Shown one piece after another: positions 1 through 64,000 of a stretch of 64,000 bases of DNA. How positions within the stretch are numbered: position 1 is the stretch's first letter; the number at the start of each line of letters is the position of its first letter. Position numbers and translations under genes: made by a program. This DNA is from Phyllobates terribilis (taxonomy: Eukaryota): positions 753,486,001-753,550,000 of the forward strand of contig NW_027362761.1 in NCBI RefSeq assembly GCF_046119375.1, in the 5' to 3' direction. Under the pieces are notes generated by a model that saw nothing but the letters and a program-made list of their open reading frames with translations, had not been told where the DNA came from and did not search any database.

Positions 1-796
1 CTTCCAGAACTGTGCTGGCTTTTTTAGATGTTTTTTTAGCAAAGTCCAGTCTAGCCTTTTTTATTCTTGATGCTTATGAGTGGCTTGCACCGTTCAGTGA
101 ACCCTCTGTAGTTACTTTCATGCAGTCTTCTCTTTATGGTAGATTTGGATATTGATACGCCTACCTCCTGGAGTGTTGTTCACTTGGTTGGCTGTTGTGA
201 AGGGGTTTCTCTTCACCATGGAGATTATTCTGCGATCATCCACCACTGTTGTCTTCCGTGGCGCCCAGGTCTTTTTGCATTGATGATTTCACCAGTGCTT
301 TCTTTCTTTCTCAGGATGTACCAAACTGTAGATTTTGCCACTCCTAATATTGTAGCAATTTCTCGGATGGTTTTTTTCTGTTTTTGCAGCTTAAGGACGG
401 CTTGTTTCACCTGCATGGAGAGCTCCTTTGACCGCATGTTTACTTCACAGCAAAACCTTCCAAATGCAAGCACCACACCTCAAATCAGCTCCAGGCCTTT
501 TATCTGCTTAATTGAGAATGACATAACGAAGGGATTGCCCACACCTGTCCATGAAATAGCCTTGGAGTCAATTGTCCAATTACTTTTGGTCCCTTTAAAA
601 ACAGGGTGGCACATGTTAAGGAGCTGAAACTCCTAAACCCGTCATCCAATTTTAATGTGGATACCCTCAAATGAAAGCTGAAAGTCTGAACTTCAACTGC
701 ATCTGAATTGTTTTGTTTAAAATTCATTGTGGTAATGTCTAGAACCAAAATTAGAAAAATGTTGTCTCTGTCCAAATATATATATGAACCTAACTC
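1..796 (-). mobile_element. Tc1/mariner transposon, 5' part (continues beyond window start), degenerate
   Basis: Minus-strand ORF 225-476 encodes a Tc1 transposase N-terminal HTH (RSKELSMQVKQAVLKLQKQKKTIREIATILGVAKSTVWYILRKKE). TIR-like end ...TGTCCAAATATATATATGAACCTAACTC followed by TA near 796, with an inner direct repeat TGTCCAATTACTTTTGGTCC near 573. Confidence 0.85.
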
Positions 797-872
797 TAAT
801 GAGTTTCACTTTTTGTATTGAAGAACTGAAATTAACTTTTTGATGATATTCGAATTTAGTGAGATGCACCTG
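797..872 (-). mobile_element. Terminal inverted repeat remnant of a second Tc1 family, abutting the first element
   Basis: Reverse complement reads TA|CAGGTGCATCTCACTAAATTCGAATATCATCAAAAAGTTAATTTCAG...AAAAAGTGAAACTCAT, a Tc1-type TIR with TA at 873-874. It is interrupted at a TA by the 1-796 element. Confidence 0.65.
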
Positions 873-1702
873 TATATTAGAAAAGGGTATTCCGCTCACT
901 CTTGAAGGATTCCCAAAAGGATTCATGCAGCGGAGGCCAGGATCCCGTCTGCTGGATGTAGAAGCAAGGTGCACAAGTAGAAGTAAAGGTCCAGCTCTCG
1001 CATAAAATTCAATTCTTTATTGCAGTAGTTAAAAGCTATGGCATTGTTGGGACATACCAATGGGGTGTAGTTGGAGGTAGGAAGGTGCAAAAGAATTGTG
1101 AACACTGAATGCATTCAAACACTGTGTGTTCTTAGACTGTTTAGTTGAAAAGGAAAAAAAAAAAGGGTGGGTTTTTAAATCACCACAGTAATTCACATAA
1201 CAGCCTAATTATGTCACATTTGTGGTATGGTAGAAGAAATAAGAACAAAAATAATACACTTCCCAAAAAAGTCCATACTAGACATGTACCTTTTTTGCCT
1301 ACATTAGCAGGCATACCTACACTTATGTGATCAGTGGTCTTATAATTGCCTTCTAACCGTGTATTTTGTCCACCAGCTGGCTTCTCCTGCTGTGGCTGAG
1401 CATGCACAGATGATATTTGTAGTATTCAGCTGAAGAGCACATATATCCATAGTATGGTCCCGGGCAGACAGCAGAGTTCTCATAGCTGACTCAGATGTGA
1501 GGCTGAGCCCGCCAATGACCGGTGTAACCAGAGCTGATGACAGTGTGATGCAGACACAGGGCGATGTTGTATGCAGCTGTCTTCCTGTACTATGGCCAAA
1601 GGCAGCCGGTGATCTGTGACTCCTGGCTTGTACAGTAACTGTAGAAGAGATTGCTGCGGGCTCGCGGCCATAATGCCCACTGACAGATGCATAGTTCTTG
1701 CG

Positions 1703-1792
1703 GTGTGCCTGCATCATATGAATGCTGTGACTGGCACGTCATTGTACGCAGCACTCTATGCCAGTCAGAGCATTCATATGATGCAGGCACAC
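1703..1792. repeat. 34-bp inverted repeat (hairpin), probably the core of a palindromic MITE
   Basis: GTGTGCCTGCATCATATGAATGCTGTGACTGGCA (1703-1736) pairs with 1759-1792 with one mismatch; 22-nt loop. Confidence 0.8.
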
Positions 1793-3019
1793 AGATCGCT
1801 TCTTCAGTTTCTGTGAGTACAAGCTTGCAGGCTTAATTTTTTATATACTCAGAAAAAATAAAACTCAAAGGTACTTCTTTTGGGATAGGCATTAACATTA
1901 GTTGTATGCATATTTCTTTCTGGTAAGTGCTCCTTGCTATAACACTTGTTAAATTCCTGTCTTTATACAGGGTGATCCTCGTACAACATCCACTGGCTGT
2001 TACCTGATGTAGCCAGTCTCTCCAGTGTTTTCTGCCAGAGTTGCTATTTTTATACCTTTTAGGCATTGTTTAGTTGCACATATAAGGAGCAAACTACTGC
2101 CAGACATGTTTGCTAAGGGTTTTTTTGTGTGTTTTTATTTTTTTTATATATGTATACTATGATTATTGTTCTCTCTGTGGTTTGATTAACACTACACCTC
2201 TTAATGAGGGTGCAAGTTTAAGTTTTAGCTTTCATATGGGAGAACTCTTGTGAAGGAAAAAGTTATAATGTGTGGCTTGTATGCACAAAATGATGTTTTA
2301 TGGTTAATTTTACAGTTGACTGACAACTTACTTTTAACGTTTGATACATTTTATAGTATTGCATAAATCTACTTGGAGGTATTCTACAAATGAGAGAATA
2401 TTCACATTGGTTTACAATCAGTGGCTACTTATTTTGGCCATGTAGTCTACCTCTGTTGTAGATTATCTTGACAAGTAGGAATGACCAAATGTAAGCATTA
2501 TAAGTGTGAAGTATTCTGCTTTGCTTTCTGGCACATATGATTACAACCTTTTTGTTTCCAAAATTCTTCGCCTGTACAATTACCGCCCAGTTATGTGTCA
2601 TAACCGGTAGACAGATACACGCCACTGTTTGCCCTGGGTGCAAGAGTAGGATATCGCCCTGTGATATAGACAGTAGAAGAACCCCAGTACTCCAGTAATG
2701 CAAATTTGGAAAACTCTATTGTCCAGGAAATCCAAAATGAAACACATGATGTTTCGGTTCGTAGCCTCGGACCTTTGTTGGACATATAGGTTAAGCAGAA
2801 TATTCTGAAAAATTGGCAATCAGATGAGCGCCATTCTCAAGCGATGGACGTCACATCTAGAAACTGCTTGAGGCTATAGCCCGAAATGTCACGTTGGTTA
2901 TTTTATATCGCCTGCACATTATCTTCTAAATCTGCATTACTGGAGGCTGAGATTTTTCCATGGTCTGTGTGCCTGATAGTCATATAAAGATATGTTGTCA
3001 CATAATGTGTTGCTGTAAA

Positions 3020-3408
3020 AGGGATTATCCAGGACTTGTGTATTTTATTTCTTATAGGGCTAAGAACTCACACGCAGGGCAGAAAGTTATTAACTACTCC
3101 CCTGTTATGGCCGGTGCCAGTCTGTGCTGGCTCAGCGCTCAGACCGCTCCTGCTGACGTTTCTGCAAAGTGTCCGTTTCTCTTGCGCTGTTATCTGTTGA
3201 TGGGGCATGATGCTTGCAGTGTCGACCCATCGACAGAGCAGACTGGAAAAGGAAGAACTGCTCTCTTGTCATCATATAAAGCAGCAGAATTGCTGGCTAG
3301 AGCGGTCCACGAACACTGATCTGGCAGAGATTGGCTTCGGGAAGAACAGCAAGTTCTGTAAGTTCTTATCCCTATAACAAAAAAATACAAAAGTCCTGGA
3401 TAACCCCT
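3020..3408. mobile_element. Kolobok/T2-type MITE
   Basis: TIRs AGGGATTATCCAGGACTT / AAGTCCTGGATAACCCCT, flanked on both sides by TAAA (TTAA-like TSD). Confidence 0.75.
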
Positions 3409-3890
3409 TAAAATTGTGCCCATGTATAACTAGTGGATTCAACTGCACCTGTTTGCAAGCGCCCTAAAAAAATGTTAGAAAACTAAAGGGTGCAATGTAG
3501 ATTTTCACTTTTTTTTTTTTTTCTTATTGTTAAGAGATCTTGGCATTCTGTAGATTGGCAGAAAGGGCAATGAAAGTGGTCAATTGTGTTTTCTAAATCT
3601 TGAAATACAAAAAAGAACTTAAAATTTACCTAAAGATTTACCAACCTGCATTTAAGAGAAGTCCCGTTACCATGATGTTTCAGCAGAGTTTTTTTCTGTT
3701 GAGTAACCAGTGTCACGAAGAGTCATATTGGGACCTTTATAAAGCCTATAACTAACTATGATTAACAGCTGGCAGTCCAAGAGATGGGCTTTGTATAAGG
3801 AGGAGTATTGCATCCAGTATATTTTACTTGAACAAGGACACTCTGCTTCAGAACACCAGACGAATAAACTTTGTGCTAATACTCTCTAAA

Positions 3891-4229
3891 AGGGAACCTG
3901 TGAGCTGATTTGTGCTGCACAGGCCACAGGCAGGTGCACGTTCAACACCTATGTGTTACTGTGAAACCATGTAAGAGATATGCATATGAGTGTGGCCGGG
4001 AACCAGGTGACTAGTCCAAGAGGAAGGTCCCCACCCCTCAGCAGAGTACCAGGTGTCTCACAGACTTGTGAGCTGAGCGGATTGGAAGAAGCCTGCTGGG
4101 ACATGCATTTTAAACAAGTCATCTTGAAGTGCGTTTCAGAGTAAATCCGAGATGTTTATGATGTTAGAGCTGGTCTCTAATTCACGTTGCCTGTAGTTCA
4201 GGCCGCATTCATTGGCTGACAGGTTCCCT
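3891..4229. mobile_element. Kolobok/T2-type MITE
   Basis: TIRs AGGGAACCTGT(G)A / TGACAGGTTCCCT, flanked by TAAA and TTAA. Confidence 0.75.
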
Positions 4230-4448
4230 TTAACTTAGTCCCAGAGTTGAAATCCTATGGAAGTCACTTTCTAGATGTGTTTCCATTTACTGTATTGCAT
4301 CCAGAGACTCGGTGTACACATGGATTTGAAACAGACCTCCACTTCACGACTAGGTTACTAAGTTTATTCGTCCTGTTATGAAGGTAATTGGTTTTTGCTT
4401 CAGTCTTAAGCAACACCTTATTATAGTGAACTGCTCCCCTGATTTAAA

Positions 4449-4482
<34 letters not shown>

Positions 4483-7400
4483 ATCTTATTAGATTTCATG
4501 GCAGCCCACACTTAAATTACCAGTGCTGCAGGGATTACAGTTTAATTGTCTATGCAAAAAAGTTGGTGACTATTGAAAATAAGTATTGTGTACTAAATAT
4601 CTGTAATGCTTTGGAGAAGGAGGTTTTTCTATGTAATGATGTGCATCTTGTAATTTTCAGTTCAGTGATCAGGGAAGAAAAGCATATCCTACCTGAATAA
4701 ACAATGTTTTGTTACTATGTCGAGGCAGAATTGATCCATACTTACTGTCAATAACATGAAAAACTGCAATAAATGTTTCTATTCAAGCATTCTTAAGCTT
4801 ATTATATATTGTAATTTGCATTATTGCTCCTTTTATAGAAAGATTTAATTAGTTTGAAGTGGTATTCCAGTTATAAACAAGCACCTATAACATATTGGAT
4901 ATTGTGGGTCCTATTCCTGGCTCCCACTAGTTGCTAGAATGGGTGGCAGCCCCAATACCCCTGACTGCACTGAGGCAGATTTTCAGTGGTGCAGTTGCCA
5001 AGCATGCACACTGTCACATTATGAAAACTCTACCAGTTATTTACCCCATTGAAACAGCTGCTTGCAGCCATTGTGTTGGGTCCCAGGGTTACAACTCCCA
5101 CAGATCCTTGTGATGAATGATAGAAATGCGAAATACCCTGTTAAAGGGTCAGAGTGATTTCCCACCCACTCTCCCCAAACTGTTTGTCATCATTTTGCTC
5201 TATGAAAGATATCCTCCACATCCTTACGTATACATTTGTTGCTCCCTGACTGAAAAATCGCTGCTTTAATTAATATGTAAATGGGGTTTAAAGGGATTGT
5301 TCCACAAAATACAATTTAACCACTAGCTTGTGGAATATTAAGAAGCTCCACAATTAAAAGTGTTAAACAGAAAAAACTGTTCCTGTGCTGAGATAATCTT
5401 ATATGTGTGCCCCTGCTGTGTACTGGGTAATTGTTGTGTCTGACCATGTAGACCTGCAGCTTATGATTACGCACACACAGGTCCTGGCCAGGGGAGGAAG
5501 CATAAGTGAATGTACTGGTGACATGGCAGTTTGTGTGTGCAAACTCACTTCCCTGGCTGTTTTATCATAGGAACAAGCCCTGTGAGCTCATCCTGGATCA
5601 AGTCAGTGACTTATTATTTTCTGCGGCCTGCTGAAATCATATGTCACTAACTTTATTTATGATGAGCTCAGAGCGCTGGTGACGCAGCAGAAACACTCTC
5701 CAATTAGCCTGTATAAACGATTGGTGGTTGCAGCTATTTTTTCTTTGATTATTGCGGAGCTCGGCAGTGACCATACTGACGTGTATATCCATACCCATGT
5801 GTTGGAATCGGATGTGTATATACTATACATTCACTGGGAAGCTCCCAATAACCTGCCAAGTAGCGAAATCAGCCGTGGCCTCGTTCATTAATCGTCTGTC
5901 AATTGTGTGATTGTCCTGTCTATTGGAGACAGAGGAGTGCTGGTCGTGACAAGTTAGTGGCATCGGTGGGATAAAACAGAAAGGGAAATGTGTTCACTCA
6001 CACAAATGAGCAGTTGAGTCCCTACCATATAACTAGTATATTCACTTACGCTTTCTCCCCTAGCCAGGACCTGTGTATGCATGACCAGTCTATGAGCTGC
6101 AGCACCTATACATAGTCGGACACCACAAATAACACCGTACATAGCAGGGTCTTCTCAGCACAGTAATTTTCCTTTTTAAACACATCCAAATGCTAGTTAT
6201 TCCAAGATATCTTGATTAAAAGGTGCTTTGTTTGTGGGACAACCCCATTAAGTGCTTTGCGAGTGAAAAAGCACATGCCAAGCCTCTGCCTTCCCTGTCT
6301 CTATTCTCTGCACAGACCACCCAGGGGGCTATCAGCCAGCAGGAGAAGGTGGGGAATAGAGGCAGTGGCTACTCCCAGAGCAATTAAGCCTCATTTGCAT
6401 ATAAATGAAACCCGCATTTTGCTTTCAGTTGGGGAGCAGCAGATTGCAAGAGCAAAGATGTGGCTTACATCTTTCAGCCAGCAACATGACTATATAAACA
6501 GTTTGGGGAGATGGTCAGGTTAACCTTTAGGCTAAGTTCACACGATTGTTTTCTGGATGAAATTCAATTTTTATACAATCTGTTTTTCCAGGAGCAGCTT
6601 TGATGAATGGAAGCCTGGTTGTTATTGCAGCCACTGTGAAATGCTGCAGAGTTTGAGAGAACCTGCTTTCACAAGCCGGCCGAGAACGTTAAGGGGAGAC
6701 CAGACTAGTACGGTACTGCGCTTGGTCCACTTCTCTACATTTGGTTGACCAGTCTCTCCCTATGTGCACACGTATTGCTAACAACCTTCAGTCCTGTTGA
6801 TATCATCCAGACCAAAATTGGTTTCAATCACATGATCACTATGACAGTCAATAAGAAGTCTCACAGGAAAAAATTGTTCCACAACAAATTTTACCAGGGC
6901 CTATGCCTTAAAAAGAACAAAAAAAAACCTTTCCTCGTGTCTCCTGTCAGAGGAGGGTTGAGAGGAGCTTTTACACAGTATTCATACATTTCACTGAAAT
7001 TGATTTATTAGTTAACCTTATGTTGCGATGAATCTGTTTCAAATTTGGCACTGGTGCACCCCTATGTCTTCATGGATAAGTCATTGCTGTAGGACAATCC
7101 AGCAGGGGGAGCACCTGCGCAGCTATAGACGAAGTAATCCCATTTCTGTCCACTGTTGCAGCAAAAGGTTGTCCTCTCATCACGGCTTGAAACAACTGAT
7201 GGTACTTTGCTCAGGAGCAAGCCGTGCCGTTAAACAGGGCATGCAAAATAGTGGACTTGGACCATTCACCAATTAATTTAAGTGAGGCCAGTATTAAGGG
7301 GATAAAAAATGATTTTCAGTGAAAAGTACGTAATAACTATGTAAATGTCCCTCTCCCTCCTCCAATCAAACCAACAGAAGACACAAGAGGATTTTTTTTT

Positions 7401-7846
7401 TTTTCCAAGACATAGGCCCTAATAAAATTTGTTGCTCCAAATAATTTTTCCTGTGAGCCTCATCATTGGCTGTCAGAGCGGTCATGTAATTGGGAACAAT
7501 ACCAATGCAGGTCTCAATGGTATCACCAGGACTAGAGGTTCTTCGCAAGATCAGCTGGTGGGGCCGCTGTAGAGGACACAATTGGCTGTAGAATAACATG
7601 TATATATGGATCAGTTCTACAAAGTGTCACAGAAATCTGTGCGTAGACAGTAGGTGATTAAGAACAAACTGAACTATAGGACATTGATGTGCGTGCAGCC
7701 TTTATTACAGTAATAAAAGATCTGTTTGCAATATGTCTGCAATCCTTTAGCCTGCTTTCACGCACAGTGGTCATGCTGCGATTTTAAACTGCAAGTGTCC
7801 TTTTGCCACTGTGATCTTTCCATGGTTTTCATACACTGGCACTTAA

Positions 7847-8254
7847 AGGGAATCTGTCAGCAGGTTTTTGCTACCTCATCTGAGAGCAGCCTGATGCAGG
7901 CAAAGAGACCCTGAATTCAATGATGTATCACTTAGTTTACTGGGTGCAGCAGCTCTGACAGTTTTTAGATTTTTGCAATGCAGCAGAGCTGAGAAAGCTA
8001 ACCCCTCCCACACCAGGCTCTCTGTGTACATAGTCTATAGACAGTGAGCTGCTTATCACAGAAGGGGCGGAGTCCGACTATTGTCCTTGTGCCAGCTAAT
8101 CACAGCAATGATAATGACCCAGGTGATTAAACCTTCAGTCTAAGTAAACAACGCCACACAACCTGACATGTGACACATCGTTTAATTCAGTGTTTTAACC
8201 CCTACCTGATGCTATCCTCAGATTACATGGCAAAAGCCTGCTGACAGATTCCCT
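7847..8254. mobile_element. Kolobok/T2-type MITE
   Basis: TIRs AGGGAATCTGTCAGCAGGTTTTTGC / GCAAAAGCCTGCTGACAGATTCCCT; TTAA TSD at 7843-7846 and 8255-8258. Confidence 0.85.
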
Positions 8255-9039
8255 TTAATCTTGCAGGGAAATGTTTGCAAGACCCCAATAAAATGGTCCC
8301 CACTGTTTTGCAGGAGTAACAGCTATTTCCTTAACAGATAGTGATTGTCCATGGAAACCATGAAAATACCTCGGCATCATAGGCTGTTGTGGTTTTCAGT
8401 TGCTGTGTGACCGCTGCATATGAACACAGCCTTAGAGTTGGAAGCCAATTGTTGCTTTGGCTAATAGGTGGAGTTACCTCTCCTTTTTCATTAGTAATCA
8501 TGCTTTAATGGGACAGTAGATTTTATTAAGTCTTACTCTAATGATAAGGCCCATTCACATATTACATTGTGAATTTCGCCTAACATTCAAATCTCTGGTA
8601 CCTCCTTTTCTTAGCTGATGGCACAGTGGATACACTTGCTGTACAATCTTTCTAAAATTTGCCCAATGCCTAATATATAGTGCTATTAATTCACTAATGC
8701 ATGAATTTGGCAGTTGCGTTTTACATTTATTATTTTCTTTACATGTAAAATGTAATCATTGTGCTTTGTGTGTTTAGAAATGAATAATCTAACAATTTTA
8801 ACTTGGATTTTCTTCCTCACTTTCCCCCTTCAGCCAAAACGTTAATGCTTGCTACAGGAGTAGGACAAGTAACGGATTCTCTGGCAGGCTGTCTAGTTTC
8901 TTCATATGCAAGCATTTGTGTGGAAAACTAGCCATTCACCCACATACAGTGCTCCATTTACTTTCTAAGTTTAGCCTTATACTTGTCTATCCTCAACACT
9001 TCATACGGTTGTCATAATGTTGTTTTTACAAGCCTTAAT

Positions 9040-9405
9040 GAATAGTTATTATGCTTTCGTTTCTCACCCTCTATTATACTACTATGCTTTAGGTTCTTAT
9101 CCTGTGCTATATTATTATGCTTTTAGTTTTTTTATCCTATACTATTATGCTTGGGTATCTCACCATATACTATTGTGCTTTTGTGTCTCACCCTGTTCTA
9201 TACTACTATGCTTTAGTTTTTCATTCTATAGTATCATGCTTTAGTTTCTCACCATAGACTATTCTATATTTTCTTACCCTGTACTATACTATAATGCTTT
9301 AGTTTCTCACCATATATTGTTATAATGCTTTAGTTTCTCATACTATACTATTATGCTTTCTCACGATATACTATTATGCTTTAGTTTCTAACCTTGTACT
9401 ATACG
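9040..9405. repeat. AT-rich minisatellite, unit about 33 bp
   Basis: Repeated TTAGTTTCTCACC(C/A)T(A/G)TACTATACTATTATGCT units; one further unit start reappears at about 10663, after the CR1 fragment. Confidence 0.8.
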
Positions 9406-10662
9406 ATTATAGTTTTTAAGGTTGAAGGTAGACTTAAGTCCATCAAGTTAAACCTATAGCCTAACATGTTGATCCAGAAGGGATATACCCCATGGGTCAG
9501 ATGCTAATAGTTCCATAGTTTCACTGCTCTTCCAGTAAAGAATTGCCGTCTGTGATTATGATTAAACCTTTCCTCTAAACGTGGAGGATGCCCCCTTGTC
9601 ACTGAAGCAGGCTTAGGTGAAAAAAAGATTATTAGAAAGATCTGTGTACTGTCATCCTTATATATTTCTAATAAGATTGCCCTTAAGGCTTAATTTTTCC
9701 GAACTGATAAACCTCAAGTTTGATAACCTGTCTTGGTATTGCAGTTCACCCATTCCGTTAATAACTTTGGTCGCTCTTTGAAACAGCTTAAGTTCAACTA
9801 TGTTATCCTTATACTCTGGAGACGTTTGGCCGCACTAGTGAACTTGTGTAGAGGCAAAACTATGTTCTCTTCATGAGCATCTATGCTTCTTTTAATGCAT
9901 CCCATTATTTTATTTCCCATGGCAGCAGCTGCCTGACACTGATCACTCACTAAAGTTAAATTGGCTATCCACCCGACTTTTTTCAGGGATAGTTTTACCC
10001 AGTGTTTTACAATTTAGTACTTTAATTATACATTTTATTTCCTGTGCCCAAGTGCATAACTTTAAATTTATCTACATTAGACCTTAATTGCAATTTCTCA
10101 AGCCAAGTTTTCAACTTACATAAATCACTTTATAATAAATTATCCTCCTGTGTTATGTTGCAGAGTTTAGTATCATATTCAAACATTGAAATTCTACTCT
10201 GTATACCCTCTGCAAGGTCATTAATAAATGTTGAGGGCCCAATACTGACCCCTATGGTAACTGATAACTGTGACCCAATCCGTGTGTACCATTAATAACC
10301 ACCCTGTTTTCTTTCACTGAACCATTTCCTAACACAGTTACATATTTTCCCCTAGTCCCATTTTTCTCATTTTATGTACCAACCTTTTGTGTGGCTCTGT
10401 ATCAAACACCTTTGAAAAGTCCATATAGACAACATCCACTGCATTTCCCTGGTCCAGTCTGGAACTTCTCACCTCATAGAAGCTGATCAGCTTAGTTTGA
10501 CAGGACCGATCCCTCATGTTGATGCCGGGTTATGAGGTTATTCTTATTGAAGTACTTCAGGATAGCATCTCTTAGAAAACCGTCAAGGATTATACCCACG
10601 GTAGAAGTTACACTTACTGGCCTATAATTTCCAGGCTCCGATGTCTCCTTTGTAAATATTGG
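9405..10662 (-). mobile_element. 5'-truncated, degenerate CR1 LINE inserted in the minisatellite
   Basis: Minus-strand RT remnant PIFTKETSEPGNYRPVSVTSTVG...AILKYFNKNNLITRHQH. CR1-type 3' end ...CTTGATGGACTTAAGTCTACCTTCAACCTTAAAAACTAT at the left edge. Confidence 0.8.
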
Positions 10663-11347
10663 CTTTAGTTTCTCACCCTGTACCAAAAACTGCACATGCC
10701 CTATGCTTGATTGTCATACAATAAAATTGGACAATATATACCCTCATTTATTGCGCTCTATAAAAATGTTAACACTTACGTAGCACATAGTAATTGGACC
10801 CTTATATAAGGTCAGTACTACTGCTCTACTTACAAAAAATAGGGATTGAGGCAAAGCAATAAATGACAATATGGCATTTCAGAGGCCTAACAAATATCTT
10901 TGTCCTCAAACTAGAACTCTGTGTAATGATGTAAGTGCTATGGACGCACAAAGAGCTGCGACACGGGTCCTTGCTCTTTAGTTATATGTGAACTTGTACA
11001 TCTTGCAATTCTATGATGAGCCATTTACTTTTGGTAGGCAATATCCTTTAAAAAAAAAAGCTAATAGACTTGGTAGATCTGAGCCACTTTCTCAGACACT
11101 GGATTTAATGGGAGAAGTTTCATGGTAATGCGCTACTAGCATAAGTATTTAAGATACAAACATTGTGATATTTGGTACCTAGTTGCTATGTCCTTACTTG
11201 CATACATGCACTTCTTACTGTTTGTTAATTGTAATTCTCCTGTTACATAGTATAAGTAATATAGAGGCTTGTCAAATGTTACCCTTTTATTAGTGAAGCA
11301 CTCCATCATCATTTGTATCCTCTTAATATATTGCATCATATTATATA

Positions 11348-11656
11348 GTGTACGAAAGACTTGGCACTCGCTTCTTCACATAGACTGAAATATTTTATTG
11401 TTCATAGAAATTCCAGATTCAAGATGTTTCGGTCAGTAAGACCTTCAGTCATCTGGGAGTTGATTTACACTGCAGCAGGCAACACTGGAAAGGTGTCTGC
11501 AGTATCCACTGCTCAGACAAGTGGCCTAGCTGCAGTGAAATCAACTCCCAGATGACTGAAGGTCTTACTGACATAAACGTCTTGAATCTGGAATTTCTAT
11601 GAACAATAAAATATTTCAGTCTATGTAGAGAAGCAAGTGGCTAGTCTTACTTACAC
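11348..11656. repeat. Foldback element with about 129-bp near-perfect inverted arms
   Basis: Arm 11348-11476 is the reverse complement of arm 11529-11656 (e.g. CATAGACTGAAATATTTTATTGTTCATAGAAATTCCAGATTCAAGA); about 52-bp spacer. Confidence 0.9.
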
Positions 11657-13932
11657 GGTTTAAAGGATTGGGGTCCTACTTGTGCACCGAAGTATACCCG
11701 GAAGTGCAATGTTTATCATAATCATATTATATAGTCTACTTACAATTTCTCATTTTGCCTTTCTACACAGCTAATTCTTCTCTTTTCCATTAAGTCTATG
11801 ACATCACGTGATTAAAAACGGATTAGCTGGATCCTAAGCTCTGTGTAGAAACAGGAGGTCAATTTTCCCTGTATGAGTCAGAAGTCACTGCAAAAGTCCC
11901 TGGTGGGGGGAGGGGAGGTGGGGGTGGAAGGAGGGAACAGCTGGGTCAGGAGTTGAAGAGGGGAATGATAGATGCAGGGACAAGAGACTTCCTGATTTTA
12001 CATAGAGCAGAGAAAAGAGAAGAATTAGCTGGGTAGTAAGGCAAAATGAGTAATTGTAAGTACACAGTGCTATGATATGATGATTGCAATATATTAAGAG
12101 GATAAAAACTTAGAGAGGAGTGCTTCTTTAAATGTGAAATCTTTTTGAACACAATAAGGCTTTGTTCACACTTGTACTGAAACAGTGCTTACTGTTTCAT
12201 TGTACCAGTTATTTTCATTCTATCTCTTTTGAGGGAAGACTGCTTTATGGATGCAAAAATGGCTTGTCCTAAATTAGAGCAAGTTTGATCAAGACCCTAA
12301 TGATGGATTTACACTGAATTTTCTCACTGTGAATGAAGCCAATTCTGTGACCCTCTTTGCTGTGGATATACTTCTTTTTAATTCTGGGTCTTTTCTGTCC
12401 GCATTCATTGTTTTTTAGGGCCATGGTTTTACATGTGAAAATAAATACATTTCTGTGACTGATGCTGATTAATGATGATGGAGGCATAAATCGAGTTTGC
12501 CATCTAAACAAAGTCACAATCAGATGGCTTAGTGGGAATTGGGAATCTCTATCCTCTTGTTAGCACCACCAAAGGATTTTATTTAGATATTGGAATTTTA
12601 CATTCCAAAAGATCTGTAATTGTGATTTTGTGTATATGAACAAGACACATGGGGATGTTTAAACCCCATTGTTGTCATAGTTTATATAATGTATGTGTCT
12701 GTGTATATATTTGATCTAGGGGTGCATACGACATTTTGATAAATGTTTGCATTTTTTTCTTTGACGTTTACCATATGTGTAAATTTCATATTTTGATCAG
12801 ACTCTTAAATGGTGATACCAAATATGCTTTTTTTTATTAAAGGAGGATGATACCAATTTTTATATATATATTTTTTTAAGATTTGTAAACTTTTTTTTTA
12901 TTTTATTTATTTTTTAGTCTCCTTAGGGGACTTGAACCAGTTTGCTTGTTTTATATACTGCTATACTGCCGTATTGCTGTATATAGTTAGTGACATTCTC
13001 GTATAAAGCCCAGCCACAAATGGTATCCTCCAGGTTTGTTGCAGGCTCAGCTCTTGAGCCCACTCCATACACTGGCACCTGGCATGTGATGTACTATTAA
13101 TTCACATGTCGGTAAGGAGTTAAAGTGAAGGGCTGCGTTCATTGTTTTCCCCCATAATGGACATGTATAACCTATCAAAACAGTAGGTGATAAATGTTTA
13201 ATCTCTGTGAGTACCACTCCGGGGTCCCTATGATCATTAGAACATGAATATTAGATCATTGAGCTTTTTCAACTCAGATTTGTTTCATTCATGGCTAACT
13301 TTATTCAAGAAGCCATAACATTTTGTGTTTGAAGTATGTAGAAAAATTAAATAAAATCATCATGCCTGGCTCGTAAGTGCTAGAATCATTTTATTCTTGA
13401 TATAGATAGATATTCTTGTTTTAAACTTAGTCTGTAGATGCAGAGCTCACCCAGTATGTTCACCTAGACTCCTGTACGCTATACAACAATAGTGTGTGCA
13501 GTCACATTCGCTAGACCTTCATAACCTCAGGCATTGTGCGTGTACAGTTTTTTTTTTGTTTTGTTTTTGAGTAGTCTACATTTTATCACAATTTTAGCTT
13601 ATACAGGCTATCTTCAGGAAACCATTTTAGGAAAATGTGAAAAACCGCATGCAGGTTGCCTAGTGGTTTTCCTAAAACACTGGCATGAACGCTATTTCTT
13701 AATATGTTTACTATAACACAGGAGCAAATCTTGAATCACCTAATAGGACCAGCCTTCATTTTCTCTGTGTTCACAAGTAATGGGTTTGAAACCCACCTGA
13801 TAACAGGAATAGAAATGGCTGCCTTCTCTCTAGCATAAATTCTGGAGGAATCTCCGTTTCTAGTAAGTTATCGACTTCTACCAATAATAGAGGGGATTTC
13901 TAGTTCAATGTGCTTGCAGTCAAGCATATTAA

Positions 13933-14275
13933 AGGGGTATTCCCATCTCCAAGATCGTATCCCAACATGCAGTAGGTGTAATATTTGCAAATACCTCCAA
14001 TTAGAAATGTATAGTTTTTCTGATTCGCGATGTCTTTCTCCTCATGTGCAGACATTGCTGGACCTTGGGTATCCATGGTTACGACCACTAATAGTGACAG
14101 CTTCTTGCTAGTGGTCGTAACCATGGATACCCAAGGTCCTGCAATACCTGCACATGAGGAAAGGGACATGGTGAATCAGAAAAACTATACTACATTTCTA
14201 ATTGGAGGTATTTTCCAATATTATTATTACACCTACTACATATTGGGATAGGATCTTGGAGATGTGAATACCCCT
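13933..14275. mobile_element. Fully palindromic Kolobok/T2-type MITE
   Basis: AGGGGTATTC...GAATACCCCT termini with TTAA TSDs (13929-13932, 14276-14279). The whole element folds back on itself around about 14090, which explains the mirror-image ORFs 13900-14169(-) and 14030-14251(+). Confidence 0.9.
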
Positions 14276-15711
14276 TTAAGTTTTTTCTCCCTAAACCTGT
14301 GTAAATGGTAGTGTAGGAGAGTCATGTGGCGGCAGTTCACTCTCCGGATCACACTGCGCTTTGTGAGCCAGAAGTTGCTTTTACTATGTATGCCTCTAGA
14401 TTGACATTAGATTTACATTATAAAAGTCACTCCTGGGTCACCCACACAGCGTAGCGTTCTCCAGGGGAGTCTGAATCACCATCACGTGACTCAGAAGAGG
14501 ATAATTATAAATTCACTTTGTGTATATAACAGTAAACTTTACATAAATCAGAAGTAGAAGGGATTTTTTATCAAGCCCTATAAGCTGTGCCCGAAGCACA
14601 CTGTATGTTTTATGACTTATGCTTGCTGATTTATTCTGTTCATCTTATGTTTTTTTGACGATACATTATTATATTCTTATTTGATACCATGCTAAAAATA
14701 AACAGAGAGCCTATCTAAATTGTATATTGTGATAATTTTATATGCATGGCATGTTTTTCTTTTGCATCATTTCATCCCTCCCCCTTCATTTTACAAGTTT
14801 TTATTACACCTTGTAAGACTGGAACACTTTTTTGTATGATCAATAAAATCCTTTTTCATAAACAATTGTATCGTTTTATTTTTGGGATCTATTTTATTTA
14901 GCATTTGTTCTAGTACCAGATATGGCCATATAACTAATGCAGCAGGCTTAAGCTTTTGATAACATACATGTTTAACCCCTTAACCCCCCAAGGTGGTTTG
15001 CACGTTAATGACCAGGCCAATTTTTACAATTTTGACCAGTGTCACTTTATGAGGTAATAACTCTGGAACGCTTCAACGGATCCCACTGATTCTGAGATTG
15101 TTTTTTCATGACATATTGTACTTCATGATAGTGGTAAAATTTCTTCAATATCACTTGCGTTTATTTGTGAAAAAAAAACAAAAATGTGCTGAAAATTTAG
15201 CAAATTTTAACTTTTATGCCCTTAAATCAGAGAGATGTCACACAAAATAGTTAATAAATAACATTTCCCTTTGGAAGTGCATTGAGGTGAAGGGTACATT
15301 GCTGGAAAAGGAAAAAAAAAAAAACTCTTTAAATCTCTTAGTTTGCGAGTGTGAACGAGCTGCGTGTGTCCGGAGCATAAGTGCGAACGAAAGTAAGTGT
15401 GTGACTTGTTTTTCAGTGACTTTGGATTCAGGGAGTTTGGAAGGGAGGACTTAGGACTGAATTGCTGACTGTATTTCATTCTTTCTTTACTTTAATTTTT
15501 ACTTAATTAATCCACCTGACCTACTTAGCTGATTCCCCCGGCCATACTTGATACTTAATTGATCCCCCGTCCATACTTAACTGATCCCCCGCCGATATCT
15601 AATTGATACACTTGCACATCCCTAATTGATCCCCGTCCATACACCTATATATAAATAATTGTGTTTTGTACTTGTGTATATATATATACTGACTGTATCC
15701 CCATATTTAGA

Positions 15712-16638
15712 ATGACGTCCATGTTGGCCGGAGCCGTGCAGTGTACATCTTGCGCAATGTATGCATTCCGTGAGCACCCGCTCGAGGATCCATACTGCTG
15801 CGAGAGATGTGAGCATATCGTGCACTTGGAAGCCCAAATTCTGGATCTAAGTGCTCAGATAGCGGTACTGAGGAGCATCGACAACATGGAACGGAGTTTG
15901 CTGCTCACCGAGCAGACACTCAATGGGTCAATACTGGGGGTGGAGCATAGAGGGGAAGTGCAGGCTGAACAGGCAGGGAGCTGGATAACAGTTAGGAGGG
16001 ATAGAGGGAAGAAGTATAGGAAGGCTGGTTCAGAACCGGCATTATTGGAGCACGACAGATCCTCTGACCGCCGGGAGAGTGTATGCTCCAGTAATGAGGG
16101 GGAGGGGGGAAGTGTAGGGCAGGCAAGACAGGTTCTGGTAGTGGGTGACTCTATTATTAGGGGGACAGACAGGGCAATCTGACACAAAGACCGGGATCGC
16201 CGAACGGTGTGCTGCCTCCCTGGCGCTCGAGTCCGGCACATCGCTGATCGGGTTGACCGGTTACTGGGTGGGGCTGGCGAAGACCCAGCGGTCATGGTCC
16301 ACATCGGCACCAATGACAAAGTGAGTGGTAGATGGAGGGTCCTTAAAAATTATTTCAGGGACCTAGGTAGGAAGCTTAGGGCAAGGACCTCCAAGGTAGT
16401 TTTCTCAGAAATACTACCAATCCCGCGAGCCACACAGGAGCGCCAACAGGAGGTTAGGAAGGTGAATAAGTGGCTAAAGAGTTGGTGCAAGGCAGAAGGG
16501 TTTGGGTTCATGGAGAACTGGGCCGACTTCGCGGTCGGCTACAGGCTCTACCGTAGGGACGGGCTGCACCTCAATGGGGAGGGTGCAGCGGTGCTGGGGA
16601 AGAAGATGGCTAATAGGTTGGAGGAGTTTTTAAACTAG
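15712..16638 (+). pseudogene. CR1 ORF1: Cys-rich zinc-finger-like N terminus, coiled coil and SGNH/GDSL esterase-like domain; premature stop at 16180
   Basis: CTSC...CERC; VLVVGDSIIRG (block I), HIGTNDK (block III), DGLHLN (block V); the frame continues after an in-frame TGA. Confidence 0.88.
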
Positions 16639-16768
16639 AGACGGGGGGGGGGGGGACCAAGGAAATAGGTGGGATGTGAGGCAAGCAAGGGGGAAGGGGA
16701 GAAATGAATATAATGAGGGTGGAGAGGGGGGTGGGGATAGTACAGTTAGATCGTTAGAGAAGAATAGG

Positions 16769-19570
16769 ATGATAAATAACCCCAAAGTTTTATCTTGCAT
16801 GCTGACCAACGCAAGAAGCCTGACCAATAAGGCGGATGAGCTGCGGGCGCTTATATCGGAGGAGAGGTATGACATCGTAGGTATGACAGAGACTTGGCTA
16901 GACGATAGCTACGACTGGGCGGTAAATTTATTAGATTATAGTTTATTTAGAAGGGACCGGAAACGGGAAAGGCGGAGGAGTCTGCTTATATGTAAAGTCA
17001 TGTCTAAAACCCAGACTAAGGGAAGATATAGGAGAAGGAGAAGAGGGGGTCGAGTCCATGTGGGTAGAGATAGAGGGGGCAAAAAATAATAATAAAATAT
17101 TACTAGGGGTCTGCTATAAGCCACCCAATATAACAGAGGAGAATGAGAATCTGCTATTAGGACAAATAGACAAAGTAGCAAAACATAATGAAGTGATTGT
17201 AATGGGGGATTTCAACTACCCGGATATTGACTGGGAAACAGAAACCTGTAAATCTCAGAAAGGAAAAAGGTTCTTGACAAATTTTAAGGATAATTATCTC
17301 TCCCAACTAGTGCAGGAACCAACGAGAGGGAAGGCTGTGTTGGACTTAATATTGACTAATAGGCCTGATAGAATAACTGAGGTACAGATAGGGGGGCACC
17401 TAGGTAATAGCGACCATAATATTATCTACTTCAAAATGCCCTTCAGTAGGGTTATCAATAAGGGAACAACAAAAACATTAAACTTTAGGAGGGCGAAGTT
17501 TGATCAGCTGAAAGAAAGCCTTCAACTTATTGACTGGGACAAAGTTCTTAATCAAAGGAATACGAATAGTAAATGGGAAACCTTCAAAAGAATTCGGAAT
17601 ACTCAGTGCGAGAGGTATATACCGTATGGGAATAAAAGGGCCAGAAATAAGAGGAAACCAATATGGTTGAACAAGAACGTAAAAGGGGCGTTAAATAGCA
17701 AAAAAGAGGCATTCAAGAGATTAAAACAGGAAAACAGTAAGGAGGCACTAATGTGTTACAAGGAAAAAACGAGAACCTGTAAAAAACAAATAAAAATAGC
17801 GAAGGAGGAAACAGAGAAACGTATTGCTAGGGAAAGTAGATCAAATCCCAAACTGTTCTTTACGTATATAAATAGTAAAAGGATTAAATCTGATAATATT
17901 GGACCGATAAAAAGTGAGGAAGGCAAAATCATAGAGAAAGATGAGGATAAAGCTAATCTATTAAATAATTTTTTTTCGACAACTTTCACAAAGGAAATCG
18001 AACTAACAGGAGAAATGAGAAGTGACAAGCTTAATCCTCCACTAAGTATGACAAATCTAACCCAAGTTGAGGTACAGAAACGCCTCAGTAACATTAAAAT
18101 AAACAAATCACCAGGACCTGATGGCATACACCCACGGGTACTAAGGGAACTAAGTAATGTGATAGACCGTTATATCTTATATTTAAGGACTCTGTTGAGA
18201 CTGGGTCTGTGCCACTTGATTGGCGACAGGCGAATGTAGTGCCAATATTCAAAAAGGGAGCGAAAAGTGACGCCGGAAACTATCGGCCGGTGAGTCTGAC
18301 GTCCGTTGTGGGCAAAATTTTTGAAAGCTTCATTAAAGAGGCAATTACGGAGCATCTTGATGCTAATAATCTTTTAATCGTGAACCAACATGGATTCATG
18401 AGGAATCGCTCCTGCCAAACAAACCTGATTGACTTCTACGAGGAGGTTAGCTCTCGAGTAGATCAGGGGGAACCAGTGGATGTCGTGTATCTCGACTTCT
18501 CAAAAGCGTTCGATAGCGTGCCACATAATAGGTTGGTATACAAAATGAGAATGATGGGGCTGGGGGAAAATGTCTGCAAGTGGGTAGCTAACTGGCTAAA
18601 GGATAGAAGGCAGAGGGTGGTTATAAATGGAATATACTCAGATTGGGTAAGCGTCACTAGTGGGGTACCACAGGGGTCTGTACTAGGCCCAATGTTATTT
18701 AATATCTTTATTAACGACATAGTCAACGGGATAAATAGTAAAATATCAATATTTGCAGATGACGCAAAGTTATGTAAAACAATTAATACAAAAGAGGACA
18801 GTGCAGACCTACAGAGGGATTTGGATAAGCTGGGTAGGTGGAGCATTAAATGGCAAATGAGGTTTAACAAGGAGAAATGTAAGGTCATACATATGGGAAG
18901 GAAAAATGGAAGTCACCAGTACTCACTGAATGGGAAATCATTGGGGAATTCAGAGATGGAGAAGGACTTGGGCATCTTGATTGATAGCAAACTAAATTGG
19001 AGTGCCCAAAGTCAGGCCGCTGCTGTAAGGGCAAACAGGGTAATGGGATGTATCAGAAGAGGTATAGCTGCAAAGGATGAGAACATTGTTCTTCCACTGT
19101 ACAAAGCACTGGTCAGACCACACTTGGAATACTGTGCTCAGTTATGGGCCCCAATATATAGAAAGGATATAAATGAGCTTGAAAAGGTACAAAGAAGGGC
19201 AACAAAATTAATAAGGGGAATGGAGGGACTGCAATACCAAGAGAGGTTGGCAAAACTAGGACTATTCAGCCTGGAAAAGAGAAGGTTGAGGGGGGACATA
19301 ATAAATGTGTACAAATATGTTAGGGGACAGTATAGAGACCTTGTCAGGGATTTGTGCAAAAGGAGGAATATTACGGTAACAAGAGGGCATTCACTAAGAC
19401 TGGAAGAGAAAAGGTTTCAGCACCAGCATAGGAAGGGGTTCTTTATGGTAAGAGCAGTGAGAATATGGAATTCACTGAGTGAGGAGACGGTAATGTCAGA
19501 TTCACTACACCAGTTCAAGCGGGGACTGGATGCATTTCTAGATACCAGGCAGATTTCAGCATATACCTAA
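16769..19570 (+). pseudogene. CR1 ORF2 (APE endonuclease + reverse transcriptase), two frameshifts (about 16970 and 18170)
   Basis: TNARSL, TETW, YKPP, MGDFNYP, LDLILTN, SDHN; RT motifs PGPDG, YRPVSLTS, LDFSKAFD, GVPQGSVLGP, FADD; split over ORFs 16676-17089, 17058-18239 and 18209-19570. Confidence 0.95.
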
Positions 19571-20398
19571 AAATAAAATAAAATAGTAGGTTGATACAGG
19601 GATTTATTCTGACTGCTGGTTTCAGAGTCGGGAGGGAATTTTTCCTCAGGTGAAGATTGGCCAAATCATTTGGGGTTTTTGTCCTCCTCTGGATCAACTT
19701 TAGCAATTACAGAACTAACAGGTCGAACTTGATGGACCCAAGTCTTTATTCGGCTTTACAAACTATGTTACTATGTTACTATTATTTCCCACATGTCTAC
19801 TTTACATCAGCACAATTTTGGAACCAAAATTTTTTTTTATTAGGGAGCTATAAGGGTTAAAAGTTGACCAGCAATTTCTCATTTTTCCAACAAAATTTAC
19901 AAAACCATTTTTTTAGGGACCACATCACATTTGAAGTCACTTTGAAGGGTCTTTGTGACAGAAAATGCCCAAAAGTAACACTATTCTAAAAACTGCACCC
20001 CTCAAGGTGCTCAAAACCACATTCAAGGACTTTAACCCTTCATGTGCTTCACATGAATTTTGGAATGTGGAAGAAAAAATGAACATTTAACTTTTTTCAC
20101 AAAAATGTTACTTTAGACCCAATTTTTTTTTTTATTTTCGCAGAGATAACGGAAAAAATGGACCCCAAAATTTGTTGTGCAATTTCCCCTGAGCACGAAG
20201 ATACCCCATATGTGGGGAAAAACTACTGTTTGGGTGCACGGAAGGGAAGGAGCGGCATTTGACTTTTGAATGTAAAATTTGCTTGAATAATTGGCGGACG
20301 CCATGTTGCTTTTGGGGAGCCCCTGATGTGCCTAAACTGTGGAAACCCCCCACAAGTGACACCATTTTGGAAACTAGACCCCTCAGGGAACTTATCTA

Positions 20399-21952
20399 CA
20401 CTGTGTGCAGAATTATTAGGCAAGTTGTATTTTAGAGGATTATTTTTATTATTGATCCACAACTATGTTCTCAATCAACCCAAAAGACTCATAAATATCC
20501 AAGCTTAATATTTTTGGAAGTTGGAGTGGTTTTTTTTTTTAGATTTGGCTATTTTAGGAGAATATCTGTTTGTGCAGGTAACTATTACTGTGCAGAATTA
20601 TTAGGCAACTTAACAAAAACCAAATATAATCCCATCTCACTTGTTTATTTTCACCAGGTAAACCAATATCAGTGCCCAAATCGTAGAAATAAACATTTCT
20701 GACATGCAAAAACAAAAAAATTAGTGATCACTATAGCCACCTTTCTTTATGATGACACTCAACAGCCTTCCATCCATAGATTCTGCAGTTGCTTGATCTG
20801 TTTTCGATCAACATTGCGTGCAGCAGCCACCACAGCCTCCCAGACACTGTTCCGAGAGGTGTACTGTTTTCCCTCCTTGTAGATCTCACATTTAATGATG
20901 GACCACAGGTTCTCTATGGGGTTCAGATCAGGTGAACAAGGGGGCCATGTCATTATTTTTTCTTCTTTTAGACCTTGACTGGCCAGCCACGCTGTGGAGT
21001 AGTTGGATGCATGTGATGGAGCATTGTCCTGCATGAAAATCATGTTTTTCTTGAACGATACCGACTTCTTCCTGTACCACTGCTTGAAGAAGTTGTCTTC
21101 CAGAAACTGGCAGTAGGTCTGGGAGTTGAGCTTCACTCCATCCTGAACCCGAAAAGGTCCCACAAGTTCATCTTTGATACCAGCCCATACCAGTACCCCA
21201 CCTCCAACTTGCTGGCATCTGAGTCGGAGTGGAGCTCTCTGCCCTTTATTGGTCCAGCCTCTGGCCCATCCATCTGGCCCATCAAGAGTCACTCTCATTT
21301 CATCAGTCCATAAAACCTTTGAAAAATCAGTCTTAAGATATTTCTTGGCCCATTCTTGACGTTTTATCTTATGTTTCTTGTTCAAAGGTGGTCGTTTTTC
21401 AGCCTTCCTTACCTTGGCCATGTCCCTGAGTATCGCACACCTTGTGCTATTTGATACTCCAGTAACGTTGCAGCTCTGATATATGGCAAAACTGGTGGCG
21501 AATGGCATCTTGGCAGCTTCACGCTTGATTTTCCTCAATTCATGGGCAGTTATTTTGCTCCTTTTTTGGCCAAAACGCTTCTTGCGACCCTGTTGGCTAT
21601 TTGCCATGAAACGCTTGATTGTTCGGTGATCACGCTTCAAAAGTTTGGAAATTTCAAGACTGCTGCATCCCTCTGCAAGACATCTCACAATTTTGGACTT
21701 TTCAGAGCCCGTCAAATCTCTCTTCTGACCCATTTTTCCAAAGGAAAGGAAGTTGCCTAATAATTAAGCACACCTTATATAGGGTGTTGATGTCATTAGA
21801 CAACACCCCTCCTCATTACAGAGATGCACATCACCAGATTTACTTAATTGGTAGTTGTCCTACTCCAAGCTGCATAGGCTTGAGAGCCAACATGTATAAA
21901 AAGTATCAAAGTGATCAAAATAGGCATTTGCCTAATAATTCTGCACGCGGTG
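20399..21952 (-). mobile_element. Full-length Tc1 transposon (1554 bp)
   Basis: TIRs CAC(T/C)G(T/C)GTGCAGAATTATTAGGCAA with TA TSDs (20397-98, 21953-54) and internal direct repeats of the TIR motif; inserted in the piggyBac-type element. Confidence 0.95.
20759..21733 (-). CDS. Tc1 DD34E transposase, nearly intact (C-terminal 1-bp frameshift, small in-frame deletion)
   Basis: 324 aa; HTH N terminus; WTDE...QDNAPSH...SPDLNPIE triad; the natural C terminus (...ESMDGRLLSVIIKKGGY) is in another frame. Confidence 0.85.
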   Translation of the reverse strand: MGQKRDLTGSEKSKIVRCLAEGCSSLEISKLLKRDHRTIKRFMANSQQGRKKRFGQKRSKITAHELRKIKREAAKMPFATSFAIYQSCNVTGVSNSTRCAILRDMAKVRKAEKRPPLNKKHKIKRQEWAKKYLKTDFSKVLWTDEMRVTLDGPDGWARGWTNKGQRAPLRLRCQQVGGGVLVWAGIKDELVGPFRVQDGVKLNSQTYCQFLEDNFFKQWYRKKSVSFKKNMIFMQDNAPSHASNYSTAWLASQGLKEEKIMTWPPCSPDLNPIENLWSIIKCEIYKEGKQYTSRNSVWEAVVAAARNVDRKQIKQLQNLWMEGC

Positions 21953-22426
21953 TAGATGTGTGGTGAGCATCCTGAACTCCCAAGTGTTTTACAGAAGTTT
22001 ATAACATGAAGCCGTGAAAATAAAAAAATCAAACTTTTTCCACAACAATGTTTTAGCCCCAATTTTTTTATTTTCACAAGGGTAAGTGGAGAAAATGGAC
22101 CCCAAAAACTTTTGCGCAATTTCTCCTGAGTACGCCAATACCCCATATGTGGGGAAAATACAGTGTTTGGGCGCACGGCAGAGTTCAGAAGGGAAGGAGC
22201 GCTGTGTGACTTTTTGAACGCAAAATTGGCTGGAATCGAGAGAGGACGCCATGTCGCGTTTGGGGAGCCCCTGATGTGCCTAAATAGTGGAAACCCCCCA
22301 CAAGTGACCCCATTTTGGAAACTACACCCCCTCAAGGATTTTATCAAGAGGTATAGTGAACATTTTGAACCCAGAGGTACAACACAATTTGATGACAACT
22401 TATTCAATATAATGACCTAATGTTAT

Positions 22427-22727
22427 TAGTCTTGAGCGCAAGTGCTCTCTACTTGAGTTTACATCGGATACTCAGGTATGCACCATGTATCGCCGGTGCT
22501 CGAGTGACATGCTCGAATCCCCACCCACATGTTTCACGGTTATTAGACACCCAGAAAACACATGCGGGGATCGCTTGTGCTTGGCAGGCAATCCCTGCAA
22601 TGTTTTTTTTTGGCCGCGAAGCATATGGGGCGGAGACTTGAGCATGTCACTTGAGAACCCGCAATACTCAGTGCATTCCCGAGCTCCCGATGCAAACTCA
22701 AGTAGCGAGCACTTGCGCTCAACACTA
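22427..22727. mobile_element. Palindromic MITE with hAT-like termini
   Basis: TAGT(C/G)TTGAGCGCAAGTGCTC.CTACTTGAGTTT.CATCGG at both ends in inverted orientation; the whole element is quasi-palindromic; no clear 8-bp TSD. Confidence 0.7.
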
Positions 22728-22741
22728 GTCGCCATATCGTC

Positions 22742-22773
<32 letters not shown>

Positions 22774-24508
22774 GAAAAAAAATCTCAACCCTAACCCTAG
22801 AGTTTATTTTTACGCCGTTCCTCTTGCGGTGTAAGTGATTAGCTGACTTTATTCTTCGGGTCGGCGTGATACCAGATTCATATCGGGTTTTTATGATTGA
22901 CAGCTGTCACACACTCAAAGACGCATTTTTTTGTTAAATCTAGTTTTTGCATCGCCATATTTTGAGAGCTATAATTTTTCCAGATTTTGGCACAGTCATG
23001 TGACGGCTCGTTTTTTGCGGGATGACTTGACGTTGTTATTGATGCCATTTTCAGGCATGTGACATTTTTTGATCGTTTTCTATTCCGATTTTTGGGAGGC
23101 AGAATAAAGAAAAACCAACAATTCAGGAATGTGTTTTTTTTTTTTTCTGTTCCGCGTGTGGTAAAATTGATAAAGCAGCTTCATTCTTCGGGTCAGTATG
23201 TTTACAGCAGTACCACATTTATATAGTTTTTCTACGTTTTTTGGCACTTTTACACAAAAGCTATTTTATAGAAAAAATTTTTTTTTTGCATTGCTTTATT
23301 CTGAGAGCTATAACTTTTTTATTTTTTGGCTGATGGTGCTGTTCGGCGGCTTGTTTTTTGCGGGACAAGATGACGTTTTCAGCGGTACCATTTTTGTTTA
23401 TATTCGTCTTTTTGATCACGTGTGATTCCATTTTGTGTTTGGCGATATGATGATAAAGCATTGTTTTTTGCTTCGTTTTTTATTTATTTTTTTTACCGGG
23501 TTCACTAAAGGGGTAAACTAGTGGGACTGTTTTATAGGTCAGGTCGTTCCGGACGCGGCGATGCCAAATATGTGTACTTTTTTTATTGTTTTTTTTTTTT
23601 TTTCCATAATATTTATTGATGGAGACATTTTTATTTTTGGTGGATTTTATTTTTTTTTCTTTATTTTTTAACACTTTTTTTTTTTACTTTTATTCTTTGT
23701 CCCACTATGGGACTTTCACTTTTTTTATTCTTTTCGCCTGTATAGCATAGGGATGGAGCACCGTCCCTGTGCTATACGGGCTGTCTGCGCTGCAGATGAT
23801 ACTTTGGTCATGCACTGCGCATGACCAAAGTATCTTCCTGCTGTTTGGTGACCCGGATGTTGTCATGACAACATCGGGTCGTCATGGCAACATCCGGGAA
23901 GCCGCGGCAGGCGGCGTTGGACGCTGGCAGGAGAGGTGAGTATCGCGATCACCTCCCCTTGCCACCACAATGCTGCGATCGACTTCGATCGCAGCATTGC
24001 GGGGGTTAATGTGCCGGGAGCGGTGCGGGACTGCTCCCAGCACATAGCACCGGGTGTCAGCTGTGACAATCAGCTGACACCCGCCGGCGATCGTGCCCCC
24101 ACAGCTTGTGTGCGGGCGCGATTGGCATGACGTACTATTCCGTACCTGGCTCTTAAGTCCCAGGGCGCAGGTACGTATTAGTACGTCTTGGGCTTTTAAG
24201 GGGTTAAGGTTACGTTCACACATTCCTGAGAGTGTTACCATATGACAGAAACGGACCAATTTTTTTTGTCAGATGTCATCCTACTTCCGTTTTTTTTTTC
24301 TCTCACTGAAGCAGGCAAGACTGCCTGTACTTCAGAGTTCCAGCAGTTTAACTGCTTCAAGAGTCAATGGATAAAAAAAAAAAGTTCAAAATGTGTCTTT
24401 AACTGTGAGAGACAGAATCCAATAAAAGAATCCAGAAAATCATTGTAGGATTTTTACATAATTAGCATTTTACAGAAATGCAAACTATTGTGGACTGACT
24501 GATAGGGC

Positions 24509-27500
24509 TAAGATAAGATAAGATAAGATATACTTTATTTATCCCGGAGGAAATTGCGGTATCACAGCAGCAGAACACAGATCTCGAACATGACACATAT
24601 GATAACATAACATTTGGAATGCTTTAGACATTGCTTTTCAGACATTTGTTAAACACCCCCATAGCTGTTGGATCAAACGATCTCCTGTATTTTTCCTTTT
24701 TACACCTTAGTTGTATTAGGGCGATTGCTGAATGTGCTCTTCTGTTTCGCAAACAGTTCATAAAGCGGGTGTGTGTTGTTGCCCATTATAGCTCTGCACT
24801 TCTTCTTAATCCTATCCTCTACCACCTCTTCAAAAGTCCCAAGCTGTAGGCCCACCGTCGCGCTAGCCTTCTTTATAAGTTTGTTGAGCTTGTTGGCGTC
24901 AGCAACACGCACACTGTTACCCCAGCAAATTATTGCCGCAAAGGTGGCACTAGCCACAATGGATTGGTAGAACACCTCAAGCATTTTGCCACACACATTA
25001 AAAGACCTTAACTTCCTTAGGAAGTACAATCTACTCATCCCCTTCTTGTAGACCTTCTCCATGTGGCACTTTCAGTCTAGCTTGCTATCCAGGTAAACCC
25101 CCAAATATTTTAAACTGTCCACCATCTCCACATCCTGACCGTCAATGGTAACAGGTAGGCATACCTTCTTGCACCTTCCATAGCTCATCACCAACTCCCT
25201 GGTTTTCTTAACATTTAGTTCTAGATGGTTAGCCTGGCACCATACTACAAAGTCCGCAACCACCCTTCTATATTCCTCTTCATCCTGGTCCTTCCCAATA
25301 CCGCCAACTATCACAGAGTCATCCGAGTACTTCTGGAGGTGACAACGGTCTGATTTATACTGAAAGTCAGCTGTGTACAATGTAAAGAGGAATGGCGACA
25401 GCACTGTTCCCTGCGGGGCTCCGACACTGCTCAGTACACTATCTGATGTAGCCGTCCCCCACCTAACAAACTGTGGCCTATCCGACAGGTAGTCAATTAT
25501 CCAATTCACAAGTCCCTCATCCACCGCCATTTTAATCAACTTTCCACGCAGTAAGAGTGGCTGTAATGTGTTGAACGCACTAGAGAAATCAAAGAACAAA
25601 GCACGCACTGTGGTTCCATCATTGTCCAAAAAGGAATGTACTGTTTGTAGCAGAGACGCTACAGCATCGTCCACCCCCAGTCCCTGCCGGTACGCAAACT
25701 GAAGAGCATCAGTATGCGCCATCACCCTCGGACACAAGTGAGCAAGTACTATTCTCTCCAAGGACTTCATCGCATGCGATGTTAAGGCCACCGGTCTATA
25801 GTCCCCCGGGGAAGCCGGGAAGGTAGTCTTGGGAACCGGCACCAGGCACGAAGTCTTCCATAGCACTGGTACTCTCTTTGATTGTAAGCTCTGGTTAAAG
25901 AGATGCTGGAAGACAGTACACAACTCATTTGCACACACTCTGAGGACACGTGGACTGAGACCGTCAGGCCCTGCTGCTTTGCCAATGGCCAGCTTACTAA
26001 ACTGGTCCCTCACGTCATTTTTGGAGACCGAGAAATGATCTATTTCACCCCCTGTTAATTTAGCTAGTTGTTCACCGGCCTCCTCCCCCTTCCCTGCTGC
26101 TACCGCACCTTTATTGCTGAATCTATTGAAGAACTCATTCATTTCATTAGCCATTCTAAGTCCACCACCCCACTGCTCCGACCTTGCCTTAAACCCAGTC
26201 ACTAGCTTCATTCCAGCCCACACCTCTCTGGAGCTCTTTTGTGCAAATTGATTTTCTAATTTAACTCACGGGCAATCTTAATTTTCCCCTTTAGGTCTCG
26301 CTGTATAATTTTCAATGCCTCCTTGTCCTTCCTTTTAAAAGCCATTTTTTTCATGTTTAGTAAATGTTTCAACTCTTATGCAAACAATAAGCCATGGATT
26401 ACAAAACACCGAATCTCTTGAACAGGTACTACTATGTCCATACAGAAGTTGATGTAATCAGTAACTCTGCCAGTAATCTCATTAACATCACAATTCTCTT
26501 TCATGGTACACAACACCTCCCAGTCTGTACAATCAAAGCAGTCTTGTAACGCCTCCTCTGCTGCTGGACACCACTTCCTTATCTTTTTAATTGTCACTGG
26601 TTGTTTGCGGACGTCTGGTTGGTAAGCAGGAGACAATAGTATGAGGTTGTGGTCAGATTTCCCCAGGGGGGGTAATGCAGCCGATGAATAAGCATTCTTA
26701 ACATTAGCAAAGAGGAGATCCAGTGTGTTGTTGTCCCGTGTAGGACATTTGACATATTGATAAAACTTTGGTATTGCAGATGAGATCTTTACTCGATTGA
26801 AATCCCCAGAAATTACAGTTAGAGAGTTTGGGTGTTTAGTCTGAAGCCGGGCCATCACCCCTGACAACACATCCCCAGCAGCCTCTGGGTTCGCACATGG
26901 TGGTATATACATCACAACTACAACAACAAGAGTGAATTCTCTAGGCAGCTAGTAAGGCCTGAGGCCCACTGCTAACAGTTCAATATTTGGACAGCAATGT
27001 TTCTCCTTAACAGTTACATGCCCCTGATTGCACCATCTGTTGTTAATGTAGAGTATCACTCCTCCACCTTTTTTCTTGCCGCGTCTAACTCTCTCTCTAT
27101 CAGCCCAAACCATTTGAAACCCTGGTACCGAGACACAGGAATCTGGGACCTCCTCATGCAGCCAGGTTTCTGTAAAGCACATGAGACTGCATTCCCTAAA
27201 CTCCTTCTGGGTCTTACTCAGAGCCAGCAGTTCATCCGACTTATTTCCCAGCGATCGTACGTTACCCATGATAATGGATGGGACCACTGGTTTAAACCTT
27301 CTCCTCCAGGACTTGATCTTCTTGCCTGCTCTGCAGCCTCTGAAAGGTCTCCTTATTTCCCGTGGAACATTCAGTATTGCCACTGCTGGAGAAGACTTTA
27401 TCCTGCGCAGTTCCAGAAGACGATCCCTAGAATACACTGCTCGTTTAGCAACAGACCTAGGGTCCACCATCCCGTCATTGTTTCCACCCGTCACACCAGT

Positions 27501-27890
27501 CCTCTCCATGGCAAATCGTATGCAGTGACCTCCACCGCTCACATATGGCTGTATCCCTGTCACAGGCTGTGGGTAGCAGCATGCATCCTTCAGTAGCATT
27601 AGCTGAGATGGTCCGTATTGCGTGCCCCAGAGTGTCTGTACCTGCAGGAGACTTGTAAGTGGTGGAAGAAGATCCAGGTGCAGATCTCGTGCTGTGTGCC
27701 CCGTAGCAGTTGATAGTGTGGGAAGTGTTGTATCTTCCATCCCCAATAGACGAGTATACAGGAACGTTGCAATCCAGAGAAGGTAATAAAATAAAATAAC
27801 TGTAACAAAACTGTAACTGAAATAAAGTAGAAGCTTCTGCTGCTGCAATGGGCTGCCAGTAGTCCGGCGCCGTATTGTCTCCACAATCTA
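24509..27890 (-). mobile_element. Apparently full-length Rex1/Babar-type LINE (about 3.4 kb)
   Basis: Minus-strand APE+RT ORF; 3' end ...CCGGGATAAATAAAGTATA followed by a (TCTTA)n tail at 24509-24530; 5' end approximate. Confidence 0.88.
24700..27470 (-). pseudogene. Rex1/Babar APE-RT polyprotein with a stop (26949) and several frameshifts
   Basis: YSRDRLLELR, GNVRSL, FTETWL, KKKGGGV, YIPP, GDFN, TLDL, GKSDH; RT KAAGPDG, YRPVALTS, QFAYR, DFSSAFNT, GAPQGTVLSP, YSDD. Confidence 0.9.
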
Positions 27891-28639
27891 GCAGAGAGGC
27901 AGACAGGCATGTCCACACCCTCCGGAGTCAGAAAGTGAAGTATATACCCACTAAGCTGTTTGACACCATTGAGCGCAAATAGCGTTAATAGGAAGACAAC
28001 TGTCAACAGCAGTACCCTTCCTTGAATATAGACCAGTGACTAATGGTCTGTAGTTTTTAATTTTTTGAGATCAGTGTGTCTATAGTTTTTAAATAAATTA
28101 AATGTTATTTTTTAATTTTACTCTTAATTGGATTAGTCTGTGAAATACTTTAAATTCTCTACCTTGGAGACCCGAATAGTAATTTTTTGAGCAGTGAGTT
28201 CATTTTACAGAAAACTTGTAAAATACAGTGTATCAAATACTTATTTTCCCCCACTGTATGGCTAAATTGCCCCAAAGGTGTTTTTTATATCCTTTACAGG
28301 CCTGTACTTGCCCTTAGACCATTGGTGGGGAACCCTTTTTTTTTACGCTCTACCAGAGGCCATTTGAATATTTATACCATCATTTTGGGGGCGGTACAAA
28401 ATTATCAACTTGAAATTTATCCTGCTATATTTGGTAAAACATTAAATTAACTCACCCCTAATGTGACAGCTGGGATTATTTCTCTTTGGTGCGATATGTC
28501 ATGTTAGGTGGTGGTGATGATACTATGCGCAGCGCTTTTCAAGAAAATAACTCGCAGCAGTAAGTTCTGAACACAAATGTAAATTACACTACATGTCTCT
28601 CAGTAGTGGGAAAGTCATTACTGCTCACATTACATTTAT

Positions 28640-29140
28640 AGAACGCAAGCAGTGGGAGGTCTGCAGCATACATCACATCGGAGACACTGGAACTGCTTTA
28701 TATACATCACATCGGAGACACTGAGATTGCTCTATATACAGCACAATGGAGTCATCGAAATTGCTGTATACATCTCATAGGAGACACCAATACTCTACAT
28801 ATCAAATAAGAAAAACTGAGACTTTGCTATATACATCACATATGAGATCCTGAGACTGCAGTATATAAATCACATGGGTGATGTTGGAGCATATAAATCA
28901 CCTAGGATACACTGGGGCTGCAGCATATACATCACACTGGATACCCTGAGAATGCAGTATATACATCTCATAGGAGACACTGTGGCTGGTGTAAATACAT
29001 CATATAGTAGACACTGGGGCTGGATCATATGTATCACGGGAGACGCTGGCTGGGGCATATACATCATAGGATATGCTGGAGCTGCATCATATACATCACA
29101 GGAGATGCTGGGGCTTCAGCATGTACTTCACAGGAGACAC
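28640..29140. repeat. Degenerate minisatellite, unit about 32 bp
   Basis: Repeated ATATACATCACA(T/G)GAGACACTG(G)GGCT(G)CAGC-like units. Confidence 0.75.
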
Positions 29141-29401
29141 GGGGGCTGCAGCTTTTTTTTCTTGCCGGTGGGACTGAACCGCAGCACGCTGAATCTGCCC
29201 ACAAAATACAACCTGGCTCGGGCCATCGTCAGGATGTAATCTGTCATTGCATGCTGTAATTTAAGGACTGGTGGCTGACAAAGAGCATAGTCCCCAGGAA
29301 TGTGCCTGGAGGCTGGACAAATGGAAAAGTAAACAGCACGCGGGCCGGATGTTCTCCTCCCTTGCACTAGGAACTGGAAGTCCTGCACCTAAGGCGGCGA
29401 G

Positions 29402-29934
29402 TTACAAGGGGGTGTATATAGGACTCAGCACCACGTTTCATAGTAAATAGCAGTTGCAATACTTATACACCTAAGTATATAGTACTAGAGAGGAAGGAGA
29501 CAGTGAACTAGCACCAGGCTTACTGCAATTAAGTAAATGCAAGACAACTATAATACATTGTATAATACCAAAGGAAGTCTTTATTCAAAAATACATATGG
29601 ACATACAATTAAAAACCCTTAAAAACATAGCATACATGGAAAATAATTATCCCCTTGATGAGAAAATAGTAATGGCATTACATATTAACAAAAAGAAGAA
29701 TCCATTCACAAGGTACCCTTCAGATTGTAGATAGCACACATTATATTAAATAGATCATAATAGATCCCACTAAATTACTGGACATCCCCAATGAGAAGAA
29801 AAACATGACCTATATCTATAGTTAGAGGTCAAGTATAAAGTCACTGGGGAGGTATTGGTTGTCTTGCATTTACTTAATTGCAGTATAACTGCTGCTACTT
29901 CACCGTATCCTTCCTCTCTATTACAAGGGGGTGT
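29402..29934. mobile_element. About 505-bp insertion flanked by a 14-bp direct repeat, with an internal inverted repeat
   Basis: TTACAAGGGGGTGT at 29402-29415 and 29921-29934; ACTGCAATTAAGTAAATGCAAGACAAC (about 29523) is inverted at about 29858-29885, with homology extending to the AGAGAGGAAGGA / TCCTTCCTCTCT ends. Confidence 0.6.
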
Positions 29935-31419
29935 GCTACCATCCTGAAATAAAATTTACAAGTATAGATTTCTCTTTAACACATGCCTCTTCTAACACTT
30001 CCTTAGGATGAGATTTTCCGTGTGAAATAAGATGTGCAATGCGCCTTCCCATGGAGTGCTGATGACCGCAGCCACATTTACCCTATTGCTCTTCAAGCAC
30101 AGAGCACAGCCTATATTTGACTCGACAGAGCGGAGGGCACTGGCAGGCAGGAACTATGGTGGGATATGGAGAGAAGTTACACTAGGCCAGTGAGAATGGT
30201 TTGAATGTGTATTAGGGCGATGGCAGAGGTTGTTTTCGTTGAACAGCTGATAGTTACGTTGGCCAGAGGCTACAACCAGGTAGCAGAGGTAGTGTGGCAC
30301 AGCTTTGAGTCGGTGACTACGGCTATCTACTAAAACTGAGAGCTGATGGGAACATATACAGTTGGGACTTTTGACTGATGGGGGCTCCTCCAATAATTTC
30401 TCCAAGTGGGTAACAACACCTCCAGAAAGTGAGGAGTGTGTTTCTCTAGAAAGAGCCCAATAACCATCCAGGGGGGGCCTATACAATGTAACTATGTGCA
30501 CACTTATTTCTGGGTGTACTCTATATAAGTGCAGGTGTGCGCCTGTGTATAAATGCATGTCTGTAACAGCGTGCTTCTGAGTGTGCATGTAGGTGACAAA
30601 ACGTGTCTAAGTGTAAGTAGATGTCTTTTTGTATGTGACATTCTGTGTGTGAAAAATGTTCTTGTGAGTTTTAAATAATCTGTTCAGACATTTAGGGAAT
30701 ATTTAGTAATACTGTAATGTAAAAAATGGAAGATCCGGCACTACTGGGAAACCTGCTAATGAGACGCTGGATTGAGACTGCAACAGTTGGAAATTGTGGT
30801 GCTCTACTTGAAAAAGTAGTAAGACTTCAAGTGTAGAAAACACAAGTGGCACTCCCCATCCATAAACTCTTCCTTTATTGCGACAGCATTAAAACATGAA
30901 TGGGAGGAAGAGGGGAGCGTCCTGGAAGATGGCCATTACACTACGCTTCTACGGGTCCCATAAGGCAGGGAACGCATCCACCTCCCGAAACATTCAGCCT
31001 CCAGCCATCCTACAGCCCGTCCAACTGCTTTTTGATCCCTCCTTTGTTGCCCCATTCAGGAAGCTCCTCTTTGGGTTGTGTGTGGGTTTTAACAGTTACT
31101 TGATCCTACGAGGCTGTGTGAGGAGGAGATACTCTGTATGCAGGTAAGTAGTGAGGTCACTTGGGGAAGCTCCAGGGATAATGGTCCATGTATGAAGTCA
31201 CTGGAGCTTCCAGTCCTACATGTTTAATGGAGGCCTGTGATGCATGTCATACAGAGATATCGGGTAACTGGATACACATCTACCGGATATAGTAGTAAGG
31301 AAAAGCGTTGTCTACTACATTATTTCATACCTTTTTTCTGGTGTACTGATAGACTGGCAGCATGAGCGCTATTTTTCCTTTTAAATGTTCCTTACAGAAT
31401 GACTATGTACTGGTGCAGG

Positions 31420-31750
31420 TAGTGTTAGACTGCCAAAAAGTCTCAATGGCTTTGCTTAGAAATTTCAAGAGCACTGGATCCCTCTGTAAGACTTTTAACA
31501 ATTTTTGACTTTTCAGATAAATCTCTTTTCTGGCCCATTTTGCCTGAGGAAAACAAGCTGCCTAATAATTCTGCACACCTTGATAAATGGTGTTATATCT
31601 TTAGGCCTCACCCTCATTACACAAATACACATCACCTGATCTGCTTCATCCAATAAGCATTCAAGTTTATACAGCGCCAGAGTGGAAAATATACATGAAA
31701 ATGATGATATGGTCAAAATACTCACTTGTCTAATAATTCTGCAGATAGTG
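31420..31750 (-). mobile_element. Degenerate 5' fragment of a Tc1 related to 20399-21952
   Basis: Two copies of (T)GCCTAATAATTCTGCA plus sequence resembling 21640-21950. Confidence 0.65.
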
Positions 31751-33684
31751 TGTGTCTAAATACTTTTTCTGTGGGCAGGGGAATATACCTTGAAGCTTGT
31801 TTCTCTCTGATCCTTTGAGACACTTGTATCACCCCTGTAAGCTTTAGGGTAAGTGCACACTGTTCGTTTTTGATGCGTTTTTTGCCGCTCGGAAATGCAT
31901 CAAAAACGTTATGCAATCCGTCTGCCAGCTAATGCAATGACAATCAGGATGTGCTGTGCACATAATGCAAAAATTTCCTCTCAGGATTCTCATTGCGTTT
32001 AAATATGCAGCATGTCCATTGTATGTAGTGTTTCTGCAGCATTTCCCGCCCATTGACTTTAATTGAACCGCAGGTATAAATATATTTGCTGCGGTTGTTT
32101 GCTGCGTATTTGACTAGTCAATGGGTCAAATATGCTGCAAAAATGCACAAAGAGTGGTACCCGGGTCGGCTGGGCATGACTACTCCCATCATCCGACCGC
32201 CGCTCCGGCTGATAACAGTGAGAGCAGCGCGGCTGAGGGAAACTGTAGTCTCCTCAGCCGAATTGAAGCGAGTGCGTGGCGAGTGTAAAAAAAAAAAAAC
32301 AAACAAAACACCTATGCTCACCTGTTCGGCGTCCCCCTGATGTACCCTGGCGTCCTGATCGGCCGGCGGTACTCTGCCGGGAGCGCGCTCGCTCCCGGCA
32401 ATGTACATCGCTGCTGCCGGCTGTGGTCACGCGAGTTCACAGCTGGGGATCAGCTGATGAGCTCGGGACCTCGCTTTACGCTGGTGCTGCGTGGGAACAT
32501 TCGTGAGAATGTTCCCACATACCACTGATGCTGAGATCATCGGGGCTGATCAGCTGATCTTCAGGTAATGAAATCAAGTGACCTCACTCCTGCAGCAGCG
32601 ATGTACACTGACAAAAGTGATTACACTCCTGTCAGTGTACAGTGCTGTCTGCTACAGCAGTCCCATCAGTGATTGATGTGGCTGCTGTAAAAGTGACCCA
32701 GATCGCCGAGGGAACAATCTAGATAGGTTGTGACGGCGGACAGTTGAGGGATATGGGTTTTTTTTTGTTGTTGTTGCTTTTTTTTACAGAAGATCGAGGG
32801 ATTCGGGGACTGGGCGTGCAATAAAAAAATTAAAACAAACATAAAAAAAAAAAAAATTTCAATAAAATACTTTATTCTGGCGGTGTCTTTATTGAAAAAG
32901 CGTTGATACCCTTTACTATGGGGGTTAGTAATGGGGGCGTCTTTTAGACGCCGTCCATTACTAACCTGAGCTTCACGTCAGCCACTAATACAAGGCTGAC
33001 ATGAACCCCAACCCCATTACCCCACTCGCCACCGCTACAGGGCAGTGGGAAGAGCGGAGGCTAAGCGCCAAATTTGGCGCATCTTATGGATGCGCCATTT
33101 CTGGGACTGCTGAGGAAGTGATATTAGCCGCGGAGGGGGCTAGTATCCATGGTTCCTTCCCTGGCTATTAATATCAGCCCACAGCTGTCTGTTTAGCCTT
33201 TTCTGGTTAGATTTTATAGTGGGACCCTACGTCAATTTATTTCTGGGGACCCCCTGTAATCTAGCCAGTAACGGCTAAGCAAACATCTGTGGGCTGTTAT
33301 TAATAGCCTGGGAACATGTTTGGCTAATGGCCCCTTCCCTGGCTACTAATATCAGCTCCGAGAGGTCGGCTTTCCCTCTGCTGGTTATAAAAATGACGTG
33401 GGAGCCCACGCCGGTTTTTTATTTTTTAGGCTATGTGCCCATGATCCGGACGTAGAAGCGCTTTGAACACTGCATATGTTTGCTGCTTCCAAAACGCTGC
33501 GTTGAACGCAGGTAAATCAGCATGTGTTAACTGAACCTTGCGGATTTACCGCATTTAGTACATTCTAGTGGTCAAATTTCTGTTGCGGAGACTAGCGACT
33601 CTGCAAGAGAATTTGACATGCTGCATTCCTGAAAGAAGTTCAGCATGTCAGTGTCTGCGGGTGATCCGCAGCCTCAGATGCATG

Positions 33685-34886
33685 TGACGCGCCCCCTGGG
33701 CCAGTGTTGTTTGGGGGATACCCGGAGCCGGATCAGATGGGGGTTGTAGTCTCCGAGTGGCGGTGACCCGGTCCGTGCCCAGGGTGTCAAGCTCAGTGTG
33801 TGGCAGTCCTACAGATGTTACTAGATGTTCTTTTATGTCGACTACGCCACCCGTTGAATTGCGGTCAATACGGCCGCCGCTGCAGCAGGGTCCACTGAGG
33901 CTGGTGATGTGTGTGCAGCTCAGATAGTATAACCCCCAACGGGAGGGGTATAGCCTCAGGGGGTCAGGTGTAGAGGATGGTGGTTGTGGAGGTGCAGGGA
34001 GGATGGTAATGAGACTCAGAGTCGGGCTGTGCAGTTCAGGGTCTTTACTTACTGCTGTTGTTCTGGTCACTCCGGCCTTGAGTGACCGCCCGAGCCGTGC
34101 TGCGTCCACCAGGTCCTGGACTCGGCCAACTCCCAAGTAATTCTGGAGCGTGATCCTGAGCTCCCTTTCTGACGTTCCTTCTCTCTGGCCTTCCCCACCA
34201 GGGATCCACCTAAGTCCGGCTCCCTCGGGCCTCTTGTTGGTAAACCCTTGTCTCTGGGTTCCCTGACCCTATTCCTGGTCTGCCTTCCGGGTGGATTTAG
34301 TGGGTGGTCGTGGCAGATCCTGCCCACGACCTCCGGTCTCTGGCTGAGGATTAGTGCCCTCCACCAGCTTGGGATCCGGTACCCTTGTGCCAACTCTTCA
34401 CCCGCTGATCTAATCCTGGGTTCTTGGAGTTCTCTCTTCTCCCCCTCTGGGTCCTTCTTTCTCCTCTCTCTCTCTGGGCCTTGGAGCTGCTCTTCTCCTC
34501 TGCTCTCTTCCTCTGACTGACTGACCGCTACAAAAGACCCTGATCTAAGATGGTTCCCACCTTATATACTCCCTCTATGTGTGAGCTCAGGTGACCAGCA
34601 CCCAATGAGCTCCTAGCATTACCCAGACTGCTCCCCCTATCTGCCCCTACACTACTGGGATGTTCCACCCCCCCCCCACTCCACTCCAGCCAAGGACAGA
34701 CACTGTCGTACCTGCACATTTCTCTAGTGGGAGTACCATTGGTCTGTCCCCCGGAAATGGGATGTGTGTAGTGCATGCAGCCTACTGAGCTCAGTTCCAC
34801 ACTCCATCCTTACCCGGGAGTGGAATACCACACCTCTGGCTTGAGGTGTAATACCCCTGTAGCAGCCGAATCCTCAGGGTGCTACA
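33685..34886 (-). repeat. 3' LTR (1202 bp)
   Basis: Direct repeat of 37299-38495; preceded on the minus strand by the PPT. Confidence 0.95.
34044..34049 (-). terminator. Putative variant poly(A) signal AGTAAA in the 3' LTR
   Basis: Minus strand AAGTAAAGACCCTG; the related LTR has AAGTAAAACCCTG at about 52422. Confidence 0.45.
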
Positions 34887-34895
34887 TTCCCCCCT
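34887..34895 (-). other. Polypurine tract
   Basis: Minus strand AGGGGGGAA immediately before TGTAGC of the 3' LTR. Confidence 0.85.
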
Positions 34896-35320
34896 GGTAA
34901 ATCACAGCACGTCCTCGGGCTGTAAGATACAAAAACATCCAAAACATACAATTATTTTTCATAAATATAAACATATAAAACATCATATATATCATCAGCA
35001 TAAACTTTTCCATATAAAACTTTCCATAAATAACATTCTTGTAAACACTCTTGCTCCTCCGGCCACGGTGCAACTTGTGACCGGGAAAAGCGCGACAGTC
35101 TCTTAAAGAAAATGGTTTCCTATAAAACCGGTAGGGGGCGCCTTAGGAAGCGCAACTATATACAAGGGAAGGTATGGCCGCTCTCAGTCCTCGGCCAGGT
35201 AATGGGAATAGGGACACACGGGTTAACAGTTCACTCTTGTCCCAACGGGGACATATTTAAATCAGCAACAGTTCTTGGTACCCCGACGGGCAACTTTATA
35301 CAGTCTCTCTCTACCGTACT

Positions 35321-37117
35321 TCAACGACGGCGTCCTCCTGCTCTTTCTTGTTGGTTGGTTTCAGTTTCAGACCCATCCGGGTCCTCTTGCTCCTCCTCAC
35401 ACCGCAGCTCCTCCTCCGTCAGGCGATGCACATGGAGGGCGTAGGGTCCTTTGGCACACTTGTGCCGGGTGAACGTGACCTCGTCCCCTACGTACAGGTC
35501 ACGACCTCTGTGTCCCTCCGGCAGATGGCTTTCTACGTCTCTGCGGGTTACAAAGACGTCGCCGGGGGTATGATGGTCTCTTATGAAGCCCCACCCATGC
35601 TGCAGGTTGAATTTAATCACAGTCCCGGTGGAAGGGGGACCATGAGCTGCACGGGGATTCCTCCTGGTCCGGCTCTTCTGCTCCGCGCTTCTTATCTGCA
35701 TCTGCTGTTCCCGGACCCGCCTCTCTCTCCGCTCCCTCTCGAAGACCTCGAGCTGCTGGCGGCAGCACTCTGCACGCTCCGCTGCGGCCGCCCGAGTCTC
35801 CTGAGTGAACCCCATGAGGTCTTCTCCAGTGGGGTCCCACTCAAACTGTGCCTCCTCCAGCGGGGGCGAGGTCCTCTTTACAGGCTTCGGAGCCGGAATC
35901 AGGGGCTCGCACATGGGCCTTGCTCTCTGGAGTTCCAGCTGAATGTACTCCTGGGGCCATACAAAGGGCTGCCCATCCGGGCACGTATGCTGGGCGAATA
36001 GATTTTCACCCAGGTGCGGCACTCGAGATGTTGAGGGCGCGTTGATGGTAGCGGCGCCCGGGTTGACCAGGCCTTGCGACCAGGCTTGGGGCACCCTAAA
36101 GGCAAAGGGCACCCTAAGAACGGCGGCGCCCTGGGTTACTCGGCCCTGCGACCAGGCCGGTGGCTCCGCGGAGGTAGGGGGCGCTGTTGGAATAGCGGCG
36201 CCCGGGGGTACTAGGCCTTGCGACCAGGCTGATGGTATTTCCTGCTTGGCCACGCTCGAGGTCGAGGCGTGTGACGTCACAGGGGTCGCGGCCGCGGTTT
36301 CCGGTTGAGGCCTAGTCAGCGGCGGTGACGATGCAGCGACGGGCACGGCAGGGGGAACTTCGGGCTCTGCGACGGGGAGCTGGGGCAGGCACGCGGTTTC
36401 CCGGCTCGGGGTAGAGACGTCCCCTTTACCTGCCTCCATTCGTTCAGCTCCCTTCTCGGCGCCGTCTCCGGCCTTCAGTCCTCCTGCACCATCCTCAGAG
36501 GCGGTCTGTCTCCTCGTCTCGGGTGGCGTGCTCCGCTGACGGGTTTCGGTCTGCTGGGCCATCTCTCGGCTCCACTCCGCCAACGTCTCTCGCTGCACCC
36601 GGGCCATCCTCCGTGCGAGGCCCTCCAGCGCAGTCTGTGCACACTCCCGCTCTCGGGGGAGCTGTGCCAGGACCTCCACTAGGCCTAGTGGAGTTGTGGC
36701 TTGTAGCAGGCTCCTGACCACTGGGTCGGTGCTGCCTGACTCTCCCTCCATCTCCGGGTAGGCTTTCTCTGGACTCCTCTCCAGACTTCTTGTCTCCGGG
36801 TGCGCTCTCTCCAGACTGCTCCAGGCGACACCCATCTTCGTTCTTTTCTTCAGTCTCCGCCCACATTGAGGGTGGTCCCGGGGCAACTTAGTGATTGTCA
36901 GTTCCAGGGGCAGTTCTCTCACGCTGATGGACACTTCCAGCATCACAGTCTCTGTTGGTGGGCGCGGTTTCCGCTTTTGGCGCCATTCTTCGACCTGGCC
37001 CACGATGGGAGGTGACCTCTTGCCACCCTCTGGCACGCCCATAATGGCGTCCGCTCTTCCAAGGCGGGAAATCTTTGGAAATGGCGGGAATCGTCTCCCA
37101 GTGGCGGGAAACTCCAT
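35321..37117 (-). CDS. LTR-element protein of about 598 aa: low-complexity/coiled-coil N-terminal region, three 24-aa repeats, C-terminal cold-shock (CSD/OB-fold) domain and acidic tail
   Basis: Uninterrupted ORF; first ATG after the PBS at 37117. CSD at 35420-35632: GTVIKFNLQHGWGFI (RNP1-like)...GDVFVT (RNP2-like)...LYVGDEVTF...KGPYALHV, which aligns with Y-box/Lin28/CspA domains. Confidence 0.85.
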   Translation of the reverse strand: MEFPATGRRFPPFPKISRLGRADAIMGVPEGGKRSPPIVGQVEEWRQKRKPRPPTETVMLEVSISVRELPLELTITKLPRDHPQCGRRLKKRTKMGVAWSSLERAHPETRSLERSPEKAYPEMEGESGSTDPVVRSLLQATTPLGLVEVLAQLPRERECAQTALEGLARRMARVQRETLAEWSREMAQQTETRQRSTPPETRRQTASEDGAGGLKAGDGAEKGAERMEAGKGDVSTPSRETACLPQLPVAEPEVPPAVPVAASSPPLTRPQPETAAATPVTSHASTSSVAKQEIPSAWSQGLVPPGAAIPTAPPTSAEPPAWSQGRVTQGAAVLRVPFAFRVPQAWSQGLVNPGAATINAPSTSRVPHLGENLFAQHTCPDGQPFVWPQEYIQLELQRARPMCEPLIPAPKPVKRTSPPLEEAQFEWDPTGEDLMGFTQETRAAAAERAECCRQQLEVFERERRERRVREQQMQIRSAEQKSRTRRNPRAAHGPPSTGTVIKFNLQHGWGFIRDHHTPGDVFVTRRDVESHLPEGHRGRDLYVGDEVTFTRHKCAKGPYALHVHRLTEEELRCEEEQEDPDGSETETNQQERAGGRRR

Positions 37118-37275
37118 GGATGGCGGGAAAAAGCTGCAAATGGCGGACAACCGGCGGGAAACGACCTGTGATGGGGCCCGATGGCGGGGACCCTCCGGAA
37201 CCGGCGGGAGACTTCTTTTTAAGGTAACGGTGTACTTTTCTTCAGGCACGCAGTACCCGGTTGTTGCGGGCACGT

Positions 37276-37294
37276 AATCCTGCCGACTACGCCA
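37276..37294 (-). other. Primer-binding site complementary to the tRNA-Ser 3' end
   Basis: Plus strand AATCCTGCCGACTACGCCA equals the last 19 nt (including CCA) of vertebrate tRNA-Ser(AGA-type); 4 nt from the 5' LTR end. Confidence 0.92.
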
Positions 37295-37298
37295 AAGT

Positions 37299-38495
37299 TG
37301 ACGCGCCCCCTGGGCCAGTGTTGTTTGGGGGATACCCGGAGCCGGATCAGATGGGGGTTGTAGTCTCCGAGTGACGGTGACCCGGTCCGTGCCCAGGGTG
37401 TCAAGCTCAGTGTGTGGCAGTCCTACAGATGTTACTAGATGTTCTTTTATGTCGACTACGCCACCCGTTGAATTGCGGTCAATACGGCCGCCGCTGCAGC
37501 AGGGTCCACTGAGGCTGGTGATGTGTGTGCAGCTCAGATAGTATAACCCCCAACGGGAGGGGTATAGCCTCAGGGGGTCAGGTGTAGAGGATGGTGGTTG
37601 TGGAGGTGCAGGGAGGATGGTAATGAGACTCAGAGTCGGGCTGTGCAGTTCAGGGTCTTTACTTACTGCTGTTGTTCTGGTCACTCCGGCCTTGAGTGAC
37701 CGCCCGAGCCGTGCTGCGTCCACCAGGTCCTGGACTCGGCCAACTCCCAAGTAATTCTGGAGCGTGATCCTGAGCTCCCTTTCTGACGTTCCTTCTCTCT
37801 GGCCTTCCCCACCAGGGATCCACCTAAGTCCGGCTCCCTCGGGCCTCTTGTTGGTAAACCCTTGTCTCTGGGTTCCCTGACCCTATTCCTGGTCTGCCTT
37901 CCGGGTGGATTTAGTGGGTGGTCGTGGCAGATCCTGCCCACGACCTCCGGTCTCTGGCTGAGGATTAGTGCCCTCCACCAGCTTGGGATCCGGTACCCTT
38001 GTGCCAACTCTTCACCCGCTGATCTAATCCTGGGTTCTTGGAGTTCTCTCTTCTCCCCCTCTGGGTCCTTCTTTCTCCTCTCTCTCTCTGGGCCTTGGAG
38101 CTGCTCTTCTCCTCTGCTCTCTTCCTCTGACTGACTGACCTCTACAAAAGACCCTGATCTAAGATGGTTCCCACCTTATATACTCCCTCTATGTGTGAGC
38201 TCAGGTGACCAGCACCCAATGAGCTCCTAGCATTACCCAGACTGCTCCCCCTATCTGCCCCTACACTACTGGGATGTTCCACCCCCCTCCCACTCCAGCC
38301 AAGGACAGACACTGTCGTACCTGCACATTTCTCTAGTGGGAGTACCATTGGTCTGTCCCCCGGAAATGGGATGTGTGTAGTGCATGCAGCCTACTGAGCT
38401 CAGTTCCACACTCCATCCTTACCCGGGAGTGGAATACCACACCTCTGGCTTGAGGTGTAATACCCCTGTAGCAACCGAATCCTCAGGGTGCTACA
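37299..38495 (-). repeat. 5' LTR (1197 bp)
   Basis: Minus strand TGTAGCACCCTGAGG...GGCCCAGGGGGCGCGTCA; by eye differs from the 3' LTR by only about 3 substitutions and one 5-bp indel. Confidence 0.95.
38176..38182 (-). promoter_or_regulatory. Putative LTR TATA box
   Basis: Minus strand TATATAA in the 5' LTR; the related LTR has GATATAAAA at about 51838. Confidence 0.5.
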
Positions 38496-39206
38496 CATGC
38501 ATAGTGGACATGGGATTTCTAGAAATCCCATCCACTATGCTGTAACATCTGGACGCTGCGGGTTTGACTCTGCATAAATACACAGCTTCAAACCTGCAGC
38601 ACCTCCTGACCGAGGCCACGTACCCAAACTCACCCGCAGCATGTCAATTTCTGTAGCATAGACGCCAGTCTCCGCTGCAGATTTTGACCGATTGAGGTGT
38701 AATTATATGCGGTGGATCCACAAGTATTAACAACAAAAGTGCGGAATTAGAACACAGCGTTTTGGACGCAGCAAAACTACGCTGCGTCCAAAGCGCTGCT
38801 GAGTGCTGATCAGGGGGGGGGGGCGTAGTGGCTAACGAAACAGCTGTGAGCTGTTATTACTAGCCAGGGAAAATGTTTGCCTATAGGCACCTTCCTAGGC
38901 TAAAAATAGCAGCTCTCAGCTGCCCCAGAAATTACATGAATTGAAATGCTAATGAAGATTGAGTTTAGCTGACACCTAGCCCTTTTGTTTAGTGATGACA
39001 AGGCGTCAATCAGACCCTTTCATTACTACACCTAATTAAAGTAAAAAGTTAAATAAACACACAAACACAGAGTAAACACTTTATTTGTAGTACAACAGAT
39101 GCATTCTTTAATCATTTCAATTAACCAATATACTCACCCCAGGTCTGACTGTAATCCAAGGGTCAAAGCAATGTCTCATGGTTCTTTTTTCAAATAACTT
39201 TATTTA

Positions 39207-39536
39207 CACACGTGTTCAAAATTGTTGGTACCCCTTGTTTAATGAAAGAAAAACCCACAATGGTCACAGAAATAACTTGAATCTGACAAAAGTAGTAATC
39301 AATTAAAAATCTATGAAAATGAACAAATGAAAGTCAGACATTGCTTTTCAACCCTGCTTCCAGAGAATTTTTAAAAAAATTAAACTCATGAAATAGGCCT
39401 GGACAGAAATGATGGTACTCTTAACTTAATATTTTGTTGAACAACCTTTTGAAACAATCACTGCAATCAAACGATTCCTGTAACTGTCAATGAGACTTCT
39501 GCACCTCTCAACAGGTATTTTGGCCCACTCCTCATA
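39207..39536. mobile_element. Tc1 terminal fragment (TIR only), truncated by the LTR remnant
   Basis: TA|CACACGTGTTCAAAATTGTTGGTACCCC with an inner repeat AATGATGGTACTC, followed by typical Tc1 3' sequence (ACTGCAATCAAACG...TTTTGGCCCACTCCTC). Confidence 0.7.
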
Positions 39537-40946
39537 CGCACTTCCCGTGCCCCTAGGATCCTTTCTCTCACTCTGGAGCCTTTCTCACTGCTCCGGTCTT
39601 CTCTCTCCTACTGGGCCCCCTCACCGTCTGGACCTTACTACTCTACGGTCCTCACTTACTGAACTGACTCCCTCTAGATGTTTCTACCTGTCTTTTTATA
39701 CTCTTCCTTCAGTGCTCCCCTAAACTACTTCCTCCACCCACCTTCTCTACCTAGTTCCATCCACCAGACAGGGACTGGGTCTGTGCTCTCCTTCAGGAGC
39801 TATCTGGACCCTCCCTCATGGAGTGATGTAGTGTTGGATGTGAGTGGTTGGGTCACGGGTAGTGCTCCCTCCTTACCCGAGAGTGGGGTACCACACCTCT
39901 GGCTGAGATGCAGTACCTCTGTGGCAACTGGACCCGCAGGGGTGCCACATCCCCCCCCCCCTGTTAAACACAGCACGTCCGCAGGCTAGAACAGAGTAGA
40001 AAACAAGAATTTAAGACATGCAAAAAAATTTAAAATGCTTAAGCAGATAAACACAGTAAAATAACTTTTCTTCCCTTTATGGGAGGGACTTTTTCTTAAA
40101 AATATCATTTTTTATAGTTTCTTAAAAAAAGTTATATATAACTTCCGGGTTTATAAAACAATATAAGATCACTTTAAATAACATTTTATCAGACAAGTTC
40201 AGTAAGCTGTAGTGAGATCCCTTTCAGATTGTCCATCTCTCTATTTCTAGTGCAATATGGGGGACCCGTTCTAAAACCCCCAACATAGGCTCTGGGCGTG
40301 GCTGCAGGGCATAGCCGATCCACTCGTTGGACCAGGTGTTTGGCCACGCCAAACGGGTTTTTGTTCAATGGTCTATAAAACCATCAAGAAGCACCTTAAA
40401 AAGTGCTAACTTTTTACACTAAAAGTTCGGGCTGTTCAACGTCCACAACCACAATGTCCTTTTCCTTAACCAGGTACTGCAAAGTTATCAGTTTGTAACT
40501 TTTTTCCATAAACACCCAACCGGGTAACTATTTAACTCTGTGATGCATCAGTTTATGGCTCCTGCCGCTGCCGGGGTGGAACTTGTGGCTGCTTCCACGG
40601 CAAAAGCTGAGGGCGAGCTCTTTCTCCCTGTCCGGGGAGTTCATCTGTTCGTCTATCAGTGTCCGGCCAGGACTTGACTTCCCTCTGCGTGGCACCAGTT
40701 AGCTGACAGATTAGAATGCTGACCTTCTGCCCTTCGGCCAAGGGATAAACGTCAAACAGGCTACGCAGTCTCTCTTTGAAATCGCTAAGGGTATGCAACT
40801 CCCGAGTATTCTGGTAACCAGGCCGCTCCTGGGATGTATGGCATAGACAGTGGTATTATGGGGGCTGCGGCAGCACCCGCTGTTGGAGCTTCGCCTAAGT
40901 TGGGCATCTTTCTCCCCCCCCAGTTCACCCTTGCCGGGGTAGGACT
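39537..40946 (-). mobile_element. Deleted Gypsy-type LTR element related to 33685-38495 (partial 3' LTR 39537-39949, PPT, 3' region, gag fragment); leader continues at about 43578-43680
   Basis: LTR start TGTGGCACCCCTGCGGG preceded by a G-run PPT (39950-39962); 3' region matches 49500-49560 and 51210-51580; gag-like ORF. Confidence 0.8.
40630..40907 (-). pseudogene. Gypsy Gag N-terminal (capsid-like) fragment, frameshifted and truncated
   Basis: MPNLGEAPTAGAAAAPIIPLSMPYIPGAAWLPEYSG / HTLSDFKERLRSLFDVYPLAEGQKVSILICQLTGATQREVKSWP resembles vertebrate Gypsy/PNMA-like Gag; assignment is by pattern recognition. Confidence 0.6.
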
Positions 40947-41339
40947 CAGTGGCGTACAGCCAATGGCGGCAGACCACGCGACTGCTATGGGGCCCGTGAG
41001 CTGGGGGGACCCATAGCAGTCCAGGGGCGGACATACCGCTGCTGGTGCAGGTGCGCCGGGGGGCCCGCTGGTGCAGCGTCTCCCTGCTCGTGGCGGGCAG
41101 GGAGCGATCCCTGCAGCTCCGCTGCTGACAGGACAGAATGGCAGCGGAGCTGCAGAGATCCGTCCTCTGCTTCCTGCCCGCCGCTTCCTCCCTCACACAG
41201 GCACGCGCTGCTTGATGACGTCATCATGCAGCTCGGGCCTGTGTGAGGGAGGAAATTGTATACAACAAGTATGCTGCGGCCTGCATGGGAACAGGCAGAG
41301 AGGTAAGTGTTGTTTTTTTTTTTTTTTTTTTACTGAAAC

Positions 41340-42380
41340 GCTGGGGAGAGCAATAATGGGGCTAATGGGGCTGATGGGGCTGGAGAGAGCAATAATGGGG
41401 CTGATGGGGCTGGGGAGAGCAATGGTGGGGTTGGGGAGAGCAATCATGGGGCTGATGGGGCTGGGGAGAGCAATGGTGGGGTTGATGGGTCTGGGGAGAG
41501 CAATGGTGGGGCTGGGAAGAGCAATGATGCTGCAGCTTAAGGGGGAACTTGCAGAGAGGTAAGTGTTTTTTTTTTTATTTTGCTGGGGAGAGCAATAATG
41601 GGGCTGATTGGGCTGGAGAGAGCAATAGTGGGGCTGATGGGGCTGGGGAGAGCAATGGTAGGGCTGATGGGGCTGGGGAGAGCAATCGTGGGGCTGATGG
41701 TGCTGGGGAGAGCAATGGTTGGGCTGATGGGGCTGGGGAGAGCGCTGATGGGTCTGGGGAGAGCAATGGTGGGGCTGGGAAGAGCAGTGATGGGGCGGGG
41801 AGAGCAATGATGGGGATTAGTAGACCAATGACGGGGATGGGGAGAGCAATGACAGGTTGCTGGGAGAGAGCAATGATGGAGGTGCTGGTAGAGTAATGAC
41901 GGGGGTTGCTGGGAGAGAACAATGATGGGGGTGCTCAGAGAGAGCAATGACGGGGGTGCAGGGAGAGAGCAATGACTGGGTGCTGGGAGAGAGCAATGAC
42001 GGGGGTGCTGGGAGAGAGCAATGATAGTGGTGCTGGGACAGAGCAATGATGGGGGTGCTCGGAGAGCGCAATGACGGGGGTGCTGGGAGACAACAATGAC
42101 GGGGTGCAGGGAGAGAGCAATGACGGGGGTGCAGGGAGAGAGCAATGATGGGGGTTCTGGGACGGATGAATGACAGGGGTGCTGGGAGAGAGGAATGATG
42201 GGTGCTGGGAGAGAGCAATTACGAGGGTGCTGGGAGAGCAATGACAGGGGTGCTGGGACAGAGCAATGTTGGGGGTGCTGGTAGACAGCAATGACGGGAG
42301 GTGCTGGGACATAGCAATGACGGGGGTGTTGGGAGAGAGCAATGATGGAGGTGCTGGGACAGAGCAATGATGGGGGTGCT
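41340..42380. repeat. Two adjacent G-rich minisatellites (about 30-bp and about 25-bp units) inside the hAT element
   Basis: GGGGAGAGCAATGGTGGGGCTGATGGGGCT units (41340-41810), then GGGAGAGAGCAATGACGGGGGTGCT units (41830-42380). Confidence 0.9.
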
Positions 42381-42817
42381 TGTATATTTTCCGTGTGCAC
42401 ATAGCCTTACAGTTAATTGGGGAGAGTCACAGAGACTGAATAATTTATATTATTGGCAGGTGGAGATTATAGTTAATGGGGGGCACAGTGCTGCTTATCA
42501 CTTTATATTTTGATTACTAAGTGGCTAATAATATATTAATGGGGGGTTACAGATCTGTATTCAGGGGCGCAGTGTGGGGGAGATACATATATATAAACAG
42601 TATACGTGACCTTGTTATTTTCTAGGCTGGATGATCATAGTGACAAGACGAAACGTGGCTGGGAGATGTCGACATGAAGGTCCGACCAGATGGAGAAGAA
42701 GCAGCAGAAACTGACTCTGATCAGACTAGACGTCAGCGGTAAGGGCCTGGATGTAAATATTATTCTGTATCTGTGCTGTATGACTTGGAGTGATAATGTT
42801 ACATGTAAAATCCCTTA

Positions 42818-43056
42818 GGCTGCATTCTCACATTTGTGTGAAATGTCAGATTTTTTTATCGGATGGTCCACGGACTTGTAGAGTTTTATAGATCCATTCA
42901 CACATCCATGAAAATCACGGATCTGAGAATGAGATCTGTGAGGGTCAGAGAATGTCCTGTTCTGATCCGATTTTGAGGATTAGAATAGGACATGCTCAAT
43001 GCGTCTGTAAAACAGGGCAGCACACTGACACTGCACACAGATGTTGGAATGTAGCC
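42818..43056. mobile_element. PIF/Harbinger-type MITE nested in the hAT element
   Basis: TIRs GGCTGCATTC / GAATGTAGCC; 3-bp flanks TTA / GTA. Confidence 0.55.
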
Positions 43057-43679
43057 GTATTATGTATAGCACAGTCCCTTAGTACATAGTGTACTCACTC
43101 ATTATGTATAGCATACGCCCTTAGTATATAGTGTACTCGCTTATTATGTATAGCGCCGTCCTTAGTTATATAGTTTCATCTTTTATTATGTATAACATCC
43201 TCCCTTATTACCTACCATCCTCTCTAGCTCTAGGGCTCACAATTGGGGGATCATATTGTGTTGGGGTCAGCAAACTTTGCCCTGGCAGTTGAGGTGAGGT
43301 ACAGTAGGGTCATTATACTGCGCATGTGGAGGAATTCACCATGGGTGTATCATACTGTGTTTGGGGGACACTTTTATTGGTATCACACTTTATGGGACAA
43401 TGAAAGAGGGGCCTAGGACGTCAGCAGGAGGAAAATTACTATGTAAAGGCTGGAAGGTTGTGTGATCTGCTCTTCTGTGACCCTGACAATTATTTACATT
43501 TTTTTTTTGGGGGGGGGGCCCAATTTGAACTTCTGCTATGGGGCCCCATGAATCCTATGTACGCCCCTGGTAGGACTCACCGCTCCGGATGCTTATGTCG
43601 TCGTTCCTTACACAGCCGGTCACTGAGACTGCTTTGCTGGTCACTGTACAGCCGCACTCTTGCTGCACAGCTATCTATA

Positions 43680-44095
43680 GCGAATGCTTTAAGGCCTTTT
43701 GGGGAACAATTGTGGTATAATTTGAAATGACGCGGAATAGTTTTGAGCAATGTGGGATCATCAATGCTGACTGCTTTTTCGATGTCCCTCACGTGCTCCC
43801 TTACCCGTATTTTGAATTCTCTCGTGGTTAGGCCAACGTAGAGTTTCCATCAGGGACATTCGACATAGTAGATTACTCCCTTGGAGGTGCAATTCAGATG
43901 TTTACGTATCTGGAAAGTTCTGGTGCCATCATGGTTAACAAATGTTTTGGCTTTCACTAAATTCCAACAAGCCTTGCAGTGGCCAAAAGGAAAAAAGCCC
44001 TGTGGAATGGTAGAAAGTTCATTGTTGTAGGTTGTTGGATCATAGTAGCTATGTACTAGTATGTCTTTTTGATTTCTACATCTCTTTACTTGCAT
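43680..44095 (-). pseudogene. Penelope-like element fragment, GIY-YIG endonuclease
   Basis: ...GHCKAC...RKHLNCTSKGVIYYVECP*WKLYVGLTTREFKIRVREHVRDI...IPRHFKLYH...LKAFAID. Confidence 0.85.
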
Positions 44096-44139
44096 GATGT
44101 AGCACTGCCAAAGGCCTACAAAATGACCTCCAACAGGCT

Positions 44140-44530
44140 ACTGGAGTGCATGTTCATGGTCAAACGGTAAAAGAAAACAGACTCCATGAGGGCCGGGCGT
44201 CCTGTAGTCGGATCCGTGCTCACAGCTGAAAACTGTGCAGCTCAATTGGCATTCTCCAGAGAGTACTAGAACTTGGCGGATCCTCAATTGACAGATGCTT
44301 TTTTGCAGAGAAGTGCAGGTTCACACTGAGCATGTGACATATATGAAAGAGTCTGGAGACGCCGTGGTGAGCGTATGATATCCACATCATCATCAAGCAA
44401 GAAAAGTTTGGTGTTGGGTCAGTGATGGTATGGGAAGACATATTGTTGAAAGGTCACAGAAACCTCCACGTAATAGTCAACAATACCCTGACTGCTGCTA
44501 TGGATGGGGATGAAGTCTGCCATCTATATA
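44140..44530 (+). pseudogene. Highly degenerate Tc1 transposase fragment
   Basis: Remnants of W....F..ESRFTL...VWRRRGER...GSVMVW. Confidence 0.55.
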
Positions 44531-44784
44531 CTCCTAGGAGTACTCCTGTGGCGGGGCTTTGGTTTCATTATATACTATAATACTAGTATAAAGTGCAAGT
44601 AATCAAACAATGATTAAAAAATGTAAAAACAAAAAGTTTAAATCATTTACCAATCTGAAAATAAAGACAAGCAAACTTAGCAATGCCACATCCATAAAAG
44701 TCCAGTCAATCAAAATGTAAAATTACTTAAACCATACGGTAAATGTTGCAGAGAAAAAAAATCTATATTGTGAGCTATATACGA

Positions 44785-47205
44785 CCTTTATTGTCCCCCA
44801 TGTGACATCAATATTGTCACCTATATACGATCTGTATTGTCACCAATATACAAAATTTATTGTTGCCCATGTGCCATCTGTATTGTCACCCATATGCCAT
44901 CAGTATTTTCACCTACAGTACAGACCAAAAGTTTGGACACACCTTCTCATTTAAAGATTTTTCTGTATTTTCATGACTATGAAAATTGTACATTCACACT
45001 GAAGGCATCAAAACTATGAATTAACACATGTGGAATTATATACTTAACAAAAAAGTGTGAAACAACTGAAAATATGTCTTATATTCTAGGTTCTTCAAAG
45101 TAGCCACCTTTTGCTTTGATGACTGCTTTGCACACTCTTGGCATTCTCTTGATGAGCTTCAAGAAGTAGTCACTGGAAATGGTATTCCAACAATCTTGAA
45201 GGAGTTCCCAGAGATGCTTAGCACTTGTTGGCCCTTTTGCCTTCACTCTGCTATCCAGCTCACCCCAAATCATCTCAATTGGGTTCAGGTCTGGTGACTG
45301 TGGAGGCCAGGTCATCTGGCGTAGCACCCCATCACTCTCTTGCTTGGTCAAATAGCCCTTACCCAGCCTGAAGGTGTGCTTGGGGTCATTGTCCTGTTGA
45401 AAAATAAATGATGGTCCAACTAAACGCAAACAGGATGGAATAGCATGCAAGATGCTGTGGTAGCCAGGCTGGTTCAGTATGCCTTCAATTTTGAATAAAT
45501 CTCCAACAGTGTCACCAGCAAAGCACCCCCACACCATCACACCTCCTCCTCCATGCTTCACGGTGGGAACCAGGCATGTAGAGTCCATCCGTTCACCTTT
45601 TCTGCGTCGCACAAAGACACGGTGGTTGGAACCAAAGATCTCAAATTTGGACTCATCAGACCAAAGCACAGATTTCCACTGGTCTAATGTCCATTCCTTG
45701 TGTTCTTTAGCCCAAAAAAAGTCTCTCCTGCTTGTTGCCTGTCCTTAGCAGTGGTTTCCTAGCAGCTATTTTACCATGAAGGCCTGCTGCACAAAGTCTC
45801 CTCTTAACAGTTGTTGTAGAGATGTGTCTGCTGCTAGAACTCTGTGTGGCATTGACCTGGTCTCTAATCTGAGCTGCTGTTAACCTGCTATTTCTGAGGC
45901 TGGTGACTTAGATAAACTTATCCTCAGAAGCAGAGGTGACTCTTGGTCTTCCTTTCCTGGGGCGGTCCTCATGTGAAGCCAGTTTCTTTGTAGCGCTTGA
46001 TGGTTTTGCAACTGCACTTGGGGACACTTTCAAAGTTTTCCCAATTTTGCGCACTGACTGACCTTCATTTCTTAAAGTAATGATGGCCACTCGTTTTTCT
46101 TTACTTAGCTGCTTTTTTCTTGCCATAATACAAATTCTAACAGTCTATTCAGTAAGACTATCAGCTGTGTATCCACCAGACTTCTGCACAACACAACTGA
46201 TGGTCCAACCCCATTTATAAGGCAAGAAATCCCACTTATTAAACCTGACAGGGCACACCTGTGAAGTGAAAACCATTTCCGGTGACTACTTCTTGAAGCT
46301 CATCGAGAGAATGCTAAGAGTGTGCAAAGCAGTCATCAAAGCAAAAGGTGGCTACTTTGAAGAACCTAGAATATAAGACATATTTTCAGTTGTTTCACAC
46401 TTTTTTGTTAAGCATATAATTCACATGTGTTAATTCATAGTTTTGATGCCTTCAGTGTGAATGTACAATTTTCAAAGTCATGAAAATACAGAAAAATATT
46501 TAAATGAGAAGGTGTGTCCAAACTTTTGGTCTGTACTGTATATACGATCTTTGTCACCCATGTGATATCTGTATTGTCACCTATATATGATCTACATTGT
46601 CACCTATATACAATATCTGTTGTCACCCATGTGCCATCTGTATTGTCATCTATATACAATCTGTATCGTCACCTATAAGCCATCTGTATTATCACCCGTG
46701 TGACAATCTATATTGTCAACTATATACGATCTGTATTGTCACCCATATGCCAAAGTGTATTGTCACCTATATATGATCTGTAGTCACCCATATGTCATCA
46801 TATTGTCACCTATATATGATCTTTGCCAACCATGTGACATCTGTATTGTCACCTATATACGATCTGTATTGTCACCCATATGACAATCTATATTGTCACT
46901 TATATATGATCTGTATTGTCACCTATATACAATATTTATTGTCACCCATATATGATCTGTATTGTCACCTATATATGATCTGTATTGTCACCTATGAGCA
47001 ATCTGTATTGTCCCACATATGACAATCTATATTATCAACTATATGCGATCTGTACTGTCACCCATATGCCAATCTGTATTGTCAGCTATATTTAATCTTC
47101 ATTGTCTTCCATGTGCCATTTGTATTGTCACCCATATGTTATCTTTATTGTCACCTATATGCGATCTGTATTGTCATCCATATGACAATCTATATTGTTA
47201 CCTTT
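44785..47205. repeat. 23-bp satellite, split by a Tc1 insertion
   Basis: TATTGTCACC(T/C)ATAT(AC/GC/GA)...ATCT(G/A) units at 44785-44913 and 46541-47205, tending to alternate TATATA and CATATG variants. Confidence 0.9.
44916..46538 (-). mobile_element. Full-length Tc1 (1623 bp) with long inverted repeats; transposase pseudogene 45079-46126
   Basis: TA|CAGTACAGACCAAAAGTTTGGACACACC at both ends; MARKKQLSKEKR..., [23 protein letters not shown]; several frameshifts/stops. Confidence 0.93.
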
Positions 47206-47211
47206 ATTACA

Positions 47212-47449
47212 CAGTACAGACCAAAAGTTTGGACACACCTTCTCATTTAAAGATTTTTCTGTATTTTCATGACTATGAAAATTGTACATTCACACTGAAG
47301 GCATCAAAACTATGAATTAACACATGTGGAATTATATACTTAACAAAAAAGTGTGAAACAACTGAAAATATGTCTTATATTCTAGTTCTTCAAAGTAGCC
47401 ACCTTTTGCCTTGATGACTGCTTTGCACATTCTTGGCATTCTCTTGATG
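47212..47449. mobile_element. Second copy of the same Tc1 terminal repeat, truncated
   Basis: Near-identical to 44916-45155; breaks off at TTGATGAG where hAT-like sequence starts. Confidence 0.85.
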
Positions 47450-47459
47450 AGTGGTAGTC

Positions 47460-48379
47460 TTGTGATGAGCATCTCACTGCTCGAGATGCTCGCTGCTCGC
47501 CGAGTATTTCCGGGTTGCTCGGGCGGGAACTCGAGTCCCCTCCCTGCATGTTTGGCGCTCTTTAGAGAGCCAATGAACATGCAGGGATTGCCTGCCATGC
47601 ACTGTAATGCCGTAGCCATGTTGGTTGTGGCATTACAGTGATTGGATGGCCGCACAGCGTCATCAGGTCTATATCAGACCTGGCGCCACCATGCTCGTCA
47701 CAGTCACTCCGGATCAGACAGTGTAGGGAGAGCTCCTGCTGTGTCAGGGAGAGATTTGCTTGTGTATTAGGTAATGTAGGGAGAAAAACTGTACATTACA
47801 CATATCCATCTCAACAAACAGTCCTTCTGAGGACTAATCCATCTGCAGAGATATCAGGCAGGCAGTGTATATAGGCAGGTAGGCAGTGTATATAGCAGAC
47901 TGCAGTGCATATAGCACAAGAGGCTCCATTCCAATTCTGCCTTCTGCTGCTGTTAGATATTTCTATACAAAGGCCCAGGTCTCAGGGACCAGGAATACTT
48001 TTCTTTGGATCTTAATCCTCATTATTTGCTTAAAAAGCAATCCAGAGAACACCGTTGTTCTGCGCCATTTGCTGGTTGGCACTGCAGAATACAGCCAGGT
48101 CCTTTCCATATTACAGCACTAAAAATCCAGGTATTTAAAACTGTGTTTTCTCCATGAAACGGATCACATATACGTTGTCAGAAAATACTGCCATTTCTGG
48201 CCTCCATTAAAAATTTCCTTTAGTGTGTCAGTGAAGCAATTCACCGCAGTTTGCTGTTCAAACTACTTACCTACAGGCCAGGTATTTAAAACTCTGTTTT
48301 CTCTGTCACACGGATCACATATACATTGTCAGAAAATACTGCCATTTCTGGCCTCCATTAACAATTTCCTTTAGTGTGT
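47460..48379 (+). mobile_element. Probable left end of a large hAT element (TIR-like start plus about 155-bp subterminal repeats)
   Basis: TTGTGATGAGC...TGCTCGAG...CTCGGG start resembles the TAGTGTTGAGC-type ends at 22427/22727; duplicated unit at 48128 and 48278. The link to downstream transposase genes is inferred. Confidence 0.5.
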
Positions 48380-49572
48380 GGCTTTGTGCCCACAATGCGT
48401 TTTTTAAGCGTTTCCGCAGCGGCAAAAACGCTGCAGAAACGCTTAAAAAATGCATGGTAGAAGGTCTGCCATGTTCCCCAATGATAATCCGCATGTGCTG
48501 TGCACATGATGTGGAAATTTCCGCTGCGGATTATCATTGCGGAAAAAAACGCAGCACTACCAATTATTTTGCGGAAGCGCTGCGTTTTCGACGCCATTGA
48601 CTTGCATTGGAACGCTTGGATTCCGCATCACTGCATCTGTACATGCGGAATCCAAACGTTTCAACGTGTGGATGGTACCCGGGTCTGGAGGAGAGGAGAG
48701 TCTCCTCCGGACCCAGGTACCATAGAACCTGTAAAAAAAAAAGAATAAAATAAAAAATAAATATGATATTTACCTTCTGATGGCCCGCGGTGCGCTTGTC
48801 TTCACTTGCCGGCAGCTCACGGTGGACTGAAGGACCTGCGCTGACGTCATAGTCATGTGACGGCAGGTCCTTCAGTATAGTGTACCGCGAGCTGCCGGCA
48901 AGCCAGGACGATGCGAAGCAAGACTGTAGGGGCCATCGGAAGGTAAGTATAGATTTATTTTTTTATTTTTTACCATTCTTTCGGTCACAATATATAAATC
49001 CATGCCCAGCAGGATGCCATCGCTAGCTGGAAGGAGGAGCTGCTGGGGAAGATCGTGACCCGGCAGCAGTCTGCGCTGCATGTGACCGGCGGCGCCCGAG
49101 CCCCGGCGAAGCTGCGTAAAGACCGGGAGGTGTCAGGCCGAGCTGAAGCAGTCGGGGGAGCAGGTAGGAGTGAAGTCCCTGTCCCGGATGTGGCTGGCAC
49201 TGCTCCCTCCCTGGTCCCCCTGCAGTACAAGGCTGATGATCCGGCTGGGTCAGCCTGCAGAAACCAGGAGTTCCCCCGGAGGGAGCCCCACTGTTAAACT
49301 GTTTTCGTTAATTGAACTGTATATAGTTACCCGGAAAGGTACAGCAGAGACACTGCAAGTTTGAGAAAAAGTTTATTTGTTTTTGTGTGTTTACGTAATT
49401 ACCCGGTAAGGGTACCAGAACTTGTAGGCTGAGGACTGAGCAGCCAAAAACTTAATTGTAAATAGTTGCACTTCTTAAAGTGCCCCTTGTTGGTTTTATA
49501 CAGCAAGACTGACCTCAGAACAAAAACCCGTTTGACGTGGCCGAAGACGTGGTCCAACACCTGGATCATCTA

Positions 49573-51207
<1,635 letters not shown>

Positions 51208-52681
51208 TATGCCCTTCAGCCATGCCCAGGGCCCCTTTTGAGGGTTTTTCGGACGGGTCCCTCATGTTGCTCAAATTGCACCTTGTTTAGTGGGATGGAC
51301 ACCCGGTTACAGATCTCACTGCAGTTTGCTGAACTTACTTGAAAAGTGATAAAAATGTTTTATGAGAGAAATGTTTTATGAGTATAAAGAAAAATGTTCT
51401 TTAAAGAAAAAAAAGTTTTATATAGTAACCAGTAACATTCAAGTGATGTGCCTCCCATAAAGGGAAGAAAATTTTTTGCTGATTATTCTTCTATGTGAAT
51501 GCATTCTAAAATTTTGTAAGTCTGAAATACCTTGTTTTTACTCTGTTCCAGCCTGCGGACGTGCTGTGTTTTACCAAGGGGGTATGTGGCGCCCCTGAGG
51601 GTTCGGTCGCCACAGAGGTACTGCATCTCACCCAGTGGTGTGGTATCTCACTCTCAGGTAAGAAAGAAGTACAGCCTGGGACCCTAACACCTGCATCCAA
51701 CACTACACTACTCCAGGCCAGCTGGAAGGGCAAGATGTGTCGCGCTTCCTGCTGAGCCCTGTCCCTGGCTGGAGTGGAGGGAACCATGTAGTGGGTGTGG
51801 GTGGAGGACGTAGATCAGGGGAGCACTTGAAAGGAGTGATATAAAAAGAGGGTGGAACATTCCAGAAGTAAACAGTCTACAGTGAGAGGAGTTGGGAGCA
51901 GGAGCTCTGTAGGAGCTCTGCTCAGGAGGAGGGCTTGAAGAGAGGTCCAGGACTGAAGAGAAAGAGGAGCAGGAGAGAGGCTCCTGGAATGTGGAAGGGA
52001 CTCCAGGGGTACGGGCAGTGCTGGAGGCCACCCATACGCCCGAATATGCCAGGCGGTGGAGGGGTCAGGTCGCACAGAGGGGACCGGTCCCTAAACTAGC
52101 AGAGTTCTTCAAGTCTCAACTAGAAAACCGGAGGCTGTAGTATTTCAGGTACTGCAGCCACAATCCACATTAGTCTCACCAATAAGGTAACCATAGAGGA
52201 CCCAGGGGACAGAGAAGACGTCGCCCAACAAGGTCCGCAGCCACTGGATTGGGACACTAGGTGTGAGGTGTAGGGAGACGGCCAGAAGGAACACACAGAA
52301 GGGGGTCCTGCTATGTACTCTGGAGGTACCTGAGGGTTGGCTGAACCCCTGCCTGGTGAACGCAGCGTGACGTGGGAGGCTGTAAGCTGTACAGTGCAAC
52401 CTGAGGAACTTGACAACTGTAAGTAAAACCCTGAAGACTGCACCCCACCGTCTCTGTCAGTTATTGCTGCTGCGCCATCACTCCCTGCACTACACTGCAC
52501 CACGAGTGCTACTTCATAACAACAATATCTACACTGCCCTGGAGCTAAGCTCTACCTGTGGAGAGCTAAACCAACTCTGCTGCATTTATACCAGCTCCAG
52601 AGGACCTGCTCCGCAGCGGCGGCTCCCTTTAGCCGCATACCACAGGTGTACCGAGTACCCCATGGCCCAGGGGACGCGTCA

Positions 52682-54330
52682 ACCACATCAGTCACAAGCT
52701 GGAAGCACTGCCTCGGCCAAGCGGCAACAGGCTGTGCTGAAGCTAATATGCTTAAGTGACAAACCACACAATGCTGAAGAGTTGTGGACAGCTCTGAAAG
52801 AGCAGGATGTCTGTGGCTCACACCGCTGAACCTACAGCCAGGCATGATCGTGTGTGACAATGGCCAGAACCTGGTGGCGACTCTGAGGCGAGACGAGCTC
52901 ACACACGTACCATGCCTGGCCCATGTGCTTAACCTTGTGGTTCAGCGGTTTCTCAAATCCTACCCGGAGCTGCCGGATCTGCTTGTTAAAGTACGCCGCC
53001 TGTGTGCCCATTTTAGAAAGTCAGCTACAGCTTCCGCCGCCCTTGCAGTGTTTCAGCAGCGTTTGCAGCTTCCGGCTCACAGACTGGTGTGTGATGTCCC
53101 CACGCATTGGAACTCTACACTGCAGATGTTGGAAAGGATTTGTGAGCAGAAGAGGGCAGTTGTTGAGTACCAGCATCAACAAGGCCGTCGGTATTCAGTT
53201 CAGACTCCACACATAAGACCTCAGAAGTGGACATGGATGTCAGACATATTTACCATCCTCCAAAAGCGGCGATAATGCCATAATTAGCGTCACCATCCCG
53301 TTTCTCTGTCTTCTGAAATTCTCTCTGCTCACAATCAAAGAGGATGCATTGCAGGCGGAGCACGATTAGATGGAGCAAGGAACCATGCAGGGTGATTACA
53401 CACAGCCAAGCCTCATCTCATCCCAACGTGGATTGGGTGACAATGAGGAAGAGGAGGAGGAGGAGGAAGGACAGGAGCTAGTTTCATGCACTATAGACGG
53501 TACTACCTGCACAGCTGTCATACCGTCTGTTCAGCGTGGATGGCCAGAGGACAGAGAGGAGGAGGAGGAGAGCATGGTCAGTCATCCTCTTGGTGAGGAC
53601 ACGGAAGTAAGTCTTGCCTGTTAGTAGTCTGGCACGCATGGCTGAGTTTATGGTACGCTGCCTTTCCCATGACCCTCCCGTTCTCAAAATTTTGGGTGAC
53701 AGTGATTACTGGTTGGTGACACTTCTAGACCCACGCTATAAGGAGAACTTTATATCTCTTATTCCTGAGGCGGACAGGTCTACAAAAATTGGGCAGTACC
53801 AGAAGGCCCTTGTTGCGGAACTATTAAAAAAATTCCCATCTGAAAATGCTGGCGGCAGAGGGCAAACTTCGTTGGACAACCAAGGAGTACAGGCGAGAGA
53901 GACACAACTTCAATCCAGCAGAGGCAGGGGAACACTGTCAAAATTCTGGGAGAGTTTTCTCAGACCCTCCTATCGCACAGGCCCTGAGGCGCGGGGTACT
54001 CTCACAAGGAGTGCAAAGTTTGGGAAGATGCTGAGGGAGTACATTGTCAACCGTACCAACGTCCTCCGTGATTCCGCTGTGCCTTATAATTATTGGGTAT
54101 CCAAGCTGGATGCGTGGAATGAACTGGCTCTCTATGCCTTGGAGGTCCTGGCCTGCTCTGCCACCAGTGTTTTATCAGAGCGGGTTTTTAGTGCCGCTGG
54201 GGGAATTATAACTGAAAAGCACATCCGCCTGTCAACTGAAAATGCTGACAGGCTGACTCTTATAAAAATGAACAAGGGCTGGATTGGGCCAGACTCCTCA
54301 ACACCACCGAATGATAGCAGCGTAACATAA
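52682..54330 (+). pseudogene. hAT transposase copy A (C-terminal two-thirds, degenerate)
   Basis: GMIVCDNG, HVPCLAHVLNL (CxxH), CDVPTHWNST, LLDPRYK, SVLSERVFSAAG hAT dimerisation domain. Confidence 0.9.
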
Positions 54331-54559
54331 ACTCAAATCCAGTGTCTTTTCTTGGGAGGTGTATTCCCATGCACCTTTTCACACCCACACATGGGTTTAC
54401 GCTTCCTGATTTTGGCTATTTGCTCTTGTCCTCCTCCTTCTCCTCATTCTCCACCACCATATCACCAGGGTCACCGTGGTCCATGAAGCAACACCCACAT
54501 AATTTTTTTAAAGGGTGTTTATGATGCCTGTAAAAATTTTTATTATACAGTATGTTCAT

Positions 54560-55590
54560 GTATACCCCCCAGGGGTAAATGTTTGTCAGCCCATATACTT
54601 AGTGCATGGGCATTACAAGTATAGGAGGCCCGCTCCTTTCTAATGGGATCATTTTTTTATGAGGCCCTCCTCCGCGTCTCTTCCAAGGCGCATTGAAGTG
54701 CCTCCAAATTTTTGGCAGCCCTTGCATTCACTGCATAGGCCAACACTATTGGAGACTCTCTCCTTTCTAATGGGAATTTGTCGTTACTGTGGCCCTGCTC
54801 TATGTGTCTTTAAATTCTTAGTGGGGTTTTTCCTAAAATTGGTCAGCCGTTGGACTCACTGCATACCCTATAACTGTATAGCAGACTCTCTCCTTTCTAA
54901 TGGGAACATATCGTACTTGTTACTGTGGCCCTGCTCTGTGTCTTTAAATTCTTAGTGGGGTTTTTTCCTAAAATTGGTCAGCCGTTGGACTCACTACATA
55001 CCCTTTAACTGTATAGCAGACTCTCCTTTCTAATGGGAACATGCCGTACTTGTTACTGTAGCCCTGCTCTGTGTGTCTTTAAATTCTTAGTGGGGTTTTT
55101 CCTAAAATTGGTCAGCCGTTGGACTCACTGCATACCCTATAACTGTATAGCAGACTCTCTCCTTTCTAATGGGAACATATCGTACTTGTTACTGTGGCCC
55201 TGCTCTGTGTCTTTAAATTCTTAGTGGGGTTTTTCCTAAAATTGGTCAGCCGTTGGACTCACTGCATACCCTATAACTGTATAGCAGACCCTCTCCTTTC
55301 TAATGGGAGCATGTCGTACTTGTTACTGTGGCCCTGCTTTGTGTGTCTTTAAATTCTTAGTGGGGTTTTTCCCAAATTTTGGCAGCCCTTGCAGTCACAG
55401 CATGGGCATTACCACTATAAGAGACCAGCTCCTTTATAATGGGAACATTGTTTTTACAGAGACCCTCCTCTATGTCTCTTCAAAGGGGTATTGGGTTGCG
55501 TCCAAATTTTTGGCAGCCCTTGCAGTCACTGGATATGCAATAACAGTATAGGAGATCCACTCCTTAATAATGGGAACAACAAAGCATAGC
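54560..55590. repeat. Tandem array, 130-136-bp unit (about 8 copies, central four nearly identical)
   Basis: CTAATGGGAA anchors at 54767, 54897, 55030, 55166, 55300, with degenerate copies either side. Confidence 0.9.
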
Positions 55591-56276
55591 CTTCACACTG
55601 TACAAATACCCGTCTTATTAACCTTTTGGTGTCCCCCCCCCCCCAAAAAAAAAAAAAAAAAAAAGTGTGCCTGTGACAGTTCAGACGCAAATATATCTGT
55701 TGAAAATAGTCTGGTGTAGGCCAGAGAAACAGAAGTGTGGTTTTGCAGTTCCACGGTTCAAACCTCTGTATTATCCACTTTTGGGCCATTTGTATCTAAA
55801 AAAAAAAACAGTTTGAGTGTGTCGCTCACTGTTCAGCCGCAAATATATATATTTAAAAAAGTCTGGTATACACCAGTAAATTATAACTGTGGTTTTGCTG
55901 TTCCACGGTAAAACATCTCTATTATCCTGCTTTTGCCATTTTTTGCCGTAAAAAAAAAACTGTAATAGTGTCTCTCTGATTGTTCAGACACAAATATATC
56001 TGTTGAAAATAGTCTGGTGTAGGCCCGAGAAATAAAACTGTGGTTTTGCAGTTCCACAGGTCAAATCTCTGTATTATATCCTGCTTTTGCCATTTTTTGC
56101 CATAAAGAAAAACAGTAATAATGTCTCCTGATTGTTCAGACACCAATATATTGGAGCTGAAAAGCTGTTGGAGCTGAAAAGAGGACATCGGTAAACCGCG
56201 CGCCTGCCGGCGCGCGCATTTTGAAGCTTTTTTTTTAAGCTTTTTTCACTGTTTTCAGAACATTAACAATAAGAAC

Positions 56277-57239
56277 ATGGAAGAGTCCAGGAGCCATTTG
56301 GTGAACTGCATATCCTGCTACATGTTCACAGACTTGCCAGTGGAAAAGCCAAACTTCACATGCCAGAAATGCAAGCTTGTGTCCCTGTTGGAGGAAAAGT
56401 TGCGAAATCTAGAAGAGAAGTTAACTACCTTGAAAATCATTAAGGAAGGTGAAGAGTTCTTAGACAGAGCAGAATTATCTCTTCATGATTCAGAAAGAGA
56501 AGAAATTCGAACTGCACCTGAGGAAACAGAGGAATGGAAGCATGTGACCCACAGAAGCAGGAGGATCGAGAGGCAGTCAGCACCCATACTGCTCAGGAAC
56601 CAGTACCAGGCTCTCACGCAGGAGAACCATGAAGAAATACAGCAAAATAAGACTTTGCCAGCAATGAATAACCTTGTAAGCCCTCAGAATCCTCCTGGAT
56701 GGAGAAAGAAGAATGTTGTGAAGAAAAAACGGAGAGTGGTGGTCATGGGGGATTCCCTGTTAAGAGGAACAGAGGCCGCTATCTGCAGACCAGACATAAC
56801 CTCAAGAGAAATGTGCTGTCTTCCAGGAGCAAAAATTAAAGATGTGTCTGACAGGATATCAAGACTCTTCAGACCTACAGATCACTACCCATTCCTGCTA
56901 ATACATGTGGGGACAAATGACACCGCAAGAAAGGACCTGGAAACCATCTGCAGTGACTTTGAAGACTTAGGCAAGAAAGTGAAAGAATTGGGAGCGCAGG
57001 TGGTCTTCTCATCCATCCTCCCAGTGGATGGCCATGGAACAATGAGGTGGAATAAGATTCTACAGGTGAACAACTGGCTACGTCGATGGTGCCGTCAACA
57101 AGGATTTGGATTTCTGGATCACGGAATGAATTACCTATACGATGGACTACTTGCTAGAGATGGGGTGCACCTTACGAAGACTGGAAAACATGTATTTGGA
57201 AGTCGCCTTGCTACACTCATCAGAAGAGCTTTAAACTAG
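56277..57239 (+). CDS. CR1 ORF1 (320 aa): zinc-finger-like, coiled coil, SGNH esterase-like domain
   Basis: CISC...CQKC; VVMGDSLLRG, HVGTNDT, DGVHLT; intact ATG to TAG. Confidence 0.9.
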   Translation: MEESRSHLVNCISCYMFTDLPVEKPNFTCQKCKLVSLLEEKLRNLEEKLTTLKIIKEGEEFLDRAELSLHDSEREEIRTAPEETEEWKHVTHRSRRIERQSAPILLRNQYQALTQENHEEIQQNKTLPAMNNLVSPQNPPGWRKKNVVKKKRRVVVMGDSLLRGTEAAICRPDITSREMCCLPGAKIKDVSDRISRLFRPTDHYPFLLIHVGTNDTARKDLETICSDFEDLGKKVKELGAQVVFSSILPVDGHGTMRWNKILQVNNWLRRWCRQQGFGFLDHGMNYLYDGLLARDGVHLTKTGKHVFGSRLATLIRRALN

Positions 57240-57361
57240 AACAATGTGGGAAGGGAAGCAAAAGGCCAGAAAAAGCCATACAGCTGACAAATACTATTGA
57301 GATCTCTGCTACTGGAAGTGGAAAGGAAGAACAAAGACAAAACAATTTAAATAATAAAAAT

Positions 57362-60064
57362 ATGGGAGGAAGAGAAACCAATCACAAACTAAAATGTTTT
57401 TATACAAATGCACAAAGCATGGGCAACAAACAAGGAGAATTGGAACTACTAATGCAGGAAAAGGAATATGATGTCATTGGAATCACTGAAACTTGGTGGG
57501 ACGATGCACATGATTGGAATAAAAGGCTAAAAGGATACAACTTATTTGCAAGAAACAGACTTGATAAACGAGGAGGAGGTGTTGCATTGTATGTTAGAAA
57601 TGCGTATATCTGCACAGAGATTGAAGCTTCAGAGACTGGGAGTTCTGTGGAAACTGTTTGGGTAAGAATACAAGGAGAGAACAACGGAAAGGACACCATT
57701 GTAGGCATTTACTACAGGCCACCTGGGCAAGCTGAAGATATGGATGAACTCTTTATGTATCAAATGACCAAGTTCTCCAAAAAATATGACGTAGTGGTCA
57801 TGGGAGATTTCAACTATCCAGACATTTGTTGGGAATCTCTCTCAAGTAAAACTAACAGGTCAAGCAATTTCTTATCCTCTCTTGCTGACAACTTTATCTT
57901 CCAAAAGGTAGGGGAGAAAACAAGGGGATCTGCTACTTTGGATCTAATCCTTATAAACAGGGAGGAAATGGTTGAGGAGGTAAAGGTGGCTGGGACCCTA
58001 GGAGGCAGCGATCATGCTATTATAGAATTTTGGATAACTAGAGGAGGAAGACATGTGAAGACTCAAACTTCAAGGTTAGATTTTAGAAAGGCAGATTTTA
58101 AGAGACTCAGAAAGAGAATAGGAGGGATCCAATGGCTGGATGTCCTTAAGGACAAAAATGTCCAGGAAGGATGGGAAATTTTTAAAAATGAGATTCTCAA
58201 AGCACAATTGTTAACAATCCCGAAAAGTAGGAAGAATGGGAAGCATTTAAGGAAACCAGGATGGATGAACACAGAACTTAAACACATGCTAAAAAGAAAG
58301 AAAGAAATGTTTATTAAATGGAAAGAGGGAGGCATATCTAAAGAAGATTATAATGCAGTCTGCAGATCCTGTAGGGCACGTATCAGGTTAGCTAAAGCTG
58401 ACAATGAATTAAGGCTTGCAAGAGATGTCAAAAGCAATAAAAAAGGATTTTGGGGGTATGTCAAAAGTAAAAGAAAAGTCAAAGATGCTATAGGATTTTT
58501 ACAGGATGAAAATGGAGAAATGGTAAGAGAGGATGTTGAGAAGGCCAAACTTTTTAATTCCTATTTTGCATCTGTTTTCTCTCAGAAACAAAATGTAACA
58601 TCAACTGATCTTCACTGTCCTTTTAAAGGAATAGAGGAATCCAAGTTATCTGTAAACAGAAAGAATGTGAGGGAATATTTAGCTAACATAAATGAGTTCA
58701 AGTCTCCAGGTCCAGATGAATTACACCCCAGAGTACTGAAGGAGATCGTAGAAGAAATTTTAGAACCACTCTCCATAATCTTTGAAAATTCTTGGAGAAC
58801 AGGAGAAGTCCCAGAAGACTGGAGAAGAGCAAATGTTGTTCCTATCTTCAAAAAGGGGAAGAAGGTGGACCCAGGGAACTATAGGCCGGTGAGTCTGACT
58901 TCTATACCAGGAAAGATCTTTGAACAAATTATTAAACAACATGTATGTAAGTACATGGATAAGAATGAAGTGATTAACCAGAGTCAGCATGGGTTTGTAA
59001 CTAACAAGTCATGTCAGACTAACTTAATTTCCTTCTATGACAGAATCACTGACTGGGTGGATCAGGGAAATGCTGTAGATATAGTATATCTTGACTTCAG
59101 CAAAGCATTTGACAAAGTATCTCACACCATCCTTATTGAAAAAATGACCAAGTATGCAATGGACCAGGCAACTGTTAGGTGGATTCATAACTGGCTTAGT
59201 GATCGGACTCAAAGGGTGGTTGTAAATGGCTTCACATCCAGCTGGATGAATGTCTCAAGTGGGGTACCACAGGGCTCCGTCCTGGGACCTGTATTGTTCA
59301 ACATCTTTATCAATGATTTAGATGAAGGAATTGAGGGTAAACTGATTAAATTTGCTGATGACACAAAGCTAGGAGGGATAGCTAATACTAGAGAAGAGAG
59401 AGAGAGGATTCAAAAAGACCTAAATAAACTGGAGCAGTGGGCAGCAACCAACAGAATGGTTTTTAACAGGGAAAAATGCAAAGTACTACATCTGGGCAAT
59501 AAAAATGAAAAAAGCATATACAGAATGGGAGGAATAGAGCTAAGCAACAGTACATGTGAAAAAGACTTAGGTATACTAATAGATCATAGACTGAACATGA
59601 GTCAACAGTGTGATGCAGCAGCAAAAAAGGCAAATACAATTCTGGGATGCATTAACAGAAACATACAGTCTAGATCACGTGAAGTCATTATCGGTCTTTA
59701 CTCCTCTTTGGTCAGACCTCATCTGGAATACTGTGTACAGTTTTGGGCACCACATTTTAAAAAAGACATAGACAAACTGGAGCAAGTTCAGAGAAGAGCG
59801 ACCAGAATGGTGACTGGTCTGCAAACCATGTCCTATGAGGAACGGTTGCAGGATTTGGGAATGTTTAGCTTGCAAAAAAGAAGACTGAGAGGAGACTTAA
59901 TAGCTGTCTACAAATATGTCAAGGGCTGTCACATTGTAGAAGGATCATCTTTATTCTCATTTGCACAAGGAAAGACTAGAAGAAATGGGATGAAACTAAA
60001 TGGGAGTAGACACAGATTAGATATTAGAAAAAACTTTTTGACAGTTAGGGTGATTAATGAGTAG
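57362..60064 (+). CDS. CR1 ORF2 APE-RT (900 aa); a TGG>TAG change removes the last 29 aa
   Basis: YTNAQS, TETW, YYRPP, GDFNYP, GSDH; YRPVSLTS, LDFSKAFD, GVPQGSVLGP, FADD; read-through gives WNRLPREVVSSPSMDVFKQRLDRHLSEMI* ending at 60151. Confidence 0.93.
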   Translation: MGGRETNHKLKCFYTNAQSMGNKQGELELLMQEKEYDVIGITETWWDDAHDWNKRLKGYNLFARNRLDKRGGGVALYVRNAYICTEIEASETGSSVETVWVRIQGENNGKDTIVGIYYRPPGQAEDMDELFMYQMTKFSKKYDVVVMGDFNYPDICWESLSSKTNRSSNFLSSLADNFIFQKVGEKTRGSATLDLILINREEMVEEVKVAGTLGGSDHAIIEFWITRGGRHVKTQTSRLDFRKADFKRLRKRIGGIQWLDVLKDKNVQEGWEIFKNEILKAQLLTIPKSRKNGKHLRKPGWMNTELKHMLKRKKEMFIKWKEGGISKEDYNAVCRSCRARIRLAKADNELRLARDVKSNKKGFWGYVKSKRKVKDAIGFLQDENGEMVREDVEKAKLFNSYFASVFSQKQNVTSTDLHCPFKGIEESKLSVNRKNVREYLANINEFKSPGPDELHPRVLKEIVEEILEPLSIIFENSWRTGEVPEDWRRANVVPIFKKGKKVDPGNYRPVSLTSIPGKIFEQIIKQHVCKYMDKNEVINQSQHGFVTNKSCQTNLISFYDRITDWVDQGNAVDIVYLDFSKAFDKVSHTILIEKMTKYAMDQATVRWIHNWLSDRTQRVVVNGFTSSWMNVSSGVPQGSVLGPVLFNIFINDLDEGIEGKLIKFADDTKLGGIANTREERERIQKDLNKLEQWAATNRMVFNREKCKVLHLGNKNEKSIYRMGGIELSNSTCEKDLGILIDHRLNMSQQCDAAAKKANTILGCINRNIQSRSREVIIGLYSSLVRPHLEYCVQFWAPHFKKDIDKLEQVQRRATRMVTGLQTMSYEERLQDLGMFSLQKRRLRGDLIAVYKYVKGCHIVEGSSLFSFAQGKTRRNGMKLNGSRHRLDIRKNFLTVRVINE

Positions 60065-60503
60065 AACAGGCTGCCACGAGAGGTGGTGAGTTCCCCTTCA
60101 ATGGACGTCTTCAAACAGAGGCTGGACAGACATCTGTCTGAGATGATCTAGTGAATCCTGCTTTGAGCAGGGGGTTGGACCAGATGACCCAGGAGGTCCC
60201 TTCCAACTCTACCATTCTATGATTCTATGATTCTATGATATCAGTTTAAAAGAGTATGGTATACACCAATAAATTATAACTGTGGTTTTGCCATCCCACA
60301 GTAAAAAATCTCTATTATCCAGCTTTTGGTATTTTTTCCATAAAGAAAAACAGTAATAGTTTCTCCCTGATTGTTCAGATTGTTTAAAAGAGTCGGGTGT
60401 AGGCCAGAGAAATAGAACTGTGGTTTTCCTCTTCCACAGTTCTAATCTACTTTAACCTTTTTCCATTGATAGTGCGAGTGTAAGCTATTTTACTTCCTTT
60501 ACA

Positions 60504-63500
60504 ATGGGCAAGGCGCGTGGCCAGGGACGTGGAACTGGACGTTCTGGTGATGGTGCCTGCAGAGGATGGGGCCGTGGCCAAGGTGAAAATGTGCCACAAC
60601 CAACAGCCACATCTTCTCGCTCCCACTTCTTGACTGAATAACTAGGGAAGCACAGAACAACACCAGTATTGCGAACTGATCAGTGTGAACAGGTTATTAA
60701 TTGGATAGCAGATAATACTTCCAGTTACCTGGGCACCACCACCTCCGGTCTGACTTCCACACGGTCAAATCTTAGTAGACGTGAGTCTCGACCGCATACT
60801 CCTCCTCACCCTGATGCTCCTTCCTCCCACCATGCCAAGTGTCGTCAGACAGCAACTGATCCCACATTTGGACACTCTGAAGAACTGTTCACAGGTCCAT
60901 TTCCAGATTTGTGCCCCTCGCCTGCTCCACTTGAAGTGGTGGAAGAGGAGATCCCATGTAGCGATGCCCAAATATTTGAACAGCCATGGCCACAGGAAGT
61001 CGACGCTGGCAATTTGTCACAAGAGGTGGACGATGACGAGACACAATTGCCAGGAAGTGAGGAGGAGGATCGTGGTGCGCAAGTGGAAAAGGAGGAGGTG
61101 ATGGATGATCTAGTAACTGACCCCACGTGGCAGGAGGACATGCAGAGCGAGGCCAGCGGCACACAGGGTGAGAGAGGCAGAGTACCCCAACAGGCAGGAA
61201 GAAGCAGTGTGGTGGCCGCACACAGAAGGCGGACAACAGTTCCCCGTAACACCAACACGAGGAACGTTGCCAGTTCAACCTGTAGCTCTTCCAGAGTCTG
61301 GAATTTTTTTAAAGACTCTGCTGATAACACCAAAAAGGCCATTTGTACCACCTGCCACGCCAGCATCAGCAGGGGTGACAAAACTACCAGCCTGACCACC
61401 ACCAGCATGATCAGGCACATAGCAGCAAAGCACCCGACTTTGTGGGGCGAACCCCAGGGTCCACGACCAGTCTCAGCGGGTGTCACCACTGCTTCTTCCG
61501 CTGTTGTGCGTGCAATAGAACCCCCTGTTGTGTGTGCAAGGCAATCCCATTTCCATACTGCATGCAAAGATGCCCCCTCCTCTCAGTCTTCACTTGTTAT
61601 GGCAGTTTCTCAAGAAACAGCATCAATGTCCACGTCCACGTCTCACCGCTGCGTTCAATTGTCCATATCCCAGACCGTTGAACGAAAGCGGAAATTCGCA
61701 GCTAACGCCCCACAGGCCACAGTCCTAAATTCACACAATTTCACGACTGCTTGCGTTGGAAATGCTGCCTTTTAGGCTGGTGGAGACGGAATCCTTCCCC
61801 AACCGTATGGCAGTGGCGGTCCCTCGGTACTCGGTCCCCAGCCGACACTATTTTGCCCTGTGTGCCATCCCCGCACTACACAAGCACTTGTCCCAAAACA
61901 TCTGCCGTGCCCTCAACAACACAGTTACTGGGAGAGTCCACCTGACAACGGACACGTGGACAAGTGCTTGTGGCCAGTGACTGTACATCTCCCTGACGGC
62001 ACACTGGGTAAACATAGTGGAAGCCGGGATCCAGTCGGACCTTGGGACGGAACACATCCTCCCCACACCGAGGATTGCGGGCCCTATGTCAGTCAGAGTT
62101 GCCCCCACAGTGTACAGCTCCTGCGCATCATCCTTCTCCTACTCCTCATGTTCAGCCTCCATCTCAGATATCACCACATCAGTTACAAGCTGGAAGCACT
62201 GCAGTACTGCCTCCGCCAACCGGCAACAGGCTTTGCTGAAAATCATAAGCTTAGGTGAGAAACCTCACACTGCTTGTGAGTTGTGGACAACTGTGAAAGA
62301 GCAGGCAGATCTGTGGCTGACACCGCTGAACCTACGTCCAGGCATGGTCGTGTGTGACAATGGCCGTAACCTTGTGGCGGCTCTTAAGCGAGGCGAGATC
62401 ACACACGTACCATGCCTGGCTCATGTGCTTAACCTCGTGGTTCAGCGGTTTTTTAAATCGTACCCCGAGTTGCCAGATCTGCTCGTCAAAGTACGCCGCC
62501 TGTCAGCTCATTTTCGCAAGTGGGCTACAGCTTCCGCCGCCCTTGCTGTGTTGCAGCAGCGTTTGCAGCTTCCCGCACACCGACTGGTGTGTGATGTCCC
62601 CACACGTTGGAACTCTACCCTCCACATGTTGCAAAGGATTTGTGAGCAGAAGAGAGCAGTTGTTGGAGTACCAGCTGCAACAAGGCCGTCGATATTCAGG
62701 TCAGACTCCACACTTAAGACCTCAGGAGTAAACCTGAATGTCTGACATATGTACCATCTTGACAAACTTTGAGGAGTCCACCAAGATGGTGAGTGGCGAT
62801 GACGCCATCATTAGCGTCAGCATTCCACTTGTCTGTCTTTTGCAACGCTCTCTGCAGAGAATTAAAGAGGAGGCATTGCAGCCAGAGTATGATGAGATGG
62901 ATCAAGAAGCCATAGCGGTCGATTACACACAGCCCAGCCTCATCTCATGCCGACGTGCATTGAGGGACAATGAGGGAGAAGAGGAGGAGTAGGAGGAGGA
63001 AGAACAGGAGCTTGTATCATGCGCTGTAGACGGTAGTACCTGTACAACTGTCATACCGTCGGTTCAGCGTGGGTGGCCTGAGGACAGGGGGGAGGAGAAG
63101 GAGGAGAGCATGGTCTCAGTCGTCATCTTGGTGAGGACACGGAAGTCTTGCCCGTTACCAGTCTGGCACGCATGGCTGACTTTATGTTACGCTGCCTTAA
63201 CCGTGACCCTCGCATTGTCAAAATGTTGGGTGACAGTCATTACTGGTTGGTGACACTTTTAGACCCCCACTACAAGGAGAACTTTCACTCACTTATTCCT
63301 GAGGTGGAGAGGTCTACAAAAATGGGGCAGTACCAGAAGGCCCTTGCTGCAGAACTGTTAAAAAAATTCCCATCTGAACACGCTAGCGGCAGAGGTCACA
63401 GTTCGTTGCCCAACCAAGGCGTACATGCGAGAGAGACGCAACTCCAATCCAGCAGAGGCAGGGGAACACTGTCAACGTTCTGGGACAGTTTTCTCAGACC

Positions 63501-63864
63501 CTCCCATCGGACAGACCCTGAGGCGCGGGGTACTCTCACAAGGAGTGGAAAGTTTCAAAAGATGGTGAGGGAGTATCTTGCCAACCGTACCAGCGTCCTC
63601 CGTGATTCCTCTGTGCCTTTTAATTATTGGGTATCCAAGCTGGACACTTGGAATGAACTCGCTCTGTATGCATTGGAGGTCCTGGCCTGCCCTGCCGCTA
63701 GCGTGTTATCGGAGCGTGTTTTTAGTGCCGCTGGGGGAATTATAACTGATAAGCGCACTCGCCTGTCAACTGACAATGCTGACAAGCTGACCCTTATCAA
63801 GATGAACAAGGGCTGGATTGGGCCAGACTTCTCATCACCACCAAATGACAGCAGAGTAACATAA
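60504..63864 (+). pseudogene. hAT transposase copy B (full length, BED finger + DDE + dimerisation domain; several stops/frameshifts)
   Basis: BED finger VWNFF...AICTTC...MIRHIAAKHP; HLTTDTW, VCDNG, CLAH, PTRWNST, SERVFSAAG; in-frame TAA at 60639 and frameshifts at about 61740, 61980, 62670 and 63120. Confidence 0.92.
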
Positions 63865-64000
63865 AGTCAAATCCACTGTGTTATTTCGGTAGGTGTATTC
63901 ACATGCACCGTTTCACACCCACACATGGGTATATGCTTCCTCATTTTGGCTATTTTATGTTCTTCTCCTTATCCTCAGCCTCCACCACCACTATACCACC

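Follow-up and report, generated by a model that had tools for sequence, protein, structure and literature searches.

A very large family of non-autonomous LTR retrotransposons in Phyllobates terribilis carries a cold-shock-domain gene under purifying selection

Structure of the element and its reading frame

The window, a 64,000-nucleotide stretch of Phyllobates terribilis contig NW_027362761.1, contains on its minus strand a non-autonomous LTR retrotransposon of 4,811 bp, the features of which are collected in Table 1. Its LTRs are 4 substitutions and one 5-nt indel apart and enclose an interior of 2,412 bp. In the same genome, tRNA-Ser(AGA/TGA) genes have a 3' end that, with CCA added, pairs with the primer-binding site; ARAGORN assigned tRNA-Ser at three of the four loci examined. 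The last ~365 bp of the 5' LTR are likely U5. A preliminary description of this DNA had listed an intact set of cis signals, namely near-identical 1.2-kb LTRs, a CATG duplication, a 19-nt tRNA-Ser site and a polypurine tract, all of which were located. It had also described the element as devoid of protease, RT, integrase and a CCHC Gag, in agreement with our Pfam search, where Gag, protease, RT, integrase and CCHC families had no match in the element up to E 1. The sole Pfam match was the cold-shock domain (CSD; PF00313, 33.8 bits against a cut-off of 27, E 3e-8). An antisense frame of 246 codons (35261-36001) was rejected; it reaches at least 200 codons in only 5 of 38 copies.

Table 1. Features of the element, by position in the window
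Feature	Position	Strand	Remarks
5' LTR	37299..38495	-	1,197 bp, TG...CA ends
3' LTR	33685..34886	-	1,202 bp, TG...CA ends
Target-site duplication CATG, left copy	33681..33684	.	
Target-site duplication CATG, right copy	38496..38499	.	
Primer-binding site, 19 nt	37276..37294	-	complementary to tRNA-Ser(AGA/TGA) 3' end
Polypurine tract AGGGGGGAA	34887..34895	-	short; directly adjoins 3' LTR
TATA-like TATATAA in 5' LTR	38182	-	
Variant poly(A) signal AGTAAA in 5' LTR	37663	-	
Leader	36836..37275	-	no stops in this copy; Met1 37117, Met26 37042, Met59 36943
Selected reading frame	35321..36835	-	from Met95 (36835), 504 aa; from Met123 (36751), 476 aa
N-terminal helical segment	36551..36727	-	heptad-like pattern; pN/pS 0.28; no family match
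Pro/Ala-rich linker	36023..36550	-	predicted disordered; in-frame repeat indels; pN/pS 0.57
Conserved W..G.DLMGF motif, then ~45-residue Arg/Glu-rich helix into CSD	35633..35845	-	pN/pS 0.17
Cold-shock domain, five-stranded barrel	35420..35632	-	pN/pS 0.11

The frame is free of stops from 37882 to 35321, and its first ATG would give the protein of 598 aa that was put forward at the outset. The open frame and the CSD at its end stand, but the length probably does not. Estimates of pN/pS, taken from 22 disjoint pairs, are 0.97 in the control region upstream of Met1 and 0.77 across Met1-94, and drop to the values in Table 1 for the N-terminal segment, the Arg/Glu-rich helix and the CSD; the leader also accepts shared frameshifts. 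The selection pattern along the frame points to Met95 or Met123, rather than Met1, as the likely start of the protein, and most of the leader is likely untranslated. The N-terminal helical segment is predicted to be a possible coiled coil.

Family size and a likely Gypsy helper

Exact junctions between polypurine tract and LTR number at least 26,615 in the 10.6-Gb genome, with 0 for the control. At the first 30 junctions along contig 1, the ORF was matched in every case and the match spanned the CSD in 26, with no match to a pol probe. The family would come to ~128 Mb, about 1% of this giant frog genome, if every junction-bearing copy is full length. In an unselected sample made up of the first 40 copies, the stretch examined included a match to the 5' LTR for 36; these two-LTR copies have a median LTR divergence of 0.30%, and 31 of them have a matching target-site duplication (TSD). 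A TSD is likewise present in 17 of 19 close copies having two LTRs. Subfamilies are only about 40% alike. The proposal that this is a recently mobile non-autonomous element spreading a CSD gene is borne out by many intact copies and by dN/dS far below 1, and the frame has not decayed in most other copies: it is open through the CSD for at least 500 codons in 27 of the 40 unselected copies. In the 22 pairs, pN/pS in the CSD is 0.11.

The likely helper is a Gypsy family with LTRs of ~1 kb, a pol of ~1,320 aa in the order PR-RT-RH-IN, and a PNMA-like Gag that includes a CCHC knuckle (E 4e-5 against the PNMA profile; 23.5 bits, below the cut-off of 25). The evidence lies in shared sequence signals, on the strength of which this family likely mobilises the element. 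Both have the same primer-binding sequence and the same 4-nt spacer, similarity to the helper LTR is ~72% over the last ~365 bp of the element LTR, similarity to the helper reaches 76% in the ~60 nt surrounding the element polypurine tract, and both make 4-bp TSDs (12 of 12 in the helper). In contrast, the U3/R and interior of the element are unrelated to those of the helper, and the element has neither gag nor pol. No Gag family was found by Pfam among the proteins of 26 family members, a profile comparison of the element protein with the helper Gag gave a probability of 0.1%, and no capsid fold was among the fold-search matches listed for the element protein.

The helper is the rarer of the two, with 5,912 junctions versus 26,615 for the element, and pol lies upstream of 25 of 30 helper 3' ends and the CSD of none. 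The helper sample (15 loci, chosen for pol and LTR similarity) is older than the elements, with a median LTR divergence of 1.5%, and a pol frame of at least 1,200 codons is present in only 3 of 12. Given the age of the sample, its few open pol frames and an LTR similarity of ~72%, the current helper subfamily may be unsampled. In its PNMA-like Gag and in the sizes of pol and LTR the helper is near Barthez1 and 2, of the Ty3/Gypsy lineage described as the progenitor of PNMA (PMC3670739, PMC11117352); the Barthez label is based on Gag family and sizes rather than on an RT tree. Other candidates for helper were rejected: the Gmr1-like elements checked have a different primer-binding site and different ends, the ERVs examined have different ends, and a class-III-like ERV (L178) has an identical primer-binding site but LTR ends that differ. 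A CSD fused to gag-pol was found in none of 8 matches up to 2,000 aa, a weak negative from 7,999 scored candidates.

The cold-shock domain

The Pfam profile score above cut-off and the predicted fold agree on the CSD identity claimed in the preliminary description. Single-sequence folding was poor (pLDDT 56) and an alignment-based model was used instead, in which the CSD folded at pLDDT about 90 and resembled CspA and YB-1 structures in a fold search. Equivalents of YB-1 Phe74, Phe85 and Lys118 are present, and in the window copy Trp65 is replaced by Lys, His87 by Thr and Glu121 by Tyr (YB-1 numbering). Phe74 and Phe85 are kept in all 52 of the frames used for dN/dS, which were chosen for being unbroken, with Lys or Arg at Trp65 and Thr or Asn at His87. 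The surface aromatic patch formed in YB-1 by Trp65, Phe74, Phe85 and His87 is thus incomplete, two of its four residues being replaced, and of the RNP1- and RNP2-like motifs reported earlier, RNP2 is present without its His. Loss of any single stacking residue is reported to disrupt RNA binding by YB-1 (PMC7226217). Because two of the four are replaced in the element CSD, its RNA binding may be weak or altered.

The label "Y-box-like" drew support from some comparisons and not from others. With two family profiles, YB-1 was the top PDB match (56-60 bits versus 44-47 for CspA), and Lin28 and CSDE1 scored 26 and 24. A search with the single protein instead puts bacterial Csp first, and in a CSD tree that included one degraded Y-box-like row, grouping of this row with the element CSDs was rejected (p 0.031). 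We consider the CSD no more than likely to be Y-box-like, and its descent from a Y-box gene possible. Y-box proteins (YBX1/2/3) have a near-invariant CSD followed by a long charged C-terminal domain, and the element protein falls outside this definition, with 31-32% identity to Y-box CSDs and a tail of 32 residues. It resembles YBX1 and YBX2 in having one CSD with a long beta3-beta4 loop (as described for these proteins in PMC7226217), but differs from them in layout: helices and a long linker come before the CSD, which lies toward the C-terminus, and the Y-box C-terminal domain is absent. Host CSDE1 was rejected as the source of the CSD (weak scores; a separate clade in the tree), as was a phage origin, for which tblastn gave no match. 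An Atlas search returned only bacterial CSD leads, all under 0.9. Related CSDs are present in proteins of Ranitomeya, Anomaloglossus and Bufo, as protein sequences only.

Selection and the role of the protein

The CSD is under strong protein-level purifying selection. Nonsynonymous and synonymous changes in it number 45 and 137, which places its pN/pS between 0.07 and 0.16; the shared variants are 30 nonsynonymous to 95 synonymous, and the singletons 45 to 30. As dS in the CSD is up to 1.1, this is not RNA-level conservation. Among copies not selected for the ORF, shared indels from Met95 onward comprise 26 in-frame and 2 frameshifting, and those in the 3' UTR 12 in-frame and 58 frameshifting. 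Elements copied purely in trans are reported to require no working gene of their own (PMC8297934), and here the ORF is selected, which argues for a benefit to the encoding copy.

On balance we are inclined to see the element as a recently inserted member of a very large non-autonomous family, likely copied by the Gag/Pol of the related PNMA-Gag Gypsy. On this view, the only protein kept by selection likely acts in cis, its CSD binding the RNA from which it was made. Such a family may have arisen within the helper lineage by replacement of gag-pol with a captured CSD gene. The 5' LTR would drive transcription of element RNA, which would then be translated. Newly made protein would attach to the RNA encoding it by means of the CSD together with the Arg-rich helix beside it, possibly with self-association via the N-terminal helix. 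The coated RNA, protected or remodelled, would be taken into helper Gag particles more readily than helper RNA; helper RT would then prime on tRNA-Ser and helper integrase create the 4-bp duplication. ORF-less copies would still insert, yet would be poor sources of further copies. Four contig sets cover the element, but their type is uncertain and cannot show expression. A bolder version, offered tentatively and with the balance leaning against it, is that a satellite lineage of hyloid frogs exchanged gag-pol for a captured host CSD, which serves as a cis RNA adaptor that wins packaging in helper Gypsy particles. The satellite, outnumbering its helper several-fold and making up about 1% of the genome, would then be a protein-armed hyperparasite.

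CSD-deleted copies, which count against the cis reading, are common, with 749 and 132 matches to two deletion junctions. They are young and mostly have TSDs, their nearest neighbour is full-length in only 9 of 21 cases, and one 9-member clade consists of deleted copies only, with two junction types. In favor of the cis reading, one junction occurs across several subfamilies rather than as a single lineage. Young copies in the hundreds that lack the CSD would suit a protein acting in trans, one that blunts small-RNA silencing or displaces oocyte Y-box proteins and so aids all LTR elements; YB-1 is described as a major mRNP protein, in Xenopus oocytes among others (PMC7226217), and as supporting HIV replication (PMC6040738). 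We think such a role unlikely, as a common good is expected to degenerate when the copies sharing it run to tens of thousands, whereas shared CSD variants are largely synonymous (30 to 95), shared frameshifts are only 2 of 28, and the two counted deletion junctions together make about 3% of the family junction count. The selection pattern thereby weakens the earlier suggestion of competition with host Y-box proteins in trans.

Selection in cis is also compatible with a nucleocapsid-like chaperone that would act inside the particle, annealing tRNA-Ser and speeding strand transfer for the long LTRs. The predicted CSD fold is in its favor, as are titles in the reference list of PMC7226217 that link YB-1 with strand annealing and CspA with RNA chaperone activity. 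We nevertheless regard it as quite improbable: the helper Gag retains an intact CCHC knuckle of its own, which weakens the idea of nucleocapsid replacement, the protein has no Gag similarity and no evident entry into a capsid except on RNA, and its stacking residues are partly lost. Y-box proteins are named after their binding to inverted CCAAT boxes, and a CCAAT-type box occurs in all 40 element LTRs, a weak observation as it is a 5-mer. This box would fit a DNA-binding protein that activates the LTR of its own element, and the predominance of in-frame indels a frame that is kept since translation stabilises the RNA. Both ideas seem very unlikely to us, because a CSD pN/pS of 0.11 with dS above 1 is unattainable by translation alone and a transcription factor acts in trans, which would give no per-copy selection.

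The nearest descriptions from frogs are Xenopus 1A11 and Xretpos, LTR elements without pol that each have an ORF. The 1A11 protein is described as Gag-like, ORF copies are put at 15-30, and Xretpos reportedly uses a tRNA-Arg primer; the source on both makes no mention of a cold-shock domain. By description the present element is set apart from them by its CSD, its tRNA-Ser site, a likely helper and a copy number above 26,000. In its proposed mechanism, by analogy, the protein would resemble LINE-1 ORF1p, which combines a coiled coil with RRM-type RNA binding and acts in cis on its own RNA, but with a CSD in place of the RRM and in an LTR element reliant on a helper; the two proteins showed no homology. 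The TR-GAG elements of plants are also described as short, non-autonomous, apparently still mobile and endowed with a single ORF (PMC4350172); that ORF is a Gag, whereas Pfam, a profile comparison and a fold search detected no likeness to Gag in the ORF here. In the papers searched there was no report of a CSD within an LTR element, and two mentions of CSDs that were checked proved unrelated to LTR elements.

Non-autonomous elements usually shed coding sequence, and this family has retained a non-viral protein that selection constrains as strongly as a core gene, while being younger and commoner than its likely helper. It may therefore offer a natural test of how RNAs compete for the particles of another element, and of the reasons for which a cargo gene persists. 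The family also puts a name to a large unannotated portion of a giant frog genome, in which a great deal of the repeat DNA is reported as unclassified (PMC12208295). Entries in toads and poison frogs annotated as "Y-box-binding protein 2-A-like" or "uncharacterized" are likely to be transposon proteins.

Structure, abundance and distribution of the element

The element is real. Its long terminal repeats (LTRs; 1,197 and 1,202 bp) are set apart by no more than 4 substitutions and a single 5-nt indel, CATG stands at each flank, and the internal part measures 2,412 bp. The 19-nt primer-binding site (PBS) matches the genome's own tRNA-Ser(AGA/TGA) genes, three of four fetched loci being called tRNA-Ser by ARAGORN; in an earlier set, none of the first four PBS-pattern loci was so called. 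Locus sequence and ARAGORN thus bear out the near-identical LTRs, CATG target-site duplication (TSD) and tRNA-Ser PBS of the preliminary description, as does a Pfam scan its cold-shock domain (CSD), the sole ORF match and above cut-off. The host site is a short inverted-repeat element whose flanks are 71% complementary around the insertion, and its empty form is present in public contigs, where joints skip ~4,816 bases.

Features of the window and of CSD loci elsewhere in the P. terribilis genome (G000)
Feature	Location	Strand	Remarks
LTR element	window 33685-38495	minus	
Single open frame	window 37882 to 35321	minus	598 aa from first ATG (Met1)
TTTCCCGCC motifs	window 37050-37170	minus	repeated shortly 3' of PBS; also in L175 leader
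Two 1.8-kb repeats	window 52682-54459 and 62173-63990		85% identical; transposase-like frame in each
LINE-like insertion	window 56178-60061 (ORFs)		between the 1.8-kb repeats; this label and 'transposase-like' from translations by eye only
L303 / L076	G000:C1:961.878-961.883 Mb		distinct CSD-LTR family; 1.36-kb LTRs 96.9% identical; PBS lengthened to ~50 nt of tRNA-Ser complement
L291, L292, L301	G000:C4:791.48-791.52 Mb		three adjacent old CSD copies, Bufo-like type, RNP2 His retained
L062	G000:C11:349412850-349413053		Y-box-like CSD present once, degraded and without introns; probably a processed pseudogene
L013-L018	G000:C1:734.43-734.45 Mb		multi-CSD gene copy, intronless, interrupted, partly duplicated
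L019-L020	G000:C2:702.79-702.81 Mb		exon-split parent of L013-L018

In the 10.6-Gb genome a CSD query returned 37,334 first-look candidates, and the 150 that were scored were all 99-100% identical. The exact junction of polypurine tract (PPT) and LTR occurs 26,615 times (control 0), a lower bound covering one junction variant and counting tandem units one by one. Two full LTRs were found in 19 of 20 close copies, 17 of the 19 with a 4-bp TSD. On contig 1 the ORF matched at every one of the first 30 junctions and a pol probe at none. Among the first 40 junctions, 36 came with a matching 5' LTR (LTRs diverging by a median of 0.30%; TSD match in 31 of 36) and 27 had an open CSD frame of at least 500 codons; the recently mobile element of the preliminary description is thus supported.

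Older subfamilies keep the layout down to ~40% protein identity, some using a second PBS. Loci L054, L064 and L066 represent CSD-LTR families with another PBS, TGGCGTCACGAACAGGAT, presumably the complement of another tRNA-Ser isoacceptor; the different PBS would imply a second helper. Tandem LTR-interior-LTR-interior-LTR arrays with common LTRs occur at L051, L052, L071 and many CSD-query matches, at a spacing of ~3.6 kb. No LTR pair was found within 9-10 kb of L291/L292/L301, which are either an older-family relic or a domesticated gene. At the protein level, related CSDs occur under the labels Ranitomeya variabilis, R. imitator, Anomaloglossus baeobatrachus and Bufo bufo, those of Bufo bearing the name 'Y-box-binding protein 2-A-like'. 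The named protein matches include none from Xenopus, ranids or fish, a weak negative, since annotation often starts from repeat-masked sequence. Two annotated toad and frog proteases (P0053, P0054) carry an element CSD at the N-terminus; these fusions are likely gene-model artefacts, possibly exon capture.

Pol-less single-ORF LTR elements were known before, as the parts of the sources drawn on here describe for Xenopus 1A11 and Xretpos (PMC4585706) and plant TR-GAG (PMC4350172); the ORFs of 1A11 and TR-GAG are Gag-like, whereas this one encodes a CSD protein. Searches of openly available article texts turned up no LTR element with a CSD. Text searches likewise met no mention of cold shock in PMC4131045 (frog LTR elements), PMC6431247 (a review on captured TE genes), PMC10886601 (non-autonomous LTR groups) and PMC12208295 (a poison-frog genome).

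Selection, start codon and ancestry of the protein

Pooled over 52 natural frames without breaks, dN/dS lay at 0.09-0.12 for the CSD in every distance class, 0.10-0.21 for the helix ahead of it and 0.20-0.30 for the N-terminal segment; the pre-Met1 stretch, our control, gave ~1.0 in three distance classes but 0.66 between the farthest frames. The decay considered earlier (broken frames, dN/dS near 1) is not what the CSD displays. In 22 disjoint pairs the CSD had 45 nonsynonymous (N) against 137 synonymous (S) differences (pN/pS 0.11, 0.07-0.16), and the pre-Met1 stretch a pN/pS of 0.97 (0.78-1.36). Shared CSD variants numbered 30 N and 95 S, against 45 N and 30 S for singletons.

In 38 interiors chosen without regard to the ORF, in-frame shared indels outnumbered frameshifting ones by 26 to 2 between Met95 and the stop; the corresponding counts were 4 to 8 ahead of Met95 and 12 to 58 in the 3' UTR. 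Met1 is present in 13 of the 52 frames, Met26 in 47, Met95 in 46 and Met123 in 49, deepest subfamilies included. The ~598-aa ORF thus stands as an open frame but is probably not translated from Met1; indel pattern and Met presence make Met95 or Met123 the likely start, and Met26 is possible because residues 1-94 have a pN/pS of 0.77.

An alignment-based model predicts a helix at the N-terminus, then a long disordered linker, and a second helix of 45 residues that precedes a five-stranded barrel modelled with confidence. The barrel matched CspA (E 1e-6) and YB-1 (5e-6) structures. The fold-search matches listed for the modelled protein include no capsid fold. The label 'Y-box-like' fared unevenly: family profiles place YBX1/YBX2 ahead of CspA, Lin28 and CSDE1 and have the long beta3-beta4 loop of Y-box proteins, but a single element protein as query ranks bacterial Csp first, which counts against a Y-box origin. 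An 88-column tree keeps 16 element CSDs together (76/80) and rejects their grouping with the Y-box-like row (p 0.031), the sole such row being degraded and long-branched. The multi-CSD loci L013-L018 and L019-L020 we take to be CSDE1/UNR-like.

The four RNA-stacking residues of YB-1 are given as Trp65, Phe74, Phe85 and His87 in the part of PMC7226217 used here. Equivalents of Phe74 and Phe85 are retained in 52/52 frames; the Trp65 position is Lys or Arg and the His87 position Thr or Asn. The Lys118 position stays Lys or Arg, and the position that we assume to be Glu121 in YB-1 numbering is Tyr in 50/52 frames. This pattern suggests a surface remodelled and then held constant, with changed specificity rather than decay. 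That the protein might bind DNA or serve translation only we consider very improbable.

A candidate helper and proposed action in cis

Integrase-bearing loci led to two Gypsy elements, L175 and L180, whose Gag is PNMA-like and which also have a CCHC knuckle and the domain order PR-RT-RH-IN; a table in PMC3670739 enters PNMA genes as Barthez-derived. Both Gypsy elements resemble the CSD element over ~365 bp of LTR 3' end plus PBS (72%) and ~60 nt at the PPT (76%), with a short 3' UTR patch also in common; within the LTR, the similarity begins where the CSD element has its poly(A) signal. The helper PPT junction occurs 5,912 times; pol lies upstream in 25 of the first 30 and the CSD ORF in 0/30. 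Of 15 helper loci selected by pol and LTR similarity, both LTRs were present in 12; all 12 had a 4-bp TSD, their LTRs differed by a median of 1.5%, and 3 of them kept a pol frame of at least 1,200 codons. A profile comparison of the element protein with the helper Gag gave no match. The protein might instead be a nucleocapsid-like chaperone within the particle, but the helper already has its own CCHC and we regard this as quite unlikely.

The TTTCCCGCC repeats are a possible packaging signal or possible E2F-like sites. The Gmr1-like elements and endogenous retroviruses checked were ruled out as helpers, having other ends. Loci L107-L110 are a very young Gmr1-like Gypsy family with many intact copies (LTRs 99.8-100% identical, SCAN-like Gag, integrase before RT, ~1,680-aa ORF). 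L173, L174, L177 and L178 are endogenous retroviruses with gag, pol and env-like frames; the LTRs of L174 are identical, and L178 has the tRNA-Ser PBS of the CSD element.

Copies that have lost the CSD bear on whether the protein acts in cis. Two CSD-deletion junctions occur 749 and 132 times at no more than one mismatch. All 18 fetched deleted copies lack the CSD, and 17 have two LTRs, <0.5% apart in 16. The first junction lies at a short direct repeat and is dispersed across several subfamilies; it therefore recurs, likely by template switching in reverse transcription. No deleted-copy pair is closer than 1.75%, and full-length copies lie just as far from the copies closest to them (median 2.4%). 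Only 9/21 deleted copies have a full-length copy as nearest neighbour, and one 9-member clade holds deleted copies only, of both junction types.

An element copied purely via complementation can do without a functional gene (PMC8297934), so the selection on this ORF implies a benefit to the encoding copy. A product acting in trans, as counter-defence or as a competitor of Y-box proteins, is accordingly unlikely in our estimation. LINE-1 ORF1p acts comparably in cis on its own RNA. The most likely reading, held with moderate confidence, is that the putative protein would load in cis onto the RNA that encodes it, and may thereby improve that RNA's survival or its entry into helper particles.
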